Assembly: GCA_963977015.1 (NCBI GenBank)
Contig: CAXBMO010000013.1
Span: forward strand, 96,001 to 160,000
Length of the DNA stretch: 64,000 nucleotides
Source of the DNA: an uncultured bacterium
Lineage (GTDB): Bacteria; Verrucomicrobiota; Verrucomicrobiia; Verrucomicrobiales; DEV007
Direction: 5' to 3'
The notes under the pieces are model-generated. The model was given only the letters and a program-made list of their open reading frames with translations. It had not been told where the DNA came from and ran no database searches. This document shows, piece after piece, positions 1-64,000 of the stretch; position 1 is the first letter of the stretch, and each line of letters starts with the position of its first letter. Position numbers and translations under genes: made by a program.

Positions 1-1
1 G

Positions 2-397
2 TCGAACTCGATCGAGATCCCGTTGTATGGCCACATTGCAGCAGGAATGGCAGAAGAAGCATCGCAGGAGCCGGATGAGACGATTTCCGTGGACCCAACC
101 TCCATGGGATTGTCTCGCAATGCAAAAGTCTTTGCCTTGAAGGTTCGGGGAGACTCGATGATCGATGCACACATCACCGAAGGCGATCTCGTGATTCTCG
201 AACACAAGGAACCTCGTAATCGCGATGTTGTGGCGGCTCTGATTGATGGAGAAACCACTCTGAAACGCTTTATCGTGGAAGGAAGTCGGCCGTTCCTGAG
301 AGCCGAGAATGAAATGTTTCCGGATCTCATTCCCGCTCAAGAGTTGATCATTCAAGGAGTGATGGTTGGACTCATGAGGACTGGTGGTTGGAATTGA
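2..397 (+). CDS. lexA: LexA SOS repressor, C-terminal peptidase S24 domain (5' end outside window)
   Basis: IPLYGHIAAG cleavage site, VRGDSM catalytic Ser and TLKR catalytic Lys; frame is open to the window edge. Confidence 0.9.
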   Translation, partial: SNSIEIPLYGHIAAGMAEEASQEPDETISVDPTSMGLSRNAKVFALKVRGDSMIDAHITEGDLVILEHKEPRNRDVVAALIDGETTLKRFIVEGSRPFLRAENEMFPDLIPAQELIIQGVMVGLMRTGGWN

Positions 398-637
398 GGC
401 AGGTGTCAGGTTCCAAGGGCGTTGGAAACTGATGTTAGAAGCGCAAGCTGCTCTTGGGTTTTAGGACCGGCTTCGCGTAATGCTTGAGATGCGGCCCTTT
501 TGCCGTTGGGCAATGTTTTTTTAGAGCTTTGTGAGGATACGCATTGCTGCCCCGAGCCATCATTCTCAGTCGACAAAATCACTCGCAGCGCGTCTCGGCC
601 TCGGTTTCAAACGCTCCCCGGCAACGGTTGGGCCCTG

Positions 638-2563
638 CTAGGATGCTGTTCCGCTGTCTTCCTCGTGGAGGTATTCCTTCGGTTTGTAGAATCGAAGCAC
701 GGGCAGGTAGGCAAACGCTGTTACCAACATGAAGATGGCAAAAAACCAGAAGTATGGCGCTCCTTCCAGCAGTGTGAGTCCACCCACGAATGGGCTCCTG
801 CTCACGGTTGGTGTTGGCTCATCACTTTTTGTGTCGACTGAATTGGCGAGTCCAAGTTCTTGTTTGCGCCGGTCAATCCAGGAAACGTCGGGACGGAACG
901 CGGATTCGATTCCTCCCAGCCAGCCGCCCTCCTTGGGCGGATCGGGAATGCTGATCTCGAGCCGGATGCCCTGATCCCACTCGGTCTTGTGCTTTTTGTC
1001 GGGACCGGAAGAGGTCACCCGGCTTTGAGCGCGGGTCACCATCGCGTAGAGCAAGGGTTCGCCCCAGGGGTCCTTCAATCCTTCCAGCAACGCCTGTCCT
1101 TGTTCCGGCGAAAGGCTTAGCCAATCATTGTTCGGGATCTCGGCTTCGAGGCGTGCGGCTGCTTCATCGAGGACTTCGCGGCTCGCAAATTGGATGTCCT
1201 GACGAACGGCTGCTTCGTAGATGGCCGTGAGGTCGTCTTCGGTTCCTTTTTCCTTGTCGAGGCCGTCCAAAACGATCGTGACCGGTTCCGTTTTCGTGAA
1301 ATTGTCCGGGTCCGCCTCAAATCGGGTGTCAGCGACTTTGATTGGATTGGGCACCTGGATCAGGTGATTGACCGCCTCGGTAATAAAGTTCCCCAGCGAA
1401 ACGGAAAGAAAGAAGATCCCCATGATGAACGATTTCATCGCTCTTGGAGCCTGGGTGTAGCTGAATTCCAGCGCGACGATCGAGACCATTACTTCTCCCG
1501 CAGTCAGGAGAACAAAGGCGAGTAGCTGCCAGCCGACAGATGGTCTGGCCCCCGCATCAACCGCTTCTTGAACCAGTGCGATAACGACAAAGGACAGCGC
1601 AGTGATAAAGAGGCCGATCGCGATTTTGCGAAGTGGCGTCAGGGGGAAATAGTTGTCGATCCACGGGTAAAGTACAAAGGTGAAAAGTGGGATAAACGTC
1701 AGGACCAGGATCGGGTTGATGGCTTGAACCTGGGAGGGTAACCATTTGATTCCGAATTGGAGATTCAAATCCTGTGCTTGCAGGACCCAGGAGGAGCTGT
1801 GCTGATCAAACAGCATCCAGAACATCGTTACAAAGAGGTAGATCACCACCAACTTGCCGATCGCAGCTTTTCCTTCCGGTCCCCAGATTTCGCGCAGCGC
1901 GTCCATCCCCCGGGGAGGAATGTGGATGAACTTCCAGCGCCCGATCCAGAAGACGAGTGTCGCCAATGCCATCAAGATGCCAGGAACTCCAAAGGCCCAA
2001 TGCGGTCCGTGCCACTTCAGGAGCCACGGCGTCAACATGGAAGAAAGGAAGGCGCCAAAATTGATCGACCAATAGAAGTAATTGAATACCTTGGTCAGAA
2101 GATGGCTGTTCGATTGGCCGAATTGATCACCGACATGGGCGGAGACGCAGGGTTTGATGCCACCTGCGCCAACCGTGATCAGCCACAAACCCGTCATCAA
2201 GAGCAGCTCGACTTCCCCAAATTGCCCCATCATGGCCAATGCTAGGTGCCCGAGACAGTAGACGATCGAGAGCCAGATGATGGTGTAGTACTTGCCAAGC
2301 AGCACATCTGCCAAAAGCGCACCCAAAATTGGCGTCAAATAGACCAGGCCGGCAAAGTGATGGAACTTGGCGTTGGCCTCCGGTCCCGTCATCGGTTCTC
2401 CCGGGCGGTCACCCATCAAATGCAGGTAGCCGACCATGAAAACAACGAGGATATTCCGCATCCCGTAGTAACTGAAGCGCTCGGCGGCTTCGTTCCCGAC
2501 GATGTAGGGGATGCCGGGTGGCATCGTTGTGCGGGGTTCGGGAGCGGTACGGTAAGTCGCCAT
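638..2563 (-). CDS. POT/PTR-family proton-dependent oligopeptide transporter with a large insert before the last TM helix
   Basis: ExxERFSYYG motif, GGIKP, FYWSINFG and EFSYTQAP motifs. Confidence 0.92.
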   Translation of the reverse strand: MATYRTAPEPRTTMPPGIPYIVGNEAAERFSYYGMRNILVVFMVGYLHLMGDRPGEPMTGPEANAKFHHFAGLVYLTPILGALLADVLLGKYYTIIWLSIVYCLGHLALAMMGQFGEVELLLMTGLWLITVGAGGIKPCVSAHVGDQFGQSNSHLLTKVFNYFYWSINFGAFLSSMLTPWLLKWHGPHWAFGVPGILMALATLVFWIGRWKFIHIPPRGMDALREIWGPEGKAAIGKLVVIYLFVTMFWMLFDQHSSSWVLQAQDLNLQFGIKWLPSQVQAINPILVLTFIPLFTFVLYPWIDNYFPLTPLRKIAIGLFITALSFVVIALVQEAVDAGARPSVGWQLLAFVLLTAGEVMVSIVALEFSYTQAPRAMKSFIMGIFFLSVSLGNFITEAVNHLIQVPNPIKVADTRFEADPDNFTKTEPVTIVLDGLDKEKGTEDDLTAIYEAAVRQDIQFASREVLDEAAARLEAEIPNNDWLSLSPEQGQALLEGLKDPWGEPLLYAMVTRAQSRVTSSGPDKKHKTEWDQGIRLEISIPDPPKEGGWLGGIESAFRPDVSWIDRRKQELGLANSVDTKSDEPTPTVSRSPFVGGLTLLEGAPYFWFFAIFMLVTAFAYLPVLRFYKPKEYLHEEDSGTAS

Positions 2564-2648
2564 GGGAGGATGTTGTTAGCGTTTTCGAGCGGGAAGGGCA
2601 AGTGCTGGATGGCTTGCAAATTGGTTCGGGCTCGCTCAGATTCCGCCG

Positions 2649-3053
2649 ATGGCTTTTTCCGCGACCAGAGTTCTCTTCGTTTTTGTCGGCCTGTTTGGTT
2701 TCGTGGCGGCGTTTTCGGCGGTGGACAGCCTTCGGCGTGAGACTTTGGAGGTGGTTTCGGAGCCGACATCGCTCGGTGATGAGCATTTTTTCCCCAATGA
2801 ATCGGATTTCGCGCTTTGGGATCCTGTTTTGACTCTGAATGCAAAGCCACTTTACCGGGCGAACAGCGGGCTTCCGGAGAAACGTGATTGGCTCATGGTT
2901 CCCGATCAATTCGACGATTCGGGCGAGTGGTTGCTCTATCTTGAAACGCTTCCGCGGGGGAGTTCGCGCGAATTGGATCCGGAGTTGCGCTATTTGAAGG
3001 TTGGGAAAGATCAATACCTTCGGCTAACGAAAAAAGCTCCCCCAGAGGCCTGA
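2649..3053 (+). CDS. Hypothetical protein with N-terminal hydrophobic anchor
   Basis: 134-aa ORF filling the gap between the POT gene and purH. Confidence 0.6.
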   Translation: MAFSATRVLFVFVGLFGFVAAFSAVDSLRRETLEVVSEPTSLGDEHFFPNESDFALWDPVLTLNAKPLYRANSGLPEKRDWLMVPDQFDDSGEWLLYLETLPRGSSRELDPELRYLKVGKDQYLRLTKKAPPEA

Positions 3054-3128
3054 GATTTGCGCTTGAACCGATGAATTTCCCGGTCAAGGCTTCGCTTCCG
3101 CGTCCCAACCACGTCGCGGCCTTTCCTT

Positions 3129-4667
3129 ATGAGCATCCAACGCGCTCTCATCTCCGTATCTGACAAGACCGGCCTCGATTCACTGGCGCAAGCGCTCCAT
3201 GAACAGGATGTTGAAATCTTGTCGACCGGAGGGACCGCCAAATTCATTCGCGATCTGGACATTCCCGTTACGGATGTCTCGGATTACACAGGGTTTCCCG
3301 AACTTTTTGAAGGGCGCGTCAAAACGCTCCATCCCAAGGTTCATGGCGGTTTGCTTTACCTGAGAAACTCCGAGTTGCATCAGGAGCAGGCGAAAGAGAA
3401 CGACATTCAGCCGATCGACCTAGTCGTGGTCAATCTGTATCCGTTCGAGGAAACGATCTCCAAACCAGATATCGAGCTGAAAGACGCGATCGAGCAGATC
3501 GATATCGGGGGACCTTCCATGTTACGATCGGCGGCGAAGAATTATCAGGCTGTCACGGTGGTTTGCGAACCGGTCGACTACGACCGGGTTGTTGGCGAAA
3601 TGTTGGCGAACGAGGGCAAAACGACCCTCAAAACGCGGGAGTATCTTGCGGTGAAAGTGTTCCAGAAGACGGCGGGCTACGATGACGCCATCGCGCGATA
3701 CCTGAACAAAAATCAAGAAACCCGAAGTTCCTTCAGCGTAAGTCTGCCGTTGGAACAAAAGCTTCGTTATGGTGATAATCCGCACCAGGAAGCGTGGCTC
3801 TACGGCCATTTTGGCAATTATTTTGAGCAGTTTCATGGAAAAGGGCTGAGCTACACCAACATTCTCGACATCGCGTCCGCAGCGGAGCTGATTTGCGAAT
3901 TCCGGCGCCCGACGGTCGCGATTCTGAAGCATACCAATCCTTGTGGTGTTGGCGCTGATGCTGAGGACCTTCGAGCAGCCTGGGAAAAAGCCTATGAGAC
4001 CGACCGGCAGGCGCCGTTTGGCGGCGTGATCATCTGCAATCGTCCGATGCCCGCGAGCTTGGCCCGAGTCATCAGCGAGATTTTCACGGATGTCATCATC
4101 GCACCTGAATTCGAAATCGAAGCGAGAGCGATCCTTCAGAAGAAGAAGAATCTGCGGCTGATTCGGATGGCTGACGGCGTGAAGGACGTATTTTCTGAGC
4201 CCATCATCCGCTCGACAGTTGGTGGATTAATGGTCGTTGACAGTGATCCGGTTGCTTTGGGAACCGAGGACATGGAGGAGAACGTCGTGACCGAGCGGCC
4301 TCCCACAAGCGAGGAGATTGAGGCGATGCGTTTTACGTGGCGAGTCGTCAAGCATGTGAAGTCGAACGCGATCGTTTTCGGAACCAGTGACCGGACGCTT
4401 GGGATTGGTGCGGGACAGATGTCCCGGGTGGATTCCGTTCGGATTGCGATTTGGAAGGCTCGCGAGGCGGGGTTGGATTTGGAAGGAAGCGTTGTCGCCA
4501 GTGATGCAATGTTCCCGTTTGCCGATGGCCTGATTTCAGCGGCGGAAGCCGGAGCGACTGCGGCGATTCAGCCGGGAGGTTCGGTCCGCGACGAGGAAGT
4601 GATCAAGGCCGCGAACGAACGCGACATGGCGATGGTCTTCAGCCGTCATCGTCACTTCCTTCATTGA
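3129..4667 (+). CDS. purH: Bifunctional AICAR transformylase/IMP cyclohydrolase
   Basis: ALISVSDKTG, GRVKTLHP, IDIGGPS, LRYGDNPHQ, KHTNPCG and RHFLH motifs. Confidence 0.98.
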   Translation: MSIQRALISVSDKTGLDSLAQALHEQDVEILSTGGTAKFIRDLDIPVTDVSDYTGFPELFEGRVKTLHPKVHGGLLYLRNSELHQEQAKENDIQPIDLVVVNLYPFEETISKPDIELKDAIEQIDIGGPSMLRSAAKNYQAVTVVCEPVDYDRVVGEMLANEGKTTLKTREYLAVKVFQKTAGYDDAIARYLNKNQETRSSFSVSLPLEQKLRYGDNPHQEAWLYGHFGNYFEQFHGKGLSYTNILDIASAAELICEFRRPTVAILKHTNPCGVGADAEDLRAAWEKAYETDRQAPFGGVIICNRPMPASLARVISEIFTDVIIAPEFEIEARAILQKKKNLRLIRMADGVKDVFSEPIIRSTVGGLMVVDSDPVALGTEDMEENVVTERPPTSEEIEAMRFTWRVVKHVKSNAIVFGTSDRTLGIGAGQMSRVDSVRIAIWKAREAGLDLEGSVVASDAMFPFADGLISAAEAGATAAIQPGGSVRDEEVIKAANERDMAMVFSRHRHFLH

Positions 4668-4813
4668 TCCTGAGAGGTTCGGTTTGCCATCCGTTCCAAG
4701 GATCGGACCGCGCAAAGTTCATCGAAGTTAGACAAGGTTTCGTCTGGCCGACGATTTACCTCTGAACACGAGCGAAGTCGTCGCTCGCATCTCTAACTCT
4801 AAGACACATATCG

Positions 4814-5794
4814 ATGAAAGTTTGTAAGACCCGCTCAACGGCGCTGCTCGGTGCAATCACCCTGTTCGCTTCCTCCGCCCTTGGGTTTTCTCAGGAAGCT
4901 AAAGAAGAAGTTCTGGATTCCATCCGCTATTTCGAGCGCCCCGATGGCCATTCCGAACTTCAAACCGCGATTGTGAGTTTCCAACATCCCGAAGGTGCGG
5001 TTGTCGATCTGGTTGGTGCCGTCCATATTGGAGATGAATCCTATTTTCGGCAGATCAACCAGTTGCTCTCGACCTACGATGTTGTGCTCTATGAGTTGGT
5101 TGGTGGCCCCATGGAAGATCGTGGGAAGGCTCAGCGCGATGAACTTGGCCTAACCCATCTTATGCAGCGGGTAACGCAAAATATATTGGGTCTGAAATAC
5201 CAATTGGAAGGAATTGATTACAGCCAGCCGAACTTTGTTCATGCGGATGCGACTTGGGATCAATGGGATTCGCTGATGAAGTCTCGAGATCAGAATATGG
5301 CGACTCTCTTTCGCCGTGCGATGGAGTTGGAGGGCGATCCTGCGATGAAGGAGAAAGTAGAGCAGATGGGGAGCGAAGAAATGATGGCGGAACTGGGAAA
5401 GGCGATCACGGAATTCAATCCTGACAAGCTCAAGAAAAACCTGGCCCCGCTTTTGGCAAACAGTGAAACGTTTATCGATATGATCGAGGGTGATGACGGG
5501 ACGGTTCTGATTAGCGAGCGTAATAAGATTGTGATGAAGGCGATTGAAGAACAAGTCGCCATGGGTCAGAAAAAGGTCGCGGTCTTCTACGGTGCCGGGC
5601 ACATGCCGGATTTTGAGAAGCGTCTTACGGCATTAGGTTATACCCAGGGTGATACCCAGTGGATTCAAGCGTGGGACATCGGCGACGGAACAACGCCACT
5701 CAACGGCTTGGATATCGTCGAGAATTTGCTCAAAGACGACTACGTCGTTGAGAGCGTGATGGGCTTTCTGCGGGGCCTGGTTCCTCAGGAATAA
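4814..5794 (+). CDS. Exported TraB/GumN-like protein
   Basis: Signal peptide; LVGAVHIG, ERN and VFYGAGHM motifs. Confidence 0.65.
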   Translation: MKVCKTRSTALLGAITLFASSALGFSQEAKEEVLDSIRYFERPDGHSELQTAIVSFQHPEGAVVDLVGAVHIGDESYFRQINQLLSTYDVVLYELVGGPMEDRGKAQRDELGLTHLMQRVTQNILGLKYQLEGIDYSQPNFVHADATWDQWDSLMKSRDQNMATLFRRAMELEGDPAMKEKVEQMGSEEMMAELGKAITEFNPDKLKKNLAPLLANSETFIDMIEGDDGTVLISERNKIVMKAIEEQVAMGQKKVAVFYGAGHMPDFEKRLTALGYTQGDTQWIQAWDIGDGTTPLNGLDIVENLLKDDYVVESVMGFLRGLVPQE

Positions 5795-5820
5795 ACAGAT
5801 CCAGTCTTCTTCATAGTGCC

Positions 5821-5856
5821 AAGCCGCGGAACCTTGATTGGTTTCGCGGCTTTTTT
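5821..5856 (+). terminator. Rho-independent terminator
   Basis: gccgcggaacc-ttgatt-ggtttcgcggc hairpin followed by T6. Confidence 0.85.
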
Positions 5857-5930
5857 GTTCAGGGCTTTGTCAGGTTACTGAGGCGCTCATTTGCTTGACC
5901 GGGGAAGGATGCAGGCTTTGATACTTTGGA

Positions 5931-6539
5931 ATGACGAACGGCAAATTTGGCATGGTTTCAGTGTTGGTGGCGGGAAGCTTTGGCTTGGCGATAATGGCGA
6001 TGACTTCGTGCTCTGGGGAAAGTGAACTCGCCAGAATTGAGAAGTTGGCGGCACGCAAACCCAAGTCTTTTCTTCATCATCTGCTCCTCAATGTTGAACC
6101 CGAATACTTCTATTGGGCAAAAACAGGAAGAGGCCTCAATGCGCTTTGGGGAGAGATCATTTTCGAGGCGGATCGAATCGAGGTCGACGGAAACAGGATC
6201 AGCATTGGCGCCAACTTCATCGGGTATTCGCTCAGTTCGCTGGATTTTGAACGGCAGGGGGAGCACTATCGCCAGATTCTGAAGGACAAGGATGACGAAG
6301 GCTCGCTGGTATTTAAAGAGTCCCTGATCGTTCACAAGACGACGGACGAATACGTTTACATCAATGTTGCTGACCATTTTTTCAATGGCCGGGTTGCCGA
6401 GCAGTTGCTGCTGAAGATTCCCAAAAACGCGGAAGCCAAGTCGGAAATATTTCGCGACCGAATGAACAACTCCGCATTCCGGGAACTCAAGAAAGCCTCG
6501 CGGCAAGCCCTGCTTGACTACATTGCCAGCAAGACCTGA
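5931..6539 (+). CDS. Hypothetical lipoprotein
   Basis: Hydrophobic leader ending in lipobox-like MTS-C. Confidence 0.6.
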   Translation: MTNGKFGMVSVLVAGSFGLAIMAMTSCSGESELARIEKLAARKPKSFLHHLLLNVEPEYFYWAKTGRGLNALWGEIIFEADRIEVDGNRISIGANFIGYSLSSLDFERQGEHYRQILKDKDDEGSLVFKESLIVHKTTDEYVYINVADHFFNGRVAEQLLLKIPKNAEAKSEIFRDRMNNSAFRELKKASRQALLDYIASKT

Positions 6540-6599
6540 CCCCGTTGGGAAAATGCCATTCGCAGCTTGCGGGATCTTCCCGCCCGTCAAGATTGAGGA

Positions 6600-8027
6600 A
6601 TGAGTTCAAGAGAAACCCCTTCTGAATTATCCCGCCGTTCAGTGCTCAAAGCAGGCGGAGCCGTCGCAACCACTTCAGCACTCGCAGGAATCACTCTACC
6701 CCACGTTCATGCGGCGAATGACGATCCCACGATTCGGCTTGCCTTGGTTGGGTGCGGAGGTCGCGGAGCTGGAGCGGTTCAGAACGCGCTGAAAACGTCG
6801 ACCGAACAAGGACCGGTCAAGCTTCATGCGATGGCCGACGTTTTCGAAAACAATCTCGAAAGCAAGCACCGGGCTCTGACCGCTCGCGAAGATATGGCGC
6901 GCAACGTCGATGTGCCGCCTGAGCGCAGGTTCATCGGTTTTGACGGGTTTCGGAATGCGATCGACACCTTGCGGCCGGGCGACGTCGCCATTTTCACCAC
7001 GCCATGTGCCTTTCGAGCCGTTCACTACGAGTATGCGATCGAAAAAGGCGTCAACGTCTTCATGGAAAAGCCCGTCACTCCGGACGGCCCGACCACAAAG
7101 AAGATGTTTGAGCTCAACAAGAAGGCGAAAGCGAAGAATCTGAAGGTTGGGGTCGGCCTGATGTGTCGCCACTGCGTCGCGCGGGGGGAGTTGGCAAAAC
7201 GGGTTCAAGATGGCGAGATTGGGGACATCATCAATATGCGGGCCTATCGCATGCAGGGACCGATCGGATCCTGCTTTTCCAAGCCGAATCCTGGGGACAT
7301 GAGCGATCTGATGTATCAGATCAAACGCTTCCACAGCTTCCTCTGGCTGAGCGGAGGCTCTTTCAGCGATTTCTTCATTCACAACATCGACGAATGCTGT
7401 TGGATCAAGGGCGACTGGCCGATCGAAGCTCGCGCAACCGGTGGGCGTCACTACCGCGACCCAGACCATATTGACCAAAACTTCGACAGCTACTCGGTGG
7501 AATACACCTTTGGTGACGGTTCCAAACTGTATCTCGACGGCCGCAACATTGCCGGTTGCCAACAGGAATTCGCCAGCTTTGCCCACGGCTCAAAAGGGAG
7601 CGCGGTCATTTCCGAAAAAGGTCACGCGCCTTCCCGTGCTCGAATTTACAAGGGCCAGGTGATTCATCGTTCTGCTCGTCGGGGCGGTGGGCCCACTCAT
7701 CCTGATCAGGTTTGGGCCTATCCGCAGGAGCCTCGCGAGCCGAATCCCTATGATTTGGAGTGGGAAGCATTGATTCAGGCGATACAAACGGATACTGAGC
7801 ACAACGAAGTCGACCGTGGGCTCAAAGCCAGTCTGGTCACCTCAATGGGAAGGATGGCCGCTCACACCGGGCAGGTCATTACCTACGATCAGATCCTGAA
7901 CCACGATCACGAATTCGGTCCCGGCGCGGGCAAATTGACTTTGGAGTCCGACTCCCCGCTCATGCCTGATTCCGATGGTCGCTATCCGATTCCTCAGCCC
8001 GGCATCAAGCAGGATCGGGAATACTAA
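6600..8027 (+). CDS. Tat-exported Gfo/Idh/MocA oxidoreductase
   Basis: SRRSVLK Tat motif, LVGCGGRG, EKP and HNID motifs. Confidence 0.92.
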   Translation: MSSRETPSELSRRSVLKAGGAVATTSALAGITLPHVHAANDDPTIRLALVGCGGRGAGAVQNALKTSTEQGPVKLHAMADVFENNLESKHRALTAREDMARNVDVPPERRFIGFDGFRNAIDTLRPGDVAIFTTPCAFRAVHYEYAIEKGVNVFMEKPVTPDGPTTKKMFELNKKAKAKNLKVGVGLMCRHCVARGELAKRVQDGEIGDIINMRAYRMQGPIGSCFSKPNPGDMSDLMYQIKRFHSFLWLSGGSFSDFFIHNIDECCWIKGDWPIEARATGGRHYRDPDHIDQNFDSYSVEYTFGDGSKLYLDGRNIAGCQQEFASFAHGSKGSAVISEKGHAPSRARIYKGQVIHRSARRGGGPTHPDQVWAYPQEPREPNPYDLEWEALIQAIQTDTEHNEVDRGLKASLVTSMGRMAAHTGQVITYDQILNHDHEFGPGAGKLTLESDSPLMPDSDGRYPIPQPGIKQDREY

Positions 8028-8155
8028 CTCTCCCTTTACGGGGACGAGATCACCCTTCGCCAATTTCCCGGCAAAGCGTCCAAAGTTTTTCCTTGGACGA
8101 GGGAGGCGATTGCGTTAAGGAAAATCTCTACGCTAATCTATAGACCCTTCGAAAA

Positions 8156-8959
8156 ATGCCTCACGTTCAAACCAACGGAATCAACATGTATTACGAGGAG
8201 CAGGGCTCCGGTGATCCTCTCATTATGATCATGGGAATTACAGCCCCGGGGGCTGTATGGGAAGCTCATTGTGAGGATTGGAGCCAGCAGTTCCGATGCA
8301 TCATGCCGGACAACCGGGGAGTCGGGAAAAGCGACAAGCCAGACGGCGACTATTCCAGCGAAATGATGGCGGACGATTATGCCGGATTGATGGACGCTCT
8401 CGGAATCGCGCAGGCCCGTGTCGTTGGAGTATCCATGGGATCGATCATTGCTCAGCAGCTTTGCCTGCGGCATCCGGCCAAAGTGAAGAGCGCGGTTTTG
8501 ATGTGTCCTTGGGCACGTTGTGATCGCTATGCGAAGTCCGTTTTCCAGCACATGGTGGATTGTAAGGCTCATTTGAGCCCAGCGCAGTTTATGGAATGGA
8601 TTCAACTCCTGATCTTCACCAAACCGTTTTGGGATAACGACGAAGCCTACGCAACGTTTCCGGAGGGACGAAAGGATGCGATGGAGGATCCCAATCCTCA
8701 ACCGTTGCAGGGGCTGAAGGGCCAGAAAGCGGCATGCGTGAATCACAACGTCGTCGATCAATTGGGATCCATCGCCCAGCCTTGTCTGGTAATTGGTGGT
8801 AAGAACGACATTTTTACTCCTCTCTGGATGGGCGAGGAAGTCGCGAATGGCATTCCGAATTGCGATCGCCATTTCTACGACGACGCCGGCCACGCCTTCC
8901 ATTGGGAACAAATGGGCGATTTTAATCCTCGCGTTCGCGAATGGCTCACCGCGCACTAA
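8156..8959 (+). CDS. Alpha/beta hydrolase
   Basis: DNRGVGKS, GVSMG nucleophile elbow and GH catalytic His. Confidence 0.9.
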   Translation: MPHVQTNGINMYYEEQGSGDPLIMIMGITAPGAVWEAHCEDWSQQFRCIMPDNRGVGKSDKPDGDYSSEMMADDYAGLMDALGIAQARVVGVSMGSIIAQQLCLRHPAKVKSAVLMCPWARCDRYAKSVFQHMVDCKAHLSPAQFMEWIQLLIFTKPFWDNDEAYATFPEGRKDAMEDPNPQPLQGLKGQKAACVNHNVVDQLGSIAQPCLVIGGKNDIFTPLWMGEEVANGIPNCDRHFYDDAGHAFHWEQMGDFNPRVREWLTAH

Positions 8960-8998
8960 CTTCCGAATTCTCAGAAAAAGCACTTACCAAAAAATACC

Positions 8999-9868
8999 AT
9001 GTCTAAGATCAAATTTGGCTCTGAAGTTTACACCTGGTTCATGCAAGGAACCGGAAAAGGCTACGACAACAAACTCGACCACATGATTCGTGTGGCGGCC
9101 CAGGCCGGCTTTACCGGAATTGAGCCGATGGTGCTCGAAATTTCCGAGAGCGCGCTTGGTTGCTCCAAGTATTGGCTGGGCGATTTTGCGGACGGCGCAA
9201 AACTGAAAGACACGCTGCAGGCCAACAACATGGAGTTGGCAGGTTTGGCGTTGGTTTGTGCTTGGGACAACGAAGAGGAGACTCCCGAGGAAAGAGCCGC
9301 GGCTGATTTCACGATGGATCTGCTCAAGCAGTTCCCGGGTTCGATGCTCGGAACGGTTACTCTGCCCAGTGGTCGCGCCAAGGATCTGCAACGCAGAAGA
9401 CTCAACGTTGCCCGGAACGTGAACAATGTCTCGAAGCGGGCGACCGACATGGGAATCAAGTGCTCCTATCATCCAAACAGCCCGCCGGATTCACTGGTTC
9501 GCACCCAGTATGACTATGACGTCGTGCTGAGTTCACTGGATCCAGCGGTTACCGGTTGGACTCCGGATGTCGGACACATCATCCGTGGTGGAATGGATGT
9601 GATCGAAACCTTGAACAAGTGGCAGCACTTGGTGAACCACATCCACTACAAGGATTTCTCCGGAAATGGTCCGGAGCCTTGGGCGCAGATGGGAACCGGA
9701 AAGCTGGATTTTCACAAAGTCACCGAGTGGCTCACGTTGCGGAACTACGAAGGCTGGATCATCTGCGAAGATGAAGCTCATGGTGCGGTCGAAGATCCCG
9801 ATGGCATCACGCTGCAGAACGGTCAGTGGTGCAAGGACAACTTGTACAAGCTGGTCGGCCTCGAGTAA
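8999..9868 (+). CDS. Sugar phosphate isomerase/epimerase TIM barrel (IolE-like)
   Basis: GFTGIE, YHPN, PDVGH, HIHYKD and CEDE motifs. Confidence 0.85.
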   Translation: MSKIKFGSEVYTWFMQGTGKGYDNKLDHMIRVAAQAGFTGIEPMVLEISESALGCSKYWLGDFADGAKLKDTLQANNMELAGLALVCAWDNEEETPEERAAADFTMDLLKQFPGSMLGTVTLPSGRAKDLQRRRLNVARNVNNVSKRATDMGIKCSYHPNSPPDSLVRTQYDYDVVLSSLDPAVTGWTPDVGHIIRGGMDVIETLNKWQHLVNHIHYKDFSGNGPEPWAQMGTGKLDFHKVTEWLTLRNYEGWIICEDEAHGAVEDPDGITLQNGQWCKDNLYKLVGLE

Positions 9869-10533
9869 TCAGCGACGCCAGATCAACTCTGTTTGTCGGC
9901 ATTGATGTCGGCATCAATCGTGGATGCGCCTACTCGGTCTTGGATCGAGACGCCTCCATGGTTGCCAGTGGTTGGTTCGCGCAGAAGCCACCGGCTGAAC
10001 TTCTCCAACGGATTCGGAGCGCCGATTTTGCCCATGTGGGAATCGACGCGCCGCGGTGCGCGGTTCCGAAACCCCGTTCCTGGTATTGGGAAGGTGCCAA
10101 ACAGACGTGGCGACGCCGGACCAGGGAGCGTGGCGCAGGCAGGCATTGTGAGGTCGTGATCAAGGCCCACAAGCTCGGGAATCCGCAATGGTCGCCGCTG
10201 GTCGGTGATGAAATTCCGGCGTGGATGACGCAGGGGTTCGCGTTGTTTGCGCGTTTTTCCGCATTGGATCGGATTCGGGTTGATGAGGTGTTTCCCACCG
10301 CAAGCTATGCCTGCCTGGCCGGAAAGACGAGTCCCCGGCTCCAGATCGATCTTTCCAGTTGTCGACCGGGCCCCAAGGACCTTCTCGACTCCAGTGTGGC
10401 GGCGCTCACCGTGCTGGAATTTGCGCAGGGGAGGGGGCAGGAAGTTGGTGGAGGTGATGGTTTGGGAACCATCGTGCTGCCTACAATGTTGGGTGCGCCG
10501 ATACGGGAGGTTCTGGCGTGGCCGGAATCATGA
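9826..10533 (+). CDS. DUF429-like predicted RNase H-fold nuclease (start uncertain: GTG 9826 or ATC 9868)
   Basis: FVGIDVG, VGIDAP, EVFP and DLLD motifs. Confidence 0.72.
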   Translation: MVQGQLVQAGRPRVISDARSTLFVGIDVGINRGCAYSVLDRDASMVASGWFAQKPPAELLQRIRSADFAHVGIDAPRCAVPKPRSWYWEGAKQTWRRRTRERGAGRHCEVVIKAHKLGNPQWSPLVGDEIPAWMTQGFALFARFSALDRIRVDEVFPTASYACLAGKTSPRLQIDLSSCRPGPKDLLDSSVAALTVLEFAQGRGQEVGGGDGLGTIVLPTMLGAPIREVLAWPES

Positions 10534-10552
10534 GCACGACGGATCATTAACG

Positions 10553-10583
10553 AAAAAGCCCGACCTTCTCGCGAAGGCCGGGC
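10553..10583 (-). terminator. Rho-independent terminator for the minus-strand suf transcript
   Basis: Minus strand reads gcccggccttc-gcga-gaaggtcgggc-TTTTT. Confidence 0.75.
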
Positions 10584-10677
10584 CCACTCTTCTATCGTCG
10601 GTTAGTTGAGAAATCCAATGGCAACGCCATCAGACCCAAATTGGTCGTGGAGGACAGCAATCGCCTTACATTGATCG

Positions 10678-11970
10678 CTAGGTTTGTGGCCAGTCGTGCT
10701 TGGTCTCTTTGAGGATTTCAAGAATCCGATCACGTTCGGTGAGAGACAGGTGCGACGAGAGCGCTTCCAGTGAGTCACCCGAAAGCGTGGCGTGGAGTTG
10801 TCGATAAACTTCCGCTTTGAGCCAGGGAGTCAGGTGGTCGAAGACTTCGGAATAAATGACGTAACTGCAGCGGTATTTGAACAACCGCTCGTAAAGCCGG
10901 AGATCCTTCAGGGATCGACCATCGGCTGCGGGTCGTCGATTTCGACTGAAGGCGGTTGCAAACGCTTCGCCGCCTTCGACGCCGTCGCCTTTCATCTGGT
11001 GTTCATTGCGAAAGAGGAGCCCTTCGACAATTCTGGTAGCCTGCGATTCGATCACACGTTTCAACGTCCCTTCGGGCACCGTGAGGGGAGGTTCGTCCAT
11101 TGCCTTTCGCATTGCCGCGGTCCGGTGCTGGAGTTGGCGAACGCTGAGGTTGGCCGCGCTCAAGGTGTTGTGCATCGCGACTTGGTGCTCGAAAATCATC
11201 AGGGCAACGACATCACTGCTGCCTTTGGCCGGGTATTGGTGGGTGTCAAAGATCTCGTTGAGACGAGTCAGGGCCAGATGTTGGTCGGCGAGGGGAACCA
11301 TGGTGACTTCGCCTTCGGTTTCCCTCGCGATGGCATTCCCGAGATGGGTTTGATCTCCAACGGTTCCGGTAACAAACCAGCCTCCCCATCGGTCCTGGAC
11401 CGCCGTGGATTGATCAACGTAGGTTGAGCCGGCGTGGAAGAGTGGCAGTCCATCTTCCTGGGCAAAAACGGAGCGGACCAACCCGCCGGGGATTCCTCCG
11501 GTCGAGGAACGCTCATGGCAACTGAGACAGGAAGTCGGCCGGTCGAATCGACGGTGGCTGGTTTCCGGCTGTGTCGGATCGACGAGGTAAAAAACGGCCC
11601 CCAGCTTTGGATCATACGTCAGGATCTCGATGCTTCCGCCTTTCGCCCAACCAACGTAGCAATTGTCCGAAAAAAAGATGGCCCGAGGGTGCTGTGGGCT
11701 GATCAGCGAGTTTTGGGCGCTGGTTTTGGAGAAGACCAGAATCTGCGATTCGACCGGAACCTCCAACTGCTCAAGGATCTGGAGCAGCGCCTTGTTTCGA
11801 GTCGTTGAGAGGCTGAAGCTTCCCGACTCGATCTTTCTCTGAAGCAGGGCAAACCGATCGGTTGGAACCGAGTCCGTATAATTGATCGGCGCCGATTCAA
11901 TGTCGACCGCTGCGAGTTGAATCAGGCTCGCTGCGAAAAATGCGCTGAGATAGGTGACCGAACGAATCAT
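10678..11970 (-). CDS. Exported PVC-type protein with a single CxxCH heme motif
   Basis: Signal peptide, VFSKTS, CLSCH and RWGGWFVTG motifs. Confidence 0.75.
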   Translation of the reverse strand: MIRSVTYLSAFFAASLIQLAAVDIESAPINYTDSVPTDRFALLQRKIESGSFSLSTTRNKALLQILEQLEVPVESQILVFSKTSAQNSLISPQHPRAIFFSDNCYVGWAKGGSIEILTYDPKLGAVFYLVDPTQPETSHRRFDRPTSCLSCHERSSTGGIPGGLVRSVFAQEDGLPLFHAGSTYVDQSTAVQDRWGGWFVTGTVGDQTHLGNAIARETEGEVTMVPLADQHLALTRLNEIFDTHQYPAKGSSDVVALMIFEHQVAMHNTLSAANLSVRQLQHRTAAMRKAMDEPPLTVPEGTLKRVIESQATRIVEGLLFRNEHQMKGDGVEGGEAFATAFSRNRRPAADGRSLKDLRLYERLFKYRCSYVIYSEVFDHLTPWLKAEVYRQLHATLSGDSLEALSSHLSLTERDRILEILKETKHDWPQT

Positions 11971-12009
11971 GGTGCGGGCCAATTACACGCATCGCACCAG
12001 CTCGAGCTA

Positions 12010-13224
12010 TCATCCAACCAACCTGCGCAATCTCTTCGTCACCAATCCAATGAGGATTTCGCGAATGTCTTCACATTCGATTTTCGAGATCACTTCGTTG
12101 GCAAAACCAAGGGTGATCAGCCGTCTCGCTGAAACTTCCGGAATGCCTCTGGCGTTGAGGTAGAAGAGCTGCTCAGGATCAATTTGACCGTTGGTTGCAC
12201 CGTGACTGCACCTCACTTGATCCGCATTGATTTCCAGTCCGGGGAGCGAGTTGGCTTCTGCCTCGTCGCTCAACAGCAGGTTGCGGCAGGTTTGGAATGA
12301 ATCCGTATGGTGCGCATTGTCATCGACTTGAATCAGGCCGGCGAAAATCGTCTTGGCCTTCGCGAAGAGCGCGTTCTTGAACAACAAATTACTGTGGGCG
12401 TTGCCGCTGGCGTGATGTTGCAAGGTTCGCTGATCGAACTCGCGGACTCCATCCACCAAGTTGAGTCCCAATAGTTCGCAATCGGCTCCGGGCGACGCCA
12501 TTTCAGCAGTGCATTCCTGACGAACCCAATCCGAGCCAAAGTTTCCAAAAAACGTGCGAATCTGAGCATCGCGGCCAGTTTCAGAGTGGGCGGCATGAAC
12601 AAATTTGCTCGTATCGCTCATTTCCTGGGACAATGCGTAGGTTGTTTTGGCCCCTTGAGCCGCAGAAATTGCGGTCGCATGGATGGCGAGGTTGCTGGAC
12701 GAAGCCGATGCCTGGATGCGTTCGAAGACGCTGATTTTCGAATTCTCGCCAGCCAGGATGACGGTGAGACTGTAGGCAGCGGTTTGGTCGCCTTCGACTT
12801 CGCGGATCAAGGAGATGGGCGATTCAATCTCGACATTCTTGGGAACGACGATGCAGGTGCCGACGAGCGTCTCCGCAGCGTGTGCCTTGGCCATGAAGAT
12901 CTCTGAACCGAGCTTTCCTTCGAGGTTGGAAAGTTGAGCGGCAACCGCTTCGCCGTATTTGGTTAACCCTTCCTCGAGGGTCATGATTTCGATTCTCTCG
13001 TCGGCGCCCTCCAGCAAAGGCTGGCTCGCTGGGGCCGGAGAAAAGCCGTCGATCGAAGCACGCTTCAAGTCGGCAAAACGCCAACGTTCGTCGGTTCGCT
13101 TCGGCCAATCTAACGCGTCAAGACGGGTTGCGGCTTGGGCGCGGAATTGGGAAATAGGCGAATGAGCGGCGGACACGGAAGACTGAGGCACTGGTTCTGG
13201 TTGGAGTTGAGCAGATTGGGACAT
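12010..13224 (-). CDS. sufD: Fe-S cluster assembly protein SufD
   Basis: ERWRFAD, PGLEINADQVRCSHGAT and FYLNARGI motifs; follows sufB. Confidence 0.93.
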   Translation of the reverse strand: MSQSAQLQPEPVPQSSVSAAHSPISQFRAQAATRLDALDWPKRTDERWRFADLKRASIDGFSPAPASQPLLEGADERIEIMTLEEGLTKYGEAVAAQLSNLEGKLGSEIFMAKAHAAETLVGTCIVVPKNVEIESPISLIREVEGDQTAAYSLTVILAGENSKISVFERIQASASSSNLAIHATAISAAQGAKTTYALSQEMSDTSKFVHAAHSETGRDAQIRTFFGNFGSDWVRQECTAEMASPGADCELLGLNLVDGVREFDQRTLQHHASGNAHSNLLFKNALFAKAKTIFAGLIQVDDNAHHTDSFQTCRNLLLSDEAEANSLPGLEINADQVRCSHGATNGQIDPEQLFYLNARGIPEVSARRLITLGFANEVISKIECEDIREILIGLVTKRLRRLVG

Positions 13225-13245
13225 TGAAAAAAGGAGTAAAGCGAT

Positions 13246-14661
13246 TTAACCAACGGAACCTTCCATTTCGAGGTCGATCAGGCGCTTCAGTTCGACGCTG
13301 TATTCCATCGGGAATTCCCGAACGAGATCGTTGACGAATCCATTGACGCTTAAGCTCATGGCCGCGGCTTCACTGAGTCCCCGCTGCCGCATGTAAAAGA
13401 TTTGTTCTTCGCTGACCTGGCTGACGCTGGCTTCGTGCTGCGTTGCATTCTGGTTCCCCCGCACGGTGATGGCAGGGTAGGTGTCGGTACGACTATTCGA
13501 GTTAATGAGGAGGGCGTCGCATTCGGTATTGTTTTTGCAGCCCTTCAGGTGACGCGGAATGTGAACCTGGCCGCGGTAGGTGGACCGGCCTTTTCCAACG
13601 CTGATGCTTTTGGCCACGATATTCGACGTCGTTTCGTCAGCGGCATGAATCATTTTCGCTCCGGTATCCTGATGCTGACCGTCGTTGGCGAGTGCGATGG
13701 AGATGACCTCGCCACGGGCTTTGCGCCCCTTCATGATGACGCCGGGGTACTTCATGGTAAGACGCGAGCCGATGTTGCAGTCGATCCAGCGAATCTCCGC
13801 GTTCTCGTGAGCCAGGCCGCGTTTCGTGACCAGGTTGAAGACGTTGTTGCTCCAGTTTTGAACGGTGATGTATTGGATCTTGGCGTTCGGCATCGCCACG
13901 AGTTCGACCACGGCACTGTGGAGAGTCGCAGTCTCAAACTTGGGTGCGGTACATCCTTCCATGTAGGTAACTTCGGCACCTTCATCCACGATGATGAGGG
14001 TTCGCTCGAACTGCCCAAATTGCTCGGCATTGATGCGGAAGTAGGCCTGAAGCGGGTGAGCGACTTTGACGCCCGGAGGAACATAAATGAAGCTACCCCC
14101 ACTGAAGACTGCGCTGTTGAGGGCGGAGAACTTATTGTCGCCGGTCGGAATCACCTTGCCGAACCACTTCCGGAAAATCTCCGGATGTTCGCGCAGGCCT
14201 TCACTGCTGTTCATGAAGATGACGCCCTGCTTGTTGAACTCATCCTTAATGTTGGAATAAGCTGCCTCGCTGTCGAACTGGGCCTCGACTCCCGCCAGAA
14301 ATTTGCGCTCCTGCTCCGGAATTCCAAGCCGTTCGAACGTCTCTTTCACGTCGTCAGGAACTTCATCCCAACTGCGGGTTGGAGTCTGCCCTTTCGAGAG
14401 GTAGTAACGGATCTCGTCGAAATGGATATTCTCCAAATCCTTGCTCGCCCAGTTGGTGGGCATCGGCTTGTCATTGAAGACTTTGAGGGCGCGTTGCCGA
14501 AAGTCGCGAATCCAATCGTCCTCCCCCTTGATGTTGGAGATGTAATCGACGGTCTCTTTGCTGAGACCACGTCCCGCATCGTGTTTGTAGTCTTCCGGGT
14601 AGGTAAAGTCGCCTTTGCTACGATCGATGGCGACCGCTTCGAGTGTGGTGGATTCGGACAT
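13246..14661 (-). CDS. sufB: Fe-S cluster assembly protein SufB
   Basis: [21 protein letters not shown] and DTGAKMIH motifs. Confidence 0.97.
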
Positions 14662-14690
14662 GGTTCTAAAAGTGGGGAGTCGTTAAAAAA

Positions 14691-15455
14691 TTAGGCAGTC
14701 ACAGCTTCTGGCTCTTGCTCTTTCAGCCAGTCGTAGCCCTTTTCTTCCAGTTCCAAGGCAAGCTCTTTCCCGCCTGTGCGAACGATTTTTCCATTGGAAA
14801 GCACGTGAACGTAGTCGGGCTCAATGTAGTCGAGAAGTCGCTGGTAGTGGGTGATCAGGAGAAAACCTCTCTCCGGGGAGCGCATGCGGTTAACCCCGTC
14901 TGCAACGATCTTGAGGGCGTCGATGTCGAGACCGGAATCGGTTTCGTCAAGCACCGCGTAGGTTGGCTCCAGCATCGTCATCTGGAGGATCTCATTTCGC
15001 TTTTTCTCACCACCGGAGAAGCCTTCGTTGACGGAGCGACCGGTAAATTTCCGGTCCATTCCAAGTTCATCCATCTTGGCATACATTCCCTTGTAGAACT
15101 GCACCGCGTCGATGTCCTCACCCTTGGGCAATCTTGCTTGAAGTGCCTCCCTCAGAAAGTTGGCGTTGGTCACACCGGGGATTTCGTAGGGATATTGAAA
15201 CGCCAGGAAGAATCCGGCGCGGGACCGCTCGTCCACCTCCATATCAAGGAGATTGACCCCATCCATGATCACCTCGCCAGCGGTCACTTCGTAGTCTTCA
15301 TGGCCGGCCAAGACCTTGGCCAGCGTGCTTTTGCCAGAGCCGTTCGGTCCCATAATTGCATGGATCTCCCCTTTGGGAATTTCAAGATTCAGCCCTTTGA
15401 GGATTTCCTGACCTTCCACCGAGGCGCGAAGGTTGTTGATTTTCAGTGAGTTCAT
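14691..15455 (-). CDS. sufC: Fe-S cluster assembly ATPase SufC
   Basis: [19 protein letters not shown] and LDETDSGLD motifs. Confidence 0.97.
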
Positions 15456-15469
15456 TATGGTAGGTAAAT

Positions 15470-15928
15470 TTATGATTCTTGGCTTGCTGCCGCACAAGAG
15501 GAGCAGACTCCCCTCATCGCCACTTCCACGAGTTCAACCTTGGTGCCGCTGGGGATATCCCAGGAGGACAGCGTTGAACTGGGCTCCGCTGGAGCTACGT
15601 CCTGGACTTGTCCACAGTTGCTGCAGAAAAAATGGGCGTGATCGTGCAGATTGGGACAAAACCGGGAGGGCTCTCGATCGACATTAACCTGTTTGACGAG
15701 GCCGGCATCGGTAAGCGTTTCGAGGCAATTGTAGACGGTTGCCAGCGAAATAGCTGACATCCGTTCCTTGCTGCGTAGAAAGACCTCGGTAGCCGTTGGA
15801 TGATCTTTCTGATCCATCAGAACGTCGTAAACCACCCTGCGCTGCTTCGTCATCCGGATTCCCGGAGTCTTGGCCGGGGATGCGGATTGAACGCGCTCGA
15901 GATCGGTACGCAATTTTGATGGGGGCAT
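15470..15928 (-). CDS. Fur-family regulator, PerR-like
   Basis: TKQR, DHPTA, SLATVYN, HxHFxC and two CxxC motifs. Confidence 0.88.
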
Positions 15929-15958
15929 GTAAGACCCTAGCCATCAGCTATTTTAGAT

Positions 15959-15973
15959 CAAGAATTATTCTAA
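15959..15973 (-). promoter_or_regulatory. Per/Fur-box-like palindrome
   Basis: TTAGAATAATTCTTG on the minus strand (core AGAAT-N-ATTCT), about 30 bp upstream of the Fur-family ATG. Confidence 0.6.
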
Positions 15974-16005
15974 ATAAAAACTAGCTCGTCGTATCTCGAC
16001 CGATT

Positions 16006-18168
16006 TCAGGTCAATTCGCCGCCGTTCTTTGCGATGGCCTGGCATTGCTTGATATCGAGCTTGCCAGACGCGAGGTGAGGAATATCCCCGACCTTGATGA
16101 TTTGTTTGGGAATCCACAAACTCGGGAGACCTGCTTCGAGGAGTCGGTAACGCAGGTCCGTCGCGTCGAGGCTTGGTGTCGCTGAAATCAGCACCAAAGC
16201 TTCTCCCTTGGACTCATCCGGGATCCCTACAACGGTGATTTGCCGTTCGCCACCTGAATCCACCCCAAGTTCGCGATTTATCGCATCTTCGATCGTTTCG
16301 TGCGGCACCATCTCGCCGGCAATTTTGGAGAATCGCGAGAGCCTGCCTTCGATATAAAGGAATCCGTCCTCGTCCATTCTCCCGATATCGCCGGTTTTCA
16401 GCCATCCATCTTTGACCACTTCTTTTGATTTCTCCTCCATATTGAGGTAGCCGGCAAAAACATTGGGACCGCTGAGCCAAATCATCCCGGACTCGTGGAT
16501 CGTGAGAGGCGCTCCGGTATCGGGATCCGTGATTCGAATCGCCATTCCCGGGATAAGTTGACCAACCGAGCCGCGGCGATGGGAGGGGAGAGTTGGCTCA
16601 GCATCCCCCGTGGAACCGGGGTCGGGGAGATTGACGTTCGAAACGGGGGACGTCTCGGTCAGGCCATAACCTTCGAGGACCGGTTTCCCGAATTTCTTCT
16701 CAAAATCGTCCGCAATTTTGGCTGGTAGTTTCTCCGCGCCCGTGACGACCAGTTTGAGAGACGACAGCTGTTCGCGTTTGGCTTTGCGGAGATATCCTCT
16801 CAAAAAGGTGGGGGTCGAAACCAGCAGGCTGACCTGCTTTTCCTCGATCAACTCCGCGAGCTTGGGGGCCTCAAGCGGAGTTGGGTAAGTTACCAGGTTA
16901 ATTCCCTCGATCACCGGATACCACATGGTCACCGTGCAGCCGAAGCTGTGAAACAATGGCAGGCATCCCAACACGCTATCGTGGGATTCCAGTTGAAGGC
17001 GGCTGGAAAACTGGTTCACATTCGCCATCACGTTGCGGTGAGTGAGAGCAACGCCTTTGGGATCTCCGGAACTTCCGCTGGTGAACAAGAGGACGGCTTC
17101 CTCGTCTCCGCCGGTCTTTGGGATGCCGATGGAATTTGCCAGTGCCGCGAGAGGCATGAATTTGGAGGCGATGAGCCAGAGCCCGATTTTGGTTTTGAGC
17201 TTGGGCAGCGTTCGCTCCAGAAAAATCAACTGACGCGTGGGCGGCCATGGGAAGCGCTGGGTCTTGCGGACAAACGGATCGGCTGTGATGAGGCGATCCA
17301 CTTCCGCCTGTTCCATGGCGGATTGAATGGCCGATTCGCCTGCGGTGAAGTTGATGTTGACCGGAGTCTTTCCGGCAAACAACACCGCGATATTGGCCAG
17401 AAGGCCGCCCGTGCCGGGAGGAAGCACAATCCCAACCCGATCCTTCTGCGTCTCCTGTCGAATGACTTTGCTCAGAACAATCGCCGCAGCGAGAAGCTTG
17501 TCGAACCCGGTTTCCTTGTTCTGAAAACCGTCAAAGACGTGGTTTTTTGCCCCGTGTCTCTTCAGGCCCATCAGCATTGCGTAACCAAGATTCAAATTGA
17601 GGCCCGGTCGCGTGTTGAACGCTTCTTGGGCAGCCAAGAGCAGATCTTCCTGGAAACTTGCGAGGTCTGCTTTGTCTTTTGTGAACGGATTACCAAACGA
17701 GAAGACGGCGGATTTGAGAGATCCCGCATTCTCGATCGCCAGTTTTGCCGTTCGAGGATGGTCGATGTAAAGGCCGATCGTAGGGACTTCGCTCTTCAGC
17801 AGGAAGGCGAGCGTTTTACTGACGACGCTCGTCAGTGTACCGGTCCTGATTTTGGCCTTGCCCGGCACAAAAATGACATATTCACCCTTGGAAATGCTGT
17901 CGCCCAACTCTTTTTGAAACGTTTCAACCTGTTCATCATCAGCGACAAACACCATTGCCGAGGAATTGTCCCCTTCGAGATGATTCTGAAGCTGCGTTTC
18001 GAATTTGGCGTCCTTCTCGACCAGATAGGTGATGCTTTTTCCTTCGAGTTGGCGCTCAAGAATTTGCAGATCGCTAAAACTCAAAACATTTGGGATGACT
18101 AGGATTCCCGTCTCTGGAAGTCGCTCATTTCCAAGAGCAATGAAGTCGTCGTTGTGGTCTGCCGCCAT
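16006..18168 (-). CDS. Aas-like acyl-ACP synthetase (AMP-binding) with degenerate N-terminal acyltransferase domain
   Basis: FTSGSSGDPKG, EGYGLTE, TGD and RFSKIAGEMV motifs. Confidence 0.88.
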   Translation of the reverse strand: MAADHNDDFIALGNERLPETGILVIPNVLSFSDLQILERQLEGKSITYLVEKDAKFETQLQNHLEGDNSSAMVFVADDEQVETFQKELGDSISKGEYVIFVPGKAKIRTGTLTSVVSKTLAFLLKSEVPTIGLYIDHPRTAKLAIENAGSLKSAVFSFGNPFTKDKADLASFQEDLLLAAQEAFNTRPGLNLNLGYAMLMGLKRHGAKNHVFDGFQNKETGFDKLLAAAIVLSKVIRQETQKDRVGIVLPPGTGGLLANIAVLFAGKTPVNINFTAGESAIQSAMEQAEVDRLITADPFVRKTQRFPWPPTRQLIFLERTLPKLKTKIGLWLIASKFMPLAALANSIGIPKTGGDEEAVLLFTSGSSGDPKGVALTHRNVMANVNQFSSRLQLESHDSVLGCLPLFHSFGCTVTMWYPVIEGINLVTYPTPLEAPKLAELIEEKQVSLLVSTPTFLRGYLRKAKREQLSSLKLVVTGAEKLPAKIADDFEKKFGKPVLEGYGLTETSPVSNVNLPDPGSTGDAEPTLPSHRRGSVGQLIPGMAIRITDPDTGAPLTIHESGMIWLSGPNVFAGYLNMEEKSKEVVKDGWLKTGDIGRMDEDGFLYIEGRLSRFSKIAGEMVPHETIEDAINRELGVDSGGERQITVVGIPDESKGEALVLISATPSLDATDLRYRLLEAGLPSLWIPKQIIKVGDIPHLASGKLDIKQCQAIAKNGGELT

Positions 18169-18349
18169 GAATTACTTTTTTTGAAAGGTGCAGGGTTATC
18201 TAGCACATCCTAGATTTTTAGAAAATATCGAATTCTTTTTCTTTACAGATAGATGAGGACGTCGTGTTATCTGGCCTTTTTGCAGGCATAACGCTTCGCA
18301 AAACAAGCCCCGCAAATCAACCCCACACAGATTCTATCACTTTTCGATC

Positions 18350-18628
18350 ATGGCCTCGGATAGTTCAGGAACAACCTACGATGCATCGGCATACTGGAAA
18401 AAGAACATCTCCATTTTGGGGATTCTTTTGGCAATTTGGTTTTTGGTTTCCTACGGATTTGGAATCCTCTTTGCCGACCAACTCAATCAGTTTCGAATCG
18501 GAGGCTTCAAACTTGGCTTTTGGTTTGCGCAACAAGGCAGCATTTACGTTTTCGTCATTTTGATTGCCGTTTACGTGAAATGGATGAATCGGCTCGATAA
18601 AGAGTTCGGGATTACGGAGAAGGGTTAA
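18350..18628 (+). CDS. DUF4212-type small membrane subunit of a solute:sodium symporter
   Basis: YWKKN and LGFWFAQQGSI motifs; directly upstream of the symporter. Confidence 0.88.
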   Translation: MASDSSGTTYDASAYWKKNISILGILLAIWFLVSYGFGILFADQLNQFRIGGFKLGFWFAQQGSIYVFVILIAVYVKWMNRLDKEFGITEKG

Positions 18629-18649
18629 CGATCGAATCGCTTTCAGGTC

Positions 18650-20413
18650 ATGGATGTACAAACTTGGACTTATATCATCGTCGGCGCGACCTTTGCGCTG
18701 TATATCGGAATCGCCATTTGGTCGCGAGCTGGTTCGACTGGTGAATTCTACGTAGCAGGTGGGGGCGTTCCCGCTTTGGCCAACGGAATGGCAACGGCAG
18801 CAGACTGGATGAGCGCGGCGTCGTTCATCTCGATGGCCGGGATCATTTCGTTCATCGGATACGACGGTTCCGTCTATCTGATGGGTTGGACAGGAGGCTA
18901 CGTGTTGTTGGCACTGTTGCTGGCCCCGTATCTGCGCAAATTTGGCAAATTCACGGTGCCGGATTTCGTGGGAGATCGCTACTACTCCGACTGGGCACGC
19001 TTTGTTGCCGTTTTTTGCGCCTTATTCGTCTCTTTCACCTACGTTTGCGGGCAGATGCGCGGCGTTGGAATCGTGTTTTCGCGGTTTTTGGAGGTTTCAA
19101 TCAACTCGGGCGTCGTTATTGGGATGGCGATCGTCTTTCTCTATGCCGTTCTGGGCGGGATGAAGGGGATCACCTATACTCAGGTTGCCCAGTATTGTGT
19201 TCTGATTTTTGCGTTCCTCGTTCCCGCCATTTTTATCGCGGTCATGTTGACCGGAAACCCGATTCCTCAATTGGGCTTCGGCGCGAAAGTCGTGGGCGAA
19301 GGTGTCTACCTGCTCGATAAGCTGGATGGCCTGCATCGAGACTTGGGCTTTGATCTCTACACGGAACGGAAGAAACCGATCATTGATATATTCTGTATCA
19401 CCATGGCCCTGATGGTGGGGACCGCCGGTCTGCCTCACGTGATTGTCCGTTTCTACACCGTCAAGAAGGTCAGCGCTGCCCGGGTTTCAGCTTTCTGGGC
19501 CCTGTTGTTCATTGCCATTCTCTACAGTTGCGCACCGGCTGTTTCGGTTTTTGCGAGAACCAATTTGCTGCAGACCATACCGGGAAGTTCCTATCAGGAC
19601 GCGCCAGCTTGGTTTGGAAAATGGGAAAAAAGCGGGTTGATTGCCTGGGTTGATAAGAATGAGGACGGCAAGATTCAGTACGTCAATGGATCCGCATTTG
19701 CCGGGAAACCCATTTTTGAATTGGGTGAGGAGCGCGGGAAGTCCGGTGAGCGATTGATCAAAAACCAGATTTCTGACAACGAGAATGAACTGTATGTCGA
19801 TCGAGACATCATGGTCCTGGCTAATCCGGAAATTGCCAAGCTCCCGAATTGGGTCATCGCCTTGGTTGCCGCTGGTGGACTGGCGGCTGCGTTGTCCACT
19901 GCTGCGGGACTTCTTCTCGTGATTTCAACGTCGGTTGCTCATGATTTGGTGAAGCGAATCATCATGGAGCGCATCTTGAAGAAGGAATTTCCGGAAAAGA
20001 GCGAATTGCTCTGTGCTCGCGTTGCGGCCGGATTCGCGGTGGTCGTCGCCGGCTTGTTTGGCATCTATCCCCCCGGCTTTGTTGCTCAAGTTGTCGCGTT
20101 CGCATTTGGCTTGGCCGCATCCTCTTTCTTCCCCGTGATCATCCTCGGCGTGTTCTGGAAGCGGATGAATCAACCTGGCGCGATTTCCGGAATGCTGTCG
20201 GGAATTATCTTCACGGCAGGCTACATCATTTACTTCAAGTTCATCAATCCATCCATCAATACCAAGGAGCATTGGTTCCTGGGGATTTCGCCTGAAGGAA
20301 TCGGAACGGTTGGAATGATCCTGAATTTCACGGTTTCCATCGTGGTTTCTCATTTCACGGCACCGCCGCCGAAGCATATTGAGGAATTGGTCGACAGGAT
20401 TCGGGTGCCCTAA
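18650..20413 (+). CDS. Cation/acetate symporter ActP-like (SSS family)
   Basis: ATAADWMSAASF and GTAGLPHVIVRFYTV motifs. Confidence 0.92.
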   Translation: MDVQTWTYIIVGATFALYIGIAIWSRAGSTGEFYVAGGGVPALANGMATAADWMSAASFISMAGIISFIGYDGSVYLMGWTGGYVLLALLLAPYLRKFGKFTVPDFVGDRYYSDWARFVAVFCALFVSFTYVCGQMRGVGIVFSRFLEVSINSGVVIGMAIVFLYAVLGGMKGITYTQVAQYCVLIFAFLVPAIFIAVMLTGNPIPQLGFGAKVVGEGVYLLDKLDGLHRDLGFDLYTERKKPIIDIFCITMALMVGTAGLPHVIVRFYTVKKVSAARVSAFWALLFIAILYSCAPAVSVFARTNLLQTIPGSSYQDAPAWFGKWEKSGLIAWVDKNEDGKIQYVNGSAFAGKPIFELGEERGKSGERLIKNQISDNENELYVDRDIMVLANPEIAKLPNWVIALVAAGGLAAALSTAAGLLLVISTSVAHDLVKRIIMERILKKEFPEKSELLCARVAAGFAVVVAGLFGIYPPGFVAQVVAFAFGLAASSFFPVIILGVFWKRMNQPGAISGMLSGIIFTAGYIIYFKFINPSINTKEHWFLGISPEGIGTVGMILNFTVSIVVSHFTAPPPKHIEELVDRIRVP

Positions 20414-20435
20414 AGCGAAGAAGCCGACCAGTGAA

Positions 20436-21620
20436 TCATACCGAGTATTTCGCGACTCCGCTCTTCTGAAGGAGCCATTTCGCGAGGTATTTTGAACCGA
20501 AATAGATCCGCTTGGCGGCGAGGCGCCCCAGGTTCAGGAGGCCGGCCGGATAGACGGTGTGAGCGCAAACTTGGTAGCTCCGGTCCGTGAATTCTGATTT
20601 GTAACGCTCGTTACCAAGCAGGAAGTCGATCGTGCGGATCCCATCGTGGCGCACCAACCAGTCGATGCGTCGCAGGAGAAGCACGTTGCCGGGACTGATT
20701 TGGCGATACTTCGGGTCGAAGGTGGTGAGAAAACCGTGGTAGGTCCCATTGAGGGTAAAGCCGATGTCGATCGCCATGAGTTCCTCGCCGTTGCGGAGGG
20801 TGGCAAGCCGAAGTCCGCTGTTCGGATCGTGGCTTGCGCTCTGAATTAGAGCCACGAAATCTGGGGCAGCGAGAAGGCTGACGCCGTCTTTCCGAAAGTG
20901 CGCGGCGTGAAAGTGGGCTACTTCTTCAACCAACTCGGGAGCAATTTCGCCGGCACGATGAACCTCAAGCTTGGCGTCTGGATACTCCCGAGCGGTCTTG
21001 TTGAGATGGCGTTTGAAGTTGCCTCGCGTTTTGCGAGGGAGCGATTTCAGAAACGCGTCCAGACTCTCCGGCATTTCGAGAACGGGACAGGCTGAATAGC
21101 ATCGCTGATAGTGAAAAGTCCCGTCTTTCCAGAGATGCAGTCCCCTCATGGCCCCTGCCACCCAGGCCTGTTCCCGAACCTGGCTTAGTTCCAGGTAAGT
21201 CCCGTTCCGCCGGGCCCAATTCAGGATCTCGCGGAGCAGTTCGGCGGCGCTGGCGGAATCGGCTGCGAGAAAATCCTGGTGATCGCCGACACCGTCAGCG
21301 GCGAACCGCAGGCGACGTCCCTTTTGGTAGAGCGGAGCGATGCCAATGGTCTTACCGTCGCGCTGGAGGGAGAAAACCAGCATCTCATCATAAGCGTGGG
21401 CGAAATGTCGATACCAACCGCGATTCCAACTGAAGCTTTGGAAGGGGCCGGAGACGGAGGATTGGGCCAGGGCGTTCCAGGCGGACTGAAGTCGATCGAG
21501 CCCGTTGAGGGAATGGGTCAGTTGAAAGGCTGGGGCCTCTCCGGCAAGGTGGTGCGAACGAGAGGCTGGAGCGACGGCCTCGGAGTTGAGTGGAGCGAGT
21601 TGGGCAATTGAGAGTTCCAT
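20436..21620 (-). CDS. GNAT-family acetyltransferase (CelD/BcsL-like)
   Basis: PFQSFSW, SPGNVLL and DFLLGNERYK motifs. Confidence 0.82.
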   Translation of the reverse strand: MELSIAQLAPLNSEAVAPASRSHHLAGEAPAFQLTHSLNGLDRLQSAWNALAQSSVSGPFQSFSWNRGWYRHFAHAYDEMLVFSLQRDGKTIGIAPLYQKGRRLRFAADGVGDHQDFLAADSASAAELLREILNWARRNGTYLELSQVREQAWVAGAMRGLHLWKDGTFHYQRCYSACPVLEMPESLDAFLKSLPRKTRGNFKRHLNKTAREYPDAKLEVHRAGEIAPELVEEVAHFHAAHFRKDGVSLLAAPDFVALIQSASHDPNSGLRLATLRNGEELMAIDIGFTLNGTYHGFLTTFDPKYRQISPGNVLLLRRIDWLVRHDGIRTIDFLLGNERYKSEFTDRSYQVCAHTVYPAGLLNLGRLAAKRIYFGSKYLAKWLLQKSGVAKYSV

Positions 21621-21762
21621 GTCAAATATGATGGAAATTATAGAAAAGATAATCAGAGCTGAGAAAATTGGCAAGCCTCGAGCTGTTTTTTCTTTCTCAA
21701 CCGGCTCTCCCCTTACTCAATTGCGGGTGGACCTGCACAAACTGCGGGCTTCGTCGGCCCGA

Positions 21763-23232
21763 CTATTTAAAGAATCCCTTCAGCAGGTCGGTTCCCATCT
21801 TGATCGCATCGTCTTTTGCTTTCATGGGATCACTCACCACGCCACGCCCAAAGTCCATCGCCGCGTCAATTCCGGCATCCCGCATTTGGGCAACCAAGTC
21901 ATGGGTTGGTTCGCTGACCGTTCCGGAGACGTTGATATCCGTCCACAGGTAGCCATCGCGGGAATCCACAAATACGGTGCGCTCTGCTCCAGGAATGAGT
22001 CGCAGGGTGCCGGGAACGATTCCGAGTTGAAGCACTCCCGAAAGATCCTTTCCTTCGATATCCAGACTGCCGGACAACTTTGCCAAACCGTCAGATTGAA
22101 GATCAATATTTCGAATTTCGGTCCGACTTCCTTTTCGACTGAACTCGGCCGATCCTCCATCGCGAAGCGCGATTCTCCGAAAGCGGTCGTTTTTCGTGTA
22201 GGTGCCAAGGAGGTCGAGAACCGGTAGAGCTTCGATGACGCCTTTGTCCAGAGTAACGGTTCCCACCTGAATCGCTGATTCCATGTCATTGGGATCGCCT
22301 GTCATGGTGGCCTCAGCTTTCAGGTTTCCCTGGAGTCTGCGCTGCCAGGTATCAGCCACCAAGTCACGAATATCGAGGTCTGTTATATTCGCACGAAGAA
22401 GCATATCACCCTTGGCATCATCGCCGCCCATCTTGATATCACCTTCTACACGGAGTTTGGCATCGGACCCGAAACCGATATCCGCTTTTGATATGTAGAA
22501 CTCGTTCTTCTCCAGATTCCAATTCAGATCGACTTCTTGAATCTTCAATTTTTCAGATCCGGTGCCTTGAATCGTGCCCCCGACGCTTTGAATTCGCAGC
22601 GAATTTTGAGCAGATGTCGGCGTGATGGTGGTTTGAATGCCGGTCGCCTGAAATTTTTCGTCCCCTTTTTCCCAGTAGAGATTCACATTCGAAATCCGCG
22701 TTGTATCGACTTCAATCTCTTTTGGCAACAGCGCCGCCAGCGCATTTGGTTCTCCCTCTTGGGCTGCCATCTCAACTTCCCGGCTTTTCTGATTCGCTTC
22801 GGCATAGGTACCGGGAAGTCGATTTTCGGATAACACGACATCGAGTTGGGAAACCGTGATCTCCGGGATCTTCCAGACTCCTCTCTTGAAATGTTCGGTG
22901 CTGAGGTCCAGCTGGGCGCGAACGCCTGCGACATCCAGTTTCGCGAACCCGGCGTCCTGGTAGCCTCGGGCTGTCAGGCGATCGGTAAATGCCGACGAGT
23001 CTTGCCAGGTGACAGATTCAATTTGGCCTGCCGCTTTGAGATTCTCAGACAACACGTTGGCCAGCATTTCGCGGAATTTATCGCTTCGGACGTAGTTTTT
23101 GGCGGCGGAAAGGGCTCCAAAAACCACGATTACCAACGAGATAATGAAGACAGCCAGTCCAATTCCCGCTCCGGTGAAGAAATTCTTACTGACGTTGGAT
23201 TTGGTGGCGGGGGTCGAACGGCGTCTGCTCAT
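21763..23232 (-). CDS. AsmA-like membrane-anchored beta-rich protein
   Basis: Single N-terminal TM, repeated amphipathic beta strands, C-terminal VSGTVSEP. Confidence 0.6.
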   Translation of the reverse strand: MSRRRSTPATKSNVSKNFFTGAGIGLAVFIISLVIVVFGALSAAKNYVRSDKFREMLANVLSENLKAAGQIESVTWQDSSAFTDRLTARGYQDAGFAKLDVAGVRAQLDLSTEHFKRGVWKIPEITVSQLDVVLSENRLPGTYAEANQKSREVEMAAQEGEPNALAALLPKEIEVDTTRISNVNLYWEKGDEKFQATGIQTTITPTSAQNSLRIQSVGGTIQGTGSEKLKIQEVDLNWNLEKNEFYISKADIGFGSDAKLRVEGDIKMGGDDAKGDMLLRANITDLDIRDLVADTWQRRLQGNLKAEATMTGDPNDMESAIQVGTVTLDKGVIEALPVLDLLGTYTKNDRFRRIALRDGGSAEFSRKGSRTEIRNIDLQSDGLAKLSGSLDIEGKDLSGVLQLGIVPGTLRLIPGAERTVFVDSRDGYLWTDINVSGTVSEPTHDLVAQMRDAGIDAAMDFGRGVVSDPMKAKDDAIKMGTDLLKGFFK

Positions 23233-23314
23233 GTTCTCGAAAGGTTCGGTGGTCCATCATCCTGTCAAAGACTCGAAGGTTTTGCTAGCTCTTTGGCGAA
23301 AAGTTCCCTAAAAA

Positions 23315-25039
23315 TTGCGCACCGTGCTCGAACTCGAAAACATCCATTTTACGATAACGGCCGACGGCGAGGAGCGTCATTTGCTGGAAAAAGTATCGAT
23401 CAAAGTTCCCCGAGGTCACTTTATGGCAATTGTCGGCCCATCAGGTTGCGGAAAGTCGACGCTTTTGAAGACCGTTGCCGGAATCAATCTGGAAAGTGCT
23501 GGCGATATCAAGTGGGATGGAAGAAACCTGTCGGAAGACGGCGATCTGGAGCCCTGGGAGTTTGGTTATGTTCCTCAGTTCAGCATCGCCTACGACGAGC
23601 TTACGGTGGAGGAAAGTATCGACAACGCGATCAAGCTCAAAGTGAAGACTCGGGGGCGTGGCGATATGGAGAAAATCGCGGACCGAATCATTGAGCAGGT
23701 GGGATTGGATGCGATTCGGGATAGTCGGGTTGCCGTCCTTTCCGGAGGTCAAAAACGTCGCCTGGGATTGGCGCTGGAAATGGCGACGAATCCTGACCTG
23801 CTTCTCTGTGACGAGGTAACCAGTGGTCTGGACCCAAAAAGTGAAAACGAGATTGTTCAACTGCTTCACAAGCTCGCCAAAACCGACAATCGAATTGTAA
23901 TTAGCGTAACCCACAGTTTGGGAAACCTTGACCTGTATGATTCTGTTCTGGTTCTTTATGAGGGAAAAGTGGTCTACCACGGCCCTCCTCGGGCGTTGAA
24001 TCACTATTTTGGCGTCGGCGAGGCTGAAGATGTGTATCCTGCGTTGGCAAAACGTGAGTCCGAGGCGTGGCGAATTTCCTGGGAAAAGCACGCGGAAGCC
24101 TATTACCAGACCGTTCCCGGAATGATGGAAGGCCCGGTTATTCGAACCGAGGAGGAGCAGGCAGAGAGAAAGCAAAAGGCCAGAGGCCCTGGGTTTTTTA
24201 GCCAATTGGCGGTGTTGTCAGAGCGTCGCTGGAAGATCTTTTTTCGCGACAGAACCCAACTCTTTTTACAGATGGCGATGTTGGTGATTTTTCCGATTAT
24301 TGTCGTTCTGTTCGCCTTTGATGGTATTCCGGATTTGAAGCGGCCTTCTGATACGCGATCGAATAACCTCGAGGCAGAGATTCGCGAAGAACGGATGATC
24401 ACGGAGAACCGAATGGAGGTGGGTGGTCTTCTTTCCGGGTTGGTCATGTTTCAGGTTGTACTTTTGTCACTCATGGGGTCCAACAACTCGGCCCGGGAAA
24501 TTGCCGGTGAACGCGAAATTTTCGAAAAGGAGAAACTCGGAGGGCTGAAGACGATGAGTTATTTGGGGAGCAAAGTGATGTTCCTCTCAGTTCTCGTCCT
24601 GGTGCAATCGTTGTGGATGTACCTTTTTGTTTCAGTGTTTGCCCAGATACCGAGTTTGGCGATCGCGCATGCCGCGATGCTGGTTCTCGTGAACGCCGGG
24701 ATGACGGCGGTTTGTTTGGGCATTTCCGCGTCCATGAAATCCGCGGACCAGGCATCACTCCTCAGCATTTATCTCGTCGGATTTCAATTGCCCCTTTCCG
24801 GGGCCGTTCTCGCATTGCCCAAAATTCTTGAACCGGTGATCACACCGTTTATTTCCGCCTACTGGAGTTGGTCTGGAATCATCAAGTCTTTGGAAGGACG
24901 GTTTCTAACGGCTGCCGAGCAGGTCACGGAGGCCCATTTGAATGGATTGCCGATCTGCATTTTGGTCCTGGTTGCCCACCTGATGGTCGGGATGGTCATC
25001 GCCCTGATCGGGGCGAGCAAGGCCCGATGGGCGCACTGA
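23315..25039 (+). CDS. Fused ABC ATPase plus ABC-2 permease (NBD-first half transporter)
   Basis: GPSGCGKS, LSGGQ and DEVTSGLD motifs; C-terminal TM helices with EIAGEREIF. Confidence 0.9.
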   Translation: MRTVLELENIHFTITADGEERHLLEKVSIKVPRGHFMAIVGPSGCGKSTLLKTVAGINLESAGDIKWDGRNLSEDGDLEPWEFGYVPQFSIAYDELTVEESIDNAIKLKVKTRGRGDMEKIADRIIEQVGLDAIRDSRVAVLSGGQKRRLGLALEMATNPDLLLCDEVTSGLDPKSENEIVQLLHKLAKTDNRIVISVTHSLGNLDLYDSVLVLYEGKVVYHGPPRALNHYFGVGEAEDVYPALAKRESEAWRISWEKHAEAYYQTVPGMMEGPVIRTEEEQAERKQKARGPGFFSQLAVLSERRWKIFFRDRTQLFLQMAMLVIFPIIVVLFAFDGIPDLKRPSDTRSNNLEAEIREERMITENRMEVGGLLSGLVMFQVVLLSLMGSNNSAREIAGEREIFEKEKLGGLKTMSYLGSKVMFLSVLVLVQSLWMYLFVSVFAQIPSLAIAHAAMLVLVNAGMTAVCLGISASMKSADQASLLSIYLVGFQLPLSGAVLALPKILEPVITPFISAYWSWSGIIKSLEGRFLTAAEQVTEAHLNGLPICILVLVAHLMVGMVIALIGASKARWAH

Positions 25040-25135
25040 CAGGAAATTTAACGTTTTCAAAACAGTTTAGGGAAATATACTCATTGAAAGGGCCTCTCCA
25101 AATCCCCGGACAACAACTTTTGCTACCATAAACAT

Positions 25136-25567
25136 ATGCCTCGTCGAGCCAGTTCAGGAATCAGCACCGGTCAAATCATTGGTCTCGTGGCCGGTGTCGT
25201 CTTCATTCTGGTCATCATGTTTGTGATGGCCTTGGTTCTGATGAAGGGAAACTTTCTGGGCGATGGTGAATCCCGGCCGCCGACAGCCAGCTCCGAGCTG
25301 AATTTGGATGACTACATGAACAACGCCAACTCGATGCGCGGAAACGCCTATCGGGTGACGGGGAAAGTGGAAGAACAGCTCAAGTGGACGCCTTCGCGTG
25401 GACGACTTTACAGTGTCACCGTGACCCAGGGGACTCGTTCTCCCATTCCAATTCTGATTCCCCAGAGTTTCAGCCATGTGAACATCGAGAAAGGCAGCGA
25501 ATTCACTTTCGTCGTTGAGGTTGGCAATGACGGCGTCCTCATCGCTCGTGAAATCAAACAAGGTTAA
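25136..25567 (+). CDS. Membrane-anchored hypothetical protein, possible OB fold
   Basis: N-terminal TM, then YRVTGKVE and other short beta strands. Confidence 0.65.
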   Translation: MPRRASSGISTGQIIGLVAGVVFILVIMFVMALVLMKGNFLGDGESRPPTASSELNLDDYMNNANSMRGNAYRVTGKVEEQLKWTPSRGRLYSVTVTQGTRSPIPILIPQSFSHVNIEKGSEFTFVVEVGNDGVLIAREIKQG

Positions 25568-25583
25568 ACGCAGAAAAACACCC

Positions 25584-27512
25584 ATGAAAACCCGGCTTTA
25601 TCTACTTCATACGGCAATCTTTGCTGCATCCGGCCTGGCGCTCCAGGCCCAAGTTTTCACCCCTCAATCGACCGGCGGAGGCCAACAAGGGGGAGGGAAT
25701 TCCGGCGGACCTCAGAATACCACCACGGTGGTTACAGAGGACAACAGCAATCAAGGGGACCAGAACATCATGGGGAATGTTCTTCCCCTCTTCGATCCTT
25801 CGTCCGAGACGATGATGTTCGAAGGTCAGATGTGGGACATCAACGACAACCGCGTCTTCAACGCGAGATTCGAAAAGTATCTGAATTCACCTCCCGCCAT
25901 GAGCGAGGAAGATATCAAATATCGCGAAACGATTGCCGGCATTCGCGAAGCGCTGTCTCCCCATAATAAGCAGCGAGGCGGGCGTCCTGATATGCAGCGA
26001 GCCGTCGCTTTATTGGAGCAGGCTGCGCGTTTTAAGCAGGATTCGAGAATGTCGGAGTCGCTTGCCAATGCCATCTATCGAGTTTGGTTGGCCCGCAAAA
26101 GCGTGGGAAATCTGGAGAAAGCCAATGAACGCCTCCGCGAGGAACGGAAAGTGGCCGTGCGGAATTCAGAGATTATCGGCGAGGGAAGCAAGCTAAGTGG
26201 CTCAAGCAGCTCCAATGAAGAGGATGAGCAAGCCAAAGCGCAGGCGGGAGACACGGTTTCTCGACTTACGCTGCTGGGTGAAGAAGCGACCCGTTATACC
26301 GAAATTCAGGCCAAAATCACGGCCAACGAAGGGAAAATCGCCATTTCCGATGTGCAAAGCCGGCTCGAATTTCAGTCATTGATCGTCCAGTTCTTTATGC
26401 AGCGCCGTTTTGAGCATGTCATCATCGCCGCTCGGCTCTATACGGAGTTTTACTCAGATGGGGCAGGGAAAATTGATTTCAAGGAAGGGTCGGATGCCGA
26501 GAAAATGTTTAAGGAGACCGCTGGCTTTGATCCTACCGTAACGACGCTCGACACACTGGCAAATGAAGCCATTCAGGATACCAAAGACGCCGTTGAGGCG
26601 TTCAGCTATCTCATTGAGAAAGATGAGCGGGCAAGCGCGAGCAAGCGATTGATGGAGGGGTTTGTGGTCGGTGAGCACCTTCCCCCGATTCAAACGATCT
26701 CATTGGAGAAGAAACAATCGATTCTCACATTCGTAAGAGCCTACAATCAGCTTTTGTCCTCGATCGAGGTCAAGGATTACGAATTGGCGGAAGAGAAAAC
26801 GGACGAATTGCGCCAGTTAGCAGGTGATTTTGATCACTCCAAGCCGATGGCGGCCATCAATATCGCCAAAACCACCAGCAGTATGCATATCCAGACGGCG
26901 GTGAATGCCGCGCTAACTGGGGATAAGGAGACTTTTCAGGAGAACATTGGAGCCGCGGCGCAGATTTGGCCGACCAATCCTGAATTGAAGCGGGCATTTG
27001 ATCAGACGAGTGAGATGAACAATGTCCAGATCCAAACGGTGAATGACCTGGATCGATTGATCGCAACGCGCAGTTTCCGGCAGATATACAACGACCAAGC
27101 CCGCTACATTGGTGCGGTGGGAATGACGAAAGACACGGAGCGTCAGGATGCGCTCAAGCAGATCATTGGGAATATCACCAAGATTGATATTGCCATTCAA
27201 CAGGCTCAAAAGCTGGAGCAGGTCGGGAATGCTTATGGTGCGTGGGAAACCGTGGAAGAGGTGTTCAAGGAGTTTCCAGATGATCCGCCACTGAGTAAGG
27301 CACGTTCAGATTACGCGACCCAAGTCGCCACTTTTGTCAGTGCCCTAAAGAAAGCCGAGGAACTGGAGGAGCGTGATCAACATGGGTCCAGTCTGGCATG
27401 GTTCCTGAAATCCAGACAAATGTATCCGGCCAGTTATTTTGCAGCCCAGGGAATCGGCCGACTCGTTGAAGAAGTTCTTCCCGATTCTACGGGTGGAACC
27501 GGTCTCGAGTAG
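25584..27512 (+). CDS. Exported helical/TPR-like hypothetical protein
   Basis: Signal peptide MKTRLY...LQA, coiled-coil and helical-repeat composition. Confidence 0.7.
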   Translation: MKTRLYLLHTAIFAASGLALQAQVFTPQSTGGGQQGGGNSGGPQNTTTVVTEDNSNQGDQNIMGNVLPLFDPSSETMMFEGQMWDINDNRVFNARFEKYLNSPPAMSEEDIKYRETIAGIREALSPHNKQRGGRPDMQRAVALLEQAARFKQDSRMSESLANAIYRVWLARKSVGNLEKANERLREERKVAVRNSEIIGEGSKLSGSSSSNEEDEQAKAQAGDTVSRLTLLGEEATRYTEIQAKITANEGKIAISDVQSRLEFQSLIVQFFMQRRFEHVIIAARLYTEFYSDGAGKIDFKEGSDAEKMFKETAGFDPTVTTLDTLANEAIQDTKDAVEAFSYLIEKDERASASKRLMEGFVVGEHLPPIQTISLEKKQSILTFVRAYNQLLSSIEVKDYELAEEKTDELRQLAGDFDHSKPMAAINIAKTTSSMHIQTAVNAALTGDKETFQENIGAAAQIWPTNPELKRAFDQTSEMNNVQIQTVNDLDRLIATRSFRQIYNDQARYIGAVGMTKDTERQDALKQIIGNITKIDIAIQQAQKLEQVGNAYGAWETVEEVFKEFPDDPPLSKARSDYATQVATFVSALKKAEELEERDQHGSSLAWFLKSRQMYPASYFAAQGIGRLVEEVLPDSTGGTGLE

Positions 27513-27549
27513 CCCCGGATTCCAACTGGAATCAACCATTTGAGAACCC

Positions 27550-27582
27550 AAAAAAAAGGGAGCCAATATTGGCTCCCTTTTT
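27550..27582. terminator. Bidirectional terminator
   Basis: A-tract, gggagccaatattggctccc palindrome and T-tract between convergent genes. Confidence 0.85.
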
Positions 27583-27610
27583 GGTAAAATGGTAAAATGG
27601 TAGAATGGTT
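27582..27610 (+). repeat. Octamer tandem repeat TGGTA(A/G)AA, about 3.5 copies
   Basis: tggtaaaa tggtaaaa tggtagaa tggtt. Confidence 0.75.
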
Positions 27611-27618
27611 TATCGAGA

Positions 27619-28071
27619 TCAGCCCTTAAAGAAGTAGCGGGTGCTCTTGAGCTTACCGCGCTTGCCGACAACGCCTTCTTCGAGAAGTTCTTTAAGTTTT
27701 TTGGCCGTCGTTTGATAGTGAACGCCAGACTTGTCACTAATCTCTTTCTGGGAAAGGCCATCTGCTCCAGCAGATTTAACCGTTTCGACCGTCCGGTTGG
27801 TAACGTCTTCGCTGCTCATGCGGGTTCTCTTACCGCGCTTCTTTGCAGCAGGTTTGGACTTAACAGTGGTAGGAGCAGCTTTTGGTGCTGCTGAGCGTGT
27901 CCCGCGTGAGGCAGGAACGGATACTCCACCCGCGGAATGAGCCAATGCTTGTTGCTGAGCAGCTTTCAGTTCAGCTTCGAGCAGATTCACACGGCGCTTG
28001 AGTAGGGCCGATAGCTCATTTTCTACGCGAGCGATGTCTTTGTCTAATTGAGCGATATCGCCAGTATTCAT
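27619..28071 (-). CDS. Small basic DNA-binding protein (coiled coil, Ala/Lys/Pro linker, winged HTH)
   Basis: Heptad N-terminus, PKAAPTTVKSKPAAKKRGKR linker, GLSQKEIS...LKELLEEGVV...TRYF. Confidence 0.75.
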   Translation of the reverse strand: MNTGDIAQLDKDIARVENELSALLKRRVNLLEAELKAAQQQALAHSAGGVSVPASRGTRSAAPKAAPTTVKSKPAAKKRGKRTRMSSEDVTNRTVETVKSAGADGLSQKEISDKSGVHYQTTAKKLKELLEEGVVGKRGKLKSTRYFFKG

Positions 28072-28227
28072 ATTAGCGGTTGTTCCTCTAAATAGTCAGC
28101 TATGTCAATATGGTTTTTTATAATTAGAGTAAAACTGAGGGTGTTTACATAATTATCTAGGAATTATCTAAGATAACCTAATCAGAAGAGCCTGTTCACC
28201 TTGCGAAATTTTAGAATGAACGCAAAC

Positions 28228-28241
28228 TGTTCAGTCGAACA
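28228..28241. promoter_or_regulatory. Putative LexA operator (TGTTC-N4-GAACA)
   Basis: TGTTCagtcGAACA within the c...g extended palindrome, intergenic; matches the motif reported for Verrucomicrobia LexA. Confidence 0.6.
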
Positions 28242-28402
28242 GCTTTCCGGGGCAATTTTGAGGTTTACAAATGGAGATTCGGCCTTTAATTCCGCGCACT
28301 CGAGTCCAGACAACTGCCGTTGGTCCTTTGGGGGGAACGAAACAAATGAGTTTCGTTTCACGACTCGCCCAAAAGTAACCCGGCTTTCATCAGAAAATAC
28401 CT

Positions 28403-29482
28403 ATGCCTACTACACTTGCTCGCTTCGAGATGCCGAAGCACCTCGTCAAAGACGATGATACCGCGACCGATACCTACGCTCGCTTCACCGCCGAACCTTT
28501 CGAAGGCGGATACGGTCACACCATTGGAAACTCCCTTCGACGAGTTCTTCTCTCCTCTCTGGAAGGTGCTTCCATCACTTCCGTCCGCATCGCCGGTGCC
28601 CCCCATGAGTTCACTTCGCTTCCCGGCGTCGTTGAAGATGTGACCGAGATCATTCTGAACCTGAAAAAGATCCGGTTTAAGCATTTCGAAAACAAAGATC
28701 CCGCGACGATGACCATTTCGGTCGACAAGCAGGGAGAAGTCACCGCTGCAGACATTCAAGAGGTCCAATATGAGATCATCAACAAAGATCAGGTGATCTG
28801 CACGCTCGACCGCAAGACCAAATTTGAGGCCGATATTGAAGTTCGGGTAGGTCGCGGATTCAATACCAGCGAAGACAACAAATATCCGGAAATGCCAATC
28901 GGTGTTATCGCGATCGATTCCATTTTCTCTCCGGTTCAGCGCGTTCGCTACGGCGTTGAGGCAACCCGTGTTGGTCAGCGCACGGACTACGACAAGCTGG
29001 TTTTGGAGATGTGGACGGATGGTCGTGTTGAGCCTTCCGACGCGTTGCTTCAGGCTTCCGCAATTCTTCGCCATCACTTGGATGTCTTCGTTCACTACGA
29101 TGATGACTTGGTGAGCTTCATTGAAGAAAAAGACATCGATACCGAGGAAAACGCCGAGCTGAAGAAGCTTCTGAACATGAGCGTGAACGAGATCGAGCTG
29201 TCTGTTCGTGCTGCGAACTGCCTCAACAATGCTAATATCACGACCGTCGGCCAGTTGGCGATGAAGAGTGAGGCAGAAATGCTCAAATACCGCAACTTCG
29301 GTAAGAAATCGCTCAACGAGATCAAGGAAAAGCTGGCCGAACTCGGTCTTTCCCTTGGGATGCAGTTCGATCCAGCCCTGTTGGAATCACCCTATCCAAG
29401 TCCGCTTTTGGGTGAGCCCAAGCCTCGCGCAGGCGGCTTGACCGATTTGATTGAAGGAAATCTTGCAAATTACGAAGACTAG
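28403..29482 (+). CDS. rpoA: RNA polymerase alpha subunit
   Basis: EPFEGGYGHTIGNSLRRVLLSS, LSVRAANCL and NFGKKSLNEI motifs. Confidence 0.98.
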   Translation: MPTTLARFEMPKHLVKDDDTATDTYARFTAEPFEGGYGHTIGNSLRRVLLSSLEGASITSVRIAGAPHEFTSLPGVVEDVTEIILNLKKIRFKHFENKDPATMTISVDKQGEVTAADIQEVQYEIINKDQVICTLDRKTKFEADIEVRVGRGFNTSEDNKYPEMPIGVIAIDSIFSPVQRVRYGVEATRVGQRTDYDKLVLEMWTDGRVEPSDALLQASAILRHHLDVFVHYDDDLVSFIEEKDIDTEENAELKKLLNMSVNEIELSVRAANCLNNANITTVGQLAMKSEAEMLKYRNFGKKSLNEIKEKLAELGLSLGMQFDPALLESPYPSPLLGEPKPRAGGLTDLIEGNLANYED

Positions 29483-29528
29483 GCTCGATTGACGCCCCGC
29501 TTAATTTCGATACCGATCACTTACTGTC

Positions 29529-29966
29529 ATGAGACACCGGCGTAAAACTGTTAAACTTCAACGCGATTCTGCCCATCGCCGTTCACTGCTTGCCAACTTG
29601 GCCTGCAGCTTGATCGAGCACGGTCGCATTCGCACCACCTTGGCAAAAGCTAAAGCCCTTAAACCTGTGGCCGATAAGCTTGTGACACTTGGAAAGCGCA
29701 ACGAACTTGCCAAGGAAAAGTCCAAGAATGGTTCTCCAAAGGTGACTCCGCAGACGCTTCATGCTCGTCGCCAGGCTCTCGCGTTTCTGCGTCAGGAGCA
29801 GGCCGTGAAGAAGTTGTTTGAGGATATTGCACCTGCTGCCGCTGGTCGTCAGGGTGGCTATACTCGAGTTGTGAAGCTGGGGCCACGCGCGAGCGATTCG
29901 GCTCCCATGGCTTTTGTCGAGTGGGTGGATTCACCGGTTTCCGCTGGTGATTCCGACGACGATTAA
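29529..29966 (+). CDS. rplQ: 50S ribosomal protein L17
   Basis: MRHR, IRTTLAKAK and GGYTRVVK motifs. Confidence 0.98.
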   Translation: MRHRRKTVKLQRDSAHRRSLLANLACSLIEHGRIRTTLAKAKALKPVADKLVTLGKRNELAKEKSKNGSPKVTPQTLHARRQALAFLRQEQAVKKLFEDIAPAAAGRQGGYTRVVKLGPRASDSAPMAFVEWVDSPVSAGDSDDD

Positions 29967-29996
29967 GCAAGGGGATCATTCCCAATCCTAATTTCG

Positions 29997-30033
29997 AAAA
30001 ACGCGGTGTCCTTTACGGATGCCGCGTTTTTTT
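29997..30033. terminator. Bidirectional terminator
   Basis: aaaaacgcggtgtcc-ttta-cggatgccgcg followed by T7. Confidence 0.88.
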
Positions 30034-30095
30034 GTGGTTGAGGAGGCTGTTCCGAAGGCAACGGAAACTACCGCCCTACCAACGAATGGTTCCGT

Positions 30096-30470
30096 TTAGC
30101 GACTGCTGATCGCATCCGTTACGATCGGCTTCGCCCGAATTGTTGCTGCGGGCGATGGTGCGCTGGCTGGAATTTTGATCTCTTCTTCGCCTTTGGTTGG
30201 CGAGTCTGCGCCCGACTGCTTGGAATCCTCCCGGGCAAGCGCGGCCGTTGCAATTTCGAGGGACGCGTCGCCTCCGACTGGAACGAGATCCTCTGGAGCC
30301 ATTGGCTTGAGACTGGAGAGGTATCCAACGTTTTTGACGTTGGAGCTGAAGGAGCCCAGATAGCGGGGAGTCACCTCAAAATGCTTTGGCAATAGATAAG
30401 TAGCCGTAATTAACCCTCCTGCTGCAACTGCATACATTGAGCCAATCCAAGGGTTTCGTTGCGAAGGCAT
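30096..30470 (-). CDS. Hypothetical membrane-anchored protein
   Basis: 124-aa ORF with N-terminal hydrophobic segment, downstream of amt. Confidence 0.5.
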   Translation of the reverse strand: MPSQRNPWIGSMYAVAAGGLITATYLLPKHFEVTPRYLGSFSSNVKNVGYLSSLKPMAPEDLVPVGGDASLEIATAALAREDSKQSGADSPTKGEEEIKIPASAPSPAATIRAKPIVTDAISSR

Positions 30471-30574
30471 TAAACAGGTTCCGAGCTACGATTAGGTTGC
30501 GAAGACGATAATTGAGAAAATGTTAGCAGGGCATCATTCAGACTGCCAGCCAATTTTCGCTTCGGTTCCGGCGA

Positions 30575-32257
30575 TCAGGACTCTTGAAGATCAAATTCCG
30601 GATAGGCGGTCGTTGCATGTTCGCTGAAGTCGAGTCCGGCAGCCTGGTCTTCGTCGCTGGCCCGAAGCCCCAGCCCAATTTCAACGGCTTTGAAAACGAG
30701 GATGCCAATCAAGTAAGCAAGTCCACAAATGGCCGTAATCCCAAGCAGCTGAATCAGGAAAAACTCGAGGCTGAAAGGGCCGACCAGAGAAACCGCAAGG
30801 GTTCCCCAAACACCAGCATAGAGATGGACCGGCACGGCCCCGACCACGTCATCCAATTGGCGGTTCTCCAGATAAGCGATTCCCCATGCGGCGAACAGCC
30901 CGGCAACCCCGCCAATCAAGAGTGCGACCAGGGGATGGATTTGATCGGCCGAGGCGGATACGGCAACAAGCCCGGCCAGAATGCCATTTAGCGCGAAGTT
31001 TAAATCACTTCGACCACGTTGACGCCAGACTGACAGGGAGGCGAAAACGGAACCTCCTGCCGCCGCAATTGCGAAATTCACCGAAATTCGGCCAACAGTT
31101 TGGATCTCATAACCAGCGGAAAGGGTTTGTCCAAGCCCCAGTCCAAACCAGCCCAGCCAAACCAGCAATGTTCCCACCGCAGCCTGCGGAAGGCTATGTC
31201 CGGTGACGATCTTGGGAAGACCATCATTGCTGAACCGTTCATGTCGCGGACCGAGGATCTTAATTCCCGCCAAGGCGAACGCTCCGCCGATTCCATGAAT
31301 GACTGCTGAACCCCCAAAATCGACAAAGCCCAGTTTTTCAAGCCAACCCAGGGAGCCTGGGTAGCCAAAGTAGCTGACTCGCGATCCCCAGGCGAATTGG
31401 GCAAGGAGCGGATAAACCACTCCGGTAAAAATCAGGATCACGAGAAGATAGTTTCCGAACCGGGTTCGCTCGCCCGTCGCTCCGGAACAAATGCTTGCAG
31501 CTACGACCACAAATCCGGATTGAAGCAGCCAGAAACTCCAGATCGAGTCGCTCGCGCTCGTGTGGGTGATCCACGCGAAATCAATCCCAAACATCAGCGG
31601 AAACCCGGCAAAAACAAACGTCGCCATTCCAATGGAGAGGGTCAACATCGCTTTCATCACCGCATTGACCCCATTGCGGGCATGCGAAAGTCCAATCTCC
31701 CGGACCGCAAAGCCGATAATCATCAGAAAAACGCATAGAGATGCGAAGAAGAGCCAGGTTGGTTGGGGAGTATTCTCCGTCGAGGTCGGGGGGGGGAGAG
31801 TGGCTTGGGATGGGGGCGTTCCCACTTGTTGAGTCGCGGGAGGGCTGTTCGGCTCGGAGATCCCTTTTAGCGGCGAGTCCCTCAATGGACGCAGGGAACG
31901 CTCTTGCTTCAATGCATTGAGTTCGGCTTGAAGAATACGAAGGTTTATCGTGTTCTCTTGGGTGGCCGCGGCCGACGCTTCCAGCGCTTCGAATTCTCTT
32001 CTCAGGTCGCGAAGTTTTTTCTCGTTCGCCGCTGCGTTTACGGCGTTCTCATAAATGGCTTTCTCGTTAAGATTCGCACTGGGAGATGGAGGTTGGCGGG
32101 TGGCTTGGACTTCGATGCGGGCGCTCAATTCATCGAGAGCGTTGCGAAGCTCATCGAGTTTGGAATCGACCGAAGGTGTCGAGTTCTGGGCGAGCAGGGG
32201 AAGAGCCAGAAGCTTGAAGCAGAAGATCAACAAGGCGGTCTGGAAGCCATTTCGCAT
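30575..32257 (-). CDS. Divergent ammonium transporter (Amt family) with signal peptide and coiled-coil N-terminal extension
   Basis: SGATGER, DFGGSAVIH, LGPR, NGILAGLVAVSA and DDVVGAVPVH motifs. Confidence 0.88.
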   Translation of the reverse strand: MRNGFQTALLIFCFKLLALPLLAQNSTPSVDSKLDELRNALDELSARIEVQATRQPPSPSANLNEKAIYENAVNAAANEKKLRDLRREFEALEASAAATQENTINLRILQAELNALKQERSLRPLRDSPLKGISEPNSPPATQQVGTPPSQATLPPPTSTENTPQPTWLFFASLCVFLMIIGFAVREIGLSHARNGVNAVMKAMLTLSIGMATFVFAGFPLMFGIDFAWITHTSASDSIWSFWLLQSGFVVVAASICSGATGERTRFGNYLLVILIFTGVVYPLLAQFAWGSRVSYFGYPGSLGWLEKLGFVDFGGSAVIHGIGGAFALAGIKILGPRHERFSNDGLPKIVTGHSLPQAAVGTLLVWLGWFGLGLGQTLSAGYEIQTVGRISVNFAIAAAGGSVFASLSVWRQRGRSDLNFALNGILAGLVAVSASADQIHPLVALLIGGVAGLFAAWGIAYLENRQLDDVVGAVPVHLYAGVWGTLAVSLVGPFSLEFFLIQLLGITAICGLAYLIGILVFKAVEIGLGLRASDEDQAAGLDFSEHATTAYPEFDLQES

Positions 32258-32289
32258 GATGGGGGAGGGAGATGGAATCGTTCGGCTGG

Positions 32290-33243
32290 CTAAAGGTTCG
32301 TGGTTTGAATCAGGTCAAAAAGTTCGGTTCGAATCCGTTCCCGTTTCACGCGGTCCGGAATTCGTGCGGTCAGGGCATCACCAATTTCTCGAAATTGGTC
32401 GGGAGACGGTAGGTCTCCATAAATTGCGCGTTTTGTTTTAAGCTCGTGATTCAAAAATAGCGAGACTGTTTGTCGGCTCATTACCTTCCCAAGAACGCGG
32501 GTTAACGATTTCCGATAGGCTTCCCAGCTCAATCCGTCGTTAGCCTCTTGGTGAAGAGCTGGCGCAGGATAGTTTTCCGCCTCCTGTGGAAGTGGGGAAG
32601 GAGCTGGTGGTGACTCCTGAGCCAGGTTGCTAGTCGGCAAATTCTCGGGAGGCTCCAACTCCTCCGGTTCAGGGGGCGTGGGGGGAGTTGGCGAATGAAG
32701 GAAGGACGAGGACAGATTCTCCTCTTCCTCCGCACGAGGAATCACCAAGTTCTGCGGCAGTGGCTCGGCTGGGTGTACCGTAAGCCGGTCGTCAGTCAGC
32801 GCCCGATTTCGCCAGGTTTCGGGTAAGCTGAGACTGACCTCAGACCGGGACAGAACCTGCTTCTTTCCCGGTTTCGCCGATTTTCCATGTTCGATGCGGT
32901 CGAGATCATCCAAAAAGTTGTGGCCAATCACACAAACCTCATCGGTGTCTTCCGGATCGCGATGCAGGATCAAAAGCCGGTAATCTTTCAGGGCCAGCAA
33001 GACCACATTGCCGCCATCGAAGCCCAGAACGATTTCTTCGACACTTCTGCCCTGCCGTTCGTAAGCGGAAACCACGTCCTCCATAATCTCGCTCATTCGT
33101 TCGAAGCGATCTTTGGGCAAAGCCATTCGGTTCAACAATACGGTCGCACGGCGACTGAGGCAGACACCACGAACGCCGTTGATGTGCTCAAGGGGGGCGA
33201 TGCTACGCCTTAACTCTGACTCTGTGAAACTTGCGCTCGTCAT
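32290..33243 (-). CDS. Roadblock/LC7-like domain, Pro/Glu-rich linker and helical C-terminal domain
   Basis: LEHINGVRGVCL...VEEIVLGFDGGNVVLL...LLIL pattern; GAGGG upstream of ATG 33243. Confidence 0.6.
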   Translation of the reverse strand: MTSASFTESELRRSIAPLEHINGVRGVCLSRRATVLLNRMALPKDRFERMSEIMEDVVSAYERQGRSVEEIVLGFDGGNVVLLALKDYRLLILHRDPEDTDEVCVIGHNFLDDLDRIEHGKSAKPGKKQVLSRSEVSLSLPETWRNRALTDDRLTVHPAEPLPQNLVIPRAEEEENLSSSFLHSPTPPTPPEPEELEPPENLPTSNLAQESPPAPSPLPQEAENYPAPALHQEANDGLSWEAYRKSLTRVLGKVMSRQTVSLFLNHELKTKRAIYGDLPSPDQFREIGDALTARIPDRVKRERIRTELFDLIQTTNL

Positions 33244-33262
33244 TTCCCTCGATGGGGGCGGA

Positions 33263-33592
33263 TCAGTCTGGCTTGAGGTGCTCCATTGCCTCGGAATATC
33301 GGAATCGGCGATTGGCCAGAAGGCCATGAAGCGGATTGGTTTCCTGGTCCGGACCGTCCTCAAACCGGAAGGCCATCGTCTTGCCGTTTTCAGCGATCGA
33401 TCCGTGGGAAATACTGCTCATGCCCAGCTTGGAACCGAGTGCCTGGGCATACATTTGCAATTGGGTCAGTTCATCGGCGAATTCCTCGGTATCCTCTTGG
33501 CCGGTCGAGCCTTTCACCATCTCGTCTTCCACCAGAAAAAAACGCACAGATGCCTCTTGGGACGCCGCATTTCGTTTTTGTTTGGGATGCAT
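33263..33592 (-). CDS. Small hypothetical protein, possibly roadblock-like
   Basis: AQALGSKLGMSSISHGSIAENGKTMAF helix-to-strand pattern; co-oriented with the next two genes. Confidence 0.5.
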   Translation of the reverse strand: MHPKQKRNAASQEASVRFFLVEDEMVKGSTGQEDTEEFADELTQLQMYAQALGSKLGMSSISHGSIAENGKTMAFRFEDGPDQETNPLHGLLANRRFRYSEAMEHLKPD

Positions 33593-33762
33593 GACCGTAT
33601 CAAATGCTAATTGGTGGACCGATGGAGTGTAAAGCCAGTTTTCTCCTCGGGAAAGCCCTGGATGCTGTGCTCAATCCCCATGGAAATCGCAAGGGGCAAA
33701 ATTCGGACGATTCAGCAATTGTTCAGTTTCGGATTGGGAAATCAGGACGAGAAACTCGCACC

Positions 33763-35217
33763 CTAGAAATCGCGAAATGGTCCTCTCGGTTCGGACTGCG
33801 CCATTTGGTTCTCCCAAGCCGCAAACCGCAATTTGAGGCGCTCGAGAACTTCAGGCCGGGACGCTGATTGGTCGTTCTTCTCTCCCATATCCCGTGACAG
33901 ATCAAACAGTCCCTTACCGGCGGCACTTTCCACCCATTTCCAGTTGCCGATTCGCGCGGCGCGATCGCCTCGGCGTTGCCAGAACATCTCCTTTCGAGGC
34001 GAAGCTTTTTCGCCCGCCAAAACCGGCGTCAGGTCGAAGCCATCCAATTGCAATCCATCGGGAGCTACGTTGCCGGTCGCAGCCAGAATGGTTGGAAGAA
34101 CCTCGAGGCTGGTCAAAAACTCGTCGTTCACCTCACCGGCGGGAATCCTGGCAGGCCAACGGACGAGGCAGGGAACCCGGAGCCCTCCTTCGAACATCTG
34201 TGCTTTGTGCCCCCGAAGCGGTGAATTGTCGGCCCCTCCGGAACCGCCGTTATCAGAAAAGAAGATGACGAGGGTATTCGTCGCGAGGTCCGAATCGTCC
34301 AGGAAATCCAGAATTTCACCGATCCCGGCGTCCATGCACGTCACCGATGCGCGGTAGTCCCGAGTCCGGGCCTCTTTCGTGACCATTTCCCCTCCTTCGT
34401 TGAAGGGTGGGTGAACGTATTTTTTAAATTGATCAACTTTCCGCACTTCCTTCTCCACCGGCGGATAAAGGTCTTGGAATTCCGGTGGAGCTTGAACCGT
34501 TGAGCGAATCTTGGGATCCAGGCTGGACGAGTTATGAGGAGCATTGAAGGGGACGTAGAGAAAGAACGGCTTGTCGTGGTTCTTGCGCAAAAACCGCATC
34601 GCTTCCCGCTGGAAAAGGGTAGTGCAGTAGATGCCCTTGTCCTCCTCCGTCAGAGCATTGTTCCGATACATGCTTGGAACGCCGTATCGCTCGTGAGTGT
34701 AATAGTCGATGCCGGTGTTCACGAACCCGTAGAACTCGTCAAATCCGCGGGCCAGGGGAAGAAATCGACGATGGATACCGAGATCCCACTTGCCGAAGAT
34801 TCCGCTTTGGTAGTCCTGATTTTGAAGAAGCGCCGGTATCAGCACCTCCTTCGTGTCCATCCCGGCGACGCGCTCGAAGGTATATCGGTATTCGTGATCC
34901 GGGTATTTGTAACCATAGTCCGGCGCCTCATTTCGAAACATGTCGGAGGTGCCGTTTCGCTGCGGATAGCGGCCCGTCAGAAAGGCGCCCCGTGACGGGG
35001 TGCAGGCAGGCCACGCCACATAGAAGCTGGTGAGGCGGACTCCTTCCCTTGCCAAACGATCCAGATTCGGCGTCTGAATGTTATTGGCGCCAATGATCCC
35101 GAGATCGGCGTAACCCTGATCATCTGAGACAATCAGAACCACGTTGGTGGGCGCTGCAAAGGTGACGCCCAGAAAGCAGGCGACAAGGAACGGAATGAAT
35201 GGCGCGGGAGTTTTCAC
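33763..35217 (-). CDS. Formylglycine-dependent sulfatase
   Basis: NVVLIVSDD, CTPSRGAFLTGR, GKWDLG, NAPH and SDNG motifs. Confidence 0.95.
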   Translation of the reverse strand: MKTPAPFIPFLVACFLGVTFAAPTNVVLIVSDDQGYADLGIIGANNIQTPNLDRLAREGVRLTSFYVAWPACTPSRGAFLTGRYPQRNGTSDMFRNEAPDYGYKYPDHEYRYTFERVAGMDTKEVLIPALLQNQDYQSGIFGKWDLGIHRRFLPLARGFDEFYGFVNTGIDYYTHERYGVPSMYRNNALTEEDKGIYCTTLFQREAMRFLRKNHDKPFFLYVPFNAPHNSSSLDPKIRSTVQAPPEFQDLYPPVEKEVRKVDQFKKYVHPPFNEGGEMVTKEARTRDYRASVTCMDAGIGEILDFLDDSDLATNTLVIFFSDNGGSGGADNSPLRGHKAQMFEGGLRVPCLVRWPARIPAGEVNDEFLTSLEVLPTILAATGNVAPDGLQLDGFDLTPVLAGEKASPRKEMFWQRRGDRAARIGNWKWVESAAGKGLFDLSRDMGEKNDQSASRPEVLERLKLRFAAWENQMAQSEPRGPFRDF

Positions 35218-35276
35218 TCCTGACCAACCGTGGGGACAGGCATTCTGTCAACGCCGCGAACCTGACCAAGCTGAGG

Positions 35277-36038
35277 CTATTCAAGCGGCCCTGAGACCAC
35301 GGATGGCGTTCTGATATCGATCGTTTCGAGACCCAACAACTCGATGAAGGGAACGTCGCCGGCTTTATTCCACTTCACCTTTACCCGGCATGCGATGAAA
35401 TCGTCATAGGGAACGTTCGCGGCGACAGCCTTGCCCAAATCAGAGTCTTTCAGGGCAAAGAGATCGACACGCTTTTCTGTTTTGGGCTTCCAGTCGGCGA
35501 TCAGGCGAATCTTCTCACCGTTCAGCGGAATCTTCTCGTGCTCGGATAGGATGTTGCCACGGTAAAGGCCCATGCGGAAAAACCGCGGGGAGTCCTCTTT
35601 CTTTTCAAGGAAGCTTTCCACTGGAGTGTCGTAGGCTTGGGCGAACGTCTCCCAGTCAACCTTGAAGGAATCACCGTCTTCCACCACGGAAACCCTGACA
35701 TAGTCCTCCAGTCCTTTCACAACGAGGTCCGCCCGAACCACGTGATAGATCTCTTTGCTGGGAATTCGTGTCGCTCCCGTTCCTCGTACCGCCAGCACCT
35801 CTTTTCCCATCCACTCGAACTCGGCGTAGTGTTTCTCCATCACGGGTTTTAGAACCTCGGCATCGAGTACGTATTGGGCGGCCTCTTCCCAGGTTTTCGC
35901 TTGGAGGAAATCGCGGAGAACGGTGCCGGCTTCGTTGGCTTTCTTCAGGAGGGCCTCTTTCTGTGCAGCATCGATTTGAGCCGAGATCGGCTGAATGGAG
36001 GGAACCAGAACGGCAAGGGCTAGGAGAAGGGGTCTCAT
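35277..36038 (-). CDS. Exported hypothetical protein
   Basis: Signal peptide MRPLLLALAV...ISA; FKVDWETF motif. Confidence 0.65.
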   Translation of the reverse strand: MRPLLLALAVLVPSIQPISAQIDAAQKEALLKKANEAGTVLRDFLQAKTWEEAAQYVLDAEVLKPVMEKHYAEFEWMGKEVLAVRGTGATRIPSKEIYHVVRADLVVKGLEDYVRVSVVEDGDSFKVDWETFAQAYDTPVESFLEKKEDSPRFFRMGLYRGNILSEHEKIPLNGEKIRLIADWKPKTEKRVDLFALKDSDLGKAVAANVPYDDFIACRVKVKWNKAGDVPFIELLGLETIDIRTPSVVSGPLE

Positions 36039-36470
36039 CGCGTAACCCCTTCTGGAAGATTTCAAAAGTTTCAAGCAGCAAAAAGTGATGATTCAGTCAG
36101 GAAGGAAGAGAGCTGGAAGGGAGGGGGCGCTGGAAAGCGAATTTGGACTCAAAAGAGACTAGAGAATTGGGAAAAGATACCATTCAAGATTGTCAATATT
36201 TCCAAATGAAAATGGATGGTATTTCAGGTGGTCTTGAAATACTGAACGGTGAAAAGCTCTATAAGGTGCTGATGGGGAGCGGGTTACGGGGGATCTTGAG
36301 CGGTTGTTTGCGAGAGTTCACAAATATTTCATTGTCTTTTTCGGCGTCCTCTTCCAGAAATTGCCTCCTTCTTCGGAAGGGGCTGCGACTTGAACGGATA
36401 TTGTGACGAACTCGTTTCATTATGTATCTGGCCAATCCGCAGTTAGCGCCCTAAAAATGGCGCGCACTTC

Positions 36471-36490
36471 ACACTAACTAACACTAACTA
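36471..36490 (+). repeat. 10-bp tandem duplication ACACTAACTA x2 just before the porin ATG
   Basis: Read directly from the sequence. Confidence 0.8.
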
Positions 36491-36491
36491 A

Positions 36492-37628
36492 ATGAAGAAC
36501 CTAACAGCAAAACTGATTGGTGGATTTGTTCTCCTTACCGGCCTCGCCTATGCGGGACCAGGCAAGGAGATCGTCATCGAGCCAGAAACACCCAAAACCT
36601 TCTGTGATCACTATGGTGATGTCCTCGGGCTTGCCAAGCTTTACGAAGGCGACGGTCCTCTTATTCAAGAGATCAAACTGATTGGTCGTTATCACGGTCA
36701 ATACCACAACACCGAGTCCGATTTGGGCGACGATAGCGATTGGGAAAACCGCCGCTTCCGTTTCGGTGTTGGCGCTACCTTTCTCGAGAACTTCGAGTTT
36801 GAAGGCCAATTCAACCTGAAGAACGACTTCAGCGAGAGTGGACGTCTCTTCGAGACAGTTGAAGATCTTACCATCTCCTGGGAGCCCAATGACGCCTGGG
36901 GAATTACCGTTGGTAAGCAAAAGCCGAAAGTCACTCGTGAATACTCCACTTCTTCGAAGCGGATCAAGACGATCGAGCGCTCACAGCTGGTGAACCAAAT
37001 CGTTCCTGACAAAGCAGGTGGTATCGTTCTTACCTTGAACGATGTCGCAGGTTTCGAAATCGACCTCGGTGGATTCACGGGCGACGCTGGCGATGACTGG
37101 GATCTTCCCGACTTTGACGGCGGTTACGGTCTCTATGCTCGGATCGGTCGCGAGATCACGGAAGCAACAGAAGTTCGTTTCGATTACTTCTACAACGACG
37201 GTGATCCAAACAATGGTGAGTTCGAAGACTTCGGAAACATCTTCTCTCTTAACTCCAGCAGCGACTGGGATCGGATGCACCTGGTGACTGACCTCATCTA
37301 TGCAACCGGCATCAACGGTGAAGCTGACAATTTCGGTGTCGTTTTCATGCCTTACTATGACATCACCGACAAGTTGGAAGCTGTTTTCCGCTACACCTAC
37401 TCCAACTCGGATCGCTTCAACGGCCTCGACGAGCAGAGCCGCTACGAAGACGACGCGTCTGGAGCCATCACTGGGGACGCATACAACGCCTTCTACCTGG
37501 GACTGAACTACTACATCTGCGGCGACAAGCTGAAGTTGATGAACGGTGTTGAGTATGCCGACATGAGCGGTGGTGCGGTTGAAAATGACTGGTGGACGTT
37601 CTTCACTGGCGTTCGCATGTATTTCTAA
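36492..37628 (+). CDS. Outer-membrane porin, OprO/OprP-like
   Basis: Signal peptide, RRFRFG, GKQK and TIERS motifs, C-terminal Phe. Confidence 0.82.
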   Translation: MKNLTAKLIGGFVLLTGLAYAGPGKEIVIEPETPKTFCDHYGDVLGLAKLYEGDGPLIQEIKLIGRYHGQYHNTESDLGDDSDWENRRFRFGVGATFLENFEFEGQFNLKNDFSESGRLFETVEDLTISWEPNDAWGITVGKQKPKVTREYSTSSKRIKTIERSQLVNQIVPDKAGGIVLTLNDVAGFEIDLGGFTGDAGDDWDLPDFDGGYGLYARIGREITEATEVRFDYFYNDGDPNNGEFEDFGNIFSLNSSSDWDRMHLVTDLIYATGINGEADNFGVVFMPYYDITDKLEAVFRYTYSNSDRFNGLDEQSRYEDDASGAITGDAYNAFYLGLNYYICGDKLKLMNGVEYADMSGGAVENDWWTFFTGVRMYF

Positions 37629-37663
37629 GCTGAAATACGGTTTTCAAAAACACACTTAATTTT

Positions 37664-37694
37664 GAGCGGGGTCCGAAAGGATCCCGCTCTTTTT
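37664..37694 (+). terminator. Rho-independent terminator
   Basis: gagcggggtcc-gaaa-ggatcccgctc followed by T5. Confidence 0.88.
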
Positions 37695-37835
37695 GTGTCT
37701 CGTGTTGTGGTCAGTTGAGATGACTTCGAGGAACTCCTCCACTTCCGATCAATTGGTAGGATCAGTCCGGCATCTGCGTTTAGAAGGTGTTTGGCATTTG
37801 CACAATCCACCAATTGAGGGCCTGTTCAGCCATTC

Positions 37836-38456
37836 ATGTCCAACGTGACTCGCCAGGGAATTCTTTGCGTTGTCTCCGGTCCCTCGGGATCTGGGAAGAC
37901 GACTCTTTGCCATCGTTTTGCCGAGGCAGATGCCGGAGCCATCTACTCAGTCTCTTGCACGACCCGGCCGCCCCGGGAGGGCGAGGTGGATGGCGTGGAT
38001 TACCACTTTCTCTCCCATGAGGAATTCGAGGAGAAAATCGCGTCAGGGGAACTGCTGGAGTTTGCCCAGGTCCACGCCAGTGGTCGCTACTACGGCACGC
38101 TGAAACAGCCGGTGATGGAGGCATTGAGCCAGGGGATCGACGTCTTGATGGATCTCGACGTGAAAGGGGCGGAACAGGTGCGCGCTTTGGAGGACTCTAC
38201 GGTTCGTGCCAGCCTGATTGACGTGTTTATCCTTCCTCAATCCTTGGACGAACTCATGGATCGGGTGCGAAAACGCGGCCCAATGACTCCGGAAGAACTG
38301 GAACTGCGGATGAAAAACGCCAACGAGGAGATGCAGCATTGGAAGGATTACCGCTACGCCATCCTCAGCGGAGACAAGGAAGCCGATTTTGCCGAGTTCG
38401 GCGCCATTATCCAGGCCGAACGCCACCGTTCTTCTCGGCTCGATTTGGTCGATTAG
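37836..38456 (+). CDS. gmk: Guanylate kinase
   Basis: SGPSGSGKTT, SCTTRPPREGEVDGVDYHF and YYGT motifs. Confidence 0.97.
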   Translation: MSNVTRQGILCVVSGPSGSGKTTLCHRFAEADAGAIYSVSCTTRPPREGEVDGVDYHFLSHEEFEEKIASGELLEFAQVHASGRYYGTLKQPVMEALSQGIDVLMDLDVKGAEQVRALEDSTVRASLIDVFILPQSLDELMDRVRKRGPMTPEELELRMKNANEEMQHWKDYRYAILSGDKEADFAEFGAIIQAERHRSSRLDLVD

Positions 38457-38536
38457 GGGGCGTTCATCAATGAGGAACAGCTTGCGCGTCCGTCATCATT
38501 TTCATACGCTCCCTGAAGCGATGTTCGAGTAATGCT

Positions 38537-39169
38537 CTACGAGCAGATGTAATCGCGCATCGTGCCGAAAATGATCGTCATGGAGAGTGCTCCGGCGTCA
38601 GGAAATCCTACCGAACGTTCACCCAGCGTTTTGGCGCGTCCCATGGTTGCGACCATCGCCTTGCTGGCTTCCTTGCCGGCTTCGGCCGCCTCAGCAACTG
38701 CGGTAATCGCTTCCGGGAGTGACAAGGTCTGAACCTCCTCCGCTTTTTCGGCTGCGGGAACCAGAGCGTCGATCATCGTCTTGTCACCAGGCTTGGCTCC
38801 ACCGCGCTTCATCACGCCGTCCGCCGCTGAGCGGAGCCATTTGGCCAAGCCTTGGGAATCAAGTTTCTCGCTGCCTTTCAGCTCTTTGCCGCCACGAAAT
38901 ACCGTGCCAAATACCACTCCGGACGCACCGCCCATCGAGGACATCATGGCTTTTCCGGTAGCAACAAGCGGCTCGTCTACCGTTGAGAACTCTCCGGCGG
39001 AAAGTGCCTCTTTCGCGGCGTTCATTCCGCGCGACATCCCAATTCCGTGGTCGCCATCGCCCAAATCGCGATCGGCTTGTGAAAGCTGGGGTTCGGCGAC
39101 GATGATTGCGTCGGCAACCAGGTGAAGCATTGCCGTTGTTTCCTCGGCATTCAGGGATTCTTTAGCCAT
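38537..39169 (-). CDS. dhaL: Dihydroxyacetone kinase subunit L (Dak2 domain)
   Basis: GDGDHG, GGASG, GDKTMIDAL, GRA and DAGA motifs. Confidence 0.92.
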   Translation of the reverse strand: MAKESLNAEETTAMLHLVADAIIVAEPQLSQADRDLGDGDHGIGMSRGMNAAKEALSAGEFSTVDEPLVATGKAMMSSMGGASGVVFGTVFRGGKELKGSEKLDSQGLAKWLRSAADGVMKRGGAKPGDKTMIDALVPAAEKAEEVQTLSLPEAITAVAEAAEAGKEASKAMVATMGRAKTLGERSVGFPDAGALSMTIIFGTMRDYICS

Positions 39170-39228
39170 CGCAAAGTTTTGGCGCATTCCGCGCGAATCA
39201 TCAATCTAAAACTCCCGTGGAGACCGCC

Positions 39229-40269
39229 TTAAGCGGTAATCGTCTCCATCTTGCTGTAGCAGATTGATTCGCAGGCGGGATTCCAGTAGCTCTTCAATTC
39301 ATCGTCCAAGCGGGTGATGCTGAACGAAATCCCGGACATTTCCTGACAGGTAACGAGTGGGCCAACCATCGTGTCGTAAATTCTGACACCGCGCTCATTG
39401 AGAAATTGCTTCGCCTTTTTGAGGCAGATCAGGCACTCCATCATCGTGGTCGATCCCAAACTGTTGACGAAAAAGATCACTTCGTCGCCGGGTTTGAGCG
39501 CCTCGACTTCAGGATCTTCGGTAAAGTCTTTGAAGATCAGGTCCAGCATCATTGGCGTCAGCTCATCAGCGGTCGTCATCGGAATTTCTCCGACTCCCGG
39601 TTCCCCGTGAATCCCCATTCCCAGGCCGATCTTGTCCTCGTCAATGTTGAACGTCGGCATTCCCGTGGCGGGGATGGAGCCCGGGCTCATGGAAACGCCA
39701 ACCGAGCGCGTTTGCAGCACGATCTTTTTCGCGGCGGCTTCAAGTTCATCCAGACTGGTTGCCGTCTGCGACGCGGCTCCTGCCATCTTCACAATCGGCA
39801 CCAAACCCGCGATTCCACGGCGCTTTTCTTTCTCCGTTGGAGGCGCCGAGCAAACGTCGTCCGAAATCAGCACCGTGCGGACATCGATATCCTCGTCCTC
39901 GGCATCCTCTGCGCCGATGTCGAAGTTCATGACGTCTCCGGCGTAGTTTCCGTAGAGATAGAGCACGCCGTTCCCCTTGTTCACCGCTTGAGTCGCCTCG
40001 AAAACGATGTCGGGGGTGGGCGCCGCAAAGATGTCGCCGCAGGCTGCGCCATCCGCCAGATTGCGCCCAACCAATCCGTGATAAATCGGCTCATGACCGC
40101 TCCCGCCACCCACCAAAAGCGCCACTTTGTTGTCTGGAATGTCCTTTTTGACAATTGACCGGCGACCGACTTTGACGCACTCGCCATCGTAAGCGTCGAC
40201 CAACCCGTCAAGGAGTTCATCGGCGACGTTCAGGGGATCATTGATCAGCTTTTTTTGGGTAAGACTCAT
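39229..40269 (-). CDS. dhaK: Dihydroxyacetone kinase subunit K (Dak1 domain)
   Basis: GGGSGHEP, NYAGDVMNF and GMGIHGEPG motifs. Confidence 0.92.
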   Translation of the reverse strand: MSLTQKKLINDPLNVADELLDGLVDAYDGECVKVGRRSIVKKDIPDNKVALLVGGGSGHEPIYHGLVGRNLADGAACGDIFAAPTPDIVFEATQAVNKGNGVLYLYGNYAGDVMNFDIGAEDAEDEDIDVRTVLISDDVCSAPPTEKEKRRGIAGLVPIVKMAGAASQTATSLDELEAAAKKIVLQTRSVGVSMSPGSIPATGMPTFNIDEDKIGLGMGIHGEPGVGEIPMTTADELTPMMLDLIFKDFTEDPEVEALKPGDEVIFFVNSLGSTTMMECLICLKKAKQFLNERGVRIYDTMVGPLVTCQEMSGISFSITRLDDELKSYWNPACESICYSKMETITA

Positions 40270-40515
40270 GATAGGGAATTTCGAAAACTATCGTGCTGAC
40301 TAAAGGACGAAATTCGTCCCTGCCAAGGACTTTTCCGTTTCCCTGTGCCACAATCAAATCTTGTCCCGAATTGGCGCGTTCGATCGTGTTGTCAGGGCGC
40401 CGAAGTCAGAAAGTGTTGATCCAAGAGATTCAAGATGTGAAGGCGAATGGTTCAAGTGCCAGTCAGGAATGAGGTTTTGACAGAGTGATGGGAGAGGAAT
40501 CATGGTTGTGATGGA

Positions 40516-43500
40516 ATGTTTAAGCTCATGAAAACCCCGATTCGATTTCTGGCATTCTGCGCTCGCCCGTCAGGCTTGGTGCACAGACGTAAAACGGGAC
40601 ACCGGCCCGTTCTTCCGAAGACTCCCGCCAATCGACCGCGCCCGTCGTCCGCCGGAACGGGCCGGTGTCCCGTTTTACTTTTTCTCGTCGTGTCGCTCAC
40701 CCTCAACGTCGCCCTCGCCGAGGATCCCGATGCCGACACCTCCGTCGCCGGCAACGACCAGGTCGCCGAGATCATCAAAACCTACGGCGGACGCGGCACC
40801 CTGGCCGATGACACGCCGCCGACTCCGGCCGAAGAAGCGGTGAAGCAGTTCAAGGTCCGCGAGGGGTTCGAAATCGAGCTGATGGCTTCCGAACCGGCGG
40901 TGACGCAGCCACTCTTTGCGACGTGGGATTCGCGCGGGCGGATGTGGGTGGTGCAATACCGGCAATACCAGTTCCCCGCCGGGCTCAAAATCCTGCGCTA
41001 CGACCAGCACCTGCGCGCTGTCTTCGACAAAGTCCCGGAGCCGCCGCCGCATGGGCCGAGGGGCGCGGACGTGATCACGGTGTTTGAAGACACCGATGGC
41101 GATGGATTCTTCGACACGCACAAGGACGTCATCACTGGGCTGAACATCGCCACCTCAGTGCAGGTCGGCCGGGGCGGGATTTGGGTGTTGCAGCCGCCGT
41201 ATCTGCTGTTTTACCCGGATGCCGATGGCGACGATGTGCCGGATGCCGATCCTGAGGTGCACCTGTCCGGGTTCGGGCTGGAGGACACCCATGCCGTCGC
41301 GAACAGCCTGACCTGGGGGCCGGATGGCTGGCTTTACGGCGCGAACGGGAGCACGACGACGGGCAATGTGAGCAGCGCGGTGACGAAGAACGTGCAGTGG
41401 CAGGGCCAGTGCATCTGGCGCTATCATCCGGAGACGAAGGTGTTCGAGATTTTTGCCGAGGGAGGCGGGAACACCTTCAGCCTGGAGATCGACGCGAAGG
41501 GCCACATTTTTTCCGGGACGAACAACGGGAGCACGCGCGGGATGTATTATCCGCAGGGCAGCTATGGCAAAAAGGGCTGGGGCAAGCACGGGCCGCTGAC
41601 CAATCCGTATGCGTTCGGGTTTTTCGAGCACATGCGACACGAGGGGGACAACCGGCGCTTTGCCCAGGCGTTCTGCATTTACGAAGGCGGGTTGTATCCG
41701 GAGGAGTTCGATGGCGCGATCGTGGCGCCCAACTCGCTGCACAACGTGGTGTGGCTGAGCAAGCGGATACGGGATACCTCGACGTATCGAACCGTGGACG
41801 AGGAACCGCTGGTGCAGACGGAGGATCGGTGGTTTCGGCCGGTTTGGTGCGGGGGCGGGCCGGACGGTTGTGTTTACATCGCGGATTGGTACGATACGCG
41901 GTTGAGCCATGTCCGTCCGGTGGACGATTGGCACAAGAGCAGTGGGCGGATTTACCGGGTGAAGCCAGTGGAAGATCCCGGAATGAAGTCACCGGCGGAC
42001 TTTACAAAAGCAGGCGTGGGTGATTTGACGGGTTGGAGTCTTTTTTCGACAAATCCATGGGCCCAGAGGAGGGCAGTTCTTGAGCTTGGATGGCGAAATG
42101 AAGAGAATGACCAAATTGTTGAACTTTTGGAGTCGTTCGTGATGGTTGAACGGAAAGAATGGTATGGATTGAGTGAAAGGATCTTGGGTGGAACCATCGG
42201 TGAGGACGGCGCTCCTCAAGACGTTCTCAACGAATTCGCGGATCAAACGGCTTTAGGTGCGATTTGGGCATTGAACGCGCTCAACGAACGGAATGCGTTT
42301 GCTGAGTTTCTCTCCAAAACGGAGAGTCCAGACGTTCGAAGGTGGATTGTGCGAATTATGGGGGATCGTCGAGAAACTCTTCCCGGATTTGTTGACCTTG
42401 CCCGCACCGAGCCCGATGTCCAAGTCCGCGCCCAACTCGCCTCCACCGCGAAACGTCTCCCTTCTGAAGCCGCGCTCCCGATCATCGAGCAACTCCTCCG
42501 CCGCAGCGAAGACCTTGAGGATTTACACATGCCGCTCATGATCTGGTGGGCGCTGGAGGCACATGCGGAAACCGGGCGCGAGGGCGTAATCGCGATGCTG
42601 AGTAATCCGGAAGTTTGGTCGTTGCCGATGTTGCGCCAACACATTGCGGCGCGCCTCATGCAACGCTACGCGATGGCGGGAGGCGAGGAAAACCTGGCGA
42701 CGGCGGCGAAGCTGCTCGAACTCGCGCCTGATGAGGAAGTCCGTGCGGAACTCCTTGTCGGCTTGAATCGCGCGTTTCAGGGCCTGCCGATGCCGAAGCT
42801 GCCGGATGCGCTTTCCGAGGCTTTGGCCGAATACGAGGCATCGCAGGGCAGTTCCCCGCTCGTCCTCAAACTGCGCCAGGGCGATGCATCGGCGATTCCG
42901 GACGCGGTGAAGGCCGCGACGAGTTCGGCGACGAATCTGGTCGAGCGAATCGAGCTGGCCAAGGCGCTGGGAGATACCGGGAACCCGGCTGCCCTGGCCG
43001 CGTTGCTCAAACTCATCCCGAACGACTCCGAGCACGCTCTGCAACGCGTCGCGATGCGCGCGGCGGCGAAATTCGACGACGAACGGGTCGCCAAAACGAT
43101 TTTGGGCCGCTACAACTCGAGCATCAGCAACGAGCACGACGTCCGCGGCACGGCCAATCGCGTCCTCGCGAGTCGGGCTTCGTGGGCCAAGGCATTCCTC
43201 GATCAGATCGATACCTGGCACATTCGCGCGAACGAAATCCAGCCCGACGTTGTCCAGCAACTCCGCATTTTTGACGAACCGGAAATCGCCGCGTTGGTCG
43301 AGAAACATTTCGGGAGAGCCGGAACGGTCTCCTCGCCGGAAAAACTTGCCGAGATGGCTCGAATCAAGACCGCATTGGCAGGCAAAACCGGCAGCGCCGA
43401 ATCTGGCCGCGTGATTTACACTCAGCGCTGCGCCGTTTGCCACAAGCTTTTCGACGAAGGTGGTGCGATCGGGCCGGAACTGACCGGCTACGAACGCGGA

Positions 43501-43797
43501 AACCTGGAGTTCTGGCTCCCCGGCATCCTCGATCCGAGTCTGGAAATCCGCGAAGGCTACGAAACCTACGTCGCCCGGCTCAAGGACGGCCGCGTCCTCA
43601 CCGGGATGATGGCCGCGCAGGAGCCGCAAACCATCACTCTGCGTGATCTTGCGAACCAAACTTCCATCGTGAGTCGAGCTGATATCGCGAGCCTGCAGGC
43701 CATTCCGATTTCGCTGATGCCGGAAGGATTGCTCGGCGGGTTGAGCGAAGCGCAATTGGCGGATTTGTTCGCCTATTTGAGCCTGACGGCTCAGTGA
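40516..43797 (+). CDS. PVC-type membrane-bound dehydrogenase/heme-binding CxxCH protein (start uncertain: 40516, 40528 or GTG 40579)
   Basis: Beta-propeller motifs (WDSRGRMWV, WGPDGWLY, GPDGCVYIADWY), HEAT-like middle, CAVCH...IGPELT...SLMPEGL. Confidence 0.88.
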   Translation: MFKLMKTPIRFLAFCARPSGLVHRRKTGHRPVLPKTPANRPRPSSAGTGRCPVLLFLVVSLTLNVALAEDPDADTSVAGNDQVAEIIKTYGGRGTLADDTPPTPAEEAVKQFKVREGFEIELMASEPAVTQPLFATWDSRGRMWVVQYRQYQFPAGLKILRYDQHLRAVFDKVPEPPPHGPRGADVITVFEDTDGDGFFDTHKDVITGLNIATSVQVGRGGIWVLQPPYLLFYPDADGDDVPDADPEVHLSGFGLEDTHAVANSLTWGPDGWLYGANGSTTTGNVSSAVTKNVQWQGQCIWRYHPETKVFEIFAEGGGNTFSLEIDAKGHIFSGTNNGSTRGMYYPQGSYGKKGWGKHGPLTNPYAFGFFEHMRHEGDNRRFAQAFCIYEGGLYPEEFDGAIVAPNSLHNVVWLSKRIRDTSTYRTVDEEPLVQTEDRWFRPVWCGGGPDGCVYIADWYDTRLSHVRPVDDWHKSSGRIYRVKPVEDPGMKSPADFTKAGVGDLTGWSLFSTNPWAQRRAVLELGWRNEENDQIVELLESFVMVERKEWYGLSERILGGTIGEDGAPQDVLNEFADQTALGAIWALNALNERNAFAEFLSKTESPDVRRWIVRIMGDRRETLPGFVDLARTEPDVQVRAQLASTAKRLPSEAALPIIEQLLRRSEDLEDLHMPLMIWWALEAHAETGREGVIAMLSNPEVWSLPMLRQHIAARLMQRYAMAGGEENLATAAKLLELAPDEEVRAELLVGLNRAFQGLPMPKLPDALSEALAEYEASQGSSPLVLKLRQGDASAIPDAVKAATSSATNLVERIELAKALGDTGNPAALAALLKLIPNDSEHALQRVAMRAAAKFDDERVAKTILGRYNSSISNEHDVRGTANRVLASRASWAKAFLDQIDTWHIRANEIQPDVVQQLRIFDEPEIAALVEKHFGRAGTVSSPEKLAEMARIKTALAGKTGSAESGRVIYTQRCAVCHKLFDEGGAIGPELTGYERGNLEFWLPGILDPSLEIREGYETYVARLKDGRVLTGMMAAQEPQTITLRDLANQTSIVSRADIASLQAIPISLMPEGLLGGLSEAQLADLFAYLSLTAQ
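40589..40678. mobile_element. REPIN/MITE-like element: two inverted 24-bp REP-like arms around a 42-bp spacer
   Basis: gtaaaacgggacaccggcccgttc (40589-40612) is the exact reverse complement of 40655-40678; each arm has an ACGGG-N7-CCCGT hairpin. Confidence 0.75.
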
Positions 43798-43916
43798 CGG
43801 AGCCGAATTCCTGAGTTTTCGCGAAATCGGTTCGTAAAATCTCGCCTTGCAAAGTCACCTCGCCTGTAAATGGATACCCTTTCACCCTTATCATACCCTA
43901 GACCCTGGCTTTTCTC

Positions 43917-45167
43917 ATGGAACGTAGAGTTGTCATCACCGGAATCGGAGTCCTGTCTCCGGTCGGAAATAATTTAGAAACCTTTTGGGAGTCGATCAAA
44001 GCTGGTCGCAGCGGAATTCGTCGGCTTGAGTCGCTCGATACGACGGAGTATCAGTGCAAGATTGGAGGAGAAGTCGTGGACTACGACCCCAAGGCGTATT
44101 TCAACAATCCCAAGGATGCGAAGCGCGCCGATCGGTTCACGCAATTGGCCATGGGCGCTTCCAAAATGGCCGTCGAGCATTCGGGAATCGATTTCGAGAC
44201 GGTCGATCGCAATCGCATCGGCGTCATGGTTGGCTCTGGCATTGGTGGCTTGGACACGATCGAACGCAACCACACCGCATTGATTCAGAAGCATCCTTCC
44301 CGCGTTTCGCCCTTTGTGATTCCCATGATGATCACGAATATCGCGAGTGGCATGGTTTCGATGGAGTATCAGCTTCACGGACCAAACATGTGTATCGTGA
44401 CCGCCTGCACCACGGCGAACAACAACATCGGGGAAGCTTGGCGGATCATCAAATTCGGCGACGCAGATGCGTTCATCGCCGGTGGTTCCGAGGCCTCCAT
44501 TTCCCCCATGGGCCTCGCCGGTTTCGGAAACATGAAAGCGCTGTGTAGCAACCGGAACGATGATCCGGAGATTGCTTCCCGCCCGTTTGATGTCGATCGC
44601 AGCGGTTTCGTCATGGGTGAAGGTGCCGGTTGCGTGATGATGGAAGAGCTGGAACACGCCAAAGCCCGTGGCGCGAACATCCTGTGCGAACTGGCGGGCT
44701 ATGGCGTCAGCGCCGATGCCTATCACATGAGTGCACCGCATCCGGATGGAATCGGCGCCAGCATGTGCATGGAAAACGCCTTGCGTCACGCCAAGTTGAA
44801 TCCGGAAGACGTTGATTATGTGAACGCTCACGGAACTTCAACATCGCTTGGAGACATTTGCGAAACCAAGGCGATCAAGCAGACCTTTGGCGATTATGCG
44901 AAGGATGGTCTCATGGTTTCCTCCACCAAGTCGATGACCGGACACCTGCTCGGTGCGGCTGGCGGAGTCGAACTCGCAGCCTGCGCAATGGCGATTCGTG
45001 AAGGTGTTGTTCCTCCAACGATCAATCTCGACAATCAGGATCCCGAGTGTGACTTGGATTACGTGCCCAACGAAGCCAGAGAGGTGAAGATTTCGGCCGC
45101 GGTCAGCAACTCGTTCGGCTTCGGCGGTCACAACGCTTCTGTCGTGTTGAAGAAATTTGAAGACTGA
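43917..45167 (+). CDS. fabF: Beta-ketoacyl-ACP synthase II
   Basis: TAC catalytic Cys, NAHGTST, KSMTGHLLGAAG and SNSFGFGG motifs. Confidence 0.96.
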   Translation: MERRVVITGIGVLSPVGNNLETFWESIKAGRSGIRRLESLDTTEYQCKIGGEVVDYDPKAYFNNPKDAKRADRFTQLAMGASKMAVEHSGIDFETVDRNRIGVMVGSGIGGLDTIERNHTALIQKHPSRVSPFVIPMMITNIASGMVSMEYQLHGPNMCIVTACTTANNNIGEAWRIIKFGDADAFIAGGSEASISPMGLAGFGNMKALCSNRNDDPEIASRPFDVDRSGFVMGEGAGCVMMEELEHAKARGANILCELAGYGVSADAYHMSAPHPDGIGASMCMENALRHAKLNPEDVDYVNAHGTSTSLGDICETKAIKQTFGDYAKDGLMVSSTKSMTGHLLGAAGGVELAACAMAIREGVVPPTINLDNQDPECDLDYVPNEAREVKISAAVSNSFGFGGHNASVVLKKFED

Positions 45168-46354
45168 TGATCAAATCCCCTACGTTTCTCCTGTTGCTCG
45201 CGACAGCCTGGCTGACGGGCATCGCGCAGGCTGATTGGCTCCAGTTTCGGGGCTCCGACAGCACCGGCGTCGCCGATGGAGAAGCTCCGGCAGAGTTTCG
45301 TGGGGAGGATTCGATTGCCTGGAGTCTCGATCTACCCGGTCGAGGCTTGTCGAGTCCCATCGTGATTGGCGATAATGTCGTCGTCACGGCCGCAAGCGGT
45401 CCGAACCAGGAATTGCTCCACATCATTTGTGTCGACGCCGGCAATGGCGAAGTCCGGTGGGAGCGTCGATTCTGGGCAACGGGTCGAACCATGACTCACA
45501 AGAAGACGTCGGTCGCCGCGCCGACTCCGTGCAGCAATGGTGAACTCATTTTCGCCTACTACTCGTCAAACGACCTCTTCTGCGTGGATCTGGAAGGCAA
45601 CCTGCAGTGGTTGCGTGGGCTGGGTTACGATTATCCGAACGCCAGCAACAGTCTCGGCATGGCCTCCTCACTCCTCGTGACGGACGACGCGTTGATCGTC
45701 CAGAGCGAAAACGATAGTGAGAGCTTTGCTGCCGGGCTGGATTTGAGGACCGGCGAGAATCTTTGGCGGAAAATGCGGCCCAAGGGAGCCAACTGGACGT
45801 CGCCCGTCGCGTTTGGGGCTGAAGTGGTCGCGTTGCAATCCACCAAAGGCGTTTTGGCCGTCGTTCCCTCGACCGGATCAGAACTCTGGAACTTTGAAGG
45901 AGGCGCCTCTCCAACTCCCAGTTCCGTGGTTAAAGACGGCGTTCTCTACGTTCCTTCCAACGGAATCACCGCCTTGAAACCCGATGGGAAAGGTGGGCCT
46001 CCACAAAAACTTTGGACCAATGGCCAGATCAGCCCGGGAACTGGTAGCCCGATTGTCATCGGCGACCGCATTTACTCGATCAAGGGGAGCTTTGTCGCCG
46101 CCGCCGACCTCGCGACGGGCGAGGAAATCTGGAAGATTCGAGCCGATGGTCCCTTCAGCTCGTCACCGGTCGCTGCTGGGAATTTGATCTATCAGTTCAA
46201 CGAGCAGGGACGTGGCGCAATCATCGATGTCAGTGGTGAAGAAGGCGAAGTGGTCAGCCAAATTGAGCTTGGCGAAGTCATTCTCGCCACGCCCGCCATC
46301 GATGACGGCGCGCTCTATATCCGCAGCGACGGACATCTCTGGAAGCTGCAGTAA
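45167..46354 (+). CDS. PQQ-like (BamB-type) beta-propeller protein
   Basis: Signal peptide, DWLQFRG, SSP repeats and D..TGE..W repeats; TGATG overlap with fabF. Confidence 0.88.
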   Translation: MIKSPTFLLLLATAWLTGIAQADWLQFRGSDSTGVADGEAPAEFRGEDSIAWSLDLPGRGLSSPIVIGDNVVVTAASGPNQELLHIICVDAGNGEVRWERRFWATGRTMTHKKTSVAAPTPCSNGELIFAYYSSNDLFCVDLEGNLQWLRGLGYDYPNASNSLGMASSLLVTDDALIVQSENDSESFAAGLDLRTGENLWRKMRPKGANWTSPVAFGAEVVALQSTKGVLAVVPSTGSELWNFEGGASPTPSSVVKDGVLYVPSNGITALKPDGKGGPPQKLWTNGQISPGTGSPIVIGDRIYSIKGSFVAAADLATGEEIWKIRADGPFSSSPVAAGNLIYQFNEQGRGAIIDVSGEEGEVVSQIELGEVILATPAIDDGALYIRSDGHLWKLQ

Positions 46355-46376
46355 CGTCGGAGAAAAATCCGTTGGT

Positions 46377-47075
46377 CTAGCCTGACCACGAGCTGTAAAT
46401 GCTCACCTTCGTTCCACTGCGCGTGTTGTCGTAGATCAATTGAGCCGCACTGTAGGGAAGCCTGACACAACCCGCGGAAGCCGGATAGCCGGGAAGATGC
46501 CCGGCGTGCACGCCGTAAGCGCTCGAGCCCAGCCGCATCCAATACGGCATGCCCACGTGATAGATGTTTGAAACTTTTCCGCTGCGAACGCGCTCGCTCA
46601 TCGTGAAGGTGCCACGCGGCGTGTATTTGCCAGGACGGGCTGACGAGATCGGCGTCCGCACTGCAATTTCGCCATTCACCAACAGATAAGCGCGTTGCCG
46701 ACTGATATCGATCACCACTCGGGTGTTGCTTCGAGTGCTTCGATTCAGCGCACGTTGGCTCACCACATACGGGTTCGACGTTGATTGGGGAGCACTCGGT
46801 TTTGGTGTCGGAGCTGCTGCCGGTTTCGGTGCGAAGAACGACTGCAACGGGCGGGCCTTCGGGATTTGCTCGCGCGAAGTTGTCGTCCGCCGGTCCCGCA
46901 TCTGCTTGCGTCGGCTACTTCCGTACTTTTTCCAACGGCTCCCGCCAAAAAGCCCGGTCTTTGCTCGTTGTGCGACGGGGCGGGACTCCGAACGCGGTTC
47001 TGCAGACAGCTCAGGAATGCTGATTGAGGAAATGCCGATCACCACGGCGAGAAGGGAAGGGAGAGGTAGTTTCAT
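46377..47075 (-). CDS. L,D-transpeptidase (YkuD family)
   Basis: TPRGTF, MPYWMR and GVH...ASAGCVRL motifs. Confidence 0.9.
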   Translation of the reverse strand: MKLPLPSLLAVVIGISSISIPELSAEPRSESRPVAQRAKTGLFGGSRWKKYGSSRRKQMRDRRTTTSREQIPKARPLQSFFAPKPAAAPTPKPSAPQSTSNPYVVSQRALNRSTRSNTRVVIDISRQRAYLLVNGEIAVRTPISSARPGKYTPRGTFTMSERVRSGKVSNIYHVGMPYWMRLGSSAYGVHAGHLPGYPASAGCVRLPYSAAQLIYDNTRSGTKVSIYSSWSG

Positions 47076-47173
47076 CGTTCTGAGGAGTAGACCGATTTTA
47101 CAGACACCATAGCGATTAGGAAGGCAAAAATGCGCGCCGCGTCCTCCGACCGGGAATTTGCCGCCCTTCAAGC

Positions 47174-48055
47174 TTACTTTACCGAAAACGAGAATGCTCC
47201 GAGGTCGCCCGCGTTGTAGTGATAGTCGCCGGGTTCGGCCTCGAGGATTTTACCGAGCGCTCCGCAGATGATGACTTGGCCTTTGGTTAGTGGGACTCCC
47301 TGATCGTGGGCAAACTGGGCGAGCCAGAGGGCGGTTTCCCACGGCCCTTCCCAGCAATCGGAGCCCTTGGCCGTGTTGATGACGTCCCCGTTCCGGCTGA
47401 GGTTGAGGGGGATGGCTTTGGGGTTGATCTGGTCTTTCGCGACGGGGTGGCCAACGATGTAACCGGCAGCGATGACGTTGATGGCGGCAAGTTCGGCGGC
47501 GGTCGGTCGTTCGCCGGCGGGGCCTTCCCAATCACCTGAGATCAGTTCAATCACCGGGATGATACCGGAGATATGCTGCTGGAGCTCGTCCACGGATTCG
47601 GGGCGTTTGAGAAGGGGCGAGCCGATCGTAAATCCAATTTCGCATTCCAATTTCAGGCCGGGAAAGCGTTGCCGGGAGATGACCGGCGAATCGCGGCCCT
47701 CGAATCGTCCGGAAGCCCGAAGAATCGCGCCAACCGGTTCGGTGATGCCCAACCATTTCTGGCCGGCGGGCGTGACAACGCCACCCTTGATCCCGCCAAT
47801 CCCGTCGTCATCGAGCGTTTGTTGGACCCAGGTGCGTTGGATCTTGTAAGCCTGTCGAAGATTGAGCTCCGGCGCGATCCGGCTCAGGGCGGGGAGCGGT
47901 TTGCCCGCATTCCACGCCGCGACGAATGATTCCGCGAGTTCTTCGGCGGTGGACCTCGAGTGCTCGACCGCAGGTTCGGCGGCGTTGAGAGAGGAGCCCA
48001 AAAGCGGGGCAACGCCAACGAGGGCGATTAGGAGGATTCGGGTGAAACGTCTCAT
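47174..48055 (-). CDS. 2-keto-4-pentenoate hydratase-like (FAH superfamily) protein with signal peptide
   Basis: AYKIQ, GIKGG, ECEIG and LTKGQVIICGAL motifs. Confidence 0.8.
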   Translation of the reverse strand: MRRFTRILLIALVGVAPLLGSSLNAAEPAVEHSRSTAEELAESFVAAWNAGKPLPALSRIAPELNLRQAYKIQRTWVQQTLDDDGIGGIKGGVVTPAGQKWLGITEPVGAILRASGRFEGRDSPVISRQRFPGLKLECEIGFTIGSPLLKRPESVDELQQHISGIIPVIELISGDWEGPAGERPTAAELAAINVIAAGYIVGHPVAKDQINPKAIPLNLSRNGDVINTAKGSDCWEGPWETALWLAQFAHDQGVPLTKGQVIICGALGKILEAEPGDYHYNAGDLGAFSFSVK

Positions 48056-48079
48056 GAGTAGTTGTGATTCGTTGGCGGG

Positions 48080-48949
48080 TTACTGACCTCTCAAGTGCTT
48101 TGCCAAAAACTTCAAGACGAGTTCCTTCTCGCGGGGAGTCCGTTTCCAACCGTGGCCGGAACCGTTGACCACTTCCAGATGGACGTCGAGACCGGCTTCC
48201 CCATAGAGCTTTGCAAACCATTCGGATTGATCGAGGAAAACCGTGCGGTCCTTGTCCCCATGAAAAATGAGAAGGGGCGGATCGTCATCGCTGATGTAAG
48301 TTGCGGGACTGGCGATCCGTGCGGCTTCAAGGTTTTCCTTCACGGGACCACCCAGCAATTTGTAGACGCCGCCTTCGGGCTCATCGGTTTTGGCGGGTTG
48401 ATTTTCTGAACGCTTCACAAAGTCACTGGGACCGTAGTAGTCGATCACGCCCTGCACGCGGGACGATTGATCCGCGTGGCCTGCCGTTGTTCCTTCCAAA
48501 TCCGTGACCCCGCCACTGGTTCCCATCAGCGCGGCGAGATGGCCGCCTGCGGAAGTTCCCGCGACGACGACTCGTGAGGCATCGTAGCCATAGTCGCCGG
48601 CGTTTGCTCGAAGCCAGCGGAGCGCCCCCTTGCAATCATGAATTTGAGCGGGAAACAACGCTTCGCTGCTGAGCCGATATTCCACGCTTGCGACGGCGTA
48701 GCCATGGTTGGCAACCCAGTTGAGGCGGCAGCGTTTCCGGTCACCCGACTGCCAGCCACCTCCGTGGATAAAGAGGAGGAGGGGTGGGGCTTCAATTCCC
48801 TTGGGCATATGGAGATCGAGAAAAAGTTCAACACCATCAGGTTTGGCGATCGCGATCTTTTCAAGAAGTTCGACCTCGTTCTCTGCGAATGCGTTGGCCG
48901 GCAGGGATGCGAGGAGAAGAAGCGGGACGATGATTTGCGGGCTTTTCAT
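48080..48949 (-). CDS. Exported alpha/beta hydrolase (esterase)
   Basis: HGGGW, GTSAGG, HGDKD and GH motifs. Confidence 0.9.
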   Translation of the reverse strand: MKSPQIIVPLLLLASLPANAFAENEVELLEKIAIAKPDGVELFLDLHMPKGIEAPPLLLFIHGGGWQSGDRKRCRLNWVANHGYAVASVEYRLSSEALFPAQIHDCKGALRWLRANAGDYGYDASRVVVAGTSAGGHLAALMGTSGGVTDLEGTTAGHADQSSRVQGVIDYYGPSDFVKRSENQPAKTDEPEGGVYKLLGGPVKENLEAARIASPATYISDDDPPLLIFHGDKDRTVFLDQSEWFAKLYGEAGLDVHLEVVNGSGHGWKRTPREKELVLKFLAKHLRGQ

Positions 48950-48973
48950 GGGGGTGAAGCAAAGGCTTTCAGG

Positions 48974-49738
48974 TTAGGTAAAGTCGGCGTAGCGAGTTCC
49001 AAGAGGCGTGTTGAGGAGTGACCCTGCCAGGTTGACCAAGCCCTTCACGATGGCGTCGAACAACAGCTTTCCTTTTTCTGCACTCGCGAGGTCGGGGCGC
49101 CCGGTATAGCCGTTGGCGGTCCGCTGGAACATGTCGCGACTGAGATAGAAGCCGTGATTCGTGTCTGGGATCAACTCTCCCGCGTTCGCCAATTCATCGG
49201 TCTCCACCAGGTCCGGGCGGATGTGAAGCATCAATGACGTCTCAAACTCGCAGGCGTGGCCGACAAACTTGTGCTCTCCCTCCAGAATTGCCTCGCGCTC
49301 GGACTCCGCAACGGACCAATAACAACCGGCGGCGAGAAGGGCATCCAAATACAGGGGTTGAAGTTCACGCACCGCCATCTTCATCGGATCGGTATTGCCA
49401 CCGTGGCCATTGAGAAAGAGAACCCGCTTGAACCCGTCATCGAGAAGTGAGCGGGCCACGTCACAGAGGGTCGCAACATAAGTATTAAGGGCCGTGTTGA
49501 GGGTTGAGCCGATCCGCAAATGATGGGCGCTCGCTCCCAGCCAAATCGTTGGTGTCAGCAGCAACTGAGTGGCCAGCTCTTTTTCGAGAGCTTCGGCGAT
49601 CGCGCTACAGAGAATGGTGTCGGTCCCGGTTGGCATGTGGGGGCCGTGTTGTTCCACCGCTGCGATGGGAATCACAACAAGGGTGTTCATGCGATCGAGC
49701 TTTGTGAGCGTGGAAGAGGTCAGGTGCTGATAAATCAT
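48974..49738 (-). CDS. Creatininase-family amidohydrolase
   Basis: EQHGPHMPTGTD, NGHGGN and HACEFETS motifs. Confidence 0.92.
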   Translation of the reverse strand: MIYQHLTSSTLTKLDRMNTLVVIPIAAVEQHGPHMPTGTDTILCSAIAEALEKELATQLLLTPTIWLGASAHHLRIGSTLNTALNTYVATLCDVARSLLDDGFKRVLFLNGHGGNTDPMKMAVRELQPLYLDALLAAGCYWSVAESEREAILEGEHKFVGHACEFETSLMLHIRPDLVETDELANAGELIPDTNHGFYLSRDMFQRTANGYTGRPDLASAEKGKLLFDAIVKGLVNLAGSLLNTPLGTRYADFT

Positions 49739-51231
49739 GACGACGTTTCTGGCGGATGGTTTTTCATTACATGAGCGAAGGTCAGACGGGTTTCCCTGGC
49801 TGGGAACAAATAGCTAACGAAGTATCCCAGAACCAGGGAAAGGCCGAACCCGATTGGCCAATACCAGACCGAGAACCAGTCGGCGCGTTGATACATCAGC
49901 ACCAGTGTCACGATGGTTCCGAGCGAAACGCTGAGGAGGACACCCTGCCAGTTTGAGCGCTTTGAAAAGAGCGCGAGCACGAAAATCGCGAGGAGGGGGC
50001 CACCAAACGCAGCGGTGAGTTTCTTGGCTATGGCGAACACATCCCCCAACGGACCGACGAGGCAGGCCAAGGCGACCGAGAGTCCTCCAATGATGAGAAG
50101 GAGGACCCGGATGGATCGAAGCTCGCCCAACGCCGTGCTTGGGCGAAGTGATGGGAACAGGCGATCCCGGAAATCAACGACAACCGCGGTGGTGACCGAA
50201 TGAATCCCGGAGTCAATGCTGGACATGATTGCGGCAATCAGAGCGGCAAGAAAGAGGCCGCCAAGTCCGGGGGGGAAATGAAGCCGAACAAATTCGGGCA
50301 AGGCGCGATCCGCGACATTGGTTCCGGAGCCCAATTCGGCGGGATGGAGCGAATACCAACTGTAGAGGGCAACGCCGATCATGAGCAAGCCGGGCAAGAC
50401 GATCCACATCCCGAGCAAATTGATGGCCGCGCCGATCTGGGAGGTCTTTTCCGATTTGGCGGAAAGGTATCGCTGCACGGCCACTTGATCGACCCCAAAA
50501 GCGGAGAGGCCCTCCAGAAAGATGCCGATGAGAATTGCCCAACTGCCATAAGCCAGGGTCATCGATGGTTTGAAGTCGAGCACCAGGCCCTCCCGGCCAT
50601 CAAAATACGCGTGAATGACCTCGCCGAACGTGGATTCGCTCTTTGCCAGGATGAGTCCGACCGAAAGGAGGATCGTCAGCGCAAAGACAAAGAACTGAAT
50701 CACATCCGTCCACATCACCGCGCGCAACCCACCGAGCATGGTGTATCCGATCGACACGATTCCCAGGATGATGATAACGCCCGTTTGCGAAACGCCGGCA
50801 ACATTGGCAACCACGAGGGAAGCCGCATACGTCGCCGAGGCCATCCACCCAATCCGCAGCAGAATAAACAGGCCACTGGCCAGCGCGCGAACCGATACAT
50901 GGTAGCGCAGCTCGAGATATTCATAAGCGGTCTCGACCTTGAGCCGTGCGTAGACCGGGATGAAAACCCAGATGACGATTGGCGTCATCAGGGTGAATGC
51001 GACTAACGAGAGGCCGATGCGAAGGCTGTTGCCGAAGGCCGCGGCGGGATAGAACACAAATCTGTTGGAAGAGAAAAGGGTCGCCATGACGCTCAATCCA
51101 ACGACCAACCAACCCATCGAACGATTCGCAGCGAAAAATTCGCTGCGGGATTGGTTGTGGCCGAAATGAACGCCGATCCCGACGAGGGCAATGAGGTAAA
51201 CGGCGATGACAACGAGGTCGAGAACGTGCAT
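49735..51231 (-). CDS. Sodium:solute symporter
   Basis: TAYEYLELRY, GGLRAVMWTD, DQVAVQRYL and MSSIDS motifs. Confidence 0.92.
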   Translation of the reverse strand: MHVLDLVVIAVYLIALVGIGVHFGHNQSRSEFFAANRSMGWLVVGLSVMATLFSSNRFVFYPAAAFGNSLRIGLSLVAFTLMTPIVIWVFIPVYARLKVETAYEYLELRYHVSVRALASGLFILLRIGWMASATYAASLVVANVAGVSQTGVIIILGIVSIGYTMLGGLRAVMWTDVIQFFVFALTILLSVGLILAKSESTFGEVIHAYFDGREGLVLDFKPSMTLAYGSWAILIGIFLEGLSAFGVDQVAVQRYLSAKSEKTSQIGAAINLLGMWIVLPGLLMIGVALYSWYSLHPAELGSGTNVADRALPEFVRLHFPPGLGGLFLAALIAAIMSSIDSGIHSVTTAVVVDFRDRLFPSLRPSTALGELRSIRVLLLIIGGLSVALACLVGPLGDVFAIAKKLTAAFGGPLLAIFVLALFSKRSNWQGVLLSVSLGTIVTLVLMYQRADWFSVWYWPIGFGLSLVLGYFVSYLFPARETRLTFAHVMKNHPPETSS

Positions 51232-51350
51232 TGGGATTTCAGCCGACCCTAGGGGAGCGGATGAGAAGTTGCAATGGTCTCCATCCGTGTTCGTTTGAAA
51301 AGAGGCTGGAACTTTCCCGGCGAACCTGAAACGATCACGGCCAACGCAAC

Positions 51351-52268
51351 ATGAAAACTCGCCGCCAGTTTCTCTCAGGTTCGGTTTCCGCCGCAGCGGG
51401 CTTGGCTGCTGCCGGGTGTCAGGCCTCGACGTCTTCCGACTTCATCGATGCCCACGTTCACGTCTGGACGCCGGACACGCAGCAATACCCGCTCGCGTCG
51501 AATCATACCAAGGATCAGATGAAGCCGGCGAGTTTCACACCCGAAGAGCTGTTCGCGCACGCAAGACCGGCAGGCGTGTCACGAATCGTCCTCATCCAGA
51601 TGAGTTTCTACGGCTTCGACAATTCGTACATGCTCGAGGTGATGAAACGTTACCCTGGAGTCTTTGGCGGCGTTGCGGTGATTGACGAGCATGCTCCAGA
51701 TGTGGTCTCGACGATGGTGAAACTGAAAGGGCTGGGAGTTCGCGGGTTTCGGATTCGTGCGACGAAAGCAATGGCGGAAGGATGGCCCGAGTCAGCGGGG
51801 ATGGTCGAGATGTGGAAAGCCGGTGCAGAACACGAGATCTCCATGTGTCTCCTTGCCGATCCTGATTCGCTTCCCGGAGCGCTGAAGATGTGCAGGCAAT
51901 TTCCCGATACTCCGGTGGTGATTGACCATTTCGCCAGAATTGGCGTAAGCGGAGTGATCCATCAAGCGGACGTCGACCAGCTCTCCCGCTTTGCTGATTG
52001 TCCGAAGGTCAAGGTCAAGACCTCAGCCTTCTATGCGCTCGGAAGGAAGACCGTTCCTTATGATGATCTTGGCCCGATGATCAAGCAACTCCGCGACGCG
52101 TTCGGACCGGAACGGTTGATGTGGGCGAGCGATTGTCCCTATCAAGTGGTTGACGGTCATCGTTATGCCGATTCGATTGCCCTGATTCGGGATCGACTCG
52201 ATTTTCTGACGGAGGACGACAAACGGTGGATGCTGCGAAAAACGGCGGAAAGCGTCTTCTTTGGTTAG
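51351..52268 (+). CDS. Tat-exported amidohydrolase_2 family protein
   Basis: TRRQFL Tat motif, IDAHVHVW, VIDH and WASDCP motifs. Confidence 0.9.
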   Translation: MKTRRQFLSGSVSAAAGLAAAGCQASTSSDFIDAHVHVWTPDTQQYPLASNHTKDQMKPASFTPEELFAHARPAGVSRIVLIQMSFYGFDNSYMLEVMKRYPGVFGGVAVIDEHAPDVVSTMVKLKGLGVRGFRIRATKAMAEGWPESAGMVEMWKAGAEHEISMCLLADPDSLPGALKMCRQFPDTPVVIDHFARIGVSGVIHQADVDQLSRFADCPKVKVKTSAFYALGRKTVPYDDLGPMIKQLRDAFGPERLMWASDCPYQVVDGHRYADSIALIRDRLDFLTEDDKRWMLRKTAESVFFG

Positions 52269-52269
52269 G

Positions 52270-53376
52270 CTAGCCTCCATCAAAATTCATGACGACGTCT
52301 TCATAAAATTGGGCGGCAAACTCGACTTGTGCGAGGTCCACAAATTCCGTGGCGGCATGTGCCTGGTCGATCGAACCCGGACCAAAGATGATACTTGGGA
52401 TTCCGGCGCGAGAAAGCTTCGTGGCATCGCAGCCGAAGGGAACCCCGATGGGTTCCGGATTCCCTCCCAACCGATTCATCACGTCCTGTGAGATCTTGAC
52501 GATTTTGGAATCCAAAGGCGTCTCCATCGCTTCGTCGATCAGGTCTGGAGGTAGGAACTCGGCATCGATGCCGGCAAGCAGCGCCTGATATTCTGCGAGA
52601 ACCTCGGTTGCGCGCTCGCCGGGGAGCATCCGGCGGTCCACGGAGATTTCACAGCGATCGGGAACAATATTGACCTGAGTGCCGCCCTTGATGGTTCCCA
52701 CCGAACAGGTCGGAGAGCCAACCAAAGGATGCGCGTTTGCGGCGAGTCGCAGATGATCGTTGTCGATCGCCTGGAGCACCTTGGACATCTCCATGATTGC
52801 GCTTTTCCCAAGGTGAGGCTTTGCGCTGTGGGCGGCTTTGCCGTGAGTTCGGATTTTCCAGCGGAGAACGCCTTTGTTCGCCGTGACGATCCGATTCAGG
52901 GTTGGTTCGGCGACAATGGCAGCCTCAGCCCCGGGGAGTTGGTCGATCAAGCCAAGAACGCCGCGGTAGGCATGTTCTTCATCGATGACCGCCGCAAGCC
53001 AAACCTCGCAGGGAGGCTCTTTCAGATTGGTTAGTGCAAACGCCATCGCGGCAAGACCGGACTTCACATCCACTGAACCTCGCCCATACAGTTTGCCGTC
53101 TCGAATCTCCGGTTCGAAGGGGGAGATGTCCATCTCGTTGGCATGAACCGTATCCATATGCGCTTCCAGGACGATTCGACGATCGGGATTCCGCCCTGGA
53201 ATGCGTGCGATGACATTGGGGCGGCCGGGGAGAACTTCATCAAGGGAGACGTCAATGCCCCGGCTCTTCAGGAAGTTTTCCAGCCAAAGAGCGACATCCC
53301 GTTCGCCTGGACCCGCCCATTCGGGATTGACGCTGTTGATCCGCACGAGTTCGGCGAGAATATCGGTTACGCCCAT
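52270..53376 (-). CDS. M20 (ArgE/DapE-like) deacylase
   Basis: AHMDTV, GRGSVDVK, DEE, AEPT and AH...E motifs. Confidence 0.92.
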   Translation of the reverse strand: MGVTDILAELVRINSVNPEWAGPGERDVALWLENFLKSRGIDVSLDEVLPGRPNVIARIPGRNPDRRIVLEAHMDTVHANEMDISPFEPEIRDGKLYGRGSVDVKSGLAAMAFALTNLKEPPCEVWLAAVIDEEHAYRGVLGLIDQLPGAEAAIVAEPTLNRIVTANKGVLRWKIRTHGKAAHSAKPHLGKSAIMEMSKVLQAIDNDHLRLAANAHPLVGSPTCSVGTIKGGTQVNIVPDRCEISVDRRMLPGERATEVLAEYQALLAGIDAEFLPPDLIDEAMETPLDSKIVKISQDVMNRLGGNPEPIGVPFGCDATKLSRAGIPSIIFGPGSIDQAHAATEFVDLAQVEFAAQFYEDVVMNFDGG

Positions 53377-54491
53377 GCGCTGAGAACCTCCGTGAGGCAG
53401 TCAACGTCCTGCATCTGATTGTATCCGTGAATCGAAACACGCAATCGGCCAGCCTGGTGCATGACGTGGATGTTATGCTCCAAAAGAGAGTCGTTGAGCT
53501 CTCGATCCCGCGAATGTTGAAAGGATACAATGCCAGAACCATTCTCCGGTTGAGGCGGCGACATCGTTGGGATTCCCAGTTGATCCAGATTGTGATGGAG
53601 GCGGCGGACAAGCCCGTCGGCATGGGCTGCGAGATGGGGAATGCCGATCCCGCAGAGGTAGTCCATTCCGGCCCGGAGAGCATAGATGGCCGGGAAGTTG
53701 GGCATTCCCACCGCGAAGCTTGCCGCTCCCTTCATTGGTGCGGCCCGTTCAAATCGATCCGGTTCAAAGGCATTCTTGAGGTGAAACCAACCACCGGCAT
53801 ACGTCGTGAGGCGGTCCGCGACGGTTTCCGGGATCGCGACCACGCAACCCCCGTGAATTCCGAGTATCCATTTGTGGGTGCTTGAGATGATACAATCCGC
53901 ATCCAGACAATCCAACTCAACCCGGCCGAAGGCCTGCGTTACGTCGACGGATAGAATCGCGTTGGGCGCCAACTCGCGAACGAGGCTGCGAAACGGCCCC
54001 CATTCCATCCGATAACCCGTTAGGAAGCTCACCAGTGAAACCTGCACCAGTTTGGTTCTGGTAGAGAGCAATTGGGCCAATGGATCCAATTTGAGAACGC
54101 CTTTGTGATGCTTCCAAAGACCTACCTTGGGAGAATTGGGCGATCGAATCCATGGGGTGGCTCCAGCCGGGAAATCCAAGTCGGAGATCACAACCTCATC
54201 ATCCGGATTCAATTGGAGGGCCGACGCCAGGAGGTTGTAGGCCTCCGAAGCGCAGGAGCAGAATGCCACTTCTTCAGGCGTTTTTGCAAGCATGCCTGCT
54301 GCGATCTTCCTGCACCGCTCCAATTCCTCAAAATGGAAGTCGCGGCCTTTCATCCCGAGAGACTTGTCACGCCAGTAGGTCTCCAGCGCTTCATGCACGG
54401 CCAGGGGCGGAATGCCTTCCGCCGCCGAGTTGAGATACACGTTATCCTTGAGCAAAGGAAAGTCACTCTCACGGCTGTTGAAGGAAAGCAT
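53367..54491 (-). CDS. Class-V PLP-dependent enzyme
   Basis: YLNSAA, DVTQAFG, STHKW (PLP Lys) and RVSIHGYN motifs. Confidence 0.88.
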   Translation of the reverse strand: MLSFNSRESDFPLLKDNVYLNSAAEGIPPLAVHEALETYWRDKSLGMKGRDFHFEELERCRKIAAGMLAKTPEEVAFCSCASEAYNLLASALQLNPDDEVVISDLDFPAGATPWIRSPNSPKVGLWKHHKGVLKLDPLAQLLSTRTKLVQVSLVSFLTGYRMEWGPFRSLVRELAPNAILSVDVTQAFGRVELDCLDADCIISSTHKWILGIHGGCVVAIPETVADRLTTYAGGWFHLKNAFEPDRFERAAPMKGAASFAVGMPNFPAIYALRAGMDYLCGIGIPHLAAHADGLVRRLHHNLDQLGIPTMSPPQPENGSGIVSFQHSRDRELNDSLLEHNIHVMHQAGRLRVSIHGYNQMQDVDCLTEVLSAWA

Positions 54492-54637
54492 TCGTTAAGC
54501 TGGAACAGAAGGGCGCGAAATCAAACGGGCGGCTGCTTCGGCTCGATGCGCGGGGACTTGGTTTGGCGATTGCCTACGGCGACGGCAGTGGTGGCGCCTT
54601 ACGGTTCATCCTTTCGCCTTCAACCGTGCTCGCATCT

Positions 54638-55834
54638 CTACCGAAACAAATCCGGACTTGGCCAGCGGTCTTCAATCCCCCGGATCTGCTCCTCCACCGG
54701 CGGCTTGACTTTGGGCCAGCTGTGCGGGCGAATCCGGACGATGCGCCCAGGGCGGAAGCCTTCCAGCACGAGCGGAATTTGGATCTGCACCTGAATCCCA
54801 CTGCCGCCAAAGGCTGGGTTTTTCTCGGATTTCTCCACCGCGACCACCCTGCCATCCATTCCATCATGGTCCGGCCAAAAGGTGCGCAGGGTGTCTTCCG
54901 CTGCGGCCATCTGAGCGCCTGTATTGGGCGTGAAATCGGCATAGAGTGATTCGTCCATGCCGCCAAATAGCGTCGCGGTCACGGTTGCCTTTCCGAATTC
55001 TCCATGGCTGACGGCATCGACCCGGGCCGGCATCCAACGCAGGCGGATGTGGCGCACGTGGCTGCCTTTTTGGCGATCCGTTGCGACCTTCATCGCAGCG
55101 TCGTCGAGCCAAACGTCGGCGGCGTGGAATTGTTGGTAAAGATACCGGGGGTGCCAGGTCAGGCCGAGCTGGATTGCCTGCCCATCGAAGTTCTTCTTGC
55201 CAGATGCCGGCCAGGATCCATCTGCGATGAGATCGGTGAGTCCGAGCAATTCGCGACCGCGCCAGATGCGGGTGGAGCTGTCGATCGTGACCTTGTGCTC
55301 GCCGCCAAGCCCTTCGCCACCGTCCTCCCGATCAAGGCTGGCGATCAGTTGACCTTCTACACCGTTGATCTCCACGGCGGTCAGGTTCCAGGCTTTGCCT
55401 TCGCGCAGACAGAGGCTCGGACCGTCCTCCAGCAGAATCGCGTGATTCTCAGCAGGCTGCGTCACGTTGTTTCCCTTCACCACGGGGACGGAGGAGGTCT
55501 TCGGATCGGGCGGGAGGTAGAAGCGGCCATACAGCACGGTTCCGATCGGAATATCCCGCAACTCGGCCGGCGCGCCGCGATAGCGGATCATGCCGTAGGG
55601 CAACATGGCGAAGTGATGCAGTTTGCCTTCGTGGTAGTGGCCGTTCACGTGCAAGCGCAGGCTTCCGCGCCGATTCACGTGATCGACGAAGACGAGTTCG
55701 CCGCGGTAGGATTTGGCTTCCTCGATGGGTGGAAACTGCCCCGGTTCCGGGCGGAATGGTTCGTCATCGGCAATCGCAATTGGTCCGATGCAAACCAGAA
55801 GGAGTAAGCAAAATGAGAAGGTGGTTCGACTCAT
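54638..55834 (-). CDS. Exported hypothetical protein
   Basis: Signal peptide; ATGA overlap with the DUF1552 gene. Confidence 0.75.
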
Positions 55835-57183
55835 CCCAAATCCAGTTCGCGGTTGCTATCGCCAAAGTTCTCCGTTTCCACACCCATCTTCTGCGCCATG
55901 GTCAGGAGGAGGTTACTCATGTGCGCATCGCTGTTTGCGGGGCGGCCACAGAGGCGGTAGTGCGTCCCTGGCTGATCCAGTTGGTATCCGTCGAAGTGTC
56001 CCTGGTTGTGGTCGAGGTGGCGCCCATGCTTGAGCCCCAGGCCGGTTCCACCGGCGAACACCAACGGCAGGTTGGCGTTGCCGTGGCTGTGCCCGTAGGC
56101 CATGCCGCTTCCGAACAGCGCCATCGTGGTGTCGAGCAACGGACTGCCGTCGAGGTCCTTGGTCTCGGCGAGGCGCGAAAGAAAATACCCAAATTGCTCG
56201 ACCGCAAACGTGTCACTCTGGGTCAGCGCTTCCATGTGATTGGGATCGCCGTTGTGATGGCTTAGCGCGTGGCGCGACTGGGTGATGCCCAGCTCGGGAA
56301 TCGGCAAGCCCTGACCTTCCAAGCCGCTACTGAAAGTGGCGACCCGGGTGGCGTCGGTCTGAAATGCGAGCACGATCAAATCGTAGACGGTCCGAAAATA
56401 TTCGCCGGCCTCGGTTTGCGGCACGTCCCGATTGGCGCGCTTGCGATCGGTGTCTGCAATTGACGGGCGCGGAACGTCGAGCCAGGCGTCGGCGCGATCG
56501 GTGCGAATCTCGGTTTCCCTGACTGCGTTGAGATACTGCTCCAGACGTCCCTTGTCCTCCACTCCCATTTTCGTTTCCAGCTTGCGAACTTCTTCCAGAT
56601 TCGAGTCGAGCACGCTGGCCTTGCGTCGCAGCGCCCGCCGTTGGGCTTCCGTGCCGTTCTTGGGTTCCTCAAACAGGTGAGCAAAAATCTGACGGCAGCG
56701 GCTCATTCCCGGAAGCCGGATTCCGTCCGCGGTCCAGGCCAACGACTCGCCCTTGTTCGAAACCTCGAGGGAATGAAAGCGAGTGTGCGGTGACGTCACT
56801 TCCGCCATTTTCTGGTCCACTGAAATCGTGTTGCGATCCGTAGGCCCAAGCTTTCCACCCGTCAGCCAAATCTTTTGGCAGTTGTGATGATGACCCAGTC
56901 CGCCCGGATGGTGCATCCCACTGATCGGGGTGACCACGTTGCGGTGTTTTTCCAGCGGCTTGAGCGAACGCGAAAATTCGAAGTCTTCCCCGGGCGTGGT
57001 GATTTGAAAGTCGAGCGTATTGACGCCGTTCGGGATGTAGACGAACGCGCTGCGTTTTGGCTTGTGAGCTTCAGCCGCTCGGGCGGGGTTCATGCATTCG
57101 AGAAGCGGCAACGCGATAAAGCTGCCGAGTCCGCGCAACGCATGGCGGCGATCGATCAACCAGGATTGGGTTTGGATATTCAT
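55831..57183 (-). CDS. DUF1552-family protein
   Basis: RRHALRG...[30 protein letters not shown] and HSHGNANLP motifs. Confidence 0.88.
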
Positions 57184-57188
57184 GAAGT

Positions 57189-57237
57189 TTTTAGCGGTTA
57201 GCTTTTAGCTTTTAGCTTTTAGCGGTTAGCTCTGAGC
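57189..57237 (+). repeat. Heptamer array NNTTAGC x6 plus one degenerate unit
   Basis: ttttagc ggttagc ttttagc ttttagc ttttagc ggttagc tctgagc. Confidence 0.92.
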
Positions 57238-57578
57238 TTCTGGAGAAATGCGTTAAGCATGCGTTTGATTTCGGTGAGTTCGGTGGTGATTTGGCTGAAT
57301 TGGGGCGGAGAAAGGTATTGGAGATCGTGGGAGAGAATGAGTTGGTATTCCAACTCCGTTGCGGAGCCCATACTGTGGTCGAGGAACCGCGCAAAATCCG
57401 CGTCCGAATTTCTGCCACAGCCTTCCGCGATGTTGGTGGGCACGGAAGAAGCGGATCTTCGCATTTGTGAGATGAGACCATACCTTTCTGAATTCGGAAA
57501 TTCCTGGGTGATGCGGTAAATTTGAAGCGTGAGTTGGTGCGATCTCTCCCATATTTGCAACTGCCGAAAATCTTTCAT
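57219..57578 (-). CDS. Four-helix-bundle protein (23S rRNA IVP / TIGR02436-like family)
   Basis: FRQLQIW, FPNSERYGLISQMRRSASSVPTNIAEG and GSATELEYQL motifs. Confidence 0.95.
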   Translation of the reverse strand: MKDFRQLQIWERSHQLTLQIYRITQEFPNSERYGLISQMRRSASSVPTNIAEGCGRNSDADFARFLDHSMGSATELEYQLILSHDLQYLSPPQFSQITTELTEIKRMLNAFLQKLRANR

Positions 57579-57588
57579 GGCTCCTAAA

Positions 57589-57619
57589 GCTAATTGCTAA
57601 CTGCTAAAGGCTAACGGCT
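57589..57619 (+). repeat. Heptamer array GCTAANN x4, inverted relative to 57189-57237
   Basis: gctaatt gctaact gctaaag gctaacg gct. Confidence 0.9.
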
Positions 57620-60043
57620 TTGAATCAATTCAGACAGGGCGACTGCGCGCACGACGTCTTTGAGTCGGGATTCGTTCCTTTTCGCCTCCGAGACAATGGA
57701 CTGGATTTCATCGTGGTCATCCACCGTCATGACGCGTCGCAGGGCGTAGGTGCAGAGGTGCTCGACGAAAGCTTCCAAAAAGCGGTCACGATCCTCGAGC
57801 AAAAGCTGTTTGAACTCGTGAGCATTCGCGAACTCGCGTCCATCCGGCAAGATGCCGCTGGGATTCACCGGTGGATCCTCGCCCTTGCCTTTCTCCACCC
57901 GTTCGTGGGTGCGCCATTGACCGATCGCGTCGTATTGATCAAACGCCAGGCCGAGCGGGTCAATATTGCGATGACAGGCGGCGCAATTCGCATCCTGCGC
58001 GTGCGCTTCCAGCTTTTGGCGAATCGTTGCCTTGGGACTGTCCGGTGGATTCGGTTCAATTGGATCGACGTTCGCCGGCGGTGGTGGCGGGGTTTTGCCG
58101 AAAATCGCCTCGCTGAGCCAGACTCCACGATGAACCGGGCGATGCCGCGTGCCGTCAGACGTAAGCCCCAGAATGGCCCCCGTCGTCAGAAGGCCGCCGC
58201 GGTGAGCTTCCTGAGGCAGCGAAACGCGTTGAAAACCCGAGGTTTTGGGATCGGGCAAGCCGTAGAATTCGCACAAACGCGGATTCGCAATCGTCCAGTC
58301 GGAACTGATGAACGTATCAAGCGGCAGGTTGTTGGCGAAGACTTCGCGGAAGTAGTGCACCACTTCTTCGCGCATGCTCGCCTCCAGCCACACGTCGTAT
58401 TTCGGGTAGAGCTTGAGATCTGGCGGGAACATTCCCAGACGATGCAATTGGAGCCATTGCCGGGGGAAGTCGTCCATGAACCGGTCGATTTTTGAATCCT
58501 CCAGCATGCGGTCCACCTGCGCTGCCAGGTTCGCGCGGTCACCGGTTAGTTTCCCTTCCCGGGCAGAATCCCAAAGTGCTTCATCCGGCATCGAACTCCA
58601 AAGGAGATAGGAAAGGCGGGAGGCCAATTCATAGTCCGTTAGTCTTTCGCGGGGAGTTTCTTCTCCCTCGACCAAATACATGAAATTCCGGGAGGTGAGC
58701 ATCCCGAGCAGTGCCACCTGATAGGCTGCGAACACTTCTTCACCGGCCTTGCGCTCCGAATCGTAGGAACGCAGGTAGGGCTCGAGTTCCGTCCGCGATA
58801 CCGGGCGACGCCAGGCGCGCTCGGCGAATCGTTGCAGATGATTGGCAACCTCTTCTTCGGTCGCACCTTCACCCGGCAATAGCCCTTCTCGGGTGGCGAT
58901 TTCGGTTTCGCTGACGATCGGGCCTTCCCACTCAATCCAGTCCAACAGCACGGCCGAGTAAATGCCATTTCCCTCTTCATCGAACATCTTCGGCGCCGTT
59001 GGATTCAGCAATTGGGTTTCGCTGCTGTGGGTGAAGATGTAATGCGAGCTGGAGAGCGCATTGCGATAATGCCCGCCTTTCTGCCGGTTGATGATGTCGG
59101 TCGCCACGACATTGAAATCGAGGTTCGTGGGCATCTCCAAAAACACTTCGAACTCGATGATCTCCGGCTCATCTTCCGTTGCGAGAATATCGAGCTCGAT
59201 CAGCCCCTCATTGGCTCCCTCAACGGTCGCTTGGCCAATCCGAAGATGCGGTGTCTGCCCGCCGGGGGGACGAATTCCGCTCACCTGCATTCTTGCGCGA
59301 TACAGCCCGCTCTGTTCCGGACCAATGTGGCCAAACCAGTTCGATCTCAGGGCCTGTTGCGTCCGTCCCGGAAAAATCAGGGCCCGCAGCGGACGTTTGA
59401 TTCCAAACCGATCGAGGTATTGCTGCTGAGTTTCCCCCCCGCGATAGCGCGTATCCGCCGCGGTCTTGAGCACTTTCTTGGGATCGACCGGTTTTTCGGG
59501 AAACGCCCGGGTCAGCACCGTCTCGGCCGCGCGGTAATAGCGTTCCACGTGAGAGGGCGCCAGCGAAAGCTGCGATCCGATGCGCTCAAAGCCGTGCCAG
59601 CGCGGATCCTCGTTCAACTCACCCGGTTTGGCTGGATCATAGCGCACGCCGAGCAGATCGTAGACCGTGTTCTCGTATTCCCTGCGGCTCAGGCGGTAAT
59701 GTGCCACCGGCGGGCGCGCCGCCATGCGGGCTGCGCGGCCTTCGCGAATGCGGGAATCAAGCTGTTCGATCACCGTCGCGATTTCGTTTTCGGTTGGCAG
59801 CGGTTCGTCTTCCGGCGGCATTTCACCCGAATTGATTCGCTCCACGATCTCCGCCCAAAGATGGCCATTGGCACCGGATTTGAAATCGCGCGACAACTCG
59901 TCGATTCGGAGGTCGCCCTTTGCCTTGTCCGGGCCGTGGCAACGCACGCAATGCGTTTCGAGAAATGGCTCAAATGGTTCTGCGGCGGAAAGGATCGTTG
60001 CCGGGGAAAAACAGGCGACGATAATGAAAAACAAACGGGTCAT
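57611..60043 (-). CDS. DUF1592/DUF1588-type planctomycete cytochrome c domain protein
   Basis: CVRCH and CAACH heme motifs; [26 protein letters not shown] and PVHRGVW motifs. Confidence 0.9.
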
Positions 60044-60311
60044 GTATGGGGTTAGCTATGGGGATTCACGTTGCGGGCGAAGCCTGATTTTCATTTCATC
60101 AGAAAAAATAAGGGAGAACGCGCTCATTTCCCGGTTCTCACGGCACACTCTGAGACCAGTGTCACAGTCAGCCTGAGCAGGCAAATTGATAGCTGGGTTT
60201 CCGCGTGTTCCATCGACCATCGAACGGGGCCTCCCGTAAAGTGGGCATTTTAAGCCTTCTTTTTTGTTAGATTGTGGCGCGCCAAGCTAAAGAGTGGTGA
60301 GATTATCAGTC

Positions 60312-60887
60312 ATGCCCCGCCATTTCGTTCCATCAATTCCCGATTCCGATGCCCCATGGGCGGGATATGTGGCGGAGATCGCACGGGCTCAGCCGGGGCT
60401 GCGGGCCTTTTTGCGAACACTGCTGCCTTGTGCCGGAGACGCGGATGACGTTTTGCAGGAAACCAACCTGGTGCTGTGGCAGAAACGCGAGGAATACGAT
60501 TCCAGCCGCGAATTTGGTCCTTGGGCCCGTCGCATTGCCTATTTTCAGACGCTGGCGCATTTGAAGCGGCGTACCCGGTCCCGGGAGTCACAATTCAGCG
60601 ATGAGATGCTGGAACAGTTGGCGGTTGAGACCGAGCGGCGTTCGGATGCGCTGGAGGATCGCCTCCAGGCGTTGCGGTCCTGTCTGGAGAAGCTGCCTGA
60701 AAAAGACCGTGATTTGGTGAAGGCGCGCTACGCTACGGGGGCTTCCGTCAAAGCCATGGCCGGTGACATCGGCCGATCGGCGGATGCGGTGTCGATGCAC
60801 CTGTATCGGTTGCGGCAAAAGTTGGCCGGCTGCATCGCGCAGTCGCTGAAGCTCGGTGATTTCCAGGCGAAAGGAGGGGAGGGATGA
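60312..60887 (+). CDS. ECF sigma-70 factor
   Basis: ADDVLQETNLVLW, F.PWARRIA, CLEKLP and LYRLRQKL motifs. Confidence 0.93.
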   Translation: MPRHFVPSIPDSDAPWAGYVAEIARAQPGLRAFLRTLLPCAGDADDVLQETNLVLWQKREEYDSSREFGPWARRIAYFQTLAHLKRRTRSRESQFSDEMLEQLAVETERRSDALEDRLQALRSCLEKLPEKDRDLVKARYATGASVKAMAGDIGRSADAVSMHLYRLRQKLAGCIAQSLKLGDFQAKGGEG

Positions 60888-62476
60888 GCACGCCTCGCTT
60901 CTCAGAACTTCTACAACAGGTGTTGAACGGCGATCGCGACGATATCTCAGCAATTGAGAGCGCGATCAACGAGGATGAGACTCTCCTGGCCGAGTATCTG
61001 GATCAAGTCGAGCTGGACGCCTTGCTGAGCTGGGAATTGGGGGACGAGGTCGTGGAAATGGATGAAACGGTTGCTGCTGAAAAGGTCATCTGGTGGCGAT
61101 TCGCGTCTGGACCGCTCGCCAAGGTCGCCGCGGTGATTCTATTGCTCGGTGTGGGCTTTTTCCTGGGGCGGCAGCGGTCAAACGACAACTCCGCCATCGT
61201 CTCATCTGCGCCTGTTGCCGTGTTGATCGATAGCGAGGACTGCGAGTGGGAATCGGGGGAGATGCCGCATTCATTTGGAGCCTCATTTGCTGCCGGCGAA
61301 ACCCTCCGCATCAACTCGGGAATTGCCCGATTCGCCCTTTGGAGTAAGGCGGGAGTTGCCATTGTCGGACCTGCGGAAATTGAGCTCGTTTCCAGCGAAG
61401 AAGTCTCGGTGCGCTACGGGAGCGTGAGCGCCTTTGCGCCGGATGAGGCCATTGGATTCAAGCTGACCACGCCGGATGTGGAGATCGTAGATCTGGGGAC
61501 TCGGTTTGCGGCCAGTGTGAGGCAGGATGGCACCACCGATGTGCACGTGTTTGAAGGAGAGGTTTCGGTGCAGAGCCGCAAGAACCATCCGTCGGGAGAA
61601 CTCGTGACCACGGGCCAGGCACGGAGATATCACTCGGGCGGCGATCAGCGCACGGAAATCGCGATTGCACCGGAGCAATTCGAGGAGCCGCCGGAGTTGG
61701 AGCAGTTGCTGGCGTTCACGGCTTCGAGGAATGGCGCTTCCGGTTTGGAAACCCGGGCCGAGATGGCGAGCGAACCGGGGGTGATTGCCGCCCATCGCTT
61801 CGTGGGCGCGGGTGGGGAATTGGACGGGCAATATGGGGGAACGGGGTTTGCCGCTCAACCCTGGTGGGCGAGTCCGGACTTCACCCGGGTCATTCCCTTG
61901 GTGAAATCCCATTCCGGAGGAGCCCGCGCGGGGGGGTATCTACTGGTGCGCGGGCGAGACAAGGCGGAGCCGTTTGTGGCCAACCGATTGAGCCGCAGGT
62001 TGGCCGGGGAATTGCCGAACACGTTCTTCTTCACCCTGCGGGCGAGTTATCACGGACTCGATGAGGACGATTTTTTCTCGCTCTGGATCGATTCGAACGG
62101 GAGAGAGGACGCGACGCATGCCAATGTGCCCACGCTCGGGATTCGCGAGGGTCGCTATTTCGCCCGTCTCGACGTTGAGCATGCTGCGGTTGCGGGGAAT
62201 CCACGGGACGGTGAGGAGTTTATCATCGTCGGCCGCTATGTTTGGAATGCTGAGGACCGGCACGAAGAAATCGCCCTTTGGATCAATCCGTCGGGTGCTG
62301 ACGCTGCTTCGCCTGATGCCGTGTTGCAAAGGCCGATGGCGAAGGCGCCTTCCGGGAAGTTTTCTTACCTCGGGTTACGAATTGGGAAACATACCGAAGT
62401 CAGCGACCGTTTATTGATTCACAGTTTTGCGGTCGGCACCAAGTTCCCATCGGCTCTTGCCGCAGTTGAGCCCTAA
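60884..62476 (+). CDS. FecR-domain anti-sigma factor with C-terminal beta-rich domain
   Basis: TM helix, then GFKLTTP..EIVDLGTRF and VHVFEGEV; ATGA overlap with the sigma gene. Confidence 0.88.
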   Translation: MSTPRFSELLQQVLNGDRDDISAIESAINEDETLLAEYLDQVELDALLSWELGDEVVEMDETVAAEKVIWWRFASGPLAKVAAVILLLGVGFFLGRQRSNDNSAIVSSAPVAVLIDSEDCEWESGEMPHSFGASFAAGETLRINSGIARFALWSKAGVAIVGPAEIELVSSEEVSVRYGSVSAFAPDEAIGFKLTTPDVEIVDLGTRFAASVRQDGTTDVHVFEGEVSVQSRKNHPSGELVTTGQARRYHSGGDQRTEIAIAPEQFEEPPELEQLLAFTASRNGASGLETRAEMASEPGVIAAHRFVGAGGELDGQYGGTGFAAQPWWASPDFTRVIPLVKSHSGGARAGGYLLVRGRDKAEPFVANRLSRRLAGELPNTFFFTLRASYHGLDEDDFFSLWIDSNGREDATHANVPTLGIREGRYFARLDVEHAAVAGNPRDGEEFIIVGRYVWNAEDRHEEIALWINPSGADAASPDAVLQRPMAKAPSGKFSYLGLRIGKHTEVSDRLLIHSFAVGTKFPSALAAVEP

Positions 62477-62493
62477 AAAATCCCGCCTTGTTG

Positions 62494-64000
62494 ATGAGTT
62501 TTCCAAACCCCCAAACCTTGATCCTGACTCTCGCAGCGATTGCCGTGGGAACGAGCGGTCTTTTCGCCAACGAACCCAGGATCGCCGACGATGGTTTTGC
62601 CTCGGGCAGCCTGGCGGAGGGTGTTGGCTTTAACGGTGAATGGAAAATCTCTGCCCAACAGACGGCGAGGATGGATGAGAGCCGACCAGGCGTTCTGATC
62701 CGGGGAAACGGGGATCGGGACAATGCTCTGCGCCGCGAACTGGCGTCTCCGATTCGCGACCGCGAGCTCTTTGTGCGTTTCAATCTCCGCTATGAACCGC
62801 CAAAGGATGACAGTGAGTTTTTCGTGCTTTGGCTCGATCGGCTCGAAGGCACGGACCGGTCAACCCATGCCGAGAACGTCCCCAACATCGGCGTGCATGT
62901 GGCAACTTCGGGCCCGAAGAAGGGCAAGGCAGTGTTCATGGTTCGCATTGGCCCGGCCAATACCGCGTTCAGTTCTGTCGAACTCGAGCGCGGCCGCGAT
63001 TATGTCGTGGTTGGGCGTCTTTCGAAGTCGGAAGCAAGCGCTCGGGCGGATTTCGACCAGTTTGCGTTGTGGGTGAACCCGAAACCGGACGGGCAGGACG
63101 AACCGGTCGCCACGATCCGGCATTCCCAGAGCGTTAATTTTGTGCGTTGGATCGGCTTTTCCACGGGCCGGAAAACGGAGCCGGAAGATCGCGTGTGGAT
63201 CGATGACCTCGTCCTCAGCCGTAGCTGGAAGGATCTCATGAAGGCCGTTAGTCCGCCGGCCCTGGCCAAGGCGCCCGAGCCCCTGCCGGGCGCACCGTGG
63301 GAAGGCAAGGTGGACTTTGCGCACGACGTTTACCCCTTGTTGAAATCACGCTGTTTCAAGTGCCATTCGGGAGCGAAACCGAAGTCCGGTTACCGGCTGG
63401 ATGTCCGCGACGAGATTCTGGGATACAGCACCGGAGATCCGTTGGCAGAGCCAGGCAAGGCGCGATCAAGCCGCCTGCTCGAAAAGGTCACCGAATCCAA
63501 TCCCGAAAACCGCATGCCTCCGGTCGAGGGAGGCGGTTCACCGCTGACCGAATCTGAGATTGGCTTGCTCGCGGCGTGGATTGAGCAGGGAATGGCGTGG
63601 GATGAGAAACTTCTCCCCACTCCAAGCATCGAGACGGATCATTGGGCCTTCCAACGCATCGTTCGCCCGGAGGAGCCCAACGTGAAGCGTTCCAACTGGA
63701 TCCGCACACCGGTTGACGCCTTCATTGCTGCCCGGCAGGAAGCAAAAGGCCTCACTCCTGCGGCTGAGGCGTCTGCCCAAACTTTGGTGCGACGGCTCTA
63801 TCTTGATCTCATTGGCCTGCCACCCACTCCTGAGCAACTGGAAGCATTTTTAAAGGCTTCCGCGGACGATCCCGAACGTGCCTACGGGGCCCTGGTCAAT
63901 GACTTGCTCGACTCGAAGCATTATGGCGAGCGTTGGGGACGCTATTGGCTCGACCTTGCGCGTTGGGCGGAAAGCCACGGTTACCAGCACGACATCCCGC
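62494..64000 (+). CDS. Planctomycete cytochrome c / DUF1549 domain protein (3' end outside window; absent from the ORF track)
   Basis: Frame from ATG 62494: signal peptide, VDFAHDVYPLLKSRCFKCH, HWAFQ, RRLYLDLIGLPP and YGERWGRYWLDLAR. Confidence 0.9.
   Translation, partial: MSFPNPQTLILTLAAIAVGTSGLFANEPRIADDGFASGSLAEGVGFNGEWKISAQQTARMDESRPGVLIRGNGDRDNALRRELASPIRDRELFVRFNLRYEPPKDDSEFFVLWLDRLEGTDRSTHAENVPNIGVHVATSGPKKGKAVFMVRIGPANTAFSSVELERGRDYVVVGRLSKSEASARADFDQFALWVNPKPDGQDEPVATIRHSQSVNFVRWIGFSTGRKTEPEDRVWIDDLVLSRSWKDLMKAVSPPALAKAPEPLPGAPWEGKVDFAHDVYPLLKSRCFKCHSGAKPKSGYRLDVRDEILGYSTGDPLAEPGKARSSRLLEKVTESNPENRMPPVEGGGSPLTESEIGLLAAWIEQGMAWDEKLLPTPSIETDHWAFQRIVRPEEPNVKRSNWIRTPVDAFIAARQEAKGLTPAAEASAQTLVRRLYLDLIGLPPTPEQLEAFLKASADDPERAYGALVNDLLDSKHYGERWGRYWLDLARWAESHGYQHDIP

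Follow-up and report, generated by a model that had tools for sequence, protein, structure and literature searches.

PF05635 is a large protein family with solved structures, to which, to our knowledge, no function has been assigned, and how rRNA intervening sequences (IVSs) arose and spread is a long-standing question. Heptamer arrays occur between genes in cyanobacteria, where they are called STRRs, and elements termed 'tandem inverse repeats' have reportedly been described earlier. The helix-45 IVS of Coxiella burnetii 23S rRNA carries, like the locus analysed here, an S23p/PF05635 gene and, as described in PMC4990558, is excised by RNase III. PF05635 genes have also been reported in rRNA insertions of CPR (10.1101/2024.02.27.582315), between cas genes (PMC3936711), near DGRs (PMC10053308) and as strain-specific genes (PMC8700078), and Avd has been described as a pentamer that binds structured RNA (10.1101/2023.10.23.563531). 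In the literature covered, largely openly available main texts, PF05635 cassettes with arms are described only in rRNA, and none at mRNA junctions.

The locus lies in a 64,000-nucleotide stretch of DNA from an uncultured bacterium of the Verrucomicrobiales (the window), in which an initial annotation, made from the letters, had proposed an intron-like cassette: a four-helix-bundle gene between inverted heptamer arrays, inside a DUF1592-DUF1552 operon. We find that this architecture is real and family-wide. New here are a slot that takes several kinds of cassette, the co-divergence of cassette and host genes, transfers bounded by the arms, and a controlled result against selection at the RNA level.

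Anatomy of the cassette and its protein

The features of the locus are listed in Table 1. As the initial annotation had read it, and as we confirmed on the minus strand, the DUF1592 gene ends AGC CGT TAG (57619-57611) within the array cgTTAGC ctTTAGC agTTAGC aaTTAGC; its reading that the TAA of the 119-aa gene lies within a GCTAAnn array ending 5 nt before the DUF1552 ATG was likewise correct. Three extra T's, absent from that annotation, stand between the TTAGC array and AGGAGCC-ATG (ATG at 57578). The cassette is 436 nt long and has a simple two-arm layout with no third arm; its non-coding bases number only ~70, all of them array or spacer. In the minimum-energy fold, AGGAG pairs with CUCC near the 3' end of the PF05635 gene, and it is not kept in L010, a copy at 82% identity. 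The 3' arm of a strain 98% identical lacks 14 nt, equal to two units. The interval 57000-57800 showed no site resembling a promoter or terminator, the 64-kb window no tRNA, and 56900-57900 no Rfam match (up to E 5). Upstream of the DUF1592 operon, and divergent from it, an ECF sigma factor and a FecR-like protein are encoded at 60294-62476 (+).

Table 1. Features of the cassette and its host genes (positions in the window)
Feature	Position	Strand	Remark
Upstream host gene, 810 aa, PSCyt1/DUF1587/DUF1595/DUF1592/DUF1588/DUF1585	57611..60043	-	last codons and TAG inside 5' arm
5' arm, five AGCnnTT-phase heptads (TTAGC core)	57585..57619	-	overlaps DUF1592 stop codon
Shine-Dalgarno-like AGGAG	57581..57585	-	2 nt 5' of the PF05635 gene ATG
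PF05635 / TIGR02436 four-helix-bundle gene, 119 aa	57219..57578	-	profile matches, purifying selection
3' arm, six GCTAAnn heptads	57189..57230	-	holds the TAA of the PF05635 gene
5-nt spacer, 3' arm to DUF1552 start codon	57184..57188	-	
Downstream host gene, 450 aa, DUF1552 (HXXSHH)	55831..57183	-	ATG at 57183

The two arms are complementary, as had been claimed, with an arm-to-arm alignment score of 44 vs a maximum of 20 in 40 shuffles, and the 461-nt region has a folding energy of -117.8 kcal/mol (z -3.05; 0/100 shuffles as good). Within this fold the arms pair as 5-6-bp helices interrupted by internal loops, the longest unbroken helix being 6 bp, and the stem of the focal copy is indeed slidable, its best register scoring 17 vs 17.7 for shuffled unit orders. 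Lower GC in the cassette was also borne out (48% vs 58-60% in the flanking genes and 56% in the genome). Since GC3 lies below that of the flanks in 10/10 loci with arms of the focal type (type A), this is no sign of recent arrival, and we rejected low GC as evidence for recent transfer; the ten include loci whose synonymous divergence equals that of their flanks. The adjacency of the two host genes, given as normal in the initial annotation, is usual in this genome: for 23 of the 36 DUF1552-like genes, a DUF1592-like gene is found at most 3 kb upstream, and 16 of these 23 pairs lie within 54 nt.

The 119-aa protein reaches 141.6 bits against PF05635 (cut-off 33.8) and 138.8 against TIGR02436 (cut-off 24), in a family for which 4293 candidates were scored and 3516 relatives reach E 1e-30 or better. 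It carries the motif RxxxSxxxNxxE, with R41, S45, N49 and E52 invariant in 45 sequences, and its predicted model (pLDDT 96.7) has four helices and a TM score of 0.93 to 2GSC. The closest solved structures, Xcc0516 (2GSC) and BT_0352 (2RLD), are PF05635 proteins as well (rmsd 1.1 A; Z 21.1 and 16.9 to the model), and the five chains in each structure suggest, by analogy, that the focal protein is a homopentamer. Kinship to 23S rRNA IVS proteins and to Avd, which the initial annotation had listed as known, is real. Avd (4DWL, 8UB7) shares the fold of the focal model (Z 14.7-15.1, rmsd 1.7-1.9 A over 106-112 residues), but its identity to the focal protein is 13-14%, and the latter scores under both Avd cut-offs, PF22296 and NF033474 (30.5 of 40 and 35.5 of 80 bits). 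Moreover, Avd has an adjacent reverse transcriptase and template repeat, whereas the neighbours here are DUF1592 and DUF1552; the three reverse transcriptase hits in the focal genome are all on other contigs. Fold searches with the focal model returned no nuclease or recombinase above the helical-bundle background. Substitution patterns indicate that the PF05635 gene is under purifying selection: dN is 0.12 with near-saturated dS between the focal copy and L010, and dN/dS is at most 0.09 in 19/21 type-B pairs, those with unsaturated dS.

Heptamer arms across the PF05635 family

Inverted arms, mostly of period 7, scored above all 40 shuffles at 175 of 205 family loci (242 hits, minus 30 partial or duplicate and 7 without flanks). 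By sample, these were 74/81 relatives, 62/76 loci from named genomes of many phyla and 39/48 from viral contigs. An arm score of at least 24 was reached by 89% of true pairs vs 12% of 3000 mismatched cross-locus pairs. Paralogues with inverted arms of a different, covarying motif, which the initial annotation had proposed to look for, were seen both in the same genome and across the family. The focal genome has six PF05635 hits, the sixth partial, and the five loci (tblastn) each have repeat-like inverted flanks of different sequence. Across the family, motif similarity drops with protein distance (Mantel r -0.32, n=134; the most extreme of 300 permutations was -0.13), and such tracking of the protein clade can be mere linkage.

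Arms most often have five units (51 and 56 of 115 loci, with six units at only 12 and 8), a mode that depends on a 5-of-7 match rule and has no independent control set. Unit order is modestly mirrored between the arms, beyond chance in 55 of 81 loci and falls below the null in 23, which makes the arms true inverted copies; these counts come from an array-only test, as a test that included the non-array flanks (95/106 above the null) overstates the effect. At the 141 loci with enough flank, kin included and therefore not independent, the 5' arm begins a median of 1.5 nt from the upstream stop, and a co-oriented gene lies upstream in 104, downstream in 107 and on both sides in 90. A third, direct copy of an arm flanks the gene in 10/115 loci and in most type B and type C junction cassettes (defined below), so that one side of the gene has a full hairpin and the other a directly repeated arm.

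Several further features of the arms were apparent. In 154 cassette stems (21/205 loci were dropped at 85% identity, then 30/184 without a scored stem), stop codons occur in all three frames in 36 5' arms vs 13.6 in shuffles and in 42 3' arms vs 5.1, which follows from having a stop in a unit that repeats every 7 nt; an AG core is common to most 5'-arm motifs (105/154). The focal genome also holds heptamer arrays with no paired arm or gene nearby, at C4:1-77, the end of C51, C28:3505-3560, C28:71630-71670, C39:32757-32789 and C4:349875-349934, and two of its contig ends break in one array, which belongs to the 5' arm of the C51 paralogue. The Beggiatoaceae motif TAACTGA lies 3' of four-helix-bundle genes at L187, L236, L261 and L321, in the orientation of the arrays described in PMC4679880.

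Occupancy, descent and exchange at the DUF1592/DUF1552 junction

We compared 92 distinct DUF1592/DUF1552 junctions of the focal subfamily, after dropping 23/138 loci without an upstream gene and 4/96 junctions with an upstream match below 50%. A PF05635 gene occupies 18 of them, in three types: type A (5 junctions) has the TTAGC-like arms of the focal cassette, type B (8) has a protein ~27% identical and arms GTTCTTG/CAAGAAC, and type C (5) has a 163-aa protein and 8-nt arm units. Other inserts of more than 200 nt are found at 12 junctions, five of them GxxExxY-type between long inverted repeats. Arm remnants were flagged at nine, two of which are unconvincing; L012 and L015 keep type-A arms, the gene being gone. 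Empty sites, whose presence in orthologous operons the initial annotation had proposed to check, do exist: 37 junctions measure at most 30 nt. A further 16 measure 31-200 nt and lack the motif. These states interleave among hosts 93-99% identical, on a 92-row host tree that is a quick version only; L141 (type B) and L143 (GxxExxY), for example, have hosts 99% identical. Within the focal genome itself, 2/23 paired junctions hold a four-helix-bundle gene and 1/23 a GxxExxY gene. The unit is thus shown to be present, absent, reduced to its arms or replaced at one and the same junction.

The other occupants deserve description in their own right. At L134, L143, L155, L163 and L172 a 254-265-aa PF13366 gene (confirmed by profile for L155) sits between ~30-nt inverted repeats at the same junction, and in several of them a type-B-like arm remnant follows this GxxExxY gene, suggesting layered insertions; L163 has several duplicated hairpins. 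L356, at another DUF1592/DUF1552-like junction of the focal genome (C6:314736-315077), is a GxxExxY (PF13366) gene with one internal stop, placed between two direct copies of a repeat-built hairpin, and L354 and L355 have repeat-like inverted flanks as well. A reverse-oriented two-gene insert with no obvious arms, encoding a retroviral-type aspartyl-protease-like protein of 115-126 aa and a 69-aa ORF, occupies the junction at L131, L132, L140 and L154, and a genome of the same genus carries a reverse-oriented Rpn/YhgA-like gene (PF04754) there (L008:2854-3946). A second site-faithful slot is suggested by L371, L372 and L380, three loci in which genes of a sister four-helix-bundle lineage (55-57% identical) come after a single shared upstream gene end.

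Homologues at least 68% identical to the focal protein lie at the DUF1592/DUF1552 junction in 12 of 12 cases (the focal one included), against 2/23 at 54-68% identity and 0/78 below 54%, in a count that took in 7 of 59 viral loci. Protein identity tracks that of both host genes (Mantel 0.80 and 0.83, n=14). Between the focal cassette and those of L362 and L363, synonymous divergence is 0.47 vs 0.44/0.43 in the flanks, and in most pairs cassette and flanks have diverged equally, so that most of the pattern is explained by plain vertical descent accompanied by loss. Together with the host-tracking identity, this marks the focal copy as one inherited vertically for a long time, and the majority of empty alleles have probably lost the cassette.

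Two pairs depart from this pattern. Synonymous third-position difference is 0.12 in the cassette vs 0.42/0.38 in the flanks for L364/L365 (p 7e-9), and 0.11 vs 0.37/0.29 for L164/L166 (p 2.5e-5); in all, cassettes are far closer than their flanks in 2/46 pairs, and three pairs are further apart at p <0.01. In both cases identity is 90-97% across the gene and ~72-89% outside the arms, and the tracts stop at the arms, which would not be expected of recombination driven by the flanks. Chimeric assembly across the repeat arms may account for these two tracts. As observed, they show that the cassette alone occasionally moves between alleles whose flanks differ by ~20%. The proposal of a mobile element devoid of a transposase therefore stood in part: there is a discrete unit of gene plus arms with recent transfer limited to the cassette (2/46), but it does not roam freely (12/12 at one junction).

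Other candidates for movement were set aside. A transfer at L038 was not adopted, as keeping it with its host sister L002 was not rejected (AU p 0.176), and strain X2, with 2/360 differences in the gene vs 31/1341 nt, was too weak to be counted (p 0.03). A joint in run X1 that skips 57230-57592 was rejected as an empty allele: it has a depth of 2, 28 letters on its shorter side and 25 other letters between, and is probably another organism's hairpin. Among the junctions compared, we found no circle and no exact empty allele at the nucleotide level; no target duplication was evident, the empty alleles being too divergent in the gap to fix boundaries.

Explanations for the arms and comparison with known systems

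A stem selected in mRNA is expected to tolerate G-U pairs, but not A-C. In the 154 cassette stems G-U and A-C are found 156 vs 177 times, compared with 37 vs 0 in a control of 57 terminator-like hairpins of the focal genome. The same holds inside stems (131 vs 135), at isolated mismatches (43 vs 45) and at core positions (25 vs 33), and sense folds show no greater stability than antisense folds (64 vs 74 of 154 stems). The absence of a G-U excess, a focal helix of at most 6 bp and the absence of an Rfam match speak against the inference of the initial annotation that the element hides in operons by loop-out, cleavage or splicing. Nor is it a self-splicing group I/II intron, as no catalytic RNA core was found by Rfam up to E 5. 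The symmetry of the arms fits double-stranded DNA sites, hairpins on either strand or templated copying better than it fits an RNA helix.

We consider it unlikely, then, that the element acts in RNA, its arms pairing in the mRNA to loop out the gene and being cleaved (RNase III-like) or spliced, and its protein attaching to the periodic stem in the way that Avd attaches to an RNA stem-loop. The precedents are suggestive: the Coxiella IVS, with heptamer repeats and a 28-bp terminal stem, is described as cut by RNase III (PMC4990558), an enzyme that the focal genome encodes, and all five Avd protomers are described as contacting an RNA stem-loop with flipped-out bases (10.1101/2023.10.23.563531), by analogy with which the RNA stem could be bound by protein and have positions that are deliberately unpaired. 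The mirrored unit order (55/81 loci above chance, 23 lower) and arms placed a median of 1.5 nt from the upstream stop, with co-orientation on both sides in 90/141 loci, would suit it too, but selection in a gap of 4-30 nt would also lead to such close placement and co-orientation, the register of the focal stem is unspecific, and neither the pairing statistics nor the searches for an intron or ribozyme given above favour RNA. At the other extreme, the arms could be slippage-generated heptamer microsatellites or STRR-like hairpins, and the gene a passenger moved only with the operon. Whole units do change in number between close strains (the 14-nt deletion), period-7 runs number 20 vs 3-6 for other periods in the focal genome, and heptamers are described as over-represented in bacteria through polymerase slippage (PMC4692102). 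We nevertheless regard this as very improbable, given inverted arms at 175/205 loci, a score that 89% of true pairs but only 12% of cross-locus pairs attain, five paralogues with five different motifs in one genome, a motif that follows the protein tree across phyla, and transfer tracts that end at the arms.

It is also quite unlikely that the cassette is a domesticated regulator, a ring-shaped pentamer that, by analogy with TRAP, would sit on the 3' array and adjust, on the host's behalf, how DUF1552 is translated or how stable its mRNA is. Purifying selection and the long shared divergence of cassette and operon are consistent with such a role, as are 3'-type arm remnants just before the start codon (L017, L034, L088, L095, L167), the TAACTGA arrays described just upstream of start codons in Beggiatoaceae (PMC4679880), and the placing of TAACTGA downstream of the gene in 4/154 loci and upstream in 0/154. 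A host function sits poorly, however, with a cassette present at only 18/92 orthologous junctions and with unrelated cargoes and motifs that replace each other in near-identical hosts; runs of at least three GCTAA units occur at only two loci in the genome (the focal cassette and C39), so there is no regulon. A stronger claim, rather unlikely in our view, is a widespread homing system with neither nuclease nor transposase, in which each ring of five subunits would read five 7-nt repeats, one for every subunit, by a protein-specific code; arrays left at an operon junction would serve as landing sites for units of gene plus arm, and GxxExxY cassettes would exploit the same slots. If homing of this kind were true, the orphan heptamer arrays that precede start codons in many bacteria would be traces of it.

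The explanation that we prefer, and to which we give an even chance, is a site-faithful, IVS-type cassette at the DUF1592/DUF1552 junction, exchanged at the DNA level via its arms and probably recognised by its own pentamer. Exchange would proceed by recombination or slippage within the heptad arrays, an incoming unit of gene plus arm entering or converting an array that shares its motif and is already in place. This would account for site fidelity, for hairpins that lack a gene and for the layouts of hairpin plus direct arm. Recombination between direct arm copies would leave gene-less hairpins, and the reverse reaction would insert the gene only where a matching array exists. The pentamer would probably recognise its own arrays of about five units and promote or protect the exchange, host enzymes supplying the chemistry; the modal unit number of five parallels the five chains in both solved homologues. 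The stem in mRNA would be a tolerated by-product and not a selected function, cut by RNase III when the cassette lies in rRNA.

If the arms are both the protein's target and the boundary of exchange, the PF05635 family gains a substrate, the excess of 7-base repeats in bacteria is offered a cause, and genes have a minimal route of movement that needs no nuclease of their own. The DUF1592/DUF1552 junction is a good system in which to test this, as four-helix-bundle genes of three lineages, each with its own motif, occur in this one slot beside a GxxExxY cassette, remnants and empty alleles.

Among known mobile units, IS/MITEs and integron gene cassettes also have inverted ends, gene-less derivatives and single-gene cargo, and some PF05635 loci share with them a hairpin-gene-hairpin layout. 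Unlike either, the focal unit has no transposase or integrase in or beside it, and its sole cargo is PF05635; unlike IS/MITEs, it shows site fidelity and not dispersal, with one copy in the genome and the next 61% identical. Known heptamer arrays, STRRs among them, are often found directly before start codons or as inverted pairs, and so are those described in PMC4679880 and PMC4692102. The TAACTGA arrays of Beggiatoaceae (PMC4679880) and the GGGAATC arrays of Xanthomonas (PMC4692102) are intergenic with a 7-nt period, like the focal arms; the latter bracket a four-helix-bundle gene, a link that the available parts of those two papers do not make.

The closest parallel remains the Coxiella IVS as described in PMC4990558. 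Its length of 428-444 nt brackets the 436 nt of the focal cassette, and both have terminal inverted arms with tandem heptamers of strain-variable copy number, a fixed site and patchy occupancy (PMC4990558). They differ in that the focal stem is broken every 5-6 bp and the Coxiella stem is nearly perfect over 28 bp, and in that the focal ORF shows purifying selection and an SD-like site whereas the Coxiella ORF is reported as decaying (PMC4990558). The focal cassette has the complementary termini enclosing an ORF that mark an rRNA IVS, but it stands at a protein-coding stop-start junction and not, as in Coxiella (PMC4990558), inside an rRNA gene; it works like an IVS, and its location places it outside that class.
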